In this document: piece after piece, positions 1-64,000 of the stretch | Layout of the letters: each line of letters begins with the position of its first letter | How positions within the stretch are numbered: position 1 is the stretch's first letter | Assembly (NCBI GenBank): GCA_963833095.1 | Contig: CAWHWQ010000001.1 | Location: forward strand, 888,595 to 952,594 | Length of the DNA stretch: 64,000 nt | Source of the DNA: Vulcanimicrobiota bacterium | GTDB lineage: Bacteria; Vulcanimicrobiota; Vulcanimicrobiia; Vulcanimicrobiales; Vulcanimicrobiaceae | Direction of reading: 5' to 3' | Program-made: the position numbers and the translations under genes | The notes under the pieces: generated by a model | Told to the model about the DNA's origin: nothing | Databases searched by the model: none | What the model saw: only the letters and a program-made list of their open reading frames with translations

Positions 1-2
1 AA

Positions 3-3874
<3,872 letters not shown>

Positions 3875-3890
<16 letters not shown>

Positions 3891-4747
3891 CCACCGCCGG
3901 TTCCGTCGCGCCGGAACTGCATCTGCGGCGCGACGATCTCGCCGATATCGAGCTGCAGCTTCTGCTCGATGCGCTGTTGCGGTACGGAGCGGTTGATTTC
4001 CGTTGTGTCAGCCCAACCGTGCTCCGGCGCCGAGTCGCCGATGCGATGCGTTCGGAAGGCGTCGCGACGATATCGGGATTGCAGGAGCGGCTTCTTCACG
4101 ATGAGCAGGCGTTTGCGTCATTCGTGATTTCGATCAAAGCCGCGACTTCCCAACCATTTGCGGATCCATCGTTCTTTCGCGCGTTTCTCGCAAACGTCGT
4201 GCCGCTGCTTCGCACCTATGCGTTCGTTCGCGTGTGGGTGCCGAGCGCCGGGCCCGGGGCTGATGCGTATGCGCTCGCCGCACTTCTTGACGAGGCCGGC
4301 CTACTCTCGCGCACGATTCTCTATGCGACCTTCATCAACGATCCATCGGTGGCCATTGCCAAAGCCGGTTCCTACAAGCACGCCGGACGTGCCGGCGTCG
4401 AAGCATCCGCGCGCGCGGCCGGGTTGGAGTCGCCGCTCTCCCGTTACTTCGAAGTCGATGACGAGTTCGCGACGCCAAAAGAGGGCCTCCGGGAGAGCGT
4501 GATGTTCGCTCGGCACAATCCCGCCTCAGATGCGTCGATCAACGAATTCCATGCAATCGTCGCGCGCGGCTTTTTACCGCTGCTCAACGGCGTCGCGCAA
4601 TTCAGGCTGCAGGCTTTGCTCTACGAGAGCCTCATGCATCTTGGGTTCCTGGGCCTCGGGAACGGGGAGGGCGTCGCGCACAGCGCCCATGAGAGCGCCT
4701 TCCGGCAGGTCGTCAACGACCAGCCGATTTTTCGTCGCCTTCACTAG
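3875..4747 (+). CDS. CheR-like (protein-glutamate methyltransferase fold) protein with degenerate motifs
   Basis: N-terminal [34 protein letters not shown] and RVWVPS pattern typical of CheR downstream of poly-HAMP kinases; ATG 3875 overlaps kinase end. Confidence 0.8.
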
Positions 4748-4814
4748 ATTTTGCGATTCTCGGCTCCCCCCGACGTGGCTTTGCCGTCATGCTTAGCCAA
4801 GGAGGAGCTCGAAA

Positions 4815-5489
4815 ATGAATCGTTTTAGTCTTTCACTACTTGGCAGCGTAGCGATCGCAGCGCTGTCGATCTCCGCGGCCCTCGCGGCCCCGCCGAACAT
4901 CGCCGGGACCTGGAACATTCAGCAGACCGGAAACAACGGCACCACCACGACCACAATCATGCTGACGCAGTCGGGCGACGGAGTCGTCGGGAACAACGCC
5001 TCGACCGGAAACGGATTCACCGGCACGTTCGTGGCCGACGGCAAGATCAATGGCAAGTGGCATGGCCCAGGGGGCGCCGGTTGGCTCACGATCTACGTGA
5101 GCGAAAACGGTCACAGCTTCAACGGCACCTGGGGCTACAACGGACGCCCGGCAAACGGGTCGTTTGTCGGAAATAAAGTTCTGCCGCCGTCGCCGATTAC
5201 CGCCGCGGGGACGTGGCACATCAGCGGCGCCGGTGGTCCCAATGCGTTCATCGGATTGATGCGCTGCACGCAATCCGGACCATCGGTTCTCTGTCACGCG
5301 GGCGACATCGTGCTCAACGGCAAGTTCCGCGCGAAGGATAAGGTACGCGCAACCTGGACCGGCAGCAACGGAACCGGATGGTTCTCGTTCTGGTTCAACG
5401 GCGATAACAACAGCTTCAACGGCGTCTGGGGGAGAGGCAAAGATACGACGCCCCCGGTCGGACGTGTGATCGGGCAACGCGCACTCTAA
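4815..5489 (+). CDS. Secreted protein with two internal beta-rich repeats
   Basis: GGAGGAG RBS; signal peptide ending ALA-A; repeats AGTW..FNGTWG and AGTW..FNGVWG. Confidence 0.8.
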   Translation: MNRFSLSLLGSVAIAALSISAALAAPPNIAGTWNIQQTGNNGTTTTTIMLTQSGDGVVGNNASTGNGFTGTFVADGKINGKWHGPGGAGWLTIYVSENGHSFNGTWGYNGRPANGSFVGNKVLPPSPITAAGTWHISGAGGPNAFIGLMRCTQSGPSVLCHAGDIVLNGKFRAKDKVRATWTGSNGTGWFSFWFNGDNNSFNGVWGRGKDTTPPVGRVIGQRAL

Positions 5490-5510
5490 AATAAACCAGC
5501 CCACAAACGA

Positions 5511-5549
5511 AAGCGGCGCACCTCCAATCGGAGATGCGCCGCTTATTTT
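5511..5549. terminator. Bidirectional rho-independent terminator
   Basis: AAGCGGCGCAcCTCC-aatc-GGAGaTGCGCCGCTT followed by ATTTT, between convergent genes. Confidence 0.8.
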
Positions 5550-5566
5550 GCGCCTGCCGCAGTAGG

Positions 5567-6766
5567 CTAGTAGTTGAAGAACAGACCCAAGCCGGCGAAT
5601 GCCGCGCTATTGGTGTATCCAGGTGTCACTGAATTGGCTTTGGCGTTTCCACGGTTGCCTGCATAGCCAACGTCAATGAAGAGCGGCTTGAAGACCGACC
5701 ACGTCAGCCCGACTTTGTAGGTTTGCAGCGAGTACTGCATCGAGAGCGATGACGCACCGCTGCCCGCATATGTGCCGCGGACGTTCGGGTAGTAGTAGAA
5801 ACTACCGTAGTAGGAGATCGTGTTGTCGAGATCTGGGAGTTTTTCCGCGCCGATTCCGGCGCCGGTGAAGTTCGGATAGCCGTAGTTACCGGCGTTGAAC
5901 TCCCAGGCGACGGCGACATACACACGCGGATTGAACACTTTGTATCCCAAGTGCAACTCGGTGTACGTGTCGCGCGCCGTGAAGCCCGGTACCGCCGTCG
6001 AGCCGTTGTTGCCCACGACCGTTACGTAACAATCGCTCGTCGGGATCGTGATGTTGATGCATCCGTGCGGATAGCGATACTGCGCGTAGTCGACACCGAA
6101 CATGAAGTTGCTGTATTCGGCCGCGCCGCGTCCGAACCACGATCCAGTCGAGCGGTTTCCCGGGCTGAACTCGTTGTAGGTCTTGCCGCCGAAGAAATAG
6201 TCGCCGGCGATGAACGCCTCGTTTGCGGGTTTAGGAACCGGCGTGGGAGAGGGAGTTGGCGGCGGGGGCGGAGGCGCTGTCGGCGCAGCCGTTGGCGCGG
6301 GCGTGGGCGGAGGCGTCGCCGGGATATAGCGCACGACGACGATTTGACGATCCGGCACCCACTGGACGTACGCTCCCATGCCCTCGGAGATTACACGCAC
6401 GGGGACGACGATAACGCCCTGGTAGATTTCCGGCGGCACGTCTAACGGCCGTTTCTCGCCGTTGATCGTAACCTCCGGAACGCCGACGGTGACTTCCACG
6501 TCGGCGCCGGCTTTGGTGACGTGAACGGTCTTGCTGCCGGCGTCGTATGTTACCGTGGCACCGGTTTGCTCGAACATCGAGCGCAACGGAACCAGGATGG
6601 TGTCGCCCCGGACGAGAGCTGCGAGCACGCGTCCCTGCTTCAGCGTATCTGGGCTAGCATAGACGTGGTGATCGTTGAACAGGATGGGAATTTCTTGCGC
6701 TGGTGGATCTGACTTCGACATCGACGCCTGTGCCGTCAGGACCGCGCTCAATACTATGTGAATCAT
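5567..6766 (-). CDS. Copper amine oxidase N-terminal (stalk) domain + Pro-rich linker + probable outer-membrane beta-barrel
   Basis: LVPLRSMFEQTGATVTYD and VPVRVISEGMGAYVQW motifs; PPPTPAPT linker; aromatic beta-strand C-terminus ending FFNY. Confidence 0.8.
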   Translation of the reverse strand: MIHIVLSAVLTAQASMSKSDPPAQEIPILFNDHHVYASPDTLKQGRVLAALVRGDTILVPLRSMFEQTGATVTYDAGSKTVHVTKAGADVEVTVGVPEVTINGEKRPLDVPPEIYQGVIVVPVRVISEGMGAYVQWVPDRQIVVVRYIPATPPPTPAPTAAPTAPPPPPPTPSPTPVPKPANEAFIAGDYFFGGKTYNEFSPGNRSTGSWFGRGAAEYSNFMFGVDYAQYRYPHGCINITIPTSDCYVTVVGNNGSTAVPGFTARDTYTELHLGYKVFNPRVYVAVAWEFNAGNYGYPNFTGAGIGAEKLPDLDNTISYYGSFYYYPNVRGTYAGSGASSLSMQYSLQTYKVGLTWSVFKPLFIDVGYAGNRGNAKANSVTPGYTNSAAFAGLGLFFNY

Positions 6767-6830
6767 TCCAGAGACCTTTTCAAGCAAACGCGCATACAGC
6801 GTCAGTGTACAGGATTGGAAAAGGCGAGAA

Positions 6831-7301
6831 TTACCCAGAATCGCGGAAAGGAGGCGTGCGCTTGGCAAGGTCTCGCTGGACGCGCGCATCGACCGCGCGG
6901 ATCAGCGGCTCGACCGCAACATTCAGGATGATGATGGCTGCCGCGCCGGCCATTGCCTGACGGTAATAGCCGAACGCGCACAATGCCCCAACCGCGGCCG
7001 TTGCCCACATGGTCGCTGCGGTATTGAGTCCGGTCACGTTGGCTCCCGAGCGGAGAATGGCGCCACCCGCGATGAAGCCGACACCGGTCACGATGCCGGC
7101 GACGATGCGCGTCGTATCGCCGGCCCCGAGCGTTTCGTCGAGCAGCGCAAACATCGCCGCGCCGATCGAGACCAAACTGCTGGTATGCAACCCCGCGGCG
7201 CTGCGGCGCCATTGGCGCTCGAAACCAATCGCGATGCCCAAGAGCGCTGCGACACCGAGGCGGATAAAAAAGTCGAGGGCGGTGAGCTCTGGTTGTTTCA
7301 T
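6831..7301 (-). CDS. MgtC/SapB family membrane protein
   Basis: IGFERQWRRSAAGLHT, RIVAGIVTGVGFIAGGAI and GLNTAATMW motifs; start MKQPEL overlaps upstream stop. Confidence 0.9.
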   Translation of the reverse strand: MKQPELTALDFFIRLGVAALLGIAIGFERQWRRSAAGLHTSSLVSIGAAMFALLDETLGAGDTTRIVAGIVTGVGFIAGGAILRSGANVTGLNTAATMWATAAVGALCAFGYYRQAMAGAAAIIILNVAVEPLIRAVDARVQRDLAKRTPPFRDSG

Positions 7302-7921
7302 AACGCCGGAAGCCCGACCAGCCGAACGATCCCGTAGATCAGCGCGATGATGCCGAGTCCGACGATAATCGCGTGGCGCGGAAAGATCATCTTGGTGCTC
7401 ATGCCGGCTAGAAACGAGACAGCGGCAAAAATAACCGTCAGCAGCGAGTAGTCGTCGGCGTGCTGGTGCGCGGTCAGCGCTGCGTTGAAACTGCCCGTGG
7501 CAGCGGCATCGTAACGCTCCGAGCCAGCGCGCAGCTGTCGCCGAAACTGCGGCATTACGAACGGTGAGGTCGGCGCTTTGGGGTTCGTCAACGGCTTGGT
7601 TGCAAGCCACGCATCCATGGCGCCGCGAAAGCTCGACGGAAAGCGCGCATAGATGAACTGCTCCTTGCGGGTATCTCCGGCTTCGACTGCATCGATATAG
7701 TCCAGGAACGCCGCGACGTCGATCACGGTCAGACCGATGGATCGGTCGTTGGCTTCCTCGGAAAGAACGCGATCGGCCGCAGCGATATTGTAGAGCCGGG
7801 TTTGCTCGCCGTCCCATCGGCCCGTCTGATAGCCGCAGAGCGCCGTTAACACGGCTGCGATCGAAATCAGTATCAGCGATGCGAAATCGACGAACCGATC
7901 GACACCCGCATGATCTCGCAC
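7298..7921 (-). CDS. Membrane protein (DUF4337-like topology)
   Basis: N-terminal TM (LISIAAVLTALCGYQ), soluble loop, two C-terminal TMs (LLTVIFAAVSFLAG). Confidence 0.7.
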   Translation of the reverse strand: MRDHAGVDRFVDFASLILISIAAVLTALCGYQTGRWDGEQTRLYNIAAADRVLSEEANDRSIGLTVIDVAAFLDYIDAVEAGDTRKEQFIYARFPSSFRGAMDAWLATKPLTNPKAPTSPFVMPQFRRQLRAGSERYDAAATGSFNAALTAHQHADDYSLLTVIFAAVSFLAGMSTKMIFPRHAIIVGLGIIALIYGIVRLVGLPAL

Positions 7922-7925
7922 GAGC

Positions 7926-8795
7926 TCAGAGGTTGATCGTTGCGCCGAGCGTCAGCCCGTTGAGTTCGAGGCCCCGAGCCCGCGCAGCGTTGTTATTTTG
8001 ATCGAAGTAGAGCTGGCGGTAGAACAGGAGAATATTGCCCCAATGCTCGGCATAACCCACTCCCCCGTAAAATTGCGACGTCGTGGTATTGCTGGTCCCG
8101 AAGCCGAAGTCTTGATACAGCGGGACAAACCACGGTCCGCCGAGGTTGATCCGCCCGCGGATACCGCCGAGCGCATCGGTGATGGTGACCGATTCAGAAT
8201 CTGATCCCGACAGCGGAATCAGATCGATCGGGCCCGTGAAATTCCAACTTGCCGAGGATTTTAAGCTGATCGAGCGCACGCCGGTGAACACGATCACGTC
8301 GCCGGCATCGCCGTGGGCGACCATCGCACCGGGTTCCAATTCCCACATCGTCGTGTTGAGATGCCATCCTACCGAAGCGGTAACCGGGATCTCGACGTTT
8401 CCGGCGGGACCACCGATCGTGACGTTCGCCGAATTGTTATTCGACATGTTGAGAAAAATTAGGTCCGCGCTGATGTCGAAAGCGTTCTTGCGAACCTCGC
8501 CCGCCACCATCCCGCCGGAATCGACGAATGACAAATAGTTCGAGGGACCGGTTGCGACGTTGATCGTCGCCAAACCCGGAGCGGTCAGCGCCGGGTGACG
8601 GAAAACCAGCGTGCCGGAAATGCCCGGGGCCCACAGGTACGGCGTGACCGAAGCATGCCATTTGTTATCGAAGATGCTCTGCGGCGGCGGTGAAGGCGTC
8701 ATCTGCGCGACCGTTTCCTGACTCTGCGCCACGGCAGCGAGCGGCCAGAACGATGCGGCAACCGTGAACGCAATGAGAACCAGCGATCTGCTCAT
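7926..8795 (-). CDS. Outer-membrane beta-barrel protein
   Basis: Signal peptide; WHASVTPYLWAPGISG motif; ends GLTLGATINL. Confidence 0.75.
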   Translation of the reverse strand: MSRSLVLIAFTVAASFWPLAAVAQSQETVAQMTPSPPPQSIFDNKWHASVTPYLWAPGISGTLVFRHPALTAPGLATINVATGPSNYLSFVDSGGMVAGEVRKNAFDISADLIFLNMSNNNSANVTIGGPAGNVEIPVTASVGWHLNTTMWELEPGAMVAHGDAGDVIVFTGVRSISLKSSASWNFTGPIDLIPLSGSDSESVTITDALGGIRGRINLGGPWFVPLYQDFGFGTSNTTTSQFYGGVGYAEHWGNILLFYRQLYFDQNNNAARARGLELNGLTLGATINL

Positions 8796-9781
8796 GCAAT
8801 ACTTCCTAAGAGGAGTTGTTCCTCAGCGCCTTGCGATTGGAACAGCGCGGCGCTACGCTTGCGCGGCGTCATCCTCGGCGTCGTTCCAAAAAACGCCTTG
8901 TAGTCGACCCCAAAATGACCCAAATGCCAGAACCCGCAATCAGCCGCAACATCGAAGATGCGCGACGCCGAGTCCGCGCGCTGTAACCGGCGATGAGCGA
9001 AGTTCAGACGCTGGATCTTGAAATACCGCATCGGACTCATGCCAAATGTCGCGTTGAAGACGTAGATCAGCGTGCGCACGCTGCATTTTGCCGCTTTGCA
9101 AATATCTCGCAGCGTTCTCGGCTCTTCAATGCTCGACCACATCAACTCGAGCGCCGTCCGCACGAGCTTCTCGCGATTGACGTCGGCTTGACTTTCCGCG
9201 TGCCCTCGCGCCCGTTGCAGCATCGAACGCACAATGCGCTCGATCTCAAAATCGATCGCGACGCCATCGATCGCATCGGGCGCGGTACGACCGGCCCGCT
9301 CGTCGGCCAGGGCGTCGGCAGCATAGGATGCGAGCGTCACCCACTCGAGCGCACCCGCGGCCAGCGCGCACTTTACCGGCGCAAAGTTCCCGGAACGATC
9401 GTTCCCGCCCAGCGCGCGCCGGTCGATATCAAACCAGAGGATCGACGCAGCGCCGAGAATATTGACGGAGAGTTCTTCACCCGAGACGACGAGACAGCAG
9501 CCGTCGGAATGTTTCTTTCCGTTGGCTAGAATCTGGCAACCGATTGCCGGCCGCACCAACAGTACCAAGAGGCGCCACGGCTCGACGCTGTTGCGAATTT
9601 GTACGCCGCAATTGACATGAAGCTCGGTAATCCGCATCGCGGTTTGCGTGACGCGCGAGGCCCGACATTCAAACATCCCGGGCGTGAGCTGCAGCCATTC
9701 ACCGGCTCCTGAATAGAGCCGGTCTAAATCACCGATCTGAAATTGGCTTCCTGCGAATCTCATGTACTCCTGATTTTGCAC
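8792..9781 (-). CDS. AraC family (EutR-like) transcriptional regulator
   Basis: QLTPGMFE N-terminus; C-terminal CSVRTLIYVF..GMSPMRY..RL..GFWHLGHFGVDYKAFFGTTP. Confidence 0.9.
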   Translation of the reverse strand: MQNQEYMRFAGSQFQIGDLDRLYSGAGEWLQLTPGMFECRASRVTQTAMRITELHVNCGVQIRNSVEPWRLLVLLVRPAIGCQILANGKKHSDGCCLVVSGEELSVNILGAASILWFDIDRRALGGNDRSGNFAPVKCALAAGALEWVTLASYAADALADERAGRTAPDAIDGVAIDFEIERIVRSMLQRARGHAESQADVNREKLVRTALELMWSSIEEPRTLRDICKAAKCSVRTLIYVFNATFGMSPMRYFKIQRLNFAHRRLQRADSASRIFDVAADCGFWHLGHFGVDYKAFFGTTPRMTPRKRSAALFQSQGAEEQLLLGSIA

Positions 9782-9908
9782 CAGGCACTCCCGTTATGGT
9801 GCCCGCGGTCCTAGACAGCGAAAAATTTTTGCTTCTTCGCCGCCTCGGGATACCGGTTACAGCCTGTAAAGCTGCACGCTCAGGAATAGGACTGGGAGTG
9901 ACACTATC

Positions 9909-10253
9909 TTGGCGCACGCGACGGCTGCATATCGCCTGAATCCGGAGATGCATGAGTTCCTGGGCGCGGGGCTCATTCGTCTTATTGTGCGCGGCGAAAA
10001 CGTCATCGGCCACTACGGACGCCGAGGATATATCACCGGCGCCTTACACGGATGCGTGCTCATCGCAACGTTCAGAGACGGGGTTCACGACGGCGAGGTG
10101 CGGCTGACGTTCGATGACGAGTTCGAGTGCTTCGAGGGTTATTACGTACCCGCGCTTCCCAATGGGCCGGGCGAACGGCCCTGCTCGGGAACCCGCATTA
10201 CCCGACGCAAATCACCAGCCTTAGAAGTCCACTTGAATCGTGACGAGGTCTGA
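9909..10253 (+). CDS. Hypothetical protein
   Basis: 114-aa ORF divergent from the AraC gene with beta-strand-like composition; start uncertain. Confidence 0.5.
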   Translation: MAHATAAYRLNPEMHEFLGAGLIRLIVRGENVIGHYGRRGYITGALHGCVLIATFRDGVHDGEVRLTFDDEFECFEGYYVPALPNGPGERPCSGTRITRRKSPALEVHLNRDEV

Positions 10254-10751
10254 ATACGATCCGGCGTTGACGGCCTGTAGCCGGGGGATGTTGCCGTAGA
10301 TTGGAAATTGGGCTTCGCGTGTCTTATCCGTCACTGCCGTTAGCCCGCAAATAGGGTTCAGGCTTCCCCAAACGATTTGGTGACCCGGGTCTTGATACAG
10401 ATTGTACGCGAGACGATTGTTTCCCGAGCGCAAATAGCGCAGCGTGCAGCGGTCGTTCGTGATCAGCGAGATCTGCAGCGCGTGGGGACCATTGCACGTA
10501 ATGCCGATCGTGCCCACCGCACTGTCATCGTAGGGCAATGACGGATCGTAAATCGCAAAGTTCATCGCGTTCGCGGTGATGGCGCACGCGTCCGCAGGCC
10601 CGCTGAGGGGCGGCGCTTGCGAACGCGCGGTGCCGCGCAACGTCAGCATCGCCACTGCGAGAAGACTTACGGCAGCGACGGCTGACAGGAGACCGTTCCA
10701 AGATTCACCTGGAAGGCATTGCTTTGTGGGAACGTGACTGAAAATGTGCAT
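10221..10751 (-). CDS. Spore coat U-domain (Csu-type) pilin, probable tip/minor subunit; true start probably near 10700
   Basis: C..MNFAIYDP, ITC, LAYNLYQD..WG, IYGNIPRLQAVNAGSYSDLVTIQVDF motifs. Confidence 0.85.
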   Translation of the reverse strand: MHIFSHVPTKQCLPGESWNGLLSAVAAVSLLAVAMLTLRGTARSQAPPLSGPADACAITANAMNFAIYDPSLPYDDSAVGTIGITCNGPHALQISLITNDRCTLRYLRSGNNRLAYNLYQDPGHQIVWGSLNPICGLTAVTDKTREAQFPIYGNIPRLQAVNAGSYSDLVTIQVDF

Positions 10752-12943
10752 GGTAGACCTCTAAGGTTCGCTGTTCCGCTATACGAGCCCGGCGGCAAGG
10801 TGTCGAACGAAAAGCCGCCGTCGCCGTCGGCCTGCGTGGTTTGCTCGTTACCGGCAGCCTTGAGGGTTATCGGTGCAAAGGCAACGGCCGCCGGATCGCT
10901 CGATCCGGTAAGGCGTAGGGTCCCAAAAAACACATGCTCGGTTCGCCGCGATGTGAAACGCAGAATGCCGCCGCCGAAACTGCGCGTGGAAAAATCGCGA
11001 ATGGGCCGATCGATGCTTTGGTTGATGGCTTCGCCGCTCTCGTCGATGATGACGCGATTGTCGGCATTGCTCTGCACGGTCGGAATCATCAGGTAGCCAC
11101 CTGCCGACGACGTCCCAGCGTCCTGCCCATTCAACTCGACGTCAGCGCCCGAGCCGGCGCCTTCGAGCACGGTATATCCATCGGAGATCGGTCGCCCGAA
11201 AAAGACGTGTCCGTCGCTTGCGACGAGCGATCCCGAAATCATCGCGGTCCGGTCCGGGGGCGACCCGCCGCTCGGGCGCAGCGAACTGAGTTCCAAGATG
11301 CCCGACTGCCCAACGATGCGGACGTCTTGCAAGCCGCTCCCGTCGGTGTTGATCGAACCCGAATAATCCGTCCCAAACGTGCCGGCCGGTGAAGCTGAAA
11401 ACTGCAGTCCCGCGGTGCCGTTTCCAGCATTGAGCGCTAAGGTCGAGCGAGGTCCCGTGCGCACGATCGCCTGTACGACCAGCGAGCGTGACACCAACGC
11501 TGAGGTCACGCTACGTAGCGCCGTGATCGAAATCGACAGAACGCTTCCAATGGCTTGATAAAGCGACGCCGACGAAAACGACGTCGGACCCAAGTCGCGA
11601 TCGATCGTTCGTCCGATTCCAAACGAGACGCCGCCGCTACGAGCATAACCGATTGACGCGGAGACGTCCTGCGCCAGCAAAGCGCGATCGTCCGTGGAGA
11701 GCAGGCTGGTGTTCGCGTATCTAGCGCCGGTCTGCGTGCTCGAAGCAGAGAAGCCGAACCGCTCGGTCTGGTACGCAAACGAGACTTGCAGCGCAGAGTC
11801 GCTCACGCCGCCGCTGTCGCTTGCTCCGTAGGCGACACCGAGCGCGCCCAGATTCCCCGCGACGGCGGCCGTAACGCCGCCGCTAAAAACATTCGGTCCA
11901 GCTTCGATGCGCGCTCCCGCGGTAAAGTTGTTCGTAAACCCTCGCGCATACCGTCCCAGGAAAACGTCGCCGCTATAATGATCGTCTGCGGCGAAGGCGT
12001 TTTGACGCAGCACACCGGCGGATACTGCGAAGTCGGTAAGACCCGCGCGGAGAAGGTCGAGCGAGCTATAGTCCTGCGAGGTAAGGCGCGTGGTGTTTCC
12101 AAAAGCGTCACGCAGCACGACAACCGTCGAGTTCAAGCCCGCCACGGCCGGCAGATTCGCGAGAACAAACGTCCCCGGCGACACGTCGACGACGTTGGTC
12201 AGAACGCCGTTCACGTAGACCTCGGCGCGCGAAGGCGTAAGGACCGTCCCGCTTAGCACCGCTGAGGGAAAGCGCAAGAGGTATGGATCGAGGGCGAAGG
12301 AGCGAGCAACGGTGATCCCCGCGATCTGATCGTTTCCTCCGAAGGTCCCGGCGTCCACCGATGCGTCCCCGACCGTGGTGGCGATCAAATCGTTGCGATC
12401 GTCGCTCTCGAGATAGGTTTGGCCCCGCCGGAAGAGCCCACCGTCGGAAAACATCGTGCTTGTGAGCAGAACTTTGGGAAAATTGTAGCCGACCTGCCCG
12501 GAATAGCCGAGCGGTCCAGAGTTGCTGGCGGTAAGCGAATAGTTCACGAACGCGCCGGACGTTTGAAGATACTGCAACGGCGCCTCGGGATGCGGCCCGA
12601 GATTGTAGCTTGATGCCGGCAGCAGCGATGCCTGCGCCTGGACATGGAGCACGAGCGTCGACGCGTCGAAGACATACGTGAGCTCCGGCGCGAGCGATTG
12701 CAATGAGATGAAATCGAAGCCGGCGAGGTGTTGTTCTTTTCCCGATCCGAACGCGATATGGGCGGCAGCGAGATCGCTCTTCTGAATGAAGAGATCTTGA
12801 TCGGTTATCGCCGCGAGCACTTCGACATGCTCCTGCGAGTTCACGACCATCTCGACGTATGCGAGGTCCCCACCAGGGTCGCGCGGCGCATTCTCTGTTG
12901 CGCCGAGAAGCGCGAACGCCAGTACTAGCGCCGCGAAGCGCAT
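10667..12943 (-). CDS. Fimbrial outer-membrane usher (CsuD/PapC family)
   Basis: GAFVNYS, GITVARSFALDP, PSRAEVYVNG, LRDAFG, LLRAGLTDF motifs; lies between chaperone and pilin. Confidence 0.9.
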   Translation of the reverse strand: MRFAALVLAFALLGATENAPRDPGGDLAYVEMVVNSQEHVEVLAAITDQDLFIQKSDLAAAHIAFGSGKEQHLAGFDFISLQSLAPELTYVFDASTLVLHVQAQASLLPASSYNLGPHPEAPLQYLQTSGAFVNYSLTASNSGPLGYSGQVGYNFPKVLLTSTMFSDGGLFRRGQTYLESDDRNDLIATTVGDASVDAGTFGGNDQIAGITVARSFALDPYLLRFPSAVLSGTVLTPSRAEVYVNGVLTNVVDVSPGTFVLANLPAVAGLNSTVVVLRDAFGNTTRLTSQDYSSLDLLRAGLTDFAVSAGVLRQNAFAADDHYSGDVFLGRYARGFTNNFTAGARIEAGPNVFSGGVTAAVAGNLGALGVAYGASDSGGVSDSALQVSFAYQTERFGFSASSTQTGARYANTSLLSTDDRALLAQDVSASIGYARSGGVSFGIGRTIDRDLGPTSFSSASLYQAIGSVLSISITALRSVTSALVSRSLVVQAIVRTGPRSTLALNAGNGTAGLQFSASPAGTFGTDYSGSINTDGSGLQDVRIVGQSGILELSSLRPSGGSPPDRTAMISGSLVASDGHVFFGRPISDGYTVLEGAGSGADVELNGQDAGTSSAGGYLMIPTVQSNADNRVIIDESGEAINQSIDRPIRDFSTRSFGGGILRFTSRRTEHVFFGTLRLTGSSDPAAVAFAPITLKAAGNEQTTQADGDGGFSFDTLPPGSYSGTANLRGLPCTFSVTFPQSNAFQVNLGTVSCQPSLP

Positions 12944-12947
12944 GCGC

Positions 12948-13718
12948 CTACGAACAGGAACGCGTTATCTGCGTCGTGCTTCCTTTAAACATGTTGTGTC
13001 CGGTTCCGGCAGTAGCGGCGATCGTTGTCGTCGACGCGCACGCTCCCGCTGGGATTGCAAAGGTGAAACCACGCGTTGCGCCACGCAGAATGTACCATCC
13101 CGGCGTTGTCACGGAGAACGTCTGCTTACCCGATGCGTCGGTTCCGACGGCAGTAACGCTGGTTGGTTCGATATGCACGTCGCCGTCGTTTTCCAACTTG
13201 AGATCGAGACTCGTACGATTGAGCGCCGCGCCGGAGATCTTTTGCGCAGCGGTTGCTTTCGCGGGCTCGATAAAAAGCGGTATGCCGATATTCGTGCGCA
13301 CGACGACTCCCGATCCTCTCACCCCGGTCAAGGCGCCGGGATCGGGGAGTTGCTCGAATAATACGCGATAGGCCACTTCTTGGCTGCCGGACGTTGCGGG
13401 CAAACCGATGCGCACCGTTTGCTGCGAGCTCGGCGCCACCGTCAACGAGCGCGGGAACACCACGAGCGTGGTATCCGGGGTGAGTATCATTGCGGAATCC
13501 ACCGACTGCTTCCACGCGAAAACGCGCACCGCAAGGTGAAGCGGCTGCGAACCGCGGTTTCTCACCGTCATCGAGGCCGTCTTCGCACCCATCGGGGCGA
13601 CGACCGGAATGGGTGAAACGCTATAGTCGGCTGCAACTGCGACGGCGCTCAAGGCGAGCAACGCAACGACAGCGACAAGTGGAATGACACTCGATCGTTT
13701 CATTATGCTTGCCTTCAT
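12948..13718 (-). CDS. Fimbrial periplasmic chaperone (CsuC/PapD family)
   Basis: SVSPI, VRVFAWKQ, VVFPRSLTV..QQTVRIG, EVAYRVLFEQLP, LENDGDVH; TAATG overlap with pilin stop. Confidence 0.9.
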   Translation of the reverse strand: MKASIMKRSSVIPLVAVVALLALSAVAVAADYSVSPIPVVAPMGAKTASMTVRNRGSQPLHLAVRVFAWKQSVDSAMILTPDTTLVVFPRSLTVAPSSQQTVRIGLPATSGSQEVAYRVLFEQLPDPGALTGVRGSGVVVRTNIGIPLFIEPAKATAAQKISGAALNRTSLDLKLENDGDVHIEPTSVTAVGTDASGKQTFSVTTPGWYILRGATRGFTFAIPAGACASTTTIAATAGTGHNMFKGSTTQITRSCS

Positions 13719-14233
13719 TAGTAGTTGATCGTAACTGCGACCGAGTCGGTGTACGAACCAACCGGTACGTTTTGCGCGCTCGCGACCGAGCCATATGCCG
13801 TGAGACTCACCGGCGTCGTTCCGCCGGCACCCGTTACCGAAGCAGTGGTTCCCGACGTCTTCGTTCCCCACGGCTGGCTGTGCGCCGAATCTTTGTAAAT
13901 GCCGTACGAAAGATAGTTTGTGCCGGTACCTTTCATGCGTCGCGTCTGCGTGTTGCCTGTCCCAATGGGATTAAGCCCCGCGTCGATATCGACCATCGCG
14001 GAGGCGCCTTGCGTGCAGGTCGCGCTGATCGCGGCAGTCCCGAGCAGCGGAGCCGAAGCGTTGCTACCGACCGCGTCGTAATTCCCGAAGCTCAAATTCC
14101 CGCTGCTGATCGTGCAGGTCGAAATGACGGTCGCTGTAACCGACATCGTTGCTGAAACGCTCCCCGCCTTTGCCGGCGAGGCCAAACACAGCGCGGCGGC
14201 CAGCACGATATAGAACGTACGCTTTGGCATCAT
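13718..14233 (-). CDS. Spore coat U-domain major pilin (CsuA/B family)
   Basis: Signal peptide; VTATVISTC..LSFGNYD, ATCTQG, LSYGIYKD..WG, GSYTDSVAVTINY. Confidence 0.9.
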   Translation of the reverse strand: MMPKRTFYIVLAAALCLASPAKAGSVSATMSVTATVISTCTISSGNLSFGNYDAVGSNASAPLLGTAAISATCTQGASAMVDIDAGLNPIGTGNTQTRRMKGTGTNYLSYGIYKDSAHSQPWGTKTSGTTASVTGAGGTTPVSLTAYGSVASAQNVPVGSYTDSVAVTINY

Positions 14234-14309
14234 CGCAGCTCCTTTGCGCGCTCAAGTGTAACGCCCTCGCGCGAAGGGGGACGTCGCCGGTCCAGGACAA
14301 TTATGGCGC

Positions 14310-14621
14310 ATGAGCTATCGAGACGAACTGCGCGCCGCCGAGGAGCAAGGTAAAACTGCGCACCAGGCGATGGAGGCGTGGATCGCGAGGCCACTGGACG
14401 CGCCCGACGTACCCGGAGAGGTGCTGGAGGGATACGCGCGCGATTTGCGTGAGAGCCGCGAGCGCATACAACATTTGCTGCGCGAACAAGGTGTGCGCGA
14501 CGATCTTGAAGCGGCGCTCTTAGCGAACGAAGCCTACCATCGCTCGCTCGGTCTGACCATCCGCGATAAACCGGATCCGCCGGACGAGGATGCTGACACG
14601 GGCGATCTTTCGCCAGCATAG
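14310..14621 (+). CDS. Hypothetical helical protein
   Basis: 103-aa ORF with host-like codon usage, divergent from pilus operon. Confidence 0.6.
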   Translation: MSYRDELRAAEEQGKTAHQAMEAWIARPLDAPDVPGEVLEGYARDLRESRERIQHLLREQGVRDDLEAALLANEAYHRSLGLTIRDKPDPPDEDADTGDLSPA

Positions 14622-14685
14622 GCTACACCGATGGAAAGTATTGCTTCCATCGGCTTTGACTAGTCGATCAAATGGATTAGCATGA

Positions 14686-16931
<2,246 letters not shown>

Positions 16932-16937
16932 GACCAC

Positions 16938-16982
16938 AAGGGCTTTACGAGGCCGATTCCACGGCCTCGTAGAGCCCTTTTA
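16938..16982. terminator. Hairpin terminator after katG
   Basis: AAGGGCTtTACGAGGCCG-attcca-CGGCCTCGTAgAGCCCTTTT. Confidence 0.75.
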
Positions 16983-17115
16983 GTGCGAGCAGAACAGCAT
17001 GATTGAAGGCGAGCTGTTCAGGATGAACTTCGTGACCATGCTCTTGCAGACGCACAAAACTCTGAGCCGCGATTTGGCATTGTTGCTTTGCGGCAGCGAG
17101 CGCTTCAGTATTCAT
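16945..17115 (-). CDS. Small hypothetical protein (56 aa), below ORF-track cutoff
   Basis: MNTEALAAAKQQCQIAAQSFVRLQEHGHEVHPEQLAFNHAVLLALKGLYEAVESAS; starts 16 nt after cysteine synthase stop. Confidence 0.55.
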   Translation of the reverse strand: MNTEALAAAKQQCQIAAQSFVRLQEHGHEVHPEQLAFNHAVLLALKGLYEAVESAS

Positions 17116-17130
17116 GCGCACTAGGTCGCC

Positions 17131-18093
17131 CTACGTCTTCGTGAACCCTTGTTCGCGCAGCCACGCATCGTTGAAAATGCGTGAGAGGTAGCGCTGGCCG
17201 CCGTCGCAGAGAATCGTCACGATGGTTGAACCCTCGGGAAACTCCTTTGCGATGCGCACCGCGCCGAAAACGTTGAGGCCGCTCGATCCGCCGACGAAGA
17301 TGCCCTCGCGATCGAGCAGCCAATGCGCCATCTCGATCGCCTGCGCATCGGTCGCGCGAACCGCGCGGTCGATCGGCGCGCCTTCGAAATTCGCCGTTAA
17401 GCGCTTGATGCCGATCCCTTCGAGATCGGAGTCACCTTCGGGTTCGAGCTTGCCGACGTTGACGTAGTTGTAGAGCGAAGAGCCCATCGGATCGCAAAGC
17501 ACGGTAAGGATCTTCGGGTTGCGCGCCTTGAGCGCCATCGACGTTCCGGCAACCGTACCGCCGGTTCCCGCCGCGGCAACGAACGCATCGATGCGCCCCC
17601 CCGTCTGTTCCCAAATCTCGGGGCCGGTGGTCAGTTCGTGCGCGCGGCGATTCGCGGTATTTTCAAATTGATTGGCCCAGAACGCGCCGGGCGTCTCTTC
17701 GGCGACCCGGCGCGCAACATGATAGTAGTTCTCCGGATTGGTGAACGGGGCGGCAGGAATCACACGGACGTCGGCGCCGCACACGCGCAGCAGATCGATC
17801 TTCTCTTGCGATTGATCGTTCGGAACACAGATGATGCACCGGTATCCGCGTTCGTTTGCAACCAGCGCGAGCGCGATACCGGTGTTCCCGGCCGTGCCTT
17901 CGACGATCGTACCGCCGGGTTCGAGCGCGCCGCGCGTTTCGGCATCATCGACCATCGCGCGCGCCGCGCGATCCTTGACCGATCCGCCCGGGTTAAGGAA
18001 TTCCGCTTTGCCGAGAATGCGCCGCCCGAGCTCTCGGGAGAGGGCGCGCAGCTCGATAAGGGGCGTCGCACCGACAGTGTCCGAGAAACTCAT
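17131..18093 (-). CDS. cysK: Cysteine synthase (O-acetylserine sulfhydrylase family, PLP-dependent)
   Basis: VGATPLIEL, KAEFLNPGGSVKDRAA, EGTAGNTGIALA, TTGPEIWEQT, GTGGTVAG, CDGGQRY. Confidence 0.9.
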   Translation of the reverse strand: MSFSDTVGATPLIELRALSRELGRRILGKAEFLNPGGSVKDRAARAMVDDAETRGALEPGGTIVEGTAGNTGIALALVANERGYRCIICVPNDQSQEKIDLLRVCGADVRVIPAAPFTNPENYYHVARRVAEETPGAFWANQFENTANRRAHELTTGPEIWEQTGGRIDAFVAAAGTGGTVAGTSMALKARNPKILTVLCDPMGSSLYNYVNVGKLEPEGDSDLEGIGIKRLTANFEGAPIDRAVRATDAQAIEMAHWLLDREGIFVGGSSGLNVFGAVRIAKEFPEGSTIVTILCDGGQRYLSRIFNDAWLREQGFTKT

Positions 18094-18097
18094 GACG

Positions 18098-18520
18098 TCA
18101 ACCGGTTTTGATGCGTTTGCTGCGAAGCGTCGTGCTGCTGCCGGTCTGCTGACTTTGATTGAACCCAAGTTTTGGACGGCGCGTCCGCACAACTGCCGCG
18201 ATCGCGCCGTTGGCGTCTTCATCCGCGACGGACTCGACGAGAAGCGCCGAATCCCCGATCTTCGCGCGCGCCGCCGCCATAAAGCGGCGTCCACTCGACG
18301 AGGACAAGCTCGTCAGCTCCTCGACCAGAGCCTTACGCGAGACGGGTTTGTCGCCGGGAAAGAGGCAGAGCTCCGTGCCTTTCGCCGACGGTCGATTCCG
18401 AACGGCGCCGGCCGGCTCAAGTTCTCGCCCGTCGCGAATAAAAACCGAATCAGCCGTCGATGCGCGCAGCGCGTCGAGGATATCGCGCCAGGTAAGGCTT
18501 TTTGGCAGGGAACTCTTCAT
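18098..18520 (-). CDS. Hypothetical protein
   Basis: 140-aa ORF ending 5 nt before cysK start, same strand. Confidence 0.6.
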   Translation of the reverse strand: MKSSLPKSLTWRDILDALRASTADSVFIRDGRELEPAGAVRNRPSAKGTELCLFPGDKPVSRKALVEELTSLSSSSGRRFMAAARAKIGDSALLVESVADEDANGAIAAVVRTRRPKLGFNQSQQTGSSTTLRSKRIKTG

Positions 18521-18579
18521 ACAGGCCCCATTCCACGACGAGTACAGGAACGCCGCCCAATGCGCCTAAGGCTCGACGT

Positions 18580-21444
18580 GTGCTCAGAGCCGGTCCGGGA
18601 CTGCGCCGTCGCGCGCACGTTTATGCGTACACGGCCGTTACCACGGCGATCGTGCTGCTCCTCGCGCTGGCTGAATGGGCCACGGAGAAGCTCGTCTCGG
18701 ATCGATCGAGAGCGGCCAGTACCGCGATCGAAATCTGCATCGTGCTTGTCGGCACACTGGTCTTTCGTCCCCTTCACCAGCGCATTGAAGCAGCAATCGA
18801 CGCCGCGTTTCACCGGCGCAAGCACCACGCGCTCGCGGCTCTGGCAAAATTTCGCCAAGAGCTGACGTCTTTTAGCGACCCAAACCAGCTGCTGCGGCGC
18901 GTTGTCGAGGCGGTCGATCACCATCTCGAGGCGTGCGCGAGCGCTGTCTATGTGCGACGCGATACCTTTGCGGCGGCAGCGTCCTCGTACGACGTCCCCG
19001 CACCGGACCTGGCTCAGAACGATCCACTCCTGGTCCGCCTCCGGTCGAGCGGAGCACCGGCCAAGCCTGCGCAACTGAAGTCGCTGGCACTCGGGACGCA
19101 TGCATTTCCGATGACGTCCGCCGGCGAATTGGTCGGTTTTCTTTCGGTCGATGCCGATCACAGCGACTACGATAAAGAGGAAGCGCAGATGCTCTCCGGG
19201 CTCGCCGAAGATCTCGCGGGCGCGCTCGTAAAGCTCGATCCGCGACTGCGTCCGCAGACGGCGCGCGCTCCCAACAATCTTCCAGCTAACCTCGCTCCGC
19301 TAATTGGCCGCGAACGCGAGCAAGGCGAGATTCTCGCGGCGCTTGCGCAATCGCACCTGATCACCGTCACGGGGTCGGGCGGCGTCGGAAAAACGCGCAT
19401 TGCGCTCAAATGCGCTGCCGACAATCTCGAGCGATACGAGCATGGCGCTTGGTTTATCGATCTCGCGCCGATTCCCAGCGGATCCTTGCTCATTGCGACG
19501 CTCTTGACCGCGCTCGATGCGGGCGCTGCCGAGGACGGGGCCGAGACCACGCGTCTGCTGGGGTACCTGGCGCCACGCGAATTGCTTTTGATCATCGACA
19601 ATTGCGAGCACATGGTTGCCGACGTCGCAGCCCTCGTCGCGCGCATTCGCGCAGCCTGTCCGCGCGTTTCCATCCTAACGACGAGCCGGGAGCTACTCCA
19701 CGCCGAGGGCGAGCAGGTGTACCGGCTCGGACCGCTGACGGCGAAAGCCGCAGCCGAGCTCTTTGCAACGCGTGCAGCAGCGGTCTCGCCGGAGTTTGAG
19801 CGCGACGAGCGGAGCGCAATCATTCACGACATTTGCGATCGTCTCGACGGCATTCCCCTCGCTGTCGAGCTCGCCGCTGCGCGTACGCGGACACTGAGCC
19901 CCGAAGAAATACTCGAGCGTTTGGATGAGCGTTTCCGCCTACTCACCAGCGGCTCGCATACCGCCGCGCAGCGGCAGCAGACGCTCGCCGCGACGATCGA
20001 GTGGAGCTACGAACTTCTCACGCCAAAGGAGCAATCGCTCTTCGAGCGCCTGTCGGCGTTTCGCGGCAGTTTCTCGCTCCCGGCTGCGTCGGCGGTTTGC
20101 GGGGATGGCGACACCTGCGATGAGTTCCACGTCTTGGACGTGCTCACGTCGCTGGCCGATAAATCGCTGTTGACGGTTACGCTGGCGTTGACGACGCGTT
20201 ACCGGTTCTTGGAAACGATTCGCGCCTTTGCCGCGGCCAAAGCTGTCGAGCACCAGGCGACGGCGATTGCGGCGCAACAGCACGCGAGCTATTTTGCAGC
20301 CCTCGCTGCGCAGGCGTATTTCGAGTTCGACTCGCGGCTGCAACCGGGTTGGATCGAGAAGCTTGCACCTGAAGTAGACAACTTCCGCGCAGCGCTCGCA
20401 TGGACGCTCGAAGGGCCCGGTGACCGAAGCGCCGGAGCGCAACTTGCCGCCGACAGCGGACCGATTTTTCTGCGCATGGAATTACTGGGCGAAGGTCTTA
20501 GCTGGTGCGACTCTGCGCGTCGCGTTCATTCTGTCGCGCCCGCGACCGCTGCGCGAATCGAATACGTCGCTTCGATGATGCAGAACAACCTCGGGCAAAA
20601 CGACGCCGCCCTTGCATCGGCGCAGCGCGCGGTCGCACGCTACCGTCCGTCACCGGATACGCGCGGTCTGGTGCGCGCGCTCTCACAAGAAGCGCAACTG
20701 CTTGCAAGGTCGCACCGCTTCGACGAGGCCAAGGCCCCTGCGGAGGAGGCAATACAGGAAGCGCGCGAGTTGGGGGAACCGCTTTTGTTAATCGCGGTGC
20801 TCCGGCGCTGCGCATTCTCGCTGCCGCCCTCGGAGATCGAGCGTGCGCGCGTGCTCTTTGAAGAAGCCTTGAGTGTCGCGCGGTCAGCGCACGCGCAAGA
20901 CGAAATGTGCCGCGTCCTCCAGTGGTGGGCTTCACGGGAATCGGGCGAGCGCGCAATCGAATTGGCCACGGATGCGCTCGAATGGGCCGACAGCCGCGTG
21001 CGAACCAGACTCGAGCTCATGATCTGCACCAACATGCTGGCGGCTCGCCGCCTTGACGAAGCGGAACCGCATGCCCGTGCGGCCCTAGTTCTTACCCTCG
21101 AGGCGAATCATCCGCTCTTGCGCGCTCTTGCGATTGCCTACTGGACCCCATTCCTCGCCGGGCGATCTGCCGACGAGGCCGCAATGCTCTTTGGGTATGC
21201 CAACGAACAGCTTCGCTCGCTTCAGTGGACGGGCGAGGACGACGATCGCCGCGCGCTCGAAACGGCTTCGCATCTCATAGCACAAACGCTCGATTCGAAG
21301 ACGTTCGAGACGCTCCTGAAACGCGGCGCGAAAATGCGCCCCGCAGAAGCGCTGACGATGCTTACGCCGGCGCTAGCACTCGGCTATGCCGGTGGTGTCA
21401 CGGTGCCTGGCGCTGGTGATGGTGTCGGTACACTGCTGCGTTAG
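18580..21444 (+). CDS. Membrane-anchored GAF + STAND/NB-ARC-like ATPase + TPR protein (start uncertain)
   Basis: Two N-terminal TMs; GAF-like region; NNLP..LIGRERE, Walker A GSGGVGKT, Walker B LLIIDNCE, LDGIPLAVELAAAR, RQQTLAATIEWSYELL, RYRFLETIR; helical repeats. Confidence 0.85.
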   Translation: MLRAGPGLRRRAHVYAYTAVTTAIVLLLALAEWATEKLVSDRSRAASTAIEICIVLVGTLVFRPLHQRIEAAIDAAFHRRKHHALAALAKFRQELTSFSDPNQLLRRVVEAVDHHLEACASAVYVRRDTFAAAASSYDVPAPDLAQNDPLLVRLRSSGAPAKPAQLKSLALGTHAFPMTSAGELVGFLSVDADHSDYDKEEAQMLSGLAEDLAGALVKLDPRLRPQTARAPNNLPANLAPLIGREREQGEILAALAQSHLITVTGSGGVGKTRIALKCAADNLERYEHGAWFIDLAPIPSGSLLIATLLTALDAGAAEDGAETTRLLGYLAPRELLLIIDNCEHMVADVAALVARIRAACPRVSILTTSRELLHAEGEQVYRLGPLTAKAAAELFATRAAAVSPEFERDERSAIIHDICDRLDGIPLAVELAAARTRTLSPEEILERLDERFRLLTSGSHTAAQRQQTLAATIEWSYELLTPKEQSLFERLSAFRGSFSLPAASAVCGDGDTCDEFHVLDVLTSLADKSLLTVTLALTTRYRFLETIRAFAAAKAVEHQATAIAAQQHASYFAALAAQAYFEFDSRLQPGWIEKLAPEVDNFRAALAWTLEGPGDRSAGAQLAADSGPIFLRMELLGEGLSWCDSARRVHSVAPATAARIEYVASMMQNNLGQNDAALASAQRAVARYRPSPDTRGLVRALSQEAQLLARSHRFDEAKAPAEEAIQEARELGEPLLLIAVLRRCAFSLPPSEIERARVLFEEALSVARSAHAQDEMCRVLQWWASRESGERAIELATDALEWADSRVRTRLELMICTNMLAARRLDEAEPHARAALVLTLEANHPLLRALAIAYWTPFLAGRSADEAAMLFGYANEQLRSLQWTGEDDDRRALETASHLIAQTLDSKTFETLLKRGAKMRPAEALTMLTPALALGYAGGVTVPGAGDGVGTLLR

Positions 21445-21879
21445 CGAGTAGGTTCCTGAGTCGCCGGTGCAATTTGTAACCGCCGTGTATGAACCGCTGA
21501 GCACCGCGGTAGTCGAATTATAGTTTCCCGTGGTGCTGAACGTGCACGTCGTGCCGTTCGCAAAATCGATCACCATCGATCCGCTCACCGAATCCGACGA
21601 TGTCATCGCCAGCGAGATTTGCGCGGCGATCGTCTGTCCGGTTTCTTTGACGGTAATCGTGCCGCCGGCGGTGGTGCCGGTTTGAGCGAGGGTTGCGCTC
21701 GCCGTCCCACTGCCACCTTGCGCGTCTTGCATCGTACCGCTGTAATCGCCGGAAATGTTCGAGGGCTGTGGTGTCGATGCGGCGGGCGCGACCGATCCCG
21801 AGCTGCAGCCGTTCAGCGCGACGAGCGCAATCAATGTCAAAACGCCCGTAGAGAAAAGAGCTCCACGCATCGTGTTCAC
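21373..21879 (-). CDS. Lipoprotein, beta-rich
   Basis: GGAGG RBS; lipobox LNGC; Ser/Thr/Gly-rich. Confidence 0.8.
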   Translation of the reverse strand: MNTMRGALFSTGVLTLIALVALNGCSSGSVAPAASTPQPSNISGDYSGTMQDAQGGSGTASATLAQTGTTAGGTITVKETGQTIAAQISLAMTSSDSVSGSMVIDFANGTTCTFSTTGNYNSTTAVLSGSYTAVTNCTGDSGTYSLTQQCTDTITSARHRDTTGIAEC

Positions 21880-21967
21880 CTCCGTTTAACAGTCTTTGCG
21901 GGTCGGGGACTCTCACCTGCAGCCTTCCGTAGGCATTGGAGCCCACCCTAACGTAAAGACGTTCTTT

Positions 21968-22378
21968 ATGGGACTCGTCATCGATAGCGTCGATCATCTC
22001 GTTCTCAATGTGGTCGACGTCGAGGTTGCTGCTGCGTGGTATCAGCGCGTGCTTGGTATGCACCGCGAGGACTTTACGCCGGCAGGATCATCGAGCGCGC
22101 GTACGTCGGTGAAGTTCGGAAGCCAGAAGATGAATCTCCGTCCCGCGACGGCGAGCGTCGAGGCGTGGTTCACCGGGCGCAATGTCGCACCCGGCAGCGC
22201 CGATCTGTGTTTTCTAACGACAAGCGATCCGAGCGTGGTCGTCGCACATCTGCACGCGCTCGATATTCCGATCGAGTTGGGACCAGTCGAACGAACCGGT
22301 GCGCGTGGTACGCTGCGCTCGGTCTACTGTCGTGACCCGGACGGAAATCTCATCGAGATCGCTTCATACAGGACGTAG
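21968..22378 (+). CDS. VOC/glyoxalase family protein
   Basis: DHLVLNV, FGSQKMNL, GSADLCF, GPVERTGARG..SVYCRDPDGNLIEI. Confidence 0.92.
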   Translation: MGLVIDSVDHLVLNVVDVEVAAAWYQRVLGMHREDFTPAGSSSARTSVKFGSQKMNLRPATASVEAWFTGRNVAPGSADLCFLTTSDPSVVVAHLHALDIPIELGPVERTGARGTLRSVYCRDPDGNLIEIASYRT

Positions 22379-22424
22379 ACTTCCCGGCCACGCATTTCGT
22401 CAACAGCTTAGAGGGTGAGCTTAC

Positions 22425-23609
22425 ATGGCAAATCATACCGGACGTCACTTTCTTCAGATTCCGGGGCCGACCAACGTCCCGGACCGTATTTTGCGCGCGA
22501 TTGACCTGCCGACCATCGACCATCGGGGCCCCGAGTTCGCTGCGCTCGCGCTCGACGTCTTAGACGGCATCAAGACGATCTTCCAAACCAAAAGTCCCGT
22601 CGTCATCTACAGTTCTTCTGGGACCGGCGCGTGGGAAGCGGCACTCGTCAACGCGCTCTCGCCCGGCGACCGTGTTCTCATGTTCGAAACGGGTCAATTC
22701 GCATCGCTCTGGCGCGCTATGGCCGAACGCCTCGGCTTGAACGTGGAGTTTGTCGCGGGCGATTGGCGACACGGTGTCGACCCGGTTGAAGTCGAGCAGC
22801 GTCTCGCGCGCGACAGCAAACACGAGTTCAAGGCTGTGATGGTGGTGCACACCGAGACCTCCACCGGCATCACCAGCCGCGTGCCCGACGTGCGCGCGGC
22901 AATCGACCGCGTGGGACATCCCGCGCTGCTGATGGTCGACACGATCTCTTCGCTCGCGTCGGTCGATTATCGCCACGACGAATGGGGCGTCGACGTAACC
23001 GTCGGCGGGTCACAAAAAGGTTTGATGCTGCCGCCCGGGCTCGGATTCAACGCCGTTTCCCCGAAAGCGCTCGAAGCGTCGCAGCGTTCGCGCTTCACGA
23101 AATCCTACTGGAGTTGGCTCGAGATCCTCAACGCGAACAAAAGCGGCTTCTGGCCGTACACGCCAAGTACCAACATGCTCTATGGGTTGCGCGAGGCGAT
23201 CACGATGCTGCACGAAGAGGGTCTGCCCGCCGTTTTCGAACGTCACGCTCGCCACGGCGAAGCAACGCGTCGCGCGGTGCGGGGCTGGAATCTTGAACTG
23301 GTGGCAGCAGACCCGCGCGAGTATTCGAACTCCGTGACGGCAATCGTCGTACCCGACAACGTTAACGCCGATGATTTGCGCGCGGCTATTCTCGAGCGTT
23401 ACGACATGTCGTTGGGCACAGGGCTCGGACGGCTCCAAGGCCGAGCATTCCGCATCGGGCATCTCGGCTATTTCAACGACTTGATGCTCGCCGGAACGCT
23501 CTGCGGCGTCCAGATGGGCCTCGACCTTCTGGACATACCGCACGGCGACGGTGTGGCCCCGGCACTTGCATTCCTTACTAACGCAGCAGAAAGGCTCACA
23601 ACAGCATGA
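22425..23609 (+). CDS. Class V PLP aminotransferase (serine/alanine-glyoxylate aminotransferase-like)
   Basis: GRHFLQIPGPTNVP, DHRGPEF, SGTGAWEA, DTISSL, GSQKGLMLPPG, FRIGHLG. Confidence 0.92.
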   Translation: MANHTGRHFLQIPGPTNVPDRILRAIDLPTIDHRGPEFAALALDVLDGIKTIFQTKSPVVIYSSSGTGAWEAALVNALSPGDRVLMFETGQFASLWRAMAERLGLNVEFVAGDWRHGVDPVEVEQRLARDSKHEFKAVMVVHTETSTGITSRVPDVRAAIDRVGHPALLMVDTISSLASVDYRHDEWGVDVTVGGSQKGLMLPPGLGFNAVSPKALEASQRSRFTKSYWSWLEILNANKSGFWPYTPSTNMLYGLREAITMLHEEGLPAVFERHARHGEATRRAVRGWNLELVAADPREYSNSVTAIVVPDNVNADDLRAAILERYDMSLGTGLGRLQGRAFRIGHLGYFNDLMLAGTLCGVQMGLDLLDIPHGDGVAPALAFLTNAAERLTTA

Positions 23610-24931
23610 GTGTTCAAAAGCCGCTGACGAGCACAATCGGCGCGTTGCGCGCGTCGCACGTGCGATACACGATCCTTGCACTCATTTGTTTTCTGTATTT
23701 CCTCTCGTATCTCGATCGCACGGCAATCTCGGTAACCGCTCCCGCGATGATCAAAGAGTTTCACTTCACCAAAGCGACGATGGGTCTGGTGTTTTCCGCG
23801 TTTGCGACCACCTATGCGCTGCTGCAAATCGTCGGCGGAGCGTTCGGCGACCGCTTCGGGCCGCGCACCGTGCTGTCGTTTCTGATGGCGATGTGGTCGC
23901 TGTTCACCGTCGCTACCGGCGCCGCCGTCAACTTCTTCACCTTGTTTCTTGCGCGCTTGCTGTTCGGCTTGGGCGAAGCCGGTGGTTTTCCGGTTTCGAC
24001 CCGGGCGCTATCGTCGTGGTTCCCCATGGAAGTACGCGGGTCTCTGCAGGGGATATTGCATGCGTGCTCGCGCACCGGCGGCGCGGTGTCACCGATCATC
24101 GTCGTGGCGATTGTCGCTTGGACCGGCAGTTGGCGCTATGCCTTCTTCGTGCTCGGCGCGCTCGGGATCGTTTGGGCGCTCGCGTTCTATGTCATGTACC
24201 GGAACTCACCAACTGACGTACCCGCAGTCAACGGACAAGAACTCGACTACATCCGCGGCGCTACATCGACGAGACCGGCGGAGGCGCCGCAGCAGCATGG
24301 CATTCCATGGCGTCAGATCCTTGCAAGCCCCGATGTCTGGCTTCTGACGCTAGCGTACTTCGCTTACGGATACACGTTCTGGATCTACATTACATGGCTG
24401 CCGACGTATCTCACCGACGCGCGCCATCTTCCGTTCGGAGCGCTTGCTCTGGGTGTTGCTATCCCGCTTGCAGGCGGCGTCCCGGGCGATTTGGTGGGCG
24501 GATGGCTCTCCGACTACATCTATAAACGGACGGGTGATCTGAATCTGGCACGACGCTGGCCGATCGCCGGCGCGTTCCTCGGCACGGTTGTGTTCATCCT
24601 CCCGGCGATTTATGTCAGCAACGTGGCCGTCGCAATCGTCCTGCTGGCGTGCGCGATGTTCATGCTGGAATGTGCGGTGTCCAATTGCTGGGCCGTCGCA
24701 ATGGACCTCGGCGGTCAGAACTTTTGTGGAACGATCTCGGCGTTCATGAACACTGGGTTTGGCGTCGCCGGCATCCTCTCACCCCTGATTTTCGGAATCC
24801 TCGTGGATCGCACGGGCTCGTGGCTCGTGGGCTTCATGATCGGTTCGGCACTTCTGATGCTCGGAGCAATTGCGATTGTGTACGTGAATGCGACGCATCA
24901 GGTAGGTCACACAACCGTGGAGGTACTATGA
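23606..24931 (+). CDS. MFS transporter (anion:cation symporter-like)
   Basis: YLDRTAIS, GDRFGPR, RLLFGLGEAGGFP, WLPTYL; ~12 TMs; ATGA overlap with upstream gene. Confidence 0.92.
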   Translation: MSVQKPLTSTIGALRASHVRYTILALICFLYFLSYLDRTAISVTAPAMIKEFHFTKATMGLVFSAFATTYALLQIVGGAFGDRFGPRTVLSFLMAMWSLFTVATGAAVNFFTLFLARLLFGLGEAGGFPVSTRALSSWFPMEVRGSLQGILHACSRTGGAVSPIIVVAIVAWTGSWRYAFFVLGALGIVWALAFYVMYRNSPTDVPAVNGQELDYIRGATSTRPAEAPQQHGIPWRQILASPDVWLLTLAYFAYGYTFWIYITWLPTYLTDARHLPFGALALGVAIPLAGGVPGDLVGGWLSDYIYKRTGDLNLARRWPIAGAFLGTVVFILPAIYVSNVAVAIVLLACAMFMLECAVSNCWAVAMDLGGQNFCGTISAFMNTGFGVAGILSPLIFGILVDRTGSWLVGFMIGSALLMLGAIAIVYVNATHQVGHTTVEVL

Positions 24932-25395
24932 TTCGCCGCATTTTCGTACTGGCCGCAACGCTATCGCTCGCGTTCTTGACGACGAACCCCGCGCTTGCAG
25001 GCTGCCGCGGAGGCACATTCGTCACCTTCCAAAACAATACGAAGTACTGCGTCTGGGCGACACTCTACTATTCATACACGATGCAGGCCGGCTGGAAAAT
25101 CGAACGCGCCCACGAGGTGGTTCCGAATGGCTCGTGGTCTTCATGGATCGCGTTTAACTACATCGACCTCGGCCCGCAGATCGGGGCGCGCGCGGAGGTC
25201 ATGAATTACACGAACGTCCCATGCAAGGGTTCCCCAAACGTTGGCGACGTCCGCAGCAATGAAGATGTGCCTCGCGTCAAGATGAATGGCCAGTGGGAGC
25301 TGAGTCCGCGCAAAGCGACGATCAACGACAACAACGGGCGCTTCACGATCGGCCTCGGCCTCGGCCCGTATCCACAGGGCTCGAATTGCTTCTAG
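24928..25395 (+). CDS. Secreted hypothetical protein
   Basis: GGAGG RBS; ATGA overlap; signal peptide MIRRIFVLAATLSLAFLTTNPALA; 4 Cys. Confidence 0.75.
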   Translation: MIRRIFVLAATLSLAFLTTNPALAGCRGGTFVTFQNNTKYCVWATLYYSYTMQAGWKIERAHEVVPNGSWSSWIAFNYIDLGPQIGARAEVMNYTNVPCKGSPNVGDVRSNEDVPRVKMNGQWELSPRKATINDNNGRFTIGLGLGPYPQGSNCF

Positions 25396-25398
25396 AAC

Positions 25399-25429
25399 GG
25401 AAAAAGCCCCGCGCAAGCGGGGCTTTTCC
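25399..25429. terminator. Bidirectional terminator
   Basis: GGAAAAAGCCCCGC-gcaa-GCGGGGCTTTTCC between convergent genes. Confidence 0.85.
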
Positions 25430-25442
25430 TTGGTAGCCGTTC

Positions 25443-28400
25443 CTAGTTTCCAGCGGCTGCTTTGATTTGTGCGATTGCCGCGTCGGCTTGACCCTCGAGC
25501 TGCTTGGCGGCATCCGCTTCCGCAGCCGTCGGCGCCGAATACGAGAGATCGAGCGAGTTCATCAGAAACGCGAGGTGATCGCGAAGCTTTGACGGGAACA
25601 TGATGTCCGCCTCACTCGAGCGATAGCGCGGTTCGTAGACGGCCGTCACCGCACTCTCGACCGCGGAGCGCTTTGCCGGCGGCAACGACGCCATTTTGTT
25701 CTGCGCGGCGTTGATCGTCGTATCGAGCTCGTTGATCTTGTTCGAGAGTTCGGTAGCAAGCGCCAAACGCGACGGCAATTCGTCCGCGCCCGGATTGAAG
25801 CGCGGATCGAGTTGAAGTTTGAATGACGCCTTGGTGACGGTTCCACCGTAGCTCAACACTACGGTGTAGTCGCCGGGTAGCGTCGTCGGGCCCGGAAGGT
25901 CGTCGCGGAAGTCGTCCGTCGGCACAAGGTGCTGGCCGACGATCTCGGTTGCGCCGGCGTAACGCAGATCCCAGAGGAACTTATTCATCCCCGGCTCGAC
26001 CGCAGTCTCGCGCGAAAGATGATAGTTCGCGACGGTAATCGCATCCATCGCAGTCAGTTCCTCGCCCGAGTACTTCTTTGCTTTCTTATTCTTGAGATGC
26101 AGGTTGAATGTGCGAATCGTCTTCCCGTTTGCATCTTGAAATGAAAGCGTCGCCGGCGTTCTTCCGTTGTAATTGGACGGGAGATTGAAGAAGACGCTCG
26201 CGCCGTAGTCCGGGTTGTCGCCTGCCGGACCATAACTACCGCCGCCGTACGCGTGCGTCAGCCAGGCCGTCTCGGGCGCGAAGACCTGCGCCGAGGATGT
26301 CGAGGGTGAAGATTCGCGCGCGACGTCCTCGACCTGTTGCAGATGATCGAGCACCCAGAACGAGCGGCCGTGCGTCGCAATCGCAACTTCGCCTTCGCGC
26401 GCGTTGATCGCAATGTCACGCACTTCTACCGGCGGTAGATTCAATGCGAGTGATTGCCACGACTGCCCGCCGTTGAGGCTCACGTACACGCGGCTGCGCG
26501 TTCCGGCGAACATCACGCGCGGCTCACGCGGGTCGATACGCACGGCATAGACGGTTTGATCCGACGCAATGCCGTTCGTCATTTGCGCCCAGTTCGCGCC
26601 GCAATCCGTTGTTTTGAAGATAAAGGGACGCATATCGTCCCACATGTAGCGGGACGCCGTAACAAACGCGGTGCACGCGTCAGTCTGCGACGGCTCGAAG
26701 CTCGTGATCCGTGACCAGAGCGACCCCATCTGCTTGGGCGTCACATCTTTCCAGTTCGCGCCGCCGTCTTGCGTGACGTGAACGAGCCCATCGGCCGAGC
26801 CGGCCCAGATGGTGTCTTTGCTCACGGGCGAAAAGCCGAGCGACGCGATATCAGGGAAGGTCTCAGCACCGGTCTGATCCCAGTAGACGTTGCCGCCGCT
26901 TGGGCCTTCGGTCGACTTGTCGTTACGCGTCAAGTCGGGGCTGATCACTTTCCAGTTGCGACCGTAGTCGTCGCTTCGGAAGACGACCTGCGCCGCTTCG
27001 AACAGCGTATGTGGTTCCGCGGGCGAAAACATCACCGGATGGGTCCAGCCGAAGCGATACTTGGTGTCGCTCGCCTGATGGCCTGCAAGATAGATCGCCC
27101 ACGGCGTGACGTTCTTTTCGTCGCCGGTCGAATAATCCAGGCGCGCAAGGGCGCTGTAGTACGCCGCACCGTAGGTGACTTTCGGATCGTTTGGATCGAC
27201 GGCTACGTAGGTGCTCTCGCCGAGCGCCACGCCGTGCACAACGTTCGACCCCAATCCTTCGTTCGAAGCGCTGGGCATTTCGAATGCGCCGGCGTCCTGC
27301 ATCGCGCCGTACATATGGTACGGAAATTGCCCATCGAGCACGATGTGGTAGAACTGTGAAAGCGGCTGATTCTGCGTGGTGCTAAACGTCTTGCCGCCGT
27401 CGACGGAGACGTTGGCTCCGCCGTCGTCACCGATGATCAAGATCTTTGGATTGTGCGGATTGATCCAGATGATATGGTTGTCGCCGAGGCCCGGGCCGAG
27501 GGGTTTCCACGTGTGGCCGCCATCGGTTGTTTTGAAGACGCTGTCGACGTTGGGCGCGTAGGCGACTTTCCAATTGGTTGGGTCGACGTAAATCGCCATA
27601 TAATAGAAGGCGCGTTGACGAAGTTTCCACTCGTCGTTGACACGCGACCAGGTCGCGCCGGCATTGTCGGACCGAAAGACGCCGCCGTCTTTGGCTTGCA
27701 CGACCGCATAAACGACGTTTGAATTGTTCGGGGCCACGGCGACCCCCATCTTGCCGAGCATGCCCTTGGCAAAGCCGGGATTCGTAGAAATCTTTCTCCA
27801 GGTTTTGCCCGCATCCGTGGTCTTGTAAATCGCGCTGCCGGGTCCACCGCTCGTCAACGTCCACTCAGTGCGCTGCGCCTGCCACATGGTCGCATACAAC
27901 ACGTTCGGGTTCTTTGCGTCCATGACGATGTTGTTGGCGCCGGTGTTATCGTCGACGAAGAGGACTTTCTGCCATGTCTTGCCGCCGTCGACGGTCTTGT
28001 ACACGCCGCGATCGGCGTTCGGTTTGAAGACGTGGCCCATCGACGTCGCATAGACAATATTGGGGTTGCGCGGGTCGATAACGATCGAACTCGTTTGACG
28101 CGTTTCGCGCAGCCCGGCGTACCGCCAGGTCCCCCCGGCATCGGTCGACTTATAGACGCCTTCGCCGTTCTCCCAATCGCCGCGAATATCGCTCTCGCCG
28201 GTGCCGACGTAAATGATCTTTGCATTTGACGGTGCCACAGCAATGGCACCAATGCTGTGCGAAATTTTGCCCATCTTGCCATCGGTAATATTGTCCCAGG
28301 AGTTGCCGGCATTTTCGCTTTTCCAGACACCGCCCTGAACGCCGCCCATATAAAAGAGATTTGGGTCACTCGGTACGCCGGCTACCGCCACCACACGGCC

Positions 28401-28538
28401 GCCGATGTATGGGCCGACAAGGCGCCACTCCATCTTGCTCAGGAGTTTTTCGGATGGGGTGCTGGTAGCGGCGGGAACAGCACTTGGAGCCATGGCAAAA
28501 AACGCCGCGGCCAGGAGAGTAGCAACAATTCGCTTCAT
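25443..28538 (-). CDS. BNR/Asp-box repeat (VPS10/glycosyl-hydrolase-like) beta-propeller secreted protein
   Basis: Signal peptide; WRLVGPYIGGRV, repeated S/T-x-D-x-G-x-T-W boxes, ATHGRSFWVLD, PGDYTVVL. Confidence 0.9.
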   Translation of the reverse strand: MKRIVATLLAAAFFAMAPSAVPAATSTPSEKLLSKMEWRLVGPYIGGRVVAVAGVPSDPNLFYMGGVQGGVWKSENAGNSWDNITDGKMGKISHSIGAIAVAPSNAKIIYVGTGESDIRGDWENGEGVYKSTDAGGTWRYAGLRETRQTSSIVIDPRNPNIVYATSMGHVFKPNADRGVYKTVDGGKTWQKVLFVDDNTGANNIVMDAKNPNVLYATMWQAQRTEWTLTSGGPGSAIYKTTDAGKTWRKISTNPGFAKGMLGKMGVAVAPNNSNVVYAVVQAKDGGVFRSDNAGATWSRVNDEWKLRQRAFYYMAIYVDPTNWKVAYAPNVDSVFKTTDGGHTWKPLGPGLGDNHIIWINPHNPKILIIGDDGGANVSVDGGKTFSTTQNQPLSQFYHIVLDGQFPYHMYGAMQDAGAFEMPSASNEGLGSNVVHGVALGESTYVAVDPNDPKVTYGAAYYSALARLDYSTGDEKNVTPWAIYLAGHQASDTKYRFGWTHPVMFSPAEPHTLFEAAQVVFRSDDYGRNWKVISPDLTRNDKSTEGPSGGNVYWDQTGAETFPDIASLGFSPVSKDTIWAGSADGLVHVTQDGGANWKDVTPKQMGSLWSRITSFEPSQTDACTAFVTASRYMWDDMRPFIFKTTDCGANWAQMTNGIASDQTVYAVRIDPREPRVMFAGTRSRVYVSLNGGQSWQSLALNLPPVEVRDIAINAREGEVAIATHGRSFWVLDHLQQVEDVARESSPSTSSAQVFAPETAWLTHAYGGGSYGPAGDNPDYGASVFFNLPSNYNGRTPATLSFQDANGKTIRTFNLHLKNKKAKKYSGEELTAMDAITVANYHLSRETAVEPGMNKFLWDLRYAGATEIVGQHLVPTDDFRDDLPGPTTLPGDYTVVLSYGGTVTKASFKLQLDPRFNPGADELPSRLALATELSNKINELDTTINAAQNKMASLPPAKRSAVESAVTAVYEPRYRSSEADIMFPSKLRDHLAFLMNSLDLSYSAPTAAEADAAKQLEGQADAAIAQIKAAAGN

Positions 28539-28557
28539 CAAAGCGCTATACTCCGGC

Positions 28558-28602
28558 AAAAAGAAAAGCCCCGCAAAAGCGGGGCTCAAGTTTGTAGCGC
28601 CA
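28558..28602 (-). terminator. Terminator plus degenerate tRNA 3'-end remnant (att-like copy)
   Basis: AAAAAGAAAAGCCCCGCAAAAGCGGGGCTCAAGTTTGTAGCGCCA closely matches 35342-35385. Confidence 0.7.
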
Positions 28603-28607
28603 GGGTT

Positions 28608-28865
28608 TTACGGACAACTCACAACGATGGCGTTGCCAACGCGGCCGCCCGAGCCGGTCGGCTGGATGTGCGTCTTTGGCGTGACGCCATTTGCAATGTC
28701 CTTGTTCTTGTCCAGGCAAAGCATCGTCGCCGCGATTCCTGGTTCGACGCCGAAGACGCCGCCGGCAATTCGCAAGTTCGCATTAGCAAAAGCACCAACG
28801 GTAGCTGCCGCAGTCGCAACGGCGGCAAGAAGCGCAATGTGCGCAAATCTAGCAGAGATTTTCAT
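28608..28865 (-). CDS. Small secreted protein (85 aa, 2 Cys)
   Basis: MKISARFAHIALLAAVATAAATVGAFA signal peptide; followed by terminator. Confidence 0.6.
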   Translation of the reverse strand: MKISARFAHIALLAAVATAAATVGAFANANLRIAGGVFGVEPGIAATMLCLDKNKDIANGVTPKTHIQPTGSGGRVGNAIVVSCP

Positions 28866-28949
28866 ACAACGTGCTACCCGTTGGTCTGCGCCGATACCTG
28901 TCTTGCTGAGGTTGACAGGAGACGCTATATTATCTATTATGTGGACATT

Positions 28950-29282
28950 ATGGCGAAGGGTGACTATCTCGGCGAATTCGAGCATATCGTTCTGCTGACG
29001 GTGTTCCGTTTGGGTGAGGGTGCATATGGGGCGATGATTCGCGCTGAAATCGAACGCGTAACGGGTCGTTCTCCCGCGATCGGTGCGGTCCACGCGACAC
29101 TCGAGCGACTCGAGCGCAAGCAATTGGTCGCGTCGTGGATCGGCGAGCCGACCGCTGAGCGCGGCGGTAAAGCCAAGCGTCACTTCAAGGTCGAAGCTGA
29201 CGGCATTTCGGCGCTCAAAAATGCGCGAAATACGTTGGAACGACTTCACGCGGGCGTGTCGCTCCGAGACGCAAAAACGTGA
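28950..29282 (+). CDS. PadR family transcriptional regulator
   Basis: LGEFEHIVLL..AYG..IGAVHATLERLERK..ERGGKAKRHF. Confidence 0.92.
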   Translation: MAKGDYLGEFEHIVLLTVFRLGEGAYGAMIRAEIERVTGRSPAIGAVHATLERLERKQLVASWIGEPTAERGGKAKRHFKVEADGISALKNARNTLERLHAGVSLRDAKT

Positions 29283-29854
29283 GGCCGCCTGCCCTCGCGC
29301 AAGCGCTCGTCGCAGCCGCCGCACCGGCCGGCGACTATGAGATTATTGCGGGCGATCTGCACGAGGAATACGTTCGCATTATGAATTCGAGCGGAGCGAA
29401 GGCGGCGAACCGCTGGTATTGGGCGCAAACGCTGCGTTCAATACCGTCGCTCCTCTCGTACTCTAAATCGAATCGATCGGCGCTTCGCCAGATTGGTGTC
29501 GCGTGCACTGCCCTCGCCGTATTGGTTACGATGTCGGCAGTTCTCATGACACTCGATTCGGTTTTCGGCAACGGAGACCAGCTTGCGTGCTGGGTGTGGT
29601 TTTGCATCAACTATACGAATGCAGTAGTATTCGGCGCGATCCTCGGGTGGCTCGTCGGTGCTGACGGCCTGCGCGTTACCTTTTTTGCGTCGGTATTTCT
29701 CGTTCTGTGCTTTGTCGTTCCGGCAATCGCAGGGCATCCGGGTTCTCAAGCGCCGTTGTCGAGTTGGCTTGTTCTTTTGGGGGCGGTTCCTGTAATGTGC
29801 ATCGGCGCCGGAGTCAGCCAGGTCATCAGACGAAGCATCGATAGCGCGCGCTAA
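29279..29854 (+). CDS. PadR-associated membrane protein (permease-prefix-like N-terminus)
   Basis: RPP..IAGDLHEEY..ANRWYWAQ motif then ~4 TMs; GTGA overlap with padR. Confidence 0.8.
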   Translation: MRPPALAQALVAAAAPAGDYEIIAGDLHEEYVRIMNSSGAKAANRWYWAQTLRSIPSLLSYSKSNRSALRQIGVACTALAVLVTMSAVLMTLDSVFGNGDQLACWVWFCINYTNAVVFGAILGWLVGADGLRVTFFASVFLVLCFVVPAIAGHPGSQAPLSSWLVLLGAVPVMCIGAGVSQVIRRSIDSAR

Positions 29855-29863
29855 GGAGCCTTC

Positions 29864-32037
29864 ATGAGAGCCCTAGCGCGAGGCGTGCTTCGTGTTGCCA
29901 CAATCGGCGCGCTCGTGGTCGCAAAAATGACTCTAGCGGCTGGCGCCGACGACGCACTACCCACCCTCACACTGCCCGCGGCGCCCGCGCCCGCGATGAA
30001 GGGCGAGGTGGATAAGTCGTGGGACGGCGCGGCAACGCTCCATCTGGATTACGACTTCACGTATCGCCGCGCGGCGACCTCGCCTGCGACGGTGCGCGTA
30101 ACGCAGGATGGGACCGCGCTCTACGTCGCGTTCGAAGTGGCTCAAAAAGCCGCGATCATCGCCAATCAGCACGCAAACGGCAGCTCCGTTTTAAGCGACG
30201 ATTACGTCGGCGTGTATTTCAATCCGCAAGGGAGTGAGGGTTTTTCGTACGCATTCTTCGCCAATCCAATCGGCACGCGCTATCAGATGTCGAGCGAGAA
30301 CAGCGCGTACTCACCGGAATGGACCGCCGTCGCCCGCTCGACTCAGAGCGGCTATGACGTAACGATGCGCATTCCGCTGAGCATCATCCGCTCGGGCGGC
30401 TCGCGCGACTGGCGCATGCAATTCGTGCGCTTCTCTGGAGCCACAAACTCGCTCGACGTGTGGGCTTACTCGTCCATCGCGAGCTCGGCGTCGGATCCGA
30501 CGTTCATCGGCATGGCCAAAGGCGTCGGCGTCGCGCCGGCCGGATCGAAATCGACGAGAGCGCGCGATGCGGCACGCTTCCAACCGTATGCGCTTTCCGC
30601 GTCCACTTCAGCGAGAATGGCGGCAGCACCTCACGCATCGGCGCCGACTTTTCGCTGCCGTTGACACCAACCGCGTCGTTCGTCGGCACGCTGCACCCCG
30701 ACTACTCGAATGTGGAATCCGACCAGCAGACGATCGCGCCGACCGCGTTCGCCCGCCAATATGTTGAAGTGCGGCCATTCTTTACCCAGCTAGCGAGCAA
30801 CTTCTATCAAAACTTCATCTGTGTCGCCTGTCCTCAAACGCTCTACACGCCGGCGATTCCGACGTTCTCGCAAGGCTATGGTGCCGAGGGCACACAGGGG
30901 CGCGTAACGTTCGCCGCGTTCGACGCGCTCGGTCTGAGCCGTACCGACCAAGCCGAGACCGTGAACTACGCTTACGAGGATCCACGGCAAATGTTTGGCA
31001 TCGATACTCAGCGTGTCGCGGTCAACGCCTATGGCCTGAGCGACGTCACGTCGTCGCTCGGACTGGGCTATATCAACCAACACACGCACTTCGGCGTCTA
31101 CAGCAACAACGTCTTCGAATCGGGATCGTTGGTCAGCGACGGCGCGCAGGCCCAAGACCGAGAGTATGGTTTACTCTACTCAACGTCAACGAGCAGCTAT
31201 GTCGTCGGCGTGCAGCAGATCGGCGCTCAATTCGATCCTCTCGACGGCTACGTCGCGCAGAACGACATCCTCGGTTATCAGAGCCTTCTGCAGCACACCT
31301 TTAACTTCACGCCGTCGTTCTGGCTTCACGGCGTCAACGTAACGAATTACTTCGCGCGGTACAACAATCATCTCGGCCTGCTCTCACGAGCAGAGGAGGA
31401 ATTGCAAGTCAGGATCGACTTGAAAGACCTGCTCACCGTGAAGCTCTATGGGAGTCCCCAAGACATCCGCACCGTCGAGAACGAGCTCCTCCCGTTTAAC
31501 GGCAACGGCTTCAACGTCGGGTATCGCGAAAACACGAACACACCGTCATACCTGCAATACACCGGCGGACCATACTACCACGGCGGACTCGACGCGTGGA
31601 CCTATCTCACCACGCTGCCCGTTACTCGCCGTATCCACGTAGCGCTTGAGACCGATGAAGATAAATACCTGACGGTCTATCCCGGCGAGGTTTCGACCGA
31701 TCAATGGCTGGCGCGTGCCTCGCTCGACTGGCAGCCGAATAAAGAATGGCAGTTCGACGTTGGCATGCGCCGCATCGTTGGCCCGAATCTCCCCAACGCG
31801 TTCCAAACGCCGGTATACCAAAGCATCTATTCGCCAGCGTCTACCTGCAATATCGCGACGGGAAATCCGTACCAGTCCGGGTGCTTCATCGACGCCGGGA
31901 ACGTCTCACTTGCGCTGCATTACTTGCGCGGACACGACGAGTTCTATTTCGTCTACGGCAATGCGAACAACCTCATCACCGAACCAGCCCTGTTCGTCAA
32001 GTGGATCCTCTACATCGGCGCACAGAAGGGGCAATAG
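29864..32037 (+). CDS. CBM9-like + DUF5916-like outer-membrane protein, apparent frameshift near 30600-30615
   Basis: Frame 1: signal peptide, DGTALYVAF, DDYVGV, YDVTMRIPL, RFQPYAL; next frame continues NGGSTSRIGADF..GTLHPDYSNVESDQ..EVRPFF. Confidence 0.8.
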
Positions 32038-32110
32038 ACGCTTCCACGCCGACAGGAAGCGCGCGATCACCAGGTTGAGACGGCAAGTTCCGCAAAACTA
32101 CCGCGACGAT

Positions 32111-32281
32111 GTGCTTGTTGGCTCGGGCTGCGGCGGCGGGTCTATGGTCCCGGCTGCGCACGTCCCGGCGGCCACGAGCGGCGACGGAACGCTAGAGCTC
32201 GCGGTCACGATTCCGGCGAAGACTGCGGTGAGCGTCAGACGGCGTCCAGCGTACATCTCTCAGCGGGAGTCTGCACGCTGA
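32111..32281 (+). pseudogene. Remnant of a lipoprotein N-terminus
   Basis: ..GCGGGS..LELAVTIPAKTAVSVRRRPAYISQ then stop; lacks an intact start and body. Confidence 0.4.
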
Positions 32282-32611
32282 CTCGGTTACGCTGACATAC
32301 ACTGCTTCAGGCTTGCAAGTCGAGGGCAAAGCCCGACACCACTGATCACCGCGAGTGACAAGCCGATTTAAACAGAAGTCGAAGCGGGAAGCGTTACGGT
32401 TCTTGGTCGATACGGTTGACCGTACGGCTGCGGGCTGCGCGGCGACGAAGTATTTGGGCATTGCCCAAGGAGCTGTGTGCGCCCTATTGACGTCGTGTGC
32501 GCCACGATGTATTGAACCGCTGGCGGTTCGCTCGCGCGCTGCTCGGGTGGCGGAAACTGAAAGAGCATCGGAGCACTTGATCCCACACGAAGCGGATCAT
32601 CTGCCTCGTCA

Positions 32612-32633
32612 TGGTAGCGCCACATCCAATCGA
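32612..32633 (-). other. Degenerate tRNA 3'-end (att-like) remnant
   Basis: TGGTAGCGCCA-catcc-AATCGA versus TGGTAGCGCCA-acggg-AATCGA at 35375. Confidence 0.55.
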
Positions 32634-32960
32634 GTGGAACGCGTGAAGAATCAGCGTCGTAAAGGGACTCTGACCAAGTTCACAGGCGACCGTTCCGCGT
32701 TCGGCTGTGCGACCGTCGACGTTCGAGCAATCGACGCGAAGAAATGCATTCGTACCGCTGATCTGCAATGCGATGTAAGATGGCATACCCGCGCATTCTA
32801 GGCGGAGAGCGAACAACTTCCTGTATCGTATTGAGCACAGCGCATCCTCGGCTGGGAATCGAACGGAAACGTAACGTCTCGCTAGGCATCCGCTCGCTCG
32901 TTTCGCACAGGAATGGGCCGCTGTTGCGCGGGAAGCGTTGTTATTCTTGGGGGTGTAAAA

Positions 32961-34511
32961 ATGTTGCAGCGCGTACGCGTCTGGTCCATCTCTCTCGCGT
33001 CACTCGGCATTGTCACGTTAGCGGCGTGCTCCGGGGGCGGCGGCAGCCAAAACCCCGCAACGCTTGCTTCACCGGTCGCGACTGCGACGACGAAAACCTC
33101 ACCCGTGCCGACCGCGACGAGTTCGCTGGCGCCGAGTGGAACAGCGCTGAACTGGCCGGTGTTTGGGCACGATCCAGCGCGCAGCGGCGTCGACGTTGGC
33201 GATACTACTCTCAATTCAGCGAATGTTTCCACGCTTGTTGAGAAATGGCAGATTTCGTTTGGGAGCGGGAACGTGGCGGACTCCACACCGATTCTGCTAA
33301 CCAACATCCAGGTTGCTGGGACCGCGCAGCAGATGCTCTATCAAACCGCCAAGAACGGCGAGACCTTCGCAATCGAAGCGCAGACCGGAAAAATTATATG
33401 GACATACTCGACGAGCGGGCCGCAAATTACGACCTCGACGCCGGCTGCCGATCCGAGCGGTACGGCAATCTACGTTCCCGGCGTCGACGGAAAAGTGCAT
33501 AAGCTCAATGCGGCAACCGGTGCAGAAATGAGCGCGACCGGATTTCCCGCCACGATCACGACGATTCCCGGCACCGAAAAGGACGCTTCGGCACTGAACG
33601 TCGCAAACGGCTACCTGTACGCGACGACGTCGGGATACGATGGCGACGCGCCATATTACGACGGTCATGTAGTGAGCGTGAATCTCTCGACCGGTGCAAC
33701 CAACGTGTTCAACTCGCTGTGTAGCACGCAGACTACGTTGCCGACAAGCGCGTCGTGTCCGCACAGCGACTCGGGCATTTGGGCACGCGGCGGCGCGGTC
33801 GTCGATCCGTATCCGTCGATGAACGGCGACGTCTACGTTGCGACCGGCAACGGCTTGTATGACGGCACCAACAACTACGGCGACTCCGTGATCGCGCTGT
33901 CGGCAAACGTTTCGTCGATGATTGGCAGTTACACACCATCGACGTATACGATTTTGCAACAAGACGATACCGACGTCGGCTCGACCTCGCCAACCTTGCT
34001 CCCGTTTCAGAGTATTAGCGCGACGCCGCTGATGCTGGCGCAGGGCGGAAAAGACAGCATCCTACGGCTGTTGAACCGCTCGCCGCTTCCCGGCGGCACC
34101 GCCGGTGAGCTGCAAGAGATCACTTTGCCGTCTCGATTGTATGCAACCCCCGCGGTCTGGACCAATGCGCAGGGCGTGACGTACATCTTCTTCGGATTGC
34201 CAAATCAGATCGATGCCTACGAGCTCGAGACCAATGGGGCCGGTGTGAGCAGCCTCGCGCAAGCGTGGACCGCGCAAGACGGGTCGACAAGCGGCGAGGG
34301 AACTTCGCCGGTGGTCAGCAACGGCATCGTCTTCGTCGCGATGGATAACGCCATCTTTGCGCTTTCAGCGCAGACGGGGACGGAATTGTGGAGCAGCGCG
34401 AGCACCGCGCATTCGATCGGGCCCGTGCACTGGCAAAGTCCGATTGTCATAAACGGCTGGGTCTACTGCTCGGATCAGAACGGGAATCTTACAGCATACG
34501 GCTTGCCGTAA
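32961..34511 (+). CDS. PQQ-binding-like beta-propeller lipoprotein
   Basis: Lipobox LAAC; WPVFGHDPARSG, TGKIIW, GIWARGG, YVATGNG, SPVVSNGIVFV, SPIVINGWVY. Confidence 0.88.
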   Translation: MLQRVRVWSISLASLGIVTLAACSGGGGSQNPATLASPVATATTKTSPVPTATSSLAPSGTALNWPVFGHDPARSGVDVGDTTLNSANVSTLVEKWQISFGSGNVADSTPILLTNIQVAGTAQQMLYQTAKNGETFAIEAQTGKIIWTYSTSGPQITTSTPAADPSGTAIYVPGVDGKVHKLNAATGAEMSATGFPATITTIPGTEKDASALNVANGYLYATTSGYDGDAPYYDGHVVSVNLSTGATNVFNSLCSTQTTLPTSASCPHSDSGIWARGGAVVDPYPSMNGDVYVATGNGLYDGTNNYGDSVIALSANVSSMIGSYTPSTYTILQQDDTDVGSTSPTLLPFQSISATPLMLAQGGKDSILRLLNRSPLPGGTAGELQEITLPSRLYATPAVWTNAQGVTYIFFGLPNQIDAYELETNGAGVSSLAQAWTAQDGSTSGEGTSPVVSNGIVFVAMDNAIFALSAQTGTELWSSASTAHSIGPVHWQSPIVINGWVYCSDQNGNLTAYGLP

Positions 34512-34582
34512 CGCCGTCCAGCGGTCTTTGGGGGTCGCGAGCGGCCTGTGGTCGTAACCCTTTTCTCACGGAGGTTCCCGCA

Positions 34583-34969
34583 ATGTTCATCGCGCGCGCG
34601 CTCTTTCACGTCACCGCCTTCAGCCTCATTGCTGCGTCGACGCCAGCCACCGCCGTAGCCAATCCAACACTCACCGCTTCGCCTTCGACGTTGAACCTTC
34701 GAGTTGGGCAACGCGAGACGGTTACCGTCACGCGCAAACCCGGCGCCTCGAAAGGCGAATGGGTGGAGATCAAGGTCGTAAAGGAAGCCTCTACGTGCTT
34801 CGAATACCCGCGCGTTCATCCGATCAGCACGTCGATGGGCGGCAATGGCGACATTCAGGTCATCAACAAATACGTCTACGAAGGCAGCTATCCCGGCTCG
34901 TGCACGTATACGTACCAGGATAATCGCGGCACTCGCACGACCGTCACGATTAACGTCGCGCCAAAATAG
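34583..34969 (+). CDS. Secreted Ig-like hypothetical protein
   Basis: GGAGG RBS; signal peptide; LTASPSTLNLRVGQRETVTV..TTVTINV. Confidence 0.75.
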   Translation: MFIARALFHVTAFSLIAASTPATAVANPTLTASPSTLNLRVGQRETVTVTRKPGASKGEWVEIKVVKEASTCFEYPRVHPISTSMGGNGDIQVINKYVYEGSYPGSCTYTYQDNRGTRTTVTINVAPK

Positions 34970-34986
34970 CAAGAGGAGGTTCAGCC

Positions 34987-35325
34987 GTGGGACATCGTTT
35001 CTTTGGCGCAATGTTGGCAACACTTTTTGCCGCAACAGGTATCGCCAGCGCCGACTGCTACGTTTACGGGAAAGACGGCCTGAGGCCGTGGGACTCGAAC
35101 AAGTGCCAGGAGATCAGCGGCGGCTTTCGTTGCCCAAACAACACAGCGACCGCAGTGTCGTTCCGCGACCCGAAGCGCAGCAACGGTTGTGGGATTTCGG
35201 TCAAGAGCCAGGGCAGCAACGGCCGGTGGGACGTTGCGGCGATGTCACCCCGCGGATGGGCAACCTGGACGTGCGCCATCAGGCAGATCGGCAGCAACAC
35301 CTACGACATCTATCCTCCGCATTGA
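34987..35325 (+). CDS. Small secreted Cys-containing protein
   Basis: GAGGAGG RBS; signal peptide ending ASA-D; several Cys. Confidence 0.75.
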   Translation: MGHRFFGAMLATLFAATGIASADCYVYGKDGLRPWDSNKCQEISGGFRCPNNTATAVSFRDPKRSNGCGISVKSQGSNGRWDVAAMSPRGWATWTCAIRQIGSNTYDIYPPH

Positions 35326-35341
35326 TCGCACGTCGCGCGAG

Positions 35342-35372
35342 AAAAGAAAAAGCCCCGTAAAAACGGGGCTCA
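35342..35372. terminator. Terminator downstream of tRNA 3' fragment
   Basis: AAAAGAAAAAGCCCCGT-aaaa-ACGGGGCT; U-tract on minus strand. Confidence 0.85.
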
Positions 35373-35374
35373 AG

Positions 35375-35401
35375 TGGTAGCGCCAACGGGAATCGAACCC
35401 G
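35375..35401 (-). other. Island attachment site: duplicated 3' end of a tRNA (probably tRNA-Glu), not a full tRNA
   Basis: Minus strand CGGGTTCGATTCCCGTTGGCGCTACCA = T-arm + acceptor 3' strand + CCA; no D or anticodon arm upstream. Confidence 0.88.
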
Positions 35402-35502
35402 CCACCGAGGCTGCAGATGACTGCAAGCTCTCCGAGAAATCGCGGTAAAATTGAGATCTTACGGACCTTCTACTGCGAGCTGATGCATTCTGATGCAGAT
35501 GC

Positions 35503-35524
35503 TAGGTAGACATTTAGGTAGACA
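35503..35524 (+). repeat. Tandem direct repeat, putative integrase arm-type sites (left)
   Basis: TAGGTAGACA-tt-TAGGTAGACA about 100 bp inside the att. Confidence 0.7.
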
Positions 35525-35843
35525 CGGCTGGTAGCTCGCTAGAGACGCGTAGCAAGGGCACCTGAAGAGCCGCTCACGATTTTCGAATCACACGATAGTT
35601 CACTCCGCGCGCTCGCGGACGCTGGCTTCGTGGACCCCCTGCGCGATCGGCGCTCGAGCTTGATCCGCCTGAGGAGGCGAGCTAGCGATAGTCTTTTGGA
35701 GTCGCTTGGTGGTATTATCACGTCAGGTCTGGGGCCGGGCGTTGCCAATGCGCTCGCGGCAACAGCGTCTGGCGCTGGCAACCAGCACCAGACAGATGCT
35801 TGTTTGGCGACGCTAGTTTAATGTAGAGGGATCAGGGCAGGAG

Positions 35844-36116
35844 ATGCTTATGACGGCAGCAGCAACCCAGGCGCCGCTAGTCGCGGCATCTGACGACAAG
35901 GCGCATCTCGAAATCGCAGTCGCCGTGGAGGGGCTTGGTGTGCGCTTTCGCGGCACTCGCGACGCCATCTTGCTATTCGAGCGGCTCCCTGAACTGGGCG
36001 AGACTAACGCTGACGTAGTCGCTTACCAAGTCCTTTCGAAGCTGGCGGAAGTTCACTCGACGTCAGATGAAGCGCGCGCGTTCTTGGATCAGCACCGAGA
36101 ACTAGGCATCATTTAG
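35844..36116 (+). CDS. Hypothetical protein
   Basis: AGGAG RBS; 90 aa; first of three co-oriented genes. Confidence 0.65.
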   Translation: MLMTAAATQAPLVAASDDKAHLEIAVAVEGLGVRFRGTRDAILLFERLPELGETNADVVAYQVLSKLAEVHSTSDEARAFLDQHRELGII

Positions 36117-36123
36117 ATCGCCA

Positions 36124-36972
36124 GTGAGCTGGTTCCATCAAGAAGACGATGAGGCGCCCGCTCCGCTTCCGGACGCCAAGTATGTAATCTGGGCGCTCTA
36201 TGCGCTAGTCCCGGTTCTTTTGGGGCCGGCTATTTACTATTGGTGGCTTCTCCGGGACCACTTTTCGTGGTCGCGATGCGTACTCGGCGACGCGCCCTGT
36301 TCGCTAGCCGTCTCGACGTATCTACTGTGCCTAGTGACGCTTTTTGCTTTTATCGCCGCATACACTGCTGCAGTCTATGCCGCAAGAGCGCTGCGCAACG
36401 AACAGCGCGCCGCTTTGGCCATTCAGCGGTGTAGGCGCAAGCACAGAAATAAACGGGGCGCTGTCGAGCTCTATCTCGACGAATCGATCGGGCGACTCTT
36501 CACCGAAGACCCGCCAGCCGGATTTGAAAGGCGGACTTGGTTTTCGACGTGTTTTCTCGCAAGTGGCGTCGGGCGCTCACCAGTGGTCAATGCGCAACTG
36601 GATTTTGCCGCCGCCTTCTCCGGCGACAGGCAGATGATCGATGGAACGGCTTACTTGGGCACACTTGAAGCGATCGGAAGGGCCCACATCGTTATCTGGG
36701 CGCCGCGTCGGAATCTTAAGATCGTGTGGTCACCCAGAGCAACTCATAATGAAGGCAAGGCTCTCAGGCTCTACATACAGGCGAGAGAAGCCGCCGAGCC
36801 TACAGTGGTACTACCACTCACGTTTGGGATGGGCGAACAAGCCCCGGCCCAATTTGAAGGTCCAGCGACCCGGCCGGAGCCGCCCCGATCAATCTGGCAA
36901 AGGATCGGGACGACTTTAGGACAGGCACTTACTTCCGTGAAGAAAAAAATGTCGGCTTGGCGCATACGATGA
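36124..36972 (+). CDS. Hypothetical membrane protein (2 TM + soluble domain)
   Basis: Hydrophobic segments YVIWALYALVPVLLG and YLLCLVTLFAFIAAY. Confidence 0.65.
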   Translation: MSWFHQEDDEAPAPLPDAKYVIWALYALVPVLLGPAIYYWWLLRDHFSWSRCVLGDAPCSLAVSTYLLCLVTLFAFIAAYTAAVYAARALRNEQRAALAIQRCRRKHRNKRGAVELYLDESIGRLFTEDPPAGFERRTWFSTCFLASGVGRSPVVNAQLDFAAAFSGDRQMIDGTAYLGTLEAIGRAHIVIWAPRRNLKIVWSPRATHNEGKALRLYIQAREAAEPTVVLPLTFGMGEQAPAQFEGPATRPEPPRSIWQRIGTTLGQALTSVKKKMSAWRIR

Positions 36973-37235
36973 AAGCGACGACCCCCGAAGATCCTCGAAA
37001 GCCGCTTTTGTCGAAGCGAAAGATAGCTGAGCGACGATATATATTCGTCCTGATCTTACTCTCGGTCTTGCTCACGGCTGGCGGTTTCTATGTCATCAAC
37101 TTAGGCGAAATTGCCGACGCCAAGTACTTCCGCGTCGCGGATCACAAAGACCGAGAGACAAAGAAATCGACTAGCAGACATTGCCAGCCGATAGTTCGAG
37201 CCACTGGGAAACCTGCGCGGCCGCCTAAGCATTAG
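36969..37235 (+). CDS. Small single-TM hypothetical protein
   Basis: ATGA overlap with upstream stop; YIFVLILLSVLLTAGGF. Confidence 0.55.
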   Translation: MKATTPEDPRKPLLSKRKIAERRYIFVLILLSVLLTAGGFYVINLGEIADAKYFRVADHKDRETKKSTSRHCQPIVRATGKPARPPKH

Positions 37236-37672
37236 CCACTCTTGAGGCGCGAATAATAGTTTCTCATCGACTCTTTCGTGATTTCTTCGTTCGCACGCTC
37301 CCCATCAAGAACGCCAGCACGCTTGCGAGCCTCAAGCCACGGCTGCTCGCCGTGAGTTAGCGCGCTTAAATATCCAGCAGTCTTGCTGCCATAAAATTTT
37401 AGGACGCTATCGACCGCGGACCTTGACGTGCCCGAAACGACAGATGGCGAACCACCCGCTACCGAATCAACGGTGAACTGATACTTATTCGCGTCCCAAA
37501 CGTCAGGGGTGACAGGACCGTTTGCCCACGCCTCGATGCGGTCAGGGAACAACGACCGACCGGTCCAGACCAGATGCCAGGCTTGCGCGTAGTAAACGAG
37601 CTTCTGCAGCTTCATCGCCGGCATAGGGCCGAGCTTTTGCAGAATGTAAGCAGCCACATCGCGCGCCTTCAT
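37232..37672 (-). CDS. Panacea-domain (DUF4065/SocA-GepA-like) antitoxin
   Basis: DVAAYIL..MKLQKLVYYAQAW..LF..IEAWANGPV..LSALTHGEQPW..I...MRNYY; AAAGGAGG RBS. Confidence 0.92.
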   Translation of the reverse strand: MKARDVAAYILQKLGPMPAMKLQKLVYYAQAWHLVWTGRSLFPDRIEAWANGPVTPDVWDANKYQFTVDSVAGGSPSVVSGTSRSAVDSVLKFYGSKTAGYLSALTHGEQPWLEARKRAGVLDGERANEEITKESMRNYYSRLKSG

Positions 37673-37757
37673 GCTGTCCCCTCCTTTCCGCTATTGCAAC
37701 GGTACTCTTCTAGACTGAGAATCGGAGAATCCAGTTCCCCGCCTTAAAGAATAACAA

Positions 37758-37795
37758 ATTTCTAGATTCCTAGCAATCTAGAAATATGCTAAAAT
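37758..37795 (+). promoter_or_regulatory. 28-bp palindromic operator overlapping an extended -10 promoter
   Basis: ATTTCTAGATTCCTAGCAATCTAGAAAT (one mismatched pair; CTAG every 8 bp) followed by TGcTAAAAT. Confidence 0.65.
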
Positions 37796-37804
37796 CGGGT
37801 TCCT

Positions 37805-38005
37805 ATGACCCGACGCCTGGATTGCCAAGTGGGCCTGAACGTCTCTGAGCAGGCCAAGCTTCGCCTAGCCAGGCTTGTGATCGATCTCCGAGAACGCGGC
37901 CGATCTGCTTCGCAAGGGGCGATTTTGGATGTCCTTATTCTCCGCGCGTACCCGGAACAGATCGAAGATCACTTCCCCCCTAGGATTCGTCCGCACAAGA
38001 CTTAG
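37805..38005 (+). CDS. Small putative ribbon-helix-helix DNA-binding protein
   Basis: QVGLNVS strand followed by two amphipathic helices; directly behind the palindrome. Confidence 0.5.
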   Translation: MTRRLDCQVGLNVSEQAKLRLARLVIDLRERGRSASQGAILDVLILRAYPEQIEDHFPPRIRPHKT

Positions 38006-38185
38006 CTGCCCATTTGACGTCGGGCGACGCCTCAGCCAACGGCTGCCGAGCGCGGAGTCAGTTAACATCTAGTCACCTGCGCCGACGATCACTCGCGACG
38101 CTTTGGTCTATTGCTCTGCCTTCAATGTCGCCGCGTATCCATCTGATTACGACTGCTCCCACGGCTTAGCGCGCCAACGCCGCTG

Positions 38186-39133
38186 CTACTCATCGGGCGG
38201 GTCGAGAATCCCGTACTCGTTGGCTATTGCCTTGAAGCGCTCGTTAAAGTCGTCGAACAGAGGTACTACATCGACGCCGAGGCGTTGGAATGCAACGAGA
38301 ATAGCGAGCAGAAACGACATGCCCCGAGAAAGGCAGAACAGCCATTTTCCATCGTCCGTTATCGCGCGCTGAATCGGCCAATCGGGACGCTGCGCAATTC
38401 TGTTCGCTACCTCGCCGAGGGCGATGATTTCGGCGTGTGACCACTTACTCCAACCGTGCCACTCGTGCTTTTCCAGTATCGCCGCTTCCTGTTGCGCGTC
38501 GTTCAGCAGAGCGCCTGTCAGCCTTCGATCGGTCGCAGTTTCGCTCGCGCGTTGAAACAGTTCGTCAAGCTTCCCTTGAACCTGAACGTCGTCGAGGTGC
38601 CGGGCAGCCTCGCGCTGGGACGCGACCAGCGAACGATACACCCGCAACGCAAACGCCGTATCCGCTCGGTACGCACGTAGTCGTAGATCGCATTCGCCCA
38701 ACGCCCGCAGGTGGATTCTCGCTGCGCTCGACACTCCGGCAGTAACGAGCGTGAGGACCGCCTCCGCCTCTGCGGCCGCGATGGCTCCCGTGGCGATGGT
38801 CAACTGTTGGAGCGCGCATTCTTGTGGGTCGGTCGATGTCGGCTGCGCTCGCGCATAGCGGATAGCCGAAAGCAACGCCGTGATGCATTGGCCGAACACC
38901 TCAGCTAGACGCTGGTCGGGGAATGCTGCATTGGTCAAGAACTGCACGCGTTCTTGCGCCTCCGGCTCCGGTTGCCCCGTAAGCGTGAAGGGAAGGTCTG
39001 GGTCAAGGGCGCTCATAGGATCTCCTCCCGCAGGCCATTTGATCGCGACGTCGTCAGACCAATCCCGACGTTCACTGGCGCCGAAGTTTTCGGGCCGTTC
39101 AAAATTCAACTCGAAGCTATTCTCTTGACTCAT
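38186..39133 (-). CDS. Helical hypothetical protein (DUF5677/HEPN-like)
   Basis: AARIHLRALGE and WHGWSKWSH patterns; start overlaps end of Mrr-like gene with GAGGA RBS. Confidence 0.6.
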   Translation of the reverse strand: MSQENSFELNFERPENFGASERRDWSDDVAIKWPAGGDPMSALDPDLPFTLTGQPEPEAQERVQFLTNAAFPDQRLAEVFGQCITALLSAIRYARAQPTSTDPQECALQQLTIATGAIAAAEAEAVLTLVTAGVSSAARIHLRALGECDLRLRAYRADTAFALRVYRSLVASQREAARHLDDVQVQGKLDELFQRASETATDRRLTGALLNDAQQEAAILEKHEWHGWSKWSHAEIIALGEVANRIAQRPDWPIQRAITDDGKWLFCLSRGMSFLLAILVAFQRLGVDVVPLFDDFNERFKAIANEYGILDPPDE

Positions 39134-40184
39134 CCTCAGGAGGAATTAACGTCCAAATCTGTTGCAGCGGAATTAGCGTCTGCATCTCCTCAGAGAGCAG
39201 CGGATAGACCTTCAGTAGCTCTGTGACGAGATCGAATCCGGTCCAAAGACGGAGTCGAAAGAAATTCCGGCGCGCTTCACGTACCGCCGGCCCCGTGAAG
39301 CCACCCCATGCGACAAACAGACCATGGTCAGCGCCGAAATTCTTCAGTGCACCGTCAAGTTCGCGGACCGGCTTTACATCAACGCGGCCAGCCTCAGACT
39401 TGACCTGTACACCGATTCGTGGCGGATCAAAACCAAGGTCGCCTCTACCCGCCGTAAGATCTATCCCTCCGTCAGCGCCTTTGTCCGTCGGATTTACGAC
39501 ATAACCCTGTGCTTCAAGAACGGCCTGCACTACCGATTGGAGATCATGTCCTTTGAATCTTCGAATGACGTGCTCCATGATCGTCGCACGTGCCTCATCC
39601 TCAAGATTCCGAGCTAGTTCAGGGACGCCATCGCTCTGTAGTGCCTGCTCTACCTTCTCGCCACTCAGAGCCGCTGCGCCAATGACATTGTCCGTTCCGC
39701 CATTTAGGATGCTTTCAATGCGTTCTGCAGCATTGTTTCGCGTAACGTTACAAACGGTCATGAATGCGCCCAGAGAGTAGAGAAGGTCTTGCCCAAACGA
39801 AGAGCGCGGCACGTTAGTGCGGACCCATTTAACGTCCCGCGTGTGCGCAGCATCAATCGTTACGTATTGCTCCTGAAATTTGTACTCGCTCGTCACTCTG
39901 CCGAGCGCAATCCCGCTCGTGTGTTTTAGCGGCATCGCAACGATATCACCCGGCCGCATCGTAGACCTGAAAGGAAAGATCTGCGAAGCCCAATTGGCAA
40001 TGGTATGCTTGGATTGGTCGGGATGAACCACCTCAAGACGTTGGCGAATGTCCTCGCGCGTCCGGAGTTCAGACAAATCGCCGGTCTCAGCCCAGCCTAT
40101 TGTGGCAAGTCCATTATCCAAAGCCAGGGCCTCGCGTTCTCCGCGCCGGCCAGCTCGAACAAGCCAAACAGTCGCCACTGTCAT
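39117..40184 (-). CDS. Mrr-like restriction endonuclease (type IV, COG4127-like)
   Basis: WLVRAGRRGE..IGW..MRPGDIVAMP N-terminal domain; Mrr catalytic GADGGID..VQVK..GLFVAWGGFT..LW. Confidence 0.9.
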   Translation of the reverse strand: MTVATVWLVRAGRRGEREALALDNGLATIGWAETGDLSELRTREDIRQRLEVVHPDQSKHTIANWASQIFPFRSTMRPGDIVAMPLKHTSGIALGRVTSEYKFQEQYVTIDAAHTRDVKWVRTNVPRSSFGQDLLYSLGAFMTVCNVTRNNAAERIESILNGGTDNVIGAAALSGEKVEQALQSDGVPELARNLEDEARATIMEHVIRRFKGHDLQSVVQAVLEAQGYVVNPTDKGADGGIDLTAGRGDLGFDPPRIGVQVKSEAGRVDVKPVRELDGALKNFGADHGLFVAWGGFTGPAVREARRNFFRLRLWTGFDLVTELLKVYPLLSEEMQTLIPLQQIWTLIPPEDESRE

Positions 40185-40401
40185 ACCTCTCGTCGGATTT
40201 ATCACGTTTGGGCGAAATGAGGCGATTCAGACTCTACTATCCGAGCCATAGGCTTGGCGAGGATCGTTGTATCTGCCTTTCGCCGCCTTTGGCACATGAT
40301 AAGGTCGACCCCAAGCCATGCAGACCTACCTCCTCGAGCCTCTCCGGACTATCGGAGAATCGTCGGGTGCGTCGTAAAATCATATTAGGAGGCGCAGCCG
40401 A

Positions 40402-40935
40402 GTGGGCATTGCAAATTTCGTCGTCGCGTTCCTGGCACTCGTTGCCGCGGTAGTCGCGGCCTGGTTCGCCTATCGCGCTGTTGCAGTCGCTACCCGTAGG
40501 CCAGACGTGACAATTGGCTTAGCCGATATCGGCGGAAAAGGCGTGCTCGGGGAGCCCGTCTCGATCAATCAGAAGCAACTTGTTGGAACCGCGGTTTCGG
40601 CTCACGGGCTGCGGGTTCTGGTGCAAAACCACGGCTCCGTAGGAACCGCAAATTATCGCGTGACGCTGTACCTTCCAAAGGGCCATGATCCGCTGCCGGA
40701 GCTTTATACCGGCATGCCGCTGTCACTTCGTCCAGGCCAGCAAACGACAATCAATGGCAACCTCTATGCCGAGGCATACTTCGAAGGTACGTTTCTTCCG
40801 AAAACGGCTAGCCATCCAATTGAATTAGTCAGATTCTTCATGGTTGCAAAGCCGTTCGATGGGGTGATTCCATGGCGCTTTTCTTCAATGGACGGGTATG
40901 AAGTCACGGGAGAGCAACGCGTCACTCTCCTCTGA
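40402..40935 (+). CDS. N-terminally membrane-anchored hypothetical protein
   Basis: AGGAGG RBS; TM FVVAFLALVAAVVAAWFAY, then RPDV..VQNHG beta-rich domain. Confidence 0.7.
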   Translation: MGIANFVVAFLALVAAVVAAWFAYRAVAVATRRPDVTIGLADIGGKGVLGEPVSINQKQLVGTAVSAHGLRVLVQNHGSVGTANYRVTLYLPKGHDPLPELYTGMPLSLRPGQQTTINGNLYAEAYFEGTFLPKTASHPIELVRFFMVAKPFDGVIPWRFSSMDGYEVTGEQRVTLL

Positions 40936-41189
40936 ATGGCCGCTCTTCTACGAAGCTGGCGGCGCGAGTAAACTTAACGAACACCGCAATTCGTTACAAC
41001 ATGAAGAGGCCGGGAAAGCTCTGGTCGTAGTCCATTCAGCTCAGGACGAAATGGGATGGGACACTCCTCGTGCACGGCCAGGCAGAGCTTCAAGGCTCGA
41101 CGAGGATGGTCGATGAAGTGGTCCGTAGGCGACACCAGGGCGTTGCCCAGGGCTAGCGTTTCCATTGCAGCACGTCAGTTAGGGTACCG

Positions 41190-42638
41190 ATGTTCGAGCA
41201 AGCCTTCAAGAATATTGACAACGTGCTCCGCACCGAGAGCGGCGCGCAGAGCGAGCTAGATTACACTGAGCAAACGTCGTGGTTGTTGTTTCTCAAATAC
41301 CTTGACGCCCTTGAGCAAGACCGCGCTACGCAAGCCAAGCTAGAAGGCAAACCTTACAAGTTCATCCTCGACAAGCCGTATCGTTGGGACGCATGGGCCG
41401 CGCCAAAGACCAAAGATGGCTCTATTGATGACAATAGCGCATTGACCGGCGACGACCTGCGTGACTTCGTAAACACGGAACTCTTCCCGTACTTGCACGG
41501 CTTCAAAAAGCGCGCGTCCGGTCCAAACACCATCGAGTATAAGATCGGCGAAATCTTCGGCGAGATCAAGAACAAATTTCAAAGCGGCTACAACCTACGA
41601 GAAGTTATAGATGAGCTCGATGCACTTCGCTTCCGTTCGCAGACTGAGAAGCATGAGCTCTCGCATCTTTACGAAGATAAGCTCAAACGAATGGGGAATG
41701 CCGGTCGCAACGGTGGCGAATATTACACTCCTCGACCCCTCATTCGTGCTATCATCAGTGTTCTAAAGCCCCAGATCGGCGAGCGACTCTATGACGGGGC
41801 TCTCGGCTCAGGCGGCTTCCTCTGCGAAGCCTTTGACTACATGAGCAGCAAGCCAGGTCTCAAGACTAAGGACTTGCGCACCCTTCAAGAACGAACGTTC
41901 TTTGGTAAGGAAAAGAAGAGCCTCGCCTACGTCATCGGCGTGATGAACATGATTCTACACGGCATCGATGCTCCGAACGTCATCCATACGAACACGCTGG
42001 GCGAGAACATCAGCGATATTCAGGACAGCGACCGTTATGACGTCGTGTTGACAAACCCGCCGTTTGGTGGCCATGAGCGCAAGGAAATTCAGCAAAACTT
42101 TCCGATCCGATCGGGCGAAACTGCATATCTCTTCCTTCAACATTTTATGAAGAGCCTCAAAGCCGGTGGTCGTGCGGGCATAATCATCAAGAACACCTTC
42201 CTTTCGAACGGCGATGCCACTCGGCTTCGAAGAGAGCTCCTCGACACTTGTAATCTACATGCGATTCTCGATCTACCGAGTGGAACATTTCACGGCGCAG
42301 GCGTCAAGACAGTTGTGCTCTTTTTTGAGAAGGGTTCTCCGACGCGAAGAACCTGGTACTACCAACTCGATCCTGGCCGCAATCTCGGCAAGACGAATCC
42401 ACTAAACGACAATGACCTGATCGAGCTCGTTGATTTCCAGAAGACTCTTACTAACTCTCCAAAGTCGTGGTCCATCGACATCTCAAGCATTTCCACAGAT
42501 ACCTACGACCTGTCCGTCGTAAATCCCAATGGAGGGAAAGCGCTACAACATCGAAGCCCACAGGATATCTTGGACAGGATCGCGGCCCTCGACGCTGAGA
42601 CAAACGAGCTACTTAAATCGGTGAGGTCGCTACTTTGA
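41190..42638 (+). CDS. hsdM: Type I restriction-modification methyltransferase subunit
   Basis: GEYYTPRPL, DGALGSGGF (motif I), NPPF (motif IV), ETAYLFLQH. Confidence 0.96.
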   Translation: MFEQAFKNIDNVLRTESGAQSELDYTEQTSWLLFLKYLDALEQDRATQAKLEGKPYKFILDKPYRWDAWAAPKTKDGSIDDNSALTGDDLRDFVNTELFPYLHGFKKRASGPNTIEYKIGEIFGEIKNKFQSGYNLREVIDELDALRFRSQTEKHELSHLYEDKLKRMGNAGRNGGEYYTPRPLIRAIISVLKPQIGERLYDGALGSGGFLCEAFDYMSSKPGLKTKDLRTLQERTFFGKEKKSLAYVIGVMNMILHGIDAPNVIHTNTLGENISDIQDSDRYDVVLTNPPFGGHERKEIQQNFPIRSGETAYLFLQHFMKSLKAGGRAGIIIKNTFLSNGDATRLRRELLDTCNLHAILDLPSGTFHGAGVKTVVLFFEKGSPTRRTWYYQLDPGRNLGKTNPLNDNDLIELVDFQKTLTNSPKSWSIDISSISTDTYDLSVVNPNGGKALQHRSPQDILDRIAALDAETNELLKSVRSLL

Positions 42639-43765
42639 TGAATGCGTGGAAGAGTACCGCTATTGGCGACGTTCTAAGACTTCAATATGGAAAACCTCTT
42701 CCCGATTTCGATCGCGACGTAGAAGGTCTGTACCCTGCATATGGCGCGAACGGCGAGAAGACTCGAACTAACAAATTCCTCTGCGATGCTCCAAGCATAG
42801 TCGTTGGCCGTAAGGGTTCAGCGGGGGAACTCTTAGTCACGGAAAGCCGGTTTTGGCCCCTTGATGTGACATATTATGTGGATTTCGATCGAAGCAAATA
42901 TGACCTTGGATTCCTCTACTATCTACTCGACACACAGGATCTGCCGCGTCTGGCTAAGGGAGTTAAGCCAGGCCTTAACCGAAACGATGTCTACTCACTC
43001 CGCGTTGCCGTCCCACCTCTGCCGGAACAGAAGCGGATCGCCTCGATTCTCGATGGAGCCTTCGAGAGCATCGCCGTGGCGCAGGCCAATGCAGAGAAGA
43101 ATGTCGCAGCCACCCGTGAGGTGTTCAAAAGTTATTTGCATTCCATTTTCGATCACCGCAGGGACAATTGGCAGAGAATCCGGATCGCGAATGTATGCGA
43201 ATCGATCATTGATTGTATTAACAAAACCGCTCCAAAGGTCGACAGCGAAACCTCTTTCAAGATGATCCGCACAACAAATGTTCGAGACGGAATGGTCAAT
43301 CTCGATTCGGTCAGCTATGTCACCGAGGGTGTATACCGAAAATGGACGCGACGACAGGTCCCACAATACGGAGACATCCTTTTGACACGTGAGGCGCCAC
43401 TTGGTGAAGTCGGCATGCTCCTCACGAATGACAAGGTTTTTCTTGGGCAGAGGCTTGTTTCATACAGGGCGAATCCCAAAGTGCTGTACAATCGATTTCT
43501 GCTCTACGCGTTTCAGTCAGTCGACATGCAGGCGCAGATAAGGGGCTTTGGTTCCGGCGCGACAGTCCATCACATGCGTGTGCCGGACTCGAAGGCGCTT
43601 CTCGTGCCGATGCCTACGATCGTTGAGCAACGACGCATAGTCGATCATATCGAATCGCTTCGCACACAAGCCCAACGACTAGAGGACACCTACAACACCA
43701 AGGTTTCCGAACTTAACGACCTGAAAGTGTCCTTGCTCCATGCCGCGTTCAACGGGGAGCTATAG
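42635..43765 (+). CDS. hsdS: Type I R-M specificity subunit (two TRDs)
   Basis: VGRKGSAG, VPPLPEQKRI, MPTIVEQRRIV, SLLHAAFNGEL. Confidence 0.95.
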   Translation: MMNAWKSTAIGDVLRLQYGKPLPDFDRDVEGLYPAYGANGEKTRTNKFLCDAPSIVVGRKGSAGELLVTESRFWPLDVTYYVDFDRSKYDLGFLYYLLDTQDLPRLAKGVKPGLNRNDVYSLRVAVPPLPEQKRIASILDGAFESIAVAQANAEKNVAATREVFKSYLHSIFDHRRDNWQRIRIANVCESIIDCINKTAPKVDSETSFKMIRTTNVRDGMVNLDSVSYVTEGVYRKWTRRQVPQYGDILLTREAPLGEVGMLLTNDKVFLGQRLVSYRANPKVLYNRFLLYAFQSVDMQAQIRGFGSGATVHHMRVPDSKALLVPMPTIVEQRRIVDHIESLRTQAQRLEDTYNTKVSELNDLKVSLLHAAFNGEL

Positions 43766-46119
43766 TGGAGCGCCCCTACAACGAGGCGGATACCCGCGCT
43801 GAGTTCATTGAGCCGGCGCTTAGCTCCGCCGGCTGGGGCGTCGTCGAAAACAGCCGTGTCGTTCGAGAGTATCACATCACGAAAGGCCGACTTCAGGGAC
43901 AAGGTAGGCGCGCCTCCCCCGATATTGCCGACTTTCTCCTCTGCTATCGGAACCACACCCTTGCCGTCGTCGAAGCAAAGAAACTGAGTCTTCACTACAC
44001 GGAGGGGCTCGCTCAAGCTAAAAACTACTCTGCCAAACTCGAAGTCCGGTTCGCCTATTCCACGAACGGTAAAAAAATCTATGGTGTTGATATGGATACG
44101 GGGAAAGAGGGCGACGTTGCAGTCTATCCGAGCCCTATCGAGCTGTGGGATCGTACGTTCCCCAGTGAGAATGCGTGGCGCAATCGCTTCAGCGCAGTTC
44201 CATTTGACGACAAAGGCGGGTCATGGCAGATTCGCTACTACCAAGAAATTTCGGTCAACAACGTCCTTGAAGCGATCGCTGCGGGAAAGAAGCGGGTTCT
44301 TCTCACCCTAGCGACCGGCACAGGGAAAACGCCCATCGCGTTTCAGCTCGCATGGAAACTCTTTCAGTCCCGCTGGACGCTGGCGGGCGATGAACAGCGT
44401 CGCCCGCGTGTCCTCTTTCTGACCGACCGCAACTTTCTCGCCGATCAGGCTTACAACGACTTCTCCACGTTTCCTGAAGATGCGCTCGTTCGCATAAGCC
44501 CTGACGACATTCGCAAGAAGGGCAAGGTCCCGAAGAATGGGAGCATCTTCTTCACAATCTTCCAGACGTTTATGAGCGGAGCATCCGAAGACGGTCGGCC
44601 AAGTCCGTACTTTGGCGAGTATCCGCCTGACTTCTTCGACTTCATTGTCGTGGACGAGTGCCATCGTGGCGGAGCGAACGATGAAAGCACCTGGCGCGAG
44701 ATCCTGGAGTATTTCAAGCCCGCCGTGCAGCTAGGCATGACGGCTACTCCGAAGCGCACGGACAACATCGACACTTATAAATACTTCGGCGATCCCGTCT
44801 ATATCTATTCCCTAAAGCAGGGCATCAACGACGGCTTCCTCACGCCTTTCAAGGTGCGCCAGATCTCGTCGACCTTGGATGATTATACATATACGCCAGA
44901 CGATACGGTAGTTGAGGGCGAGATTGAAGCCGGAAAGCGATATACCGAGTCCGACTTCAATAAGATTATTGAAATTGAAGCCCGTGAGCAATATCGCGTG
45001 AAGCAGTTCATGGATTTGATCGACCAGCGAGAGAAAACGTTAGTCTTCTGTGCGACACAGGACCATGCGCTTGCGATACGCGATCTCGTTAATCAGTATA
45101 AGACGAGTGCAAATCCCCAATACTGTGTACGAGTCACAGCAAATGACGGCGCTCTTGGCGAGCAGGCGCTGCGCGAGTTTCAGGACAACGAGAAGACGAT
45201 CCCCACCGTCCTCACAACCTCGCAGAAACTTTCAACTGGCGTAAATGCGCGAAACATTCGCAACATCGTTCTTCTCCGGCCCATCAACTCAATGATCGAG
45301 TTCAAGCAGATTATTGGCCGCGGAACGCGGCTCTACGATGGCAAAGACTACTTCACGATTTACGATTTTGTTCGCGCGCACGAGCATTTCAACGATCCGA
45401 CCTGGGACGGCGAGCCAGCAGAACCGGAGCCCCCTAGTGAACCAAGGCCGAACGGGCCCGGCGGCGCGATATCGCCTTTTGTTCCGCCACCGGAGCGCGA
45501 GCGCCCGGAGAAAGTCGTTGTGAAACTGGCCGACGGTAAAATACGCCAAATTCAGAGCATGGTGTCGACAAGCTTCTGGAACGCCGATGGTAAGCCGATG
45601 TCAGCGCAGCAGTTCCTGGAGAGTCTCTTCGGCGCGTTACCGGATTTCTTTAAGAATGAGGACGAGCTTCGCACCCTCTGGAGCGACCCAACCACGCGGA
45701 AGGCCCTGATCGGTCAGCTGGCTGACAAAGGTTTTGGAAGTGACCAGCTTGCCGAAATGCAGCACATTATCGACGCCGATAATGCGGACATCTTTGACGT
45801 TCTCGCTTACGTCGCGTTTGCTCTCCCGACCAAAACCCGCCTGGAGCGAGCGGCACTAGCACAAGTAGACATTGACAAGACTTACAATGAGAAACAACAA
45901 GCTTTCTTGGATTTCGTGCTTGGGCAATATATAAGCGAGGGAGTCGCTGAGCTAGACACCGAGAAGCTCTCACCGCTTCTCATTCTGAAGTATAACGCTC
46001 TTGCGGATGCTATCGACGCACTTGGCGACCCCGACTCTGTACGAAAGATGTTCACGGGATTTCAGCGGTACCTATATAAACCGCGAGAAGAACGAGACGA
46101 CAGCAGATCTTTTCGCTAG
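43765..46119 (+). CDS. hsdR: Type I R-M restriction subunit (EcoEI/EcoAI-like)
   Basis: NEADTR, AD..VVEAK, LATGTGKT, DECHRG, MTATPK, QIIGRGTR; EcoEI-type C-terminus. Confidence 0.95.
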   Translation: MERPYNEADTRAEFIEPALSSAGWGVVENSRVVREYHITKGRLQGQGRRASPDIADFLLCYRNHTLAVVEAKKLSLHYTEGLAQAKNYSAKLEVRFAYSTNGKKIYGVDMDTGKEGDVAVYPSPIELWDRTFPSENAWRNRFSAVPFDDKGGSWQIRYYQEISVNNVLEAIAAGKKRVLLTLATGTGKTPIAFQLAWKLFQSRWTLAGDEQRRPRVLFLTDRNFLADQAYNDFSTFPEDALVRISPDDIRKKGKVPKNGSIFFTIFQTFMSGASEDGRPSPYFGEYPPDFFDFIVVDECHRGGANDESTWREILEYFKPAVQLGMTATPKRTDNIDTYKYFGDPVYIYSLKQGINDGFLTPFKVRQISSTLDDYTYTPDDTVVEGEIEAGKRYTESDFNKIIEIEAREQYRVKQFMDLIDQREKTLVFCATQDHALAIRDLVNQYKTSANPQYCVRVTANDGALGEQALREFQDNEKTIPTVLTTSQKLSTGVNARNIRNIVLLRPINSMIEFKQIIGRGTRLYDGKDYFTIYDFVRAHEHFNDPTWDGEPAEPEPPSEPRPNGPGGAISPFVPPPERERPEKVVVKLADGKIRQIQSMVSTSFWNADGKPMSAQQFLESLFGALPDFFKNEDELRTLWSDPTTRKALIGQLADKGFGSDQLAEMQHIIDADNADIFDVLAYVAFALPTKTRLERAALAQVDIDKTYNEKQQAFLDFVLGQYISEGVAELDTEKLSPLLILKYNALADAIDALGDPDSVRKMFTGFQRYLYKPREERDDSRSFR

Positions 46120-46152
46120 ATGGTGATGAGGGTTCGGGGTGCGTAGAGAGAT

Positions 46153-48447
46153 ATGAACGAGTCTGATCTCAGCGAGCTCTGGCAAGCGTACGACGCTTTG
46201 AGAGGCACTCGATCGCCCGATCCGATTCACCTTGTCGAAGAGGCCGCGCGGCGCGGCATCACAGTCACGGTGGACGATATTCGTCACCTCGCTTGGAATC
46301 GATCTCGCGAGTTTTCCTTCGGTATCGTACCCAGCGAGGCTCTCGTTAATTTCTTCGTGTCGCTAGGAGCAGCCTTATCACCTAATACCGTACTCGATCC
46401 TTGGGCAGAGTTCGGGCAGATCATCGTTCCGACCGCACGCAATCAAATGGTGAGCGATGCATACGCTCTTACGCCGAACCACGGCACCGCCGATCTTGGG
46501 CGACGGCTTTCGGAGGGGCTTCCGATACGATGGGAAGTCGGTGACCCGCTCGTGACGATGGAAGACGTCGGCACAATTAACCTCATTGTCGGTTGTCCGC
46601 CATTCAGCTACCGGCGAGAGCCCGCTGAAGTCTCTATTCGGGGAGTCCGCTTTAGAGAAGACTATGGAAACCAAATTGTAGCGAAAGCCTGCGCGGAACA
46701 TCTAAGCAGCGCGGGCACCGCGGCAGTTGTCTTGCCACCGTCTTTCGCGTTTAGAGAGACCGGTTTAAGGCCGCAGCTTCAGCACTTAGGCTTGTGTCTC
46801 GCTGGCTTGCTCCATGTTCCTCCTCGCTTCTTCAGTGGCACGGACATCGATAGCTACGTCGCGATAATAACGCGGAAGACTTATGACGACATGTTCGTTG
46901 GGGAAATCGGCGCCAACGACGACCATAATAAAACACTGATTAAGAACCTCCTCGACCGAAAGGAGACACGAGAGCTATCCCTTGGGCAGCTTCGGAAGCA
47001 AGGCGAGTTCCTCACGTACCAGCAGATCGACGCCGAGCGACGCGTATCGCTGCTGGCTCAACGCATTGGCGGTGCGCCGGCAATTCTTTCGGATATAGCC
47101 TTCGAGATCAACTTTCCTGGCGGATCTGACCCTCTGGTAGAGCGCGACAACGCGATCTACATGCCCGTGGCTGGAAGCGCGCGCGTTCGCACGGGGCTTG
47201 ACGAAGTACCTTCTCGGTCGAAAAACTACGTTCAGGTGGTGCTAGACCCCGAAAAGGCTCTCGCAAGCTATTTGGCGGCATATTTCAACTCGCCGGTTGG
47301 TCGCGCAACTCTTGACTCGATGAGGACCGGGACGACTATCCAGCGCATCAGCAAGGAAGCGCTCCCGCTTTGTGAGGTCTATCTTGTTCACTTGGAGACG
47401 CAGATTAAGTGCATTGAGACTGACGCTAAGGCTGAGAATCTCATCAGCGAACTTTCAGCGCTGAAGAATCGTATCTGGGACGAACCGCGAGCGATTGCCA
47501 AAACCGCAAAGCGTTTGGCTCAAGTTAATCGCGATGACTCGATTCTGTCGTGGCTCGAGACACTGCCATTTCCCCTTGCCTCCGTGCTTTGGGCGGGCTT
47601 CGCAGCTGGAGACGATTTCAAGGAGCGATACGAGCACCTTTTACACTTCTTCGAAGCAGTTGCCGAGTTCTACGGAATCGTTCTCTGGAGCGCGACCACA
47701 AGTGCGCCAGCGCTTCGAGACGATCCCAGTTATCCAATCTCTCCAGCGCAACCATTCAAGAACTCGTTCGACCGCAGCACATTCGGTGCTTGGGTCGAAA
47801 TGGTCGGACGGGTATCGAAGTTCTGTCGGCCGCTCGTTAGCAAACCAGACGGGAAAGAACGCCTCACTGGTGCCTTCGGCACGGCCGATCGCGAGGTGTT
47901 GGCTTCGCTCTTCTCGCCGGGAATCGTGGAACAGATCCAGGCAGCGAATCGCATCAGAAACAGGACGGCACATGGTGGAGCACTCGGCGATGAAGAAGCC
48001 GCAAGACGCTGTGTCCAGCTAGAACGGGTTGTCGCCTCTCTGCGGACAGCGGTCGGCGATATGTGGAGTGCAATCCCGCTTCTCAAGGCTGGGCGTGCGG
48101 GGTTTCGCGGAGGCGTTTATCAGTACGATGCTGAGCGAATCATGGGCCGTTCCCAGATCTTCGAACACGTCAAGGTCTCGACGAGCAGACCGCTCGAAGA
48201 AGGCCGTCTGTTCCTTCTTGCAAACGACTCAACCGCTCCGGTCGCACTCGCGCCCCTGGTTATCGTGGGTCCATCGCCCCAAAAAGCAAACAATGCAGCG
48301 TACTTTTACAATAAGGTTGATGGCGACGATCTACTCTTCATTTCTTACCACTTCTCGCCGGAAGCAGAGATCCTTAGTACTGATCCCAGCGCGCGCGATG
48401 TTCTCAGGAGCCTCATCGAGGCGACGCGATCGCCAGAATCAAAATGA
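46153..48447 (+). CDS. Degenerate N6-MTase-like + HsdS-like TRD + putative HEPN domain fusion
   Basis: DPWAEFGQ (cf. motif I), GCPPF (cf. NPPF), VLPPSF, YLAAYFNS..G..GTTIQRISK TRD-like, C-terminal RNRTAH (RxxxxH). Confidence 0.75.
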   Translation: MNESDLSELWQAYDALRGTRSPDPIHLVEEAARRGITVTVDDIRHLAWNRSREFSFGIVPSEALVNFFVSLGAALSPNTVLDPWAEFGQIIVPTARNQMVSDAYALTPNHGTADLGRRLSEGLPIRWEVGDPLVTMEDVGTINLIVGCPPFSYRREPAEVSIRGVRFREDYGNQIVAKACAEHLSSAGTAAVVLPPSFAFRETGLRPQLQHLGLCLAGLLHVPPRFFSGTDIDSYVAIITRKTYDDMFVGEIGANDDHNKTLIKNLLDRKETRELSLGQLRKQGEFLTYQQIDAERRVSLLAQRIGGAPAILSDIAFEINFPGGSDPLVERDNAIYMPVAGSARVRTGLDEVPSRSKNYVQVVLDPEKALASYLAAYFNSPVGRATLDSMRTGTTIQRISKEALPLCEVYLVHLETQIKCIETDAKAENLISELSALKNRIWDEPRAIAKTAKRLAQVNRDDSILSWLETLPFPLASVLWAGFAAGDDFKERYEHLLHFFEAVAEFYGIVLWSATTSAPALRDDPSYPISPAQPFKNSFDRSTFGAWVEMVGRVSKFCRPLVSKPDGKERLTGAFGTADREVLASLFSPGIVEQIQAANRIRNRTAHGGALGDEEAARRCVQLERVVASLRTAVGDMWSAIPLLKAGRAGFRGGVYQYDAERIMGRSQIFEHVKVSTSRPLEEGRLFLLANDSTAPVALAPLVIVGPSPQKANNAAYFYNKVDGDDLLFISYHFSPEAEILSTDPSARDVLRSLIEATRSPESK

Positions 48448-48510
48448 TTCTCTCATGCTGAACCGATCGGAAATCTGGACAAACGTGTCACCCCGCTAAA
48501 GAGAGGCAAC

Positions 48511-48795
48511 TTGATGCTGAGACTCCTCTCCGCCGACCGCATCGCCAACGACATCGCGACACGAATCAGCGAGACACCCACGCTCACGGAGTATGACGAT
48601 CACCACGTATTGACTGCCCGCGGGCACAGCGTACTCATCGCTGCCACGGAAGGCGGTGACTGGTTTTGTAAGGACGTCTCAAAGCCGCATGCGCACCAGG
48701 TCGACAATCTGTTGCGCGAGCATTTTCTCGAAACGGTCGCATCGATGTTGGTCGGCGACCGACCTTGTGCCGCGTGCCCACCGAATCAAGCGTAA
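48511..48795 (+). CDS. Hypothetical protein
   Basis: GAGAGG RBS; 94 aa. Confidence 0.5.
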   Translation: MMLRLLSADRIANDIATRISETPTLTEYDDHHVLTARGHSVLIAATEGGDWFCKDVSKPHAHQVDNLLREHFLETVASMLVGDRPCAACPPNQA

Positions 48796-48877
48796 GATGG
48801 CTGACACCGCGTCCCCTATTGCCGTCTTTCCGAGTCTCGCGACCGGCGGCCGCCCTCTCATCTGGTGACATAAACCG

Positions 48878-49150
48878 GTGAAACTCTCAACTGAAGAGGC
48901 GGTCGTCCGCGCTCTTTTGCTTCACAAGAGTCCGGCTAGCGCGGATGACGCAGCGGCAGTAGCAGAGGTTATCCCGGTTTTGACGCTCGCGCTCGCCGGT
49001 GAAGATGAACACGACCAAGAGTTGCTAGCGCTAGCGGAATCCTGGCTCGCCGACCCCTCTAGTTTGGGCCGCCGTGCTCGTGATCTCGCCGTCGACCTTG
49101 CTCGCCGCGTCGCGGAGATTCGAGAAATCGATGTGGAGGGCGACCGCTAG
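48878..49150 (+). CDS. Hypothetical helical protein
   Basis: 90-aa ORF in intergenic space, co-oriented with neighbours. Confidence 0.5.
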   Translation: MKLSTEEAVVRALLLHKSPASADDAAAVAEVIPVLTLALAGEDEHDQELLALAESWLADPSSLGRRARDLAVDLARRVAEIREIDVEGDR

Positions 49151-49266
49151 CACAGCGCAACGAAGTCGACGATTAGTAAGCTCCTTCTTTCGCGCCTCCG
49201 TAGCGTGGACGCAAAAGTATACCAGCGATGGCGTGCAGAATTGAAGGTTTAGGAGGAGGCGCTCCG

Positions 49267-49641
49267 ATGTTCAGGACGAGTAAGAAACTTCCCAAGCCTA
49301 TCCTGAAGATGTACGACAGCGAGGGTCGCATTGACGGACTCGCGATCGCCTCTGGACTTGGCGAAAGCCCCTCGTCAATGGCGAAGGCGCTTGGGGTGCC
49401 CCTCCAGACAATGCTAGAAAATCCTGTCACAGAACTGATCCAGCCTCTCGGTCTTAGGCTGGCCGGCATCCTCGACGAGCTCACGCACTACTTCGGCGGC
49501 GACTTCAAGGCCACCGTAGTGTGGATGCGTAAGCCGCACCCGCAACTCGACGACCTCTCGCCGCTCGATCTCCTCAAAGAAGGCCATATCAATACCGTCG
49601 CTGCGATGGTACGCATGATCGGTACTGGGGAACCCAGCTAA
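49267..49641 (+). CDS. MbcA/ParS/Xre-type antitoxin (DUF2384-like C-terminus)
   Basis: AGGAGGAGG RBS; HTH-like MAKALGVP; WMRKPHPQLDDLSPLDLL motif. Confidence 0.85.
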   Translation: MFRTSKKLPKPILKMYDSEGRIDGLAIASGLGESPSSMAKALGVPLQTMLENPVTELIQPLGLRLAGILDELTHYFGGDFKATVVWMRKPHPQLDDLSPLDLLKEGHINTVAAMVRMIGTGEPS

Positions 49642-49644
49642 CTG

Positions 49645-50157
49645 TTACTTATGACTCGAAGCGTTGCGTCTGCGCACCCTCGTGAAAGGTGGGTCCGGTA
49701 AGCCGCTGCTATCTAATCGTCGGGACCGTACGCGAAACTTGTGCTCGTGCGGCCTCGGCGGCAGACCATCATCGTCATCAGCACTCAACAGAAGATTGTC
49801 GCGTATCTGCGTGATGAATTTTAGCTGGAGACGTCGAACTGGTGCTCTCGCCTCGTCGGGATCCAAGCCGTGCTCAATATATTGCCCTAAGCGCCAGAGT
49901 CGAAAGTCCCTGGCGATATTGGGTCGGAGCATCCGTCGCAAATATTCCCTGAGAAGCACGTCAGCGATGAGTTCAGAAGACGTTCGCGCGTTTGTGCCAT
50001 CAAGTTTTACGTGTCGTCGGCTAGCGGCGTACCAGACAAAAAAGTCAAACGCCTCGCGCATACCGGGACCGTCAAAGTAGAGATTTTTTCTCGGATGGTC
50101 ACTGCCCGCCGGCTTTGAGCAAGCCGCCCAGGGCTTAGTTTCTTCGTGTCTTGGCAT
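49645..50157 (-). CDS. Hypothetical protein, possible RHH-like DNA-binding N-terminal half
   Basis: GGGAGA RBS; RKNLYF strand then helices (SSELIADVLLREYLRR). Confidence 0.6.
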   Translation of the reverse strand: MPRHEETKPWAACSKPAGSDHPRKNLYFDGPGMREAFDFFVWYAASRRHVKLDGTNARTSSELIADVLLREYLRRMLRPNIARDFRLWRLGQYIEHGLDPDEARAPVRRLQLKFITQIRDNLLLSADDDDGLPPRPHEHKFRVRSRRLDSSGLPDPPFTRVRRRNASSHK

Positions 50158-50183
50158 CGATCGGTTCTCCCAATCTCGTCGCA

Positions 50184-50232
50184 ATGCCGCGGCACCTCGA
50201 TTTTAGCACTACGCTGCAGCGTTAGCACTACG
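50184..50232. promoter_or_regulatory. Operator cluster in divergent promoter
   Basis: Palindrome TGCCGCGGCA (50185-50194) plus direct repeats TTAGCACTACG (50203-50213, 50222-50232). Confidence 0.6.
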
Positions 50233-50293
50233 TCTCCCGCACTTTTTAAGAATCCTCGCAAGGTGTCTAGGAGCAAAGCCGAAGTCTCGAGGC

Positions 50294-50551
50294 ATGGCAT
50301 TGAACGGGAGCGACTCTGAGCGGCTCTACTATCGGGCGAAAGAAGTTGCAGCACTTTTGGGTCTCAGTCTGCGGACGATTTATGAAGGGATCTACGCGGG
50401 CTGGATTCCGTCAAGAAAAATCGGCAATTCACGCTTGATTCCCGCTGCATGGCTGAAGGTCGGAAGCGACACTTCCCAAGAATGGCTCGCGCAATCCACG
50501 AACTCCCCAAATAACCGTTATTCTTTGGGCACCGCCCGCCGCGCCGCGTAG
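50294..50551 (+). CDS. Excisionase-like HTH_17 DNA-binding protein
   Basis: YRAKEVAALLGLSLRTIYEGIYAGWIPSRKIGNSRLIP. Confidence 0.88.
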   Translation: MALNGSDSERLYYRAKEVAALLGLSLRTIYEGIYAGWIPSRKIGNSRLIPAAWLKVGSDTSQEWLAQSTNSPNNRYSLGTARRAA

Positions 50552-50676
50552 GGCGGTCGCGTCGCACGCAACACGCGCCTGTCTCATCTCACGAGATAAA
50601 GACGCGCGCACTTTCGTAGTGCTAAAGTGACGGTATGCCGCACGCCCGTGCGGCAGTACTTTCGGGAGGGCGGACC

Positions 50677-51747
50677 ATGACGGCTTCGCTCGCATTGCTT
50701 CCCACGCGCGACCTCCCAGTCGCCCATGCGCAGCTCCTGCACGACTGGCTCGCCGCCTACGTTGATCATCGCCTCAACCTAGGTCACCGGCAGCACAGCA
50801 TCGATGACGATCTCGCCTGCTTTCGCCATTTCATGCGCTTTGCTGGCCCGCACTTTTGGACATGGCAGGACGACGACATGGACCGCTATGGCGCGCACCT
50901 GCGCCGCTCGCAGAAGGCGCGCTCGACCTTGCGCCGCGCGCAAGGCGCCATCAAGGGCATCTGCACCTTCGCCGTGCAGAGCCGCACGCTCAGCGAGCGC
51001 TGCCGCGCGCTCACCGGCGCGCTGATTCCGCAAATCTGTCACCCGTGGAATACCCTGCGCCATCAATACGGGGCTGCAACCAGTAAACGCCGCCAGCTGA
51101 CCGACGAGGAAATAGCGCAATTGTTTGCCGCGATCGATACGGCGATTCGGCGTGCGCCGTCACGCTACGTCGAGCAGGCGCGGTTAACGCACCACGCCGT
51201 GTTCGCGGCGATACTGGCGACGGGCGCACGCGAACACGAAGCCGCGATGCTCGACGTCGCCGACCTCGCAACCGCAACCACGCCGTCGGTCAAGGCGTAC
51301 AGCCGCTACGAAGATGTCACGATTCGCTTTGGGAAGGCCCATAACGGTGGCCCGCCGCGCCGGCGCTCGGTGCCGGCGATCTACGAGCTGCGCAGCTTCT
51401 GGAATGCACTCGCGTGGTACGTCACCGAGGTGCGCCCGCAAGTCGCACACGCCTGCGAGGCGCTCTTTCTCACCCCGACTGGCACTCGTTACCGCGGCGA
51501 CCACCTCTCCGCACTGTTTTCGAAGTATCGCGACGCCGCACGTCTCAGCACGGACTTGACACTGCACTGCTTGCGCCACACCTTTGCGACGAAGTTGCAC
51601 GAGTACGGCTACGAACTGCCCGTCATCTCGCATCTGCTCGGTCATGCGTCGGACGCGACGACGATCATCTACGATCATCTCGACGCCGACAACCTCAAGC
51701 TGCGCGTCCTGCTGCACAACCGGCAGCTTCGGCAGGTGCACCGATGA
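50677..51747 (+). CDS. Tyrosine recombinase (intact catalytic residues)
   Basis: TGAREHE (R), GKA (K), HCLRH, LLGH, TIIY; GGGAGG RBS. Confidence 0.92.
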   Translation: MTASLALLPTRDLPVAHAQLLHDWLAAYVDHRLNLGHRQHSIDDDLACFRHFMRFAGPHFWTWQDDDMDRYGAHLRRSQKARSTLRRAQGAIKGICTFAVQSRTLSERCRALTGALIPQICHPWNTLRHQYGAATSKRRQLTDEEIAQLFAAIDTAIRRAPSRYVEQARLTHHAVFAAILATGAREHEAAMLDVADLATATTPSVKAYSRYEDVTIRFGKAHNGGPPRRRSVPAIYELRSFWNALAWYVTEVRPQVAHACEALFLTPTGTRYRGDHLSALFSKYRDAARLSTDLTLHCLRHTFATKLHEYGYELPVISHLLGHASDATTIIYDHLDADNLKLRVLLHNRQLRQVHR

Positions 51748-52037
51748 GCACGTTTTTAGAGTGGCGGCTCAAGGCGGAGATCGCACGCGCCGGCTACGCA
51801 ACGATCGCTGAGTTCGGTCACGAGCTCCAACGCCACATCGCGATCTCGCGTCCGCACATCTATCGGCTCGTCGAGAGCGAGCCGACATTGCTGAATTGGG
51901 ACGTCTTGCACGGGCTTTGTGACACGCTTCGGTGCGCTCCCGCGGACCTTATCGTGCTGCGCCGCGAGACGCCGCAGCGCGTCGGGATGCGAGGCAGCGC
52001 GACGCGGCGGATTCCGCCGCGCCTGGTGTTGCCCTAA
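51744..52037 (+). CDS. Xre/Cro-like HTH regulator
   Basis: EWRLK..ISRPHIYRLV..LCDTLRCAPADLI; ATGA overlap. Confidence 0.88.
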   Translation: MSTFLEWRLKAEIARAGYATIAEFGHELQRHIAISRPHIYRLVESEPTLLNWDVLHGLCDTLRCAPADLIVLRRETPQRVGMRGSATRRIPPRLVLP

Positions 52038-53578
52038 TGCGACACATGCGCACGTGCGCGGTCTGCGGAATCCTGCGTAATTGCAAGCAGCACATCGACG
52101 AGCGACGTGTCTGCGTGCCGTGTTATCAGGAACGCAAGTTTCCGCCGAAGGCCTGTCCCGAATGTGGAAAGCTGCGTCGCCTCTTCGCGGTGTTTCAAGG
52201 CCGCCACACGTGTCCCACCTGCAAGTCACGGTTCAGGCGCGCAGATCATCGCGGGCCGTGCAAAACATGCGGACGCGTCTTCTACCTACAGGGCGGCCTA
52301 TGTCCGCGTGATGTGCAGAAACAGCAGCACGAACACTGGCCCTTCGGCACGTGCCCGCGCTGCCGTGAACGCCGCCGACTCGGCCCAAGTGGCCGCTGCG
52401 AAAGGTGTCGCATCCATTTGTGGCAGGAGCGCGCCGTCCGCGTCCGTCTGGATACGCTCTTCGGGGTGCCGCCGCGCACGCAACAGCTCGCTGCGCTCGA
52501 CCGCCACCTCACGCGCGATCTCCATCCGCACAACGTTCGGGATTGGGCGAAACATCTCGCGCCAGAGATTTGCGCATTCCTCGCGCACGTCAGCGAGGGT
52601 GGCGTCACGCGCGAACGACTCGAGGATTTTCGTCGCTTGCGCGGGGGGCCCGAACTCTGGGACAGCTGCGAGCGTTGCGGCTTGTTCGCGCCGCCGCCGC
52701 CAGACGTTGCGCGTATCGAGCGTTTCATTGCTGCCGTAAGCGCTAATGCACCGTCGTGGATTGGCAGTGTCCTACGTGGGTACTGGCAACTGGGGCGTCA
52801 ACGACGCGCTCGCGAAAGGGTGAGCGCCGGGGGTGATGCGACGCTGGAGTGTGAGCGCTCGGCGCTCCGCGACGCGTCCGGATTCTTGACGTATCTCGCG
52901 GCCCGCGATCTCTGCCTTGCGGACCTCGATCAGCTGCTGCTCGATAGGTGGCTACGCACACGCTCGCGGCGGCAGGCGCAGTCGCTTGCTCCGTTCCTCC
53001 GATGGCTCGTCGCGAACGGCGCGACGACGAGCACGTTAGCCTTGCCGCCGAGCGTGCTCTCGCACAGCGAGACGGTGAGCCCGCCCGCCTTCTACGCCCT
53101 CGTCGCACGCGCGATCGAGGACACGCGCGTGGAGTTGCGCGCGCGCGTGGCCGTGCTGCTATGCGCCTTGTGCACGCGACCAATCGTGGAATTATGCCGG
53201 CTGCGCGTGAGCGACATTCGGCCGCTCGGGGACGACCGCGTCGAAGTGTGTTTTCGCAAGGGTGCATCGCAATGGCTCGAGGGCGACGCCGCGCGTCTCG
53301 TGCGCGAGTTGGCACGCGAGTCGACGGAGTGGCTCTTTGGCAGCTGCCGCGCTGGCCAAGCCTTGACACCGGTGGGGTTGCGGCACCTAATGGCACGCGC
53401 GGGATTCGATGTCGGCGTTCGCAAGCTTCTGAACGCAAGCGTCTACTATCAGTTGCGCGAGCTGGCCCCAGGCGAGCTCATGGTGCTCCTTGGCCGGGCA
53501 CCGAGCGGCGCGATAACGTGGGGCCAACGTGTTGGCCAATCACGCGGATTTATACCGCTCACGATGCGCGGCGCTTAG
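52037..53578 (+). CDS. Multi-CxxC zinc-ribbon protein with degenerate tyrosine-recombinase C-terminus
   Basis: CAVC, CVPC, CPEC, CPTC, CKTC, CPRC, CERC; RVAVLL..RPIVELCRLRVSDI; no HxxR or catalytic Tyr; TAATG overlap. Confidence 0.75.
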   Translation: MRHMRTCAVCGILRNCKQHIDERRVCVPCYQERKFPPKACPECGKLRRLFAVFQGRHTCPTCKSRFRRADHRGPCKTCGRVFYLQGGLCPRDVQKQQHEHWPFGTCPRCRERRRLGPSGRCERCRIHLWQERAVRVRLDTLFGVPPRTQQLAALDRHLTRDLHPHNVRDWAKHLAPEICAFLAHVSEGGVTRERLEDFRRLRGGPELWDSCERCGLFAPPPPDVARIERFIAAVSANAPSWIGSVLRGYWQLGRQRRARERVSAGGDATLECERSALRDASGFLTYLAARDLCLADLDQLLLDRWLRTRSRRQAQSLAPFLRWLVANGATTSTLALPPSVLSHSETVSPPAFYALVARAIEDTRVELRARVAVLLCALCTRPIVELCRLRVSDIRPLGDDRVEVCFRKGASQWLEGDAARLVRELARESTEWLFGSCRAGQALTPVGLRHLMARAGFDVGVRKLLNASVYYQLRELAPGELMVLLGRAPSGAITWGQRVGQSRGFIPLTMRGA

Positions 53579-53820
53579 CGGCGATGCAGTTCTTCCGCGC
53601 GATCCAGCAGCGACTGCGCATTGGTCTTCAGCGCGCGCGCCAAGGCCAGCAGCGTTTCGAGCCGCGGGCTGTTCTCGCCGCTTTCGATCTTCTGCAGGTG
53701 GCGCACGCTGATCCGCGCCTTATGCGCGATCTCTTCTTGGGTCGCCGCCGCACCGAGCGCCTTGCGTCGCTCGCGGATGGCTTCGGCGAGGTGCCGCAGG
53801 AGGCGTTGTTCACCAGACAC
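53575..53820 (-). CDS. Xre family HTH repressor (controller-protein-like)
   Basis: IRERRKAL..TQEEIAHKARISVRHLQKIESGENSPRLETLLALARAL; GAGG RBS. Confidence 0.9.
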   Translation of the reverse strand: MSGEQRLLRHLAEAIRERRKALGAAATQEEIAHKARISVRHLQKIESGENSPRLETLLALARALKTNAQSLLDRAEELHRR

Positions 53821-53837
53821 GCCTCGATTGTCCGATG

Positions 53838-53885
53838 TGCCGCGGCATCTTCACCACGAGCCTATTGCCGCGGCATTAATGCCGC
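53838..53885. promoter_or_regulatory. Palindromic operators in the divergent xre / ERCC4-integrase promoter
   Basis: TGCCGCGGCA at 53838-53847 and 53866-53875; perfect GCGGCATTAATGCCGC at 53870-53885. Confidence 0.7.
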
Positions 53886-53900
53886 CTCCTCAGCCGACCG

Positions 53901-54731
53901 ATGAGCACCTTTGTCATCGCCAAGAACCCGAGCCCGCGCAGCGCGTTACCCTACCTGCTGTACCTGCCGTTGGGCGCGCGCGGGCTGTGGCTCAAGGCGA
54001 AAGACCGCTGGCCGCGCCACACGCGCGTTTACTGTCACCCGCTGGACGAGCCGCCGACGACGCTCGACGTGCTCGAGAGCGTTACCGCCCTCGTGTGCGA
54101 GCGGCGCGGGATCGCAATCGACCTCGTCCTCGCCCGCGGCACACTGCGCCGCTCGCAGTTCATCTTCACGACCTGGCGCGGACGGTCACTGATCCTCTGG
54201 CAAACCGCCAGCACGGCACGATCGACGAAGCCAGGCCTGCGGATTCCGCATGGGCGGTGTCCGATCGACGAGCCTCTTTACGTCGATACGCGCGAGCGCT
54301 ACGGCTACACGTTCGCGCGGCACGGCGCGCGCACCGAACGCCGTACGCTCCCGGTCGGCGATTATTGTGCGATGCGCAGCGGCGCCGTGCTCGCCGTGGT
54401 GGAACGCAAGACCGCGAGTGACTTCGTGACCTGCCTGATCGACGGGTCGTTAAACTTCACGCTCGCGGAGCTCGCGGCGCTCCCGTGCGCGCAGGTCGTT
54501 GTGGAAGGCACCTATTCCCAATGTCTGCGCCATGCATACACACCGCACGGCTTCATTCCTCACCTGCTCGCGCAAGTGCTCATTCGCTACCCGCACGTCC
54601 CCGTCAATTTTTTAGAGACACGCGTTGTTGCCGAGGAGTGGACGTTCCGCTTCTTAGCTACGGCGTATACGGACGAACGCGAACTACCCATGGTGCGCGC
54701 CAGCGTCCCTGTCGTGACAACGGAGCAATAA
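53901..54731 (+). CDS. ERCC4-domain nuclease
   Basis: IAKNP..LPYL, WPR..RVYCH N-terminal domain; VDTRERY, LPVGDY, VVERK, VVEG. Confidence 0.88.
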   Translation: MSTFVIAKNPSPRSALPYLLYLPLGARGLWLKAKDRWPRHTRVYCHPLDEPPTTLDVLESVTALVCERRGIAIDLVLARGTLRRSQFIFTTWRGRSLILWQTASTARSTKPGLRIPHGRCPIDEPLYVDTRERYGYTFARHGARTERRTLPVGDYCAMRSGAVLAVVERKTASDFVTCLIDGSLNFTLAELAALPCAQVVVEGTYSQCLRHAYTPHGFIPHLLAQVLIRYPHVPVNFLETRVVAEEWTFRFLATAYTDERELPMVRASVPVVTTEQ

Positions 54732-55876
54732 TGGTGGGGAAGCGTCGCGCAGAAGGCAGCGTCACGAGAAAACGTGGCACTTGGTACGCCGTGCTTTCAC
54801 TCGGGAGAGATTCGAAGGGAAGACGGAGTCGCCACTGGTCGAGAGCCTTTAAGACCAAACGCGAAGCAGAGCACAACCTGGCGCAATTATTGATCGAGGG
54901 CCGACAGCAGAAAGAAACGCATAACACGGTACACTTCGTCTTGTCCTCCTATATCGATCAAGACGTAACCTCGCGCGGTCGGCGGGCCAAGAGCACGACT
55001 CAGCGCTACCACGATCTGCTAAATAACGTGAAGCCATTATGGGGTTATCAGGTCGACAAGCTTGGCGGACCCGTTATTGAGGACTTTTATCTTGATTTGC
55101 TAAAAGGCGGGTTGTCCCACACGACCGTGCATCACGTTCACAATTTGTTATTCGCGGCATTCCGATGGGCGAAGCGATCGAGAAATGGCCTAATTACGCG
55201 GAACCCATATGACTTAGACTACATCGAGAAGCCGCGTCGATCAAAGAGCAACGCTCGCGCTTACACGGTCGAACAGATACATACGCTTCTAGCAGCTCTT
55301 ATCGCCACAAAGCACGCGAACGCACTGGTTTTCTCTCTTGCTACGGGCTGCCGCCGCGGCGAAACATGCGGATTGAAGTGGAGCGCGATCGATTATCACC
55401 GGAAAATCGCAATCATCCGCGAGTCCCGTTATCAAGTCAGAGGAGAGGTCGGCCAAAAATCGACAAAGGCCGATCGAATTCGTGAAGTCCCGTTGAACAA
55501 TACGGCCATTTCGTCACTCCAGCGGGAGAAAGAACGACAAGCCGAACGTCGCGCGTTTGCTAGCGATGCCTGGGCCGAGACCAATCATGTGTTCACGGAT
55601 GAGCTGGGCCAGCCGCTCTCACCGATGGCTTTAACTAACGCCTTCGGCCGTTGCGCAAAGAAAGCCGGCTTGCCCACCACTCGCATGCACGACCTAAGGC
55701 ATACGGCAGCCACGCTCATCCTGAGCGGCGGCGGCAATCCCACGGCTGCCACCGAGATCCTTGGCCACTCAGATAAGAGCACCACGCTTCGACTCTACGG
55801 GCACGTGATAAGCCTCGATGTAATAAAAGCCGCAAAAGAGATCGATAAGGCTCTCAAGCGGCGAAAAGACGCCTAA
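54731..55876 (+). CDS. Phage/ICE-type tyrosine integrase (probable island integrase)
   Basis: Arm-binding N-terminus GSVTRKRGTWY..FKTKREAE; TGCRRGE, TK, HDLRHT, LGH, LRLY; TAATG overlap with ERCC4 gene. Confidence 0.94.
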   Translation: MVGKRRAEGSVTRKRGTWYAVLSLGRDSKGRRSRHWSRAFKTKREAEHNLAQLLIEGRQQKETHNTVHFVLSSYIDQDVTSRGRRAKSTTQRYHDLLNNVKPLWGYQVDKLGGPVIEDFYLDLLKGGLSHTTVHHVHNLLFAAFRWAKRSRNGLITRNPYDLDYIEKPRRSKSNARAYTVEQIHTLLAALIATKHANALVFSLATGCRRGETCGLKWSAIDYHRKIAIIRESRYQVRGEVGQKSTKADRIREVPLNNTAISSLQREKERQAERRAFASDAWAETNHVFTDELGQPLSPMALTNAFGRCAKKAGLPTTRMHDLRHTAATLILSGGGNPTAATEILGHSDKSTTLRLYGHVISLDVIKAAKEIDKALKRRKDA

Positions 55877-55961
55877 CCCCCAATGATGTGGCTGCTCGGG
55901 CCGAACTCGGATCCAGTCTAGCTCAAGGACTGTTCAGCGTCTGCAACGGAAAAACTCAAAC

Positions 55962-56219
55962 ATGAACCGCCCGGCTAGAAAAAAGCGATACCCATTCGGT
56001 ACTGTCGGATACTTCACTCACCGCGGCAAGGACTATCCGTGCGCTATCGTTGGTCTTCGCGAGAATGGCGCCTATGATTTATACCATCAAGGCACCCTTA
56101 TCTTTCCAGAACGCAATCTGCCACTCTACGCTGAGGAATCGGAGTTCCGGCCCGATCCAAGGGCGGCTAGATGGCTAACACGCGCTGAGGAAAAGCAGCT
56201 AGACGTGAGGCAGTATTAG
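55962..56219 (+). CDS. Hypothetical protein
   Basis: 85-aa ORF. Confidence 0.5.
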   Translation: MNRPARKKRYPFGTVGYFTHRGKDYPCAIVGLRENGAYDLYHQGTLIFPERNLPLYAEESEFRPDPRAARWLTRAEEKQLDVRQY

Positions 56220-57406
56220 CGCATCTTCGCCGGATCGACGTTGAAATGAAGCTCGCCCCGCTTCATCCCCTCGGCGCCAGCTCCCTGGTCCGTGTTAAAT
56301 AGGATTACGTTCGCAAGCGTAACTGCAAAAGGTCTCTGCGGATTTAGCCTGTCCATCGGGAAATCGCAAAGAATTTCGTATGCGTACTTGGCGCCTGATG
56401 TTACAGACGGGTGGTCGACGCTTTTACTACTTGCTCGTATAACTGAGCCGCCCTGCTTGATAATGCACACCGCTTCATCGAACGCGTTCAGCAACCCGCT
56501 CTCGATATAAATGTCAGCCGTCAAGTTTTTCAGCGATGGGTTTTTCAACAGCGCCGATGTGGTTGGCATCGTCTCGTACTTCGCTTTCCGCTGGGCCGAG
56601 TACATCGCAACCTTGAAGAACGGCGTTTGCATCACCGCGTGCGGAGTCGTATCTCCCTCATTACTTCGATCTGCGAGAACATACCATTCCATGTCCTCAC
56701 CCAGCAGCGCCATCTCATCGCTGTGCGAGCCGACCTGAACAGCGACTTGAACGTCCCCAGATGTCAGCGGATAGCGAACTCTTAAAGATCCAGTACCTTG
56801 AAGTTTGGCGGCCGCAAATTTCCCCGACAAATACTTAGCATCCGATTCCGCACTAACCGTCAAACTAATCATCAGGAGGCTCGCATACACGCCGTCAGAG
56901 TCTGTTTTGAATGCAGAAACATGTGGATCGGCTCCATATTTCGCACGTAACGTCGAGTAGAGGGGATCGCTCCCCGGTAGCTTCGCCGTTGACAACGCCT
57001 CAACGTGTATTGGTACATTGCGAGGCTGCGTGTCATTCAACAAAGCATACGACCACACGGCGTACGCATCGGTCAACATGCCGACGTCCTTTTGCAGCGA
57101 CGCCAGCACAGGTTCGTAATGTGGACGAGGCGTTAGCGCATGCAGGTGTTGCTGCAACGCCGCTAGGTCATTGCCAACGCGGGAATAGTCCGCGTCACGG
57201 ACCATCGAGGGGTTCATTTCAACTGCAACGCTTATTATTTCAAGCCTAACCGACTCGAAGGTAGCGCTCGTCTCTGCACTCGGCGTCCCGCCTACAGAGA
57301 TCACCTTGGCGTCAACGGCATTCGCATAGGCCTGGCCGGGTTCGACTTGGGCAATCAGCAATAGTAAAGCTGCGCTAGCGCCAAAAAGTCGTCTCATCTC
57401 TCCCAC
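56216..57406 (-). CDS. Secreted hypothetical protein
   Basis: GAGGAG RBS; signal peptide MRRLFGASAALLLLIA; 396-aa ORF. Confidence 0.7.
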   Translation of the reverse strand: MGEMRRLFGASAALLLLIAQVEPGQAYANAVDAKVISVGGTPSAETSATFESVRLEIISVAVEMNPSMVRDADYSRVGNDLAALQQHLHALTPRPHYEPVLASLQKDVGMLTDAYAVWSYALLNDTQPRNVPIHVEALSTAKLPGSDPLYSTLRAKYGADPHVSAFKTDSDGVYASLLMISLTVSAESDAKYLSGKFAAAKLQGTGSLRVRYPLTSGDVQVAVQVGSHSDEMALLGEDMEWYVLADRSNEGDTTPHAVMQTPFFKVAMYSAQRKAKYETMPTTSALLKNPSLKNLTADIYIESGLLNAFDEAVCIIKQGGSVIRASSKSVDHPSVTSGAKYAYEILCDFPMDRLNPQRPFAVTLANVILFNTDQGAGAEGMKRGELHFNVDPAKMR

Positions 57407-57452
57407 TGATCTCCTCGCATGTCATCTTAGTATATACTACGCTGATTTTTCA

Positions 57453-57913
57453 TCAGTGGTCGGAACAGGGCTGCTGATGATTCGATTCGCGAGCGACAGC
57501 GGCATAGGGCGTGTTCGTCATCTCGACTGTGCTGTATTCGTATGCTGCTCGGTCAAAAGCCTGATTCGCAAGTGACACGGCCCCAAGACCACAGGCAAAT
57601 GAACCAGCTTCCCCAAAATCATTTGCCTCTTGCATGATTCCCCACGCTATTTGGTCATCCGAAAGCCTATGCTTATTAGCAACAATATATACTTGGCAAT
57701 GATGTTCGCTGCTTTCGAACATTGAACAACCGCAGCCCTTTGACCGGTTTGACTGATTGGATCAGCAGGAAGAGCGCAAGCTCGCTGAGCACTACGAACA
57801 CTCGCCGGATAAGCGGACTCATCCGCAGTAAATTTCGCTAGGGACACATCGGCTCTGGCGTTCGCGTTAGTTAGAACGAAGAGCGTCAGCAAGGCAATTA
57901 TCGTTTTGCACAT
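57453..57913 (-). pseudogene. Secreted protein split by a frameshift in a TA dinucleotide run (57685-57691)
   Basis: MCKTIIALLTLFVLTNANARA..IIAKY continues as IVANKHRLSDDQ.. if one AT unit is removed. Confidence 0.55.
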
Positions 57914-58113
57914 GTATTCCCACTCAAACTTCTAGGCGCTAACAGCCTTGGAGCACAATTAGCAACGCTGCGCTCGTAGACCTGGCCGATGGCATGAGTG
58001 ATCACCGTTAGCCGCCACAACCGGGACCTGCGGCCTATCCAGATTAAGATTAGACGCGTTTATTGTCTGCGCCGTAGGGCGAGTCCCTGGATTGGGCCTT
58101 CCGACTCTGCTCT

Positions 58114-58404
58114 TTACGACTGAGCTTTGACGCGCATCGCCGATGAGAGTCGCTCGAAAATCTTCTGAGCGCTTCGCAGCCCGTTGAGATCCTGTGCCTT
58201 TAGTGAACGGTCGTCGCCGTATTCACTGTGAGCGATCATATATTCAGCAAACGTTAGTAGCCCCTCGAGATTCGAAAGCTCGCAGTAGTTTAAGCTGACA
58301 GTGCCATTCATTCGCGGCCACATTGGTGCGCTAGCACGAGGTCCGCCTGGAGAGACGAGGCGCCATGACACTTGCACAATGCCGCACTGGTATGCCATAC
58401 GCAT
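58114..58404 (-). CDS. Hypothetical protein
   Basis: 96-aa ORF; start uncertain. Confidence 0.4.
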   Translation of the reverse strand: MRMAYQCGIVQVSWRLVSPGGPRASAPMWPRMNGTVSLNYCELSNLEGLLTFAEYMIAHSEYGDDRSLKAQDLNGLRSAQKIFERLSSAMRVKAQS

Positions 58405-58648
58405 GGCGCTATGGAGGTGATGGTGCGGGTTTCCAAGGTTGCCGTGCGGAGAGGTAACTATCGCGGATCAACCTTCAACTTCTAGCAGCGCTGCGTCGCG
58501 CAAAGAGCCCAACGGCGGCGGCTTTCTTCGCCTCCCGGTTGTGGCTAGCTACCGGCGAGGGAGGCCCTTACAGTGCGGGCCGTGGTTCTCTCGCATCTGC
58601 GCGGCGATCTGAGCGGTGAAATCTTCCAATGCAGTTTCGAATGACGCT

Positions 58649-59377
58649 CTAATTTGCCCACTTGTCGCGCATCTCCCGAGCAAAGTCCTCCACCGTCTCT
58701 TGTTTGTCTTTGTAATACGGATCACTCTTCGCGCGATCTATTAGCATTTCAGCGAACTCCCGCGCGGTGCGACCCTTAAGGTAATGTTCCACGGCATCCC
58801 TTGAGATAAGGCGTTTACCATATGAGTCCGCCGAGTAGATCTTTCTGGAATCGAACAGCTCTTTTGCTTTTGAGTACGACAGGCGTAGCATTGCAGCCGC
58901 ATCTTTCATCGTAAGCCGCTTCGGTAGCTCCGCGGCGGCACCCAAGGGCGGGCTCTTCTTTACAATGCGGGCCGGCGCAGGAGCGGCGCGGCGACGGGGC
59001 CTGCGCAGTTCGCGTACTGGAGCCTCTTCTCGCTTTAAGCCATTTTGCAAAACATCCACAATTGTTGCCCTGGGATAAAGTCGACGTGAACCCACCCGAA
59101 TACAGGGCACGCGCTCGTAGACCGCGTTTCTGCTGATTCCTAGTATAGCAGCGACCTCGTTGACCTTGTAGACGCTCTTGGTTAGTTCGGCGTAGGGCTT
59201 TGCGTGAGCCTCGCTTATTGCGATCGGGCGAGCTGTCTCTTCACGGATCTTATAAGCGACGCTCTCCGCATCGCGCACCATAGGCAGCACCGCGCGAAGG
59301 GCTGCGTCCGCGCTCTCAGCGTCAACGGTATACGACAGTTCCAATCCAACGGTAAAGCGCTTAGCACCAAAAGCCAT
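58649..59377 (-). CDS. Tandem HTH_17 (excisionase-like) DNA-binding protein
   Basis: YKVNEVAAILGISRNAVY..RVGSRRLYP and LTMKDAAAMLRLS..GKRLISR; GGGAG RBS. Confidence 0.8.
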   Translation of the reverse strand: MAFGAKRFTVGLELSYTVDAESADAALRAVLPMVRDAESVAYKIREETARPIAISEAHAKPYAELTKSVYKVNEVAAILGISRNAVYERVPCIRVGSRRLYPRATIVDVLQNGLKREEAPVRELRRPRRRAAPAPARIVKKSPPLGAAAELPKRLTMKDAAAMLRLSYSKAKELFDSRKIYSADSYGKRLISRDAVEHYLKGRTAREFAEMLIDRAKSDPYYKDKQETVEDFAREMRDKWAN

Positions 59378-59406
59378 ATTGTTTCTCCCGGACGTCTTGA
59401 CTGGGC

Positions 59407-59781
59407 TTGATCCACCAACCGTGGCATTTCGACAGGCCGAATGGTCTAGCAGCCCGTCGGATTCGCCCTGCCCTGGTAGCGTTACCGATAATCGAACCTT
59501 ATCGGCGCGATCCTACTGTCGGGTGCGAAAACGTCATGATCGGCACGCTTCACCCACAGCTAAGCGGCAGCGAACGCGAGTTCTTACTCTCTCTCGTCCA
59601 AAATCAACCTCAGTGGCACCTTCTAGACGTGCCTCATGCGCAGCGGCTCCCAGCGCTGAAGTGGAAGCTGAAGAACCTCGCCGTACTGCAGCAGACGAAG
59701 CCGACGAAATTCGCTGAGCAATATCGATGCGCTCTCCGAGCGTTTCGATTCGATAAAATGATCGTCACCTGTCGCGAGTAA
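59407..59781 (+). pseudogene. C-terminal remnant of an AbiEii-type nucleotidyltransferase toxin
   Basis: EREFLLSLVQNQPQWHLLDVPHAQRLPALKWKLKNL..KPTKFAEQ resembles the AbiEii/DUF1814 C-terminus; catalytic N-terminus absent. Confidence 0.6.
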
Positions 59782-60033
59782 GTTCTGGATCTTGCGACAA
59801 TTCCTCCGCCTGTGAGAATTGGCCTAAATGACGCTCCTGACGCTGCTCCTGGTGGCGATTCGGCCGTTGGTCTAAAAACGTAGAAGGAATGGCAGCCGCG
59901 CCGAGACACAGACGACAACCCGAGACGAGAAAGGCGCCTCAGGTTTACCATGCAGAACCGAGTTTTACGCCTCGTTACATAGGCGACGAGGAAGCTCGCG
60001 ATGCATCCCGGCAAAGCGACGTCCCGTTTGGCG

Positions 60034-61332
60034 TTATAGAACGACTTGCTGCCATTTAAGTTCACGCAGTTGTGCAAGTTTCAGCGTCAGTTCACCATAG
60101 AAGGTACCATCAGTAAGCAAGTTCCCTTGCAGTGCTCCTGAATCGGATTCGCTCATGACCGACGATTCAAAGTTATGATCGGTTACTCGTCGCGCGATAT
60201 CATCCGGAATCTCAGATCTCTCTCGTCGCAGCACATCACTTAGCAGCTCCAGGCAGGACAGATCAATTCCAGATACTAGAAATCGCGTCTCACCACTGTA
60301 GTCCACGTACATCCCAGCAACCGCCGACTCCCTAAGCCATATAAGGATCTCGAGAGGTGACGCCAAGCGTAGTTGGTGCGGCACCGGAGACGGAAAAGCG
60401 AGCGCAATTTTCCGCTTTGCCAAATTAAGGACCGCTACTTCATGCGCTTGTGGCTCGCCCACTCCGCTTATAAGCCGACGCGAAGCCTCGGTAAACCCCA
60501 TAGAGGAAAGCCATGCCCCGTAATTCGCCCTGCGCACGGCATCCGAAGGTATCTCAAAAGGGGCTTGCTGGTCGCGCGGCTTGGGATCAACGAGCGCTAC
60601 GAGTGAAGACTCCTGAGACCAATCATCAATTTCTCGTAGAAAGGTACCTATGCCAAAGCTTTCAATAGGCTGCGGACTCAGGATTTGATCCCACCCGTCC
60701 AGTTGGTCCAGAGCGTCGGCAAGATGGCCCTTTACATTCGGCGTGGTTCCTGGAGTGACGAAGCTACCTTTAGATTCGACGAGTACTCTTTGCGAAGTCG
60801 CCATCTCAAAGATAAAATCTGGCGTCCGAATGTTGGTTTTCCCTAAACGCCGCAGAGAGTGCGAGGCATGCCTCATCCCTGCAGGCCCGAGGACGGAAGG
60901 CAAGCGCCCGACATAAGAGTAACCACGATCCTCGAATACCAATAGCGCGAGACCCTGCGCGATACGCGCCGCCAAGCTGGTGCGGCTGATGTCCGCGTAA
61001 AAGTCCGAACAGCCACCGCCGAGGCGCAACTCTCGCTGCTCCCAATCGAATAATGAATTATATTCTAAGAGAAACCCAATGGTAGTGAGCATGGAAGCGC
61101 CCGATGTCGGCCACCGTGCACAGTCCGCCTTCTTAACAGCGTGCGCTAATCGCCAGGACCCAAACCTGACTTCGTCATCTGGGACACCGAACGGGCGCAC
61201 ATGAAGCCGCGGAGTAGTGATCCTTACCTCTGGACGTTCAAATATCGGGAGACAGCTCGTGCTTCGCATCGCCCGGATCGAGCCGAGCACAGCCATCATC
61301 GATTGGACAAGCCTGGAAGACGCAGGAATCAC
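60034..61332 (-). CDS. Putative PD-(D/E)XK nuclease-fold protein
   Basis: RTPDFIFE..VLVESKGS..ALDQL..ALVDP. Confidence 0.6.
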   Translation of the reverse strand: MIPASSRLVQSMMAVLGSIRAMRSTSCLPIFERPEVRITTPRLHVRPFGVPDDEVRFGSWRLAHAVKKADCARWPTSGASMLTTIGFLLEYNSLFDWEQRELRLGGGCSDFYADISRTSLAARIAQGLALLVFEDRGYSYVGRLPSVLGPAGMRHASHSLRRLGKTNIRTPDFIFEMATSQRVLVESKGSFVTPGTTPNVKGHLADALDQLDGWDQILSPQPIESFGIGTFLREIDDWSQESSLVALVDPKPRDQQAPFEIPSDAVRRANYGAWLSSMGFTEASRRLISGVGEPQAHEVAVLNLAKRKIALAFPSPVPHQLRLASPLEILIWLRESAVAGMYVDYSGETRFLVSGIDLSCLELLSDVLRRERSEIPDDIARRVTDHNFESSVMSESDSGALQGNLLTDGTFYGELTLKLAQLRELKWQQVVL

Positions 61333-61385
61333 TCTCTCTTCACCACCCCATGTGTACGTCGAAGCTCGCGATCAGCGCACATCTC

Positions 61386-61661
61386 TCAAGAAATCGGCTT
61401 TCGTAGTTCGCCACCGCCGCGAGTAGAAACCGCTGAGGTGCTCGCAGCGGCATTGTGTCGCAATTCCACGGCGAAGCCGCCCTTGATGGCGTATGCACCG
61501 TGACGCCCTTCTACCTCTGCGCGATTCAGGACTTCAAAGAAGGCCGCGGCCGAAACCCAGCGCATCGCCCGAGACGGTGCGACATCCCGTTCGTTGGCGT
61601 CCGCTGTTACGAGCTTTTCCAACTTGCCCTGACTGATGATTTTCGGCTTATCCGCCATCAC
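61386..61661 (-). pseudogene. N-terminal remnant of an AbiEii-type nucleotidyltransferase
   Basis: RAMRWVSA..YAIKGGFAVELR, then breaks off before the R.S.D.D motif. Confidence 0.6.
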
Positions 61662-61854
61662 TGTCCCCGTGCCGTAAGGCGCGCTCGCGAGAGCGTGCTC
61701 GCAAGATACTGCCGCGTTTCATCAGAGGGCAGCATTTACAACGCGATTGGCAACCTTTATCTCGACTTCCTTGACCTCCCGGATACGGCTGATTGGCGGC
61801 AAAGAAGACACGGTTCAGCTCTGACATCCGCAGGTGGCTAAATGACCGGAACGT

Positions 61855-62361
61855 TCACGAACGAAGCAGCCTATCTTTCTGCGCCTGGAATTCACTCTCG
61901 TCGAGTATTCCTTTGTCGCGCAGTTGGGCCAGCTTCGCAAGCTCCTCGGCGACAGACACTGGAGGCGCACCCATCGACATAGTCCCTGGCATAACGGCCA
62001 TTTCGTCGCGCCACGTAGCACCGTGAGATTGTAAAATATTTGAAGTGCTATTTATAATGTCACGAACGTTGCTCCGGTTCTTCTTGTGCGTCCATACCGA
62101 ACCGAAAGCGGTCTTCGCGGCTGACTGAACCGATATAATCGATGCTTGCTCGCCATTCGAGGAAACTGAGACCGAGATCCGCTCGCCCCAGGAAAATGCG
62201 CTCAATTGGGTCTTAATGTCTAGACGAGAGGCGAGCTCGTCGCGCGTCTCGATTTGCATGCTTTTTAAACCACTCACCGCATCACAGAGCGCGCGAAATA
62301 CCACCTGCTTTGGGAACGGGAACTCGGCGTTTCCAGAGCGATCAAAAGTGTCAAAGAGCAT
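61855..62361 (-). CDS. SHOCT-domain protein
   Basis: SAFSWGERI motif; C-terminal VAEELAKLAQLRDKGILDESEFQAQKDRLL; AAGGAG RBS. Confidence 0.85.
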   Translation of the reverse strand: MLFDTFDRSGNAEFPFPKQVVFRALCDAVSGLKSMQIETRDELASRLDIKTQLSAFSWGERISVSVSSNGEQASIISVQSAAKTAFGSVWTHKKNRSNVRDIINSTSNILQSHGATWRDEMAVMPGTMSMGAPPVSVAEELAKLAQLRDKGILDESEFQAQKDRLLRS

Positions 62362-63041
62362 GTGAGACTCCTTGGCTGGCTTTCAGCCAAACGCTATGTG
62401 ATGAGGATATCAGCCCGAGCAATGTGGCCGCTAGACCCGCCAATGACTAAGAGAATTGAAAATGGGGGTTTTTCCACTCTCCAGAGATATCGTTCGCGTC
62501 CGGTACTGATTTTACGGCCCCGGTCCGCTCCAATTCGGGACTGCGCCGACGTTTCGAGTCGATGAATTACGGCGACAAACCCGTCACCTTAGCCCCCTGG
62601 CCGCCGCTTCAGCCGGTGGAAGCGCAATAACGAATCTGACGTCGCGCCCTCTAACTCGTTTTTTTACCCCATCCCAGGTAGCGCCCGTTTGCGACGACCC
62701 GAAACGACAGGCCTCGGCCAGAAACTCCCCCAAGACCTTGCCTCGGCGGCCCTTGAACCGAACGTAGTCGCTTCCGATGTTTTCAAACCTCATACGACAT
62801 AGGACCCGGCGCGCAAGGAGATCGCTGCACGCCGCCCGATACGAAGCTGACCCTGAATGGATCGATGATCGCGTTTGTTGAGCAGACAACGGTGATGGAT
62901 CAAGCAGCGCATCCTCGGGTGTTCCGATGCATCAACGACGTTGTGCATCTATTCTCACGTTGTTAGCGAGCGACAGCGCGAGGTGATCGATTTAATCGGT
63001 GACATTTTGAATTCGGAACCGCCCGAAATTCCCGGATAGCT

Positions 63042-63875
63042 CTATTTTGCGCGACCTTCGGCAGTATGCATCGCGTCGATGAGGTTGCGCGCTGCGCCAA
63101 CCGCGTCCTGTACACGCTTAAGGTCGGAGGCCAGTGTTTCTTGGTATTGTCTCGTCCCTTCAAGCGTCAGATAGACTGCGAGGTCTCGACGGTAACAGGC
63201 CATGTTATTGTGAAGTTCCACCACTGTCGGAGGTCTTTGATCACGTTCACTAATGAAAGCAATCACCTGTGTGTCATCTTCACTCTTTGCCAAAGCGCTT
63301 TGCTGAACAGCAAAGGCTAATCCACGAAATTGTTGCAGCGCATGGGACCACGTTTCCATCTCCAGGGCAGCCGCTGCCATGGTCTCGTATTTCGGTCCGA
63401 AGCACGCAGCAATATCCGGTGCGAGTAAACGCTCAGCAAACACGCTAAGGCTCGCCTCCCCGCCGATGGGCATCTTGTTGTCGATTGCCATATCCTTGTC
63501 GATCACGACGCTGATGCGTTCGTTGACCGCGCGGATCACGGCGTCCCCCGTCACAAACGCTGCGTCGCGCTCGCGGGCCACTTCCGCGGCTCTTTCATTG
63601 GAGCGTGATTGTCGATCCAACCATGATAGATATGCGCTAACAATGATCGTACCAACGGCGACAATGGCGAGGACGAGCGTATAGAACGCCGTTGAATCCG
63701 AAGGGACGAAGAATTGTGAGTGTTCCAGCGTGACCTGGAGCGTTGTGGGTTGGCCTTTTGCCGGGGGAACTACATCGATCGTCCCATGGTCAAAATGCGC
63801 AACAAGGGCAGGCAGTGAAGCTGGCGACGCGTGACTATTGGCTGGCGCACCAGGGCTCGGACTGGGAGAAGGCAT
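63042..63875 (-). CDS. Single-TM hypothetical protein
   Basis: TM FYTLVLAIVAVGTIIVSAYL followed by helical domain. Confidence 0.6.
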   Translation of the reverse strand: MPSPSPSPGAPANSHASPASLPALVAHFDHGTIDVVPPAKGQPTTLQVTLEHSQFFVPSDSTAFYTLVLAIVAVGTIIVSAYLSWLDRQSRSNERAAEVARERDAAFVTGDAVIRAVNERISVVIDKDMAIDNKMPIGGEASLSVFAERLLAPDIAACFGPKYETMAAAALEMETWSHALQQFRGLAFAVQQSALAKSEDDTQVIAFISERDQRPPTVVELHNNMACYRRDLAVYLTLEGTRQYQETLASDLKRVQDAVGAARNLIDAMHTAEGRAK

Positions 63876-63932
63876 TACGTGGCAGTTCGTTTACGCACGA
63901 TGCCATTCCGGTATCAGGCGTGTCACGGGGAT

Positions 63933-63954
63933 TAGGTAGACGTTTGGGTAGACA
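63933..63954 (+). repeat. Tandem direct repeat, putative integrase arm-type sites (right)
   Basis: TAGGTAGACG-tt-TGGGTAGACA; same spacing as 35503-35524. Confidence 0.7.
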
Positions 63955-63967
63955 GTCCGAGAATTAC

Positions 63968-63994
63968 AAAAGAAAAGCCCCGTGAAAACGGGGC
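63968..63994 (-). terminator. Terminator homologous to 35342-35372, expected downstream of the target tRNA
   Basis: AAAAGAAAAGCCCCGT-gaaa-ACGGGGC. Confidence 0.75.
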
Positions 63995-64000
63995 GTACGT

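Follow-up and report, generated by a model that had tools for sequence, protein, structure and literature searches.

What does a type I restriction-modification (R-M) operon gain from a fourth gene whose product resembles its own methyltransferase with the catalytic motif gone, joined to a recognition domain and a helical region carrying an RxxxxH motif? The gene, here called X (P0001), is an open reading frame of 764 aa at 46153-48447 on the forward strand of the window (the whole stretch of 64,000 nucleotides that was analysed). An earlier note on this DNA had placed it 33 nt after hsdR, on the same strand and behind a type I hsdMSR operon; the reading frame and the upstream genes were confirmed, with the hsdR stop at 46119 and strong Pfam and PADLOC matches to hsdM, hsdS and hsdR. 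The three strings that it had quoted are also in place: DPWAEFGQ from residue 82 (46396), GCPPF at residues 147-151 (46591-46605) and RNRTAH at residues 602-607 (47956-47973). The features are as follows.

41190..42638, + strand: hsdM, type I methyltransferase subunit (Pfam N6_Mtase 1.4e-55, HsdM_N; PADLOC MTase_I 2.2e-152)
42635..43765, + strand: hsdS, specificity subunit with two TRD stretches (Pfam Methylase_S 7.3e-19; PADLOC Specificity_I 8.6e-55)
43765..46119, + strand: hsdR, restriction/translocase subunit of EcoEI_R_C type (ResIII 5.9e-37, EcoEI_R_C 1.7e-29; PADLOC REase_I 1.8e-134)
46153..48447, + strand: gene X, fusion of a pseudo-methyltransferase, a TRD, a HEPN-like domain and a beta-barrel; 60 near-length relatives
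46333..47022, + strand: methyltransferase fold of X, gamma-class N6-adenine, motifs degenerate (residues ~61-290; profile, Foldseek and column counts)
46396-46416, + strand: motif I of X, DPWAEFG
46594-46605, + strand: motif IV of X, CPPF
47050..47487, + strand: single HsdS-like TRD (residues ~300-445; PADLOC and profile)
47536..48072, + strand: HEPN-like helical domain (residues ~462-640; invariant columns, model topology and weak HEPN profile matches)
47551-47577, + strand: invariant WxETLPFPL motif in the HEPN-like domain
47653-47655, + strand: invariant E501 in the HEPN-like domain
47956-47973, + strand: R602 and H607, as RNRTAH, in the HEPN-like domain
48073..48444, + strand: beta-rich domain (OB/SH3-like small barrel) and terminal helix (residues 641-764)
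48638..48659, + strand: best terminator-like hairpin 3' of X, a possible operon end (pattern scan, site count at chance level)

No terminator-like site was found by pattern scan in the gap between hsdR and X, in scans whose promoter and terminator counts were overall no better than chance. Gene X is single-copy in its own genome. It lies in a stretch of lower GC and adjoins an integrase gene, and two weak inverted-repeat pairs lie upstream of hsdM. The full-length AlphaFold model of the protein has a pLDDT of 89.8 and a pTM of 0.71.

A methyltransferase domain that has lost its catalytic residue

Taken alone, the window sequence falls below the cut-off of Pfam N6_Mtase (E=0.004) and matches PADLOC Specificity_I weakly (E=7e-6); PADLOC v2 and NCBIfam give only partial, weak matches, to Specificity_I, mad5 and MTase_II (E 7e-6 to 3e-3). 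A profile built from 48 of the 60 near-length relatives (12 short or atypical ones, P0004, P0005, P0027, P0031, P0033, P0040, P0050, P0051, P0053, P0054, P0057 and P0060, were left out) was more informative when searched against the PDB, aligning residues 28-248 with solved HsdM chains (E=4.7e-19) and residues 373-445 with HsdS chains (E=7.7e-8). With Foldseek, the best match of the full-length model was the type I methyltransferase 7eew_A (E=3e-13), followed by PacII, CamA, BpuSI and M.TaqI. These results bear out the earlier proposal that the protein begins as an HsdM mimic and continues as one HsdS TRD. There is one TRD only, unlike HsdS, in which two hypervariable TRDs are separated by conserved coiled-coil regions, and it is followed by long spacer helices (414-443 and 445-457 by DSSP of the model).

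Only the catalytic domain of HsdM is represented. The profile alignment begins at about residue 132-186 of the HsdM chains, and the HsdM N-terminal domain is absent from X, which has no PF12161 (HsdM_N) match. In M.EcoKI, this domain is described in PMC2647291 as the bridge of a clamp around DNA or Ocr, joining two HsdM subunits, with a contact to HsdR also suggested there.

Motif residues were counted in 173 unique full-length members (700-900 aa protein matches plus locus reading frames, duplicates removed). The first residue of motif IV was C in 37, S in 21, I in 15, F in 15, D in 13, M, A and V in 12 each and N in about 7, with N or D in 20 of the 173, while the prolines were largely kept (P149 in 119, P150 in 162). 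Motif I is better retained (D82 in 152, G86 in 125, G88 in 155), and the acidic residue of motif II is present in 52. The loss of NPPF noted earlier in the window copy extends across its homologues: [ND]PP[FYW] is kept by 4 of 63 X proteins, whereas 31 of the 36 HsdM proteins encoded next to X, the control, have it; the NPPF of the window hsdM itself is intact, at residue 289. With G86E, D143N ('FN' for 'FD') and C148, the window copy has decayed further than the family consensus. At the other extreme, the atypical relative P0050 (956 aa) keeps HsdM_N, DPTCGSG and NPPW, and the family therefore probably descended from an active fusion. The N-terminal two thirds of X are a methyltransferase catalytic domain and one TRD, with the catalytic residue lost family-wide.

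Mean pairwise identity was compared over one set of 25 loci. It was 0.297 for the X TRD, 0.273 for its methyltransferase part and 0.346 for its C-terminal module, whereas the neighbouring HsdS and HsdM proteins gave 0.187 and 0.282, respectively. The X TRD is therefore not diversifying in the manner of a specificity subunit, and its conservation fits a conserved ligand. A specificity shared by the X TRD and the cognate HsdS was considered and rejected: the cognate subunit was the best match at only 1 of 36 loci, and X is thus unlikely to read sites methylated by its cognate system.

The mobile C-terminal module

The last ~320 residues of X were aligned from 69 loci and the window copy (n=70), leaving out reading-frame pieces that lacked the motif or were of odd length and four loci without an X reading frame. 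Eleven columns are invariant in this alignment (W467, L471, P472, F473, P474, L475, F500, E501, W547, R602 and H607). An RxxxxH string alone would be a chance occurrence, but among the full-length members the arginine and the histidine are each present in 173 of 173, which is not chance, and the residue after the arginine is N603 in 165. The spacing, quoted earlier as RxxxxH for the window copy, is four to six residues across the family: Rx5H in 155, Rx4H in 17 (the window copy included) and Rx6H in 1. A conserved Rx4-6H with a polar residue after the arginine is one of the features by which membership of the HEPN superfamily is judged.

The AlphaFold model of the isolated module (pLDDT 94.4, pTM 0.91; own residue numbering) begins with a helical domain (residues 1-200), continues with a beta domain (203-302) and ends in one more helix. 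R162 stands at the end of helix 149-163, and H167 in the loop (164-172) that leads to helix 173-194. The invariant E501 sits in a long helix upstream of the motif and is not in Ex3[KR] form. HEPN domains are described in PMC3710099 as up-down helical bundles with the motif at the end of core helix 3 and the start of the loop to helix 4, a polar residue after the arginine and an upstream acid, and the placement in the predicted model agrees with that description. The beta-rich domain has conserved PSP, NACYFYNR and SYHF motifs.

Comparison with known HEPN families gives modest yet consistent evidence at the level of sequence. No curated HEPN model in Pfam reaches its cut-off with the module; the best values, all below cut-off, are E 0.019-0.29 for HEPN_Swt1, 0.0019 for Abi_C, 0.025 for Abi_2 and 0.057 for HEPN_Apea. 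Nine weak matches among the 70 aligned members are to these four families (HEPN_Swt1 4, Abi_C 2, Abi_2 2, HEPN_Apea 1), which stand among 38 Pfam families matched by the same members. By hhalign without secondary structure, the helical part aligned with HEPN_Swt1 at P 0.0024 and with Abi_C at P 0.014, the motifs matching up in position, compared with 0.76 for ferritin and 0.20 for hemerythrin as controls and 0.0046-0.068 for accepted HEPN families among themselves. HEPN chains were among the top 50 in a structure comparison of the module model (VIA), and Foldseek returned no PDB match at E<=0.001. The HEPN fold proposed in the earlier note is thus backed by predicted topology and motif placement but not by a Pfam cut-off or a Foldseek match in the PDB at E<=0.001; we consider it very probable that the helical domain is HEPN.

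Further searches with the module returned three chance matches in the PDB by sequence (E of at least 0.17), no match in PHROGs, nothing at E<=0.001 for the model in BFVD by Foldseek, unnamed clusters only in an ESM Atlas feature search and one locus in a scan of viral contigs. No Pfam, NCBIfam, PADLOC or PHROGs model spans the whole X protein or the module. The family is nevertheless large: among 1.84 billion representatives searched with a profile, 1898 matched at E<=1e-3 and 884 at E<=1e-30, and X comprises about 880 clusters at 50% identity in many bacterial phyla and Methanomicrobia. Among the best 150 of the 1898 matches, most proteins are ~760-790 aa long with the module at the C terminus.

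The module also occurs elsewhere. Matches were found in 69 proteins of 149-594 aa, among which it is fused to DUF5655, a protein kinase, a partial RVT_1 or Methylase_S. Stand-alone modules with their own Met exist on contigs of 10-33 kb (for example P0205, 324 aa, and P0242, 298 aa, on contigs of 15-33 kb), and RN...H is retained in 8 of 9 short stand-alone or fused proteins checked. Searching the ESM Atlas with residues 470-790 of the P0038 model placed the module in clusters with Macro and CHAT domains (TM 0.71-0.74 by query). Promiscuous fusion is typical of conflict-system effector domains; the CHAT fusion leaves room for reading the module as a sensor. The C-terminal third of X is an independently mobile unit, with an invariant R-N-x3-5-H and an upstream Glu in a helical domain of HEPN topology, followed by an OB-like barrel. 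We regard this portable combination of HEPN-like and OB-like domains as new, and in open-access main texts no description of a methyltransferase-TRD-HEPN fusion was found.

Genomic settings of the family

Scanning one genome per species gave 80 loci from many bacterial phyla and Methanomicrobia, 76 of them with an X reading frame; reading frames were called for each locus, and hsd genes were labelled by BLAST from the window proteins and Pfam-confirmed seeds. An hsd gene lies within four genes of X at 46 of the 76 loci, and a same-strand hsd gene within five genes at 43. X stands between hsdM/S and hsdR at 20 loci and after hsdMSR, RS or MS at 14, the window arrangement included, and at several loci it has a 4-nt stop/start overlap with hsdS or hsdR. 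The association with hsd genes on which the earlier note was built is seen at these 43 loci and not at the other 33, which have no nearby same-strand hsd gene. Among the latter are short contigs, neighbourhoods with other defence genes (GmrSD, AbiEii, PIN_2, Ymh) and loci of a Methanocalculus lineage with X beside OGG and hisF. HsdR was encoded elsewhere in 5 of 5 genomes with X away from hsd genes, and in 8 of 14 control genomes.

Clustering of 215 flanking proteins revealed no conserved small partner or antitoxin gene near X; the only clusters formed were GmrSD/DUF5655, at 8 loci, and those due to vertical synteny in Methanomicrobia. Operons with X also contain AbiJ and DUF3644 genes. The HsdR types beside X differ, being EcoEI_R_C in the window and HSDR_N with T1R_D3-like elsewhere. 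Of 201 genomes from the same taxonomic family, 4 carry X, and it was not found in any of the 7 other genomes searched from the same genus. In a tree of the module, phyla are mixed and hsd contexts scattered (31 changes against a shuffled mean of 34.1).

A candidate alarm, its alternatives and its relatives

We conclude that X most likely serves as a back-up alarm against phages and not as a DNA-marking enzyme, and we lean towards seeing it as a sensor-effector defence protein, complete in itself, that accompanies type I R-M operons. The C-terminal module would be a metal-independent HEPN endoRNase, with the OB-like barrel helping to hold RNA, and the dead methyltransferase-TRD part would act as both sensor and brake, keeping the RNase inactive in the resting protein. 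A DNA-shaped ligand entering the methyltransferase-TRD cleft could then switch the RNase on, probably by pairing two HEPN domains, and the active enzyme would stop translation and so cause abortive infection. Candidate ligands are DNA, whether invading or modified, and anti-restriction proteins that mimic DNA, such as Ocr or ArdA.

With a burnt-out R-M core as the presumed sensor, few triggers come into question: a DNA mimic, DNA that is foreign or modified, or the SAM level. Anti-restriction proteins, with X as decoy, are a tentative candidate, and direct sensing of DNA is an equally tentative one; we slightly favour the decoy because the TRD is conserved rather than diversifying and the gene occupies a prrC-like position. 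Contact with Hsd subunits is an unlikely trigger, and sensing of the SAM level a less likely one still. According to a 2025 review, abortive-infection systems triggered by modified DNA or cofactor depletion are not yet identified experimentally.

Four other readings have to be weighed against this one. X might be an extra pseudo-subunit silenced by the HsdM/HsdS/HsdR complex, in the manner of PrrC, so that inhibition or loss of R-M frees the RNase. Its position between hsdS and hsdR or right after hsdR at 34 of 76 loci, the several stop/start overlaps, the similar location of prrC inside a type IC locus as reported in PMC12707154 and the presence of HsdR in all five genomes with X away from hsd genes would all suit such a guard. 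However, X lacks the HsdM N-terminal domain that bridges two HsdM subunits and is suggested to contact HsdR, it accompanies differing HsdR types, hsd contexts are scattered over its tree (31 changes against 34.1), the module is also joined to unrelated N-terminal domains, and control genomes of the family carry HsdR too (8 of 14). We therefore judge the guard unlikely. The earlier note had combined decoy, extra subunit and HEPN-mediated abortive infection; its layout of a dead M+S sensor with a HEPN effector is partly supported, and the extra Hsd subunit survives only as this rival. The module might alternatively be a ligand sensor, its R, H and E forming a site for a nucleic acid or small molecule, with CHAT, kinase, Macro or methyltransferase-like domains at the N terminus as outputs. 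CHAT and protein kinase are typical outputs and an OB-like barrel could bind a nucleic-acid signal, but the N-terminal part of X is catalytically dead and cannot be an output, modules such as P0205 and P0242 stand alone, and in both the RN...H motif and where it sits, the module matches HEPN nucleases. This makes the sensor reading of the module improbable.

We give still less credence to X as a working DNA enzyme, whether a type IIG-like protein, an N4-cytosine or other methyltransferase using S/C-PP-F, or a second restriction activity with a DNA-cutting C-terminal module. Its order of methyltransferase, TRD, spacer and C-terminal region is like that of CamA and BpuSI (Foldseek) and of BrxX as presented in PMC12839542, serine occupies the catalytic position in 21 of 173 members, and P0050 keeps HsdM_N, DPTCGSG and NPPW. 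On the other side, that position may also hold I, F, M, A or V, which are incapable of this chemistry, only 52 of 173 members have the acidic residue of motif II, and the window copy has additionally lost G86 and D143. Restriction without matching methylation would moreover be self-toxic, and the cognate HsdS is the best TRD match at 1 of 36 loci. The least probable reading is that the dead methyltransferase-TRD part binds specific sequences and so represses or otherwise controls the R-M operon, with a regulatory or oligomerising C-terminal module. The conserved, non-diversifying TRD and the hsdR-X gap without a terminator-like site are in keeping with it. Yet the strictly invariant R, N, H and E point to catalysis, the module is found as a protein of its own and joined to kinase, RT, Macro and CHAT domains, X is last or internal in its operon and not first, the region upstream of hsdM has just two weak inverted repeats, and many X copies adjoin no hsd gene.

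The sensor-effector reading that we favour places X beside several known systems. HEPN suicide nucleases inside R-M operons are a known theme (Anantharaman 2013; Payne 2024 for HEC-08). AbiJ/Abi_C, ApeA and DUF3644 (HEC-08) are, like X, single-gene HEPN proteins with Rx4-6H inside R-M or Hma operons, and a histidine mutant of HEC-08 is reported to lose defence (Payne 2024 bioRxiv); their N-terminal domains differ from that of X, which reaches none of their Pfam cut-offs. The closest profile match is the Swt1-like HEPN (PF18731) of DUF499/Hma-type ATPases, with a common core R-N-x-W-x-(G)-H and a place in R-M-like defence systems, at a pairwise P of only 0.0024; its partner is an AAA+ ATPase, whereas that of X is a dead methyltransferase-TRD. 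M.TaqI, CamA, type IIG BpuSI and BREX PglX/BrxX are laid out in the same order, with a methyltransferase domain, then a TRD and then a helical spacer (Foldseek 1e-6 to 1e-8), but they keep (N/D)PP(Y/F/W) and methylate DNA, and X has lost the motif. For the ~250-300-aa C-terminal region of BrxX, PMC12839542 describes a wHTH and a coiled coil, in contrast to the HEPN-like domain and barrel of X.

What distinguishes X from these is that it represents a large and unannotated family whose presumed sensor is a recognisable burnt-out copy of R-M recognition machinery, and the module deserves its own family definition for the annotation of defence systems. PrrC, the E. coli anticodon nuclease of the type IC locus EcoprrI, is presented in PMC12707154 and Anantharaman 2013 as an 'RM guardian' set off by the inhibition of restriction, and, as described there, it shares with X a C-terminal Rx4-6H HEPN-type effector in an hsd operon. 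Its regulatory part is an ABC ATPase, in place of which X has a dead methyltransferase and TRD, plus an OB-like barrel; no search gave a sequence match between the two, and Pfam, PADLOC and NCBIfam scans detected no ATPase domain in X. Unlike PrrC, X has no nearby same-strand hsd gene at 33 of 76 loci. Ronin consists of hsdS and hsdM without hsdR and the 61-aa RonA, and it is reported to be triggered by Ocr, ArdA and Aop1, causing cell death, with the NPPF mutant still working (Silas et al. 2023, 10.1101/2023.04.06.535777). By that account, Ronin uses R-M-like M and S parts as a sensor and not for methylation, as X would; NPPF is dispensable in Ronin and lost in X. Ronin, as reported, is a three-gene system in which HsdM and HsdS are full-length and the toxin is a small membrane protein, whereas X is a single polypeptide that combines a HEPN-like effector with one TRD, lacks the HsdM N-terminal domain and usually has a complete hsdMSR beside it; in the window, hsdR is present and a conserved small partner gene is not. 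We tentatively suggest that X could be decoy and executioner in one polypeptide, its dead R-M core baiting Ocr/ArdA or a cofactor attack and its own HEPN RNase answering. If true, the decoy logic of Ronin and the HEPN guardian logic of PrrC would be fused in one widespread family.

A lower-GC block and its neighbours

The features listed below flank the hsd operon and X, the gene for a degenerate methylase, one TRD and a C-terminal HEPN-like module, which follows that operon.

36124-36972, forward strand: 282-aa ORF adjoining the SocA/Panacea gene
37232-37672, reverse strand: SocA/Panacea-domain antitoxin gene (Pfam 1.7e-18)
38186-39133, reverse strand: 315-aa ORF with a weak DUF5677 match, downstream of the Mrr_cat gene
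39117-40205, reverse strand: Mrr_cat restriction endonuclease gene (Pfam 1.6e-25)
48511-48795, forward strand: 94-aa ORF after X
49228-49641, forward strand: Xre_MbcA_ParS_C antitoxin (Pfam 2e-8)
50635-51747, forward strand: tyrosine integrase gene

The block holding the hsd operon and X has a GC content of 0.50-0.58, against 0.60-0.66 in its flanks (GC profile, 41000-50000), and the integrase gene adjoins it; together they probably represent an integrated island. No tRNA genes were found within 25000-64000. Immediately upstream of the hsd operon, the Mrr_cat gene and the DUF5677-like ORF overlap by 17 nt and may form a two-gene type IV-like unit.

The 94-aa ORF is probably no real gene; it has no relatives among the neighbours of X at other loci, and the best terminator-like hairpin (48638-48659) lies within it. 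Downstream of the Xre_MbcA_ParS_C antitoxin one would expect a RES-type toxin. Neither the ORF at that position (49664-50080, forward strand) nor the 282-aa ORF has a Pfam match at E<=1e-5.

Variants of X and their loci

One relative, the 956-aa protein P0050, retains HsdM_N, DPTCGSG and NPPW together with RNSWTGHGG. It is possibly a methylase that is still active and carries the module as a fusion, and it may resemble the ancestral form. Four operons (L010, L027, L038, L047) carry labelled hsdM, X and hsdR genes with hsdS undetected; either hsdS was missed by the labelling or X takes its place. In a Methanomicrobia clade (L042, L048, L056, L064, L065, L070, L072, L074), X keeps an OGG glycosylase gene and hisF as its syntenic neighbours, with no hsd gene nearby, and constitutes an inherited stand-alone lineage in archaea. 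At four other loci (L053, L054, L077, L080) X is broken into two to three adjacent ORFs, which reflects frameshifts, decay of the gene or errors in the assembly.

DUF5655 and the HEPN-like module

DUF5655 was seen in three arrangements (L002, L012, L027; L046:12463-14583; proteins P0231-P0233, P0084): within a small NucS_C+DUF5655 gene adjoining X (about 308 aa; the first three loci), in a fusion with GmrSD, and joined directly to the HEPN-like module. DUF5655 may be another DNA-sensing head serving the same effector.
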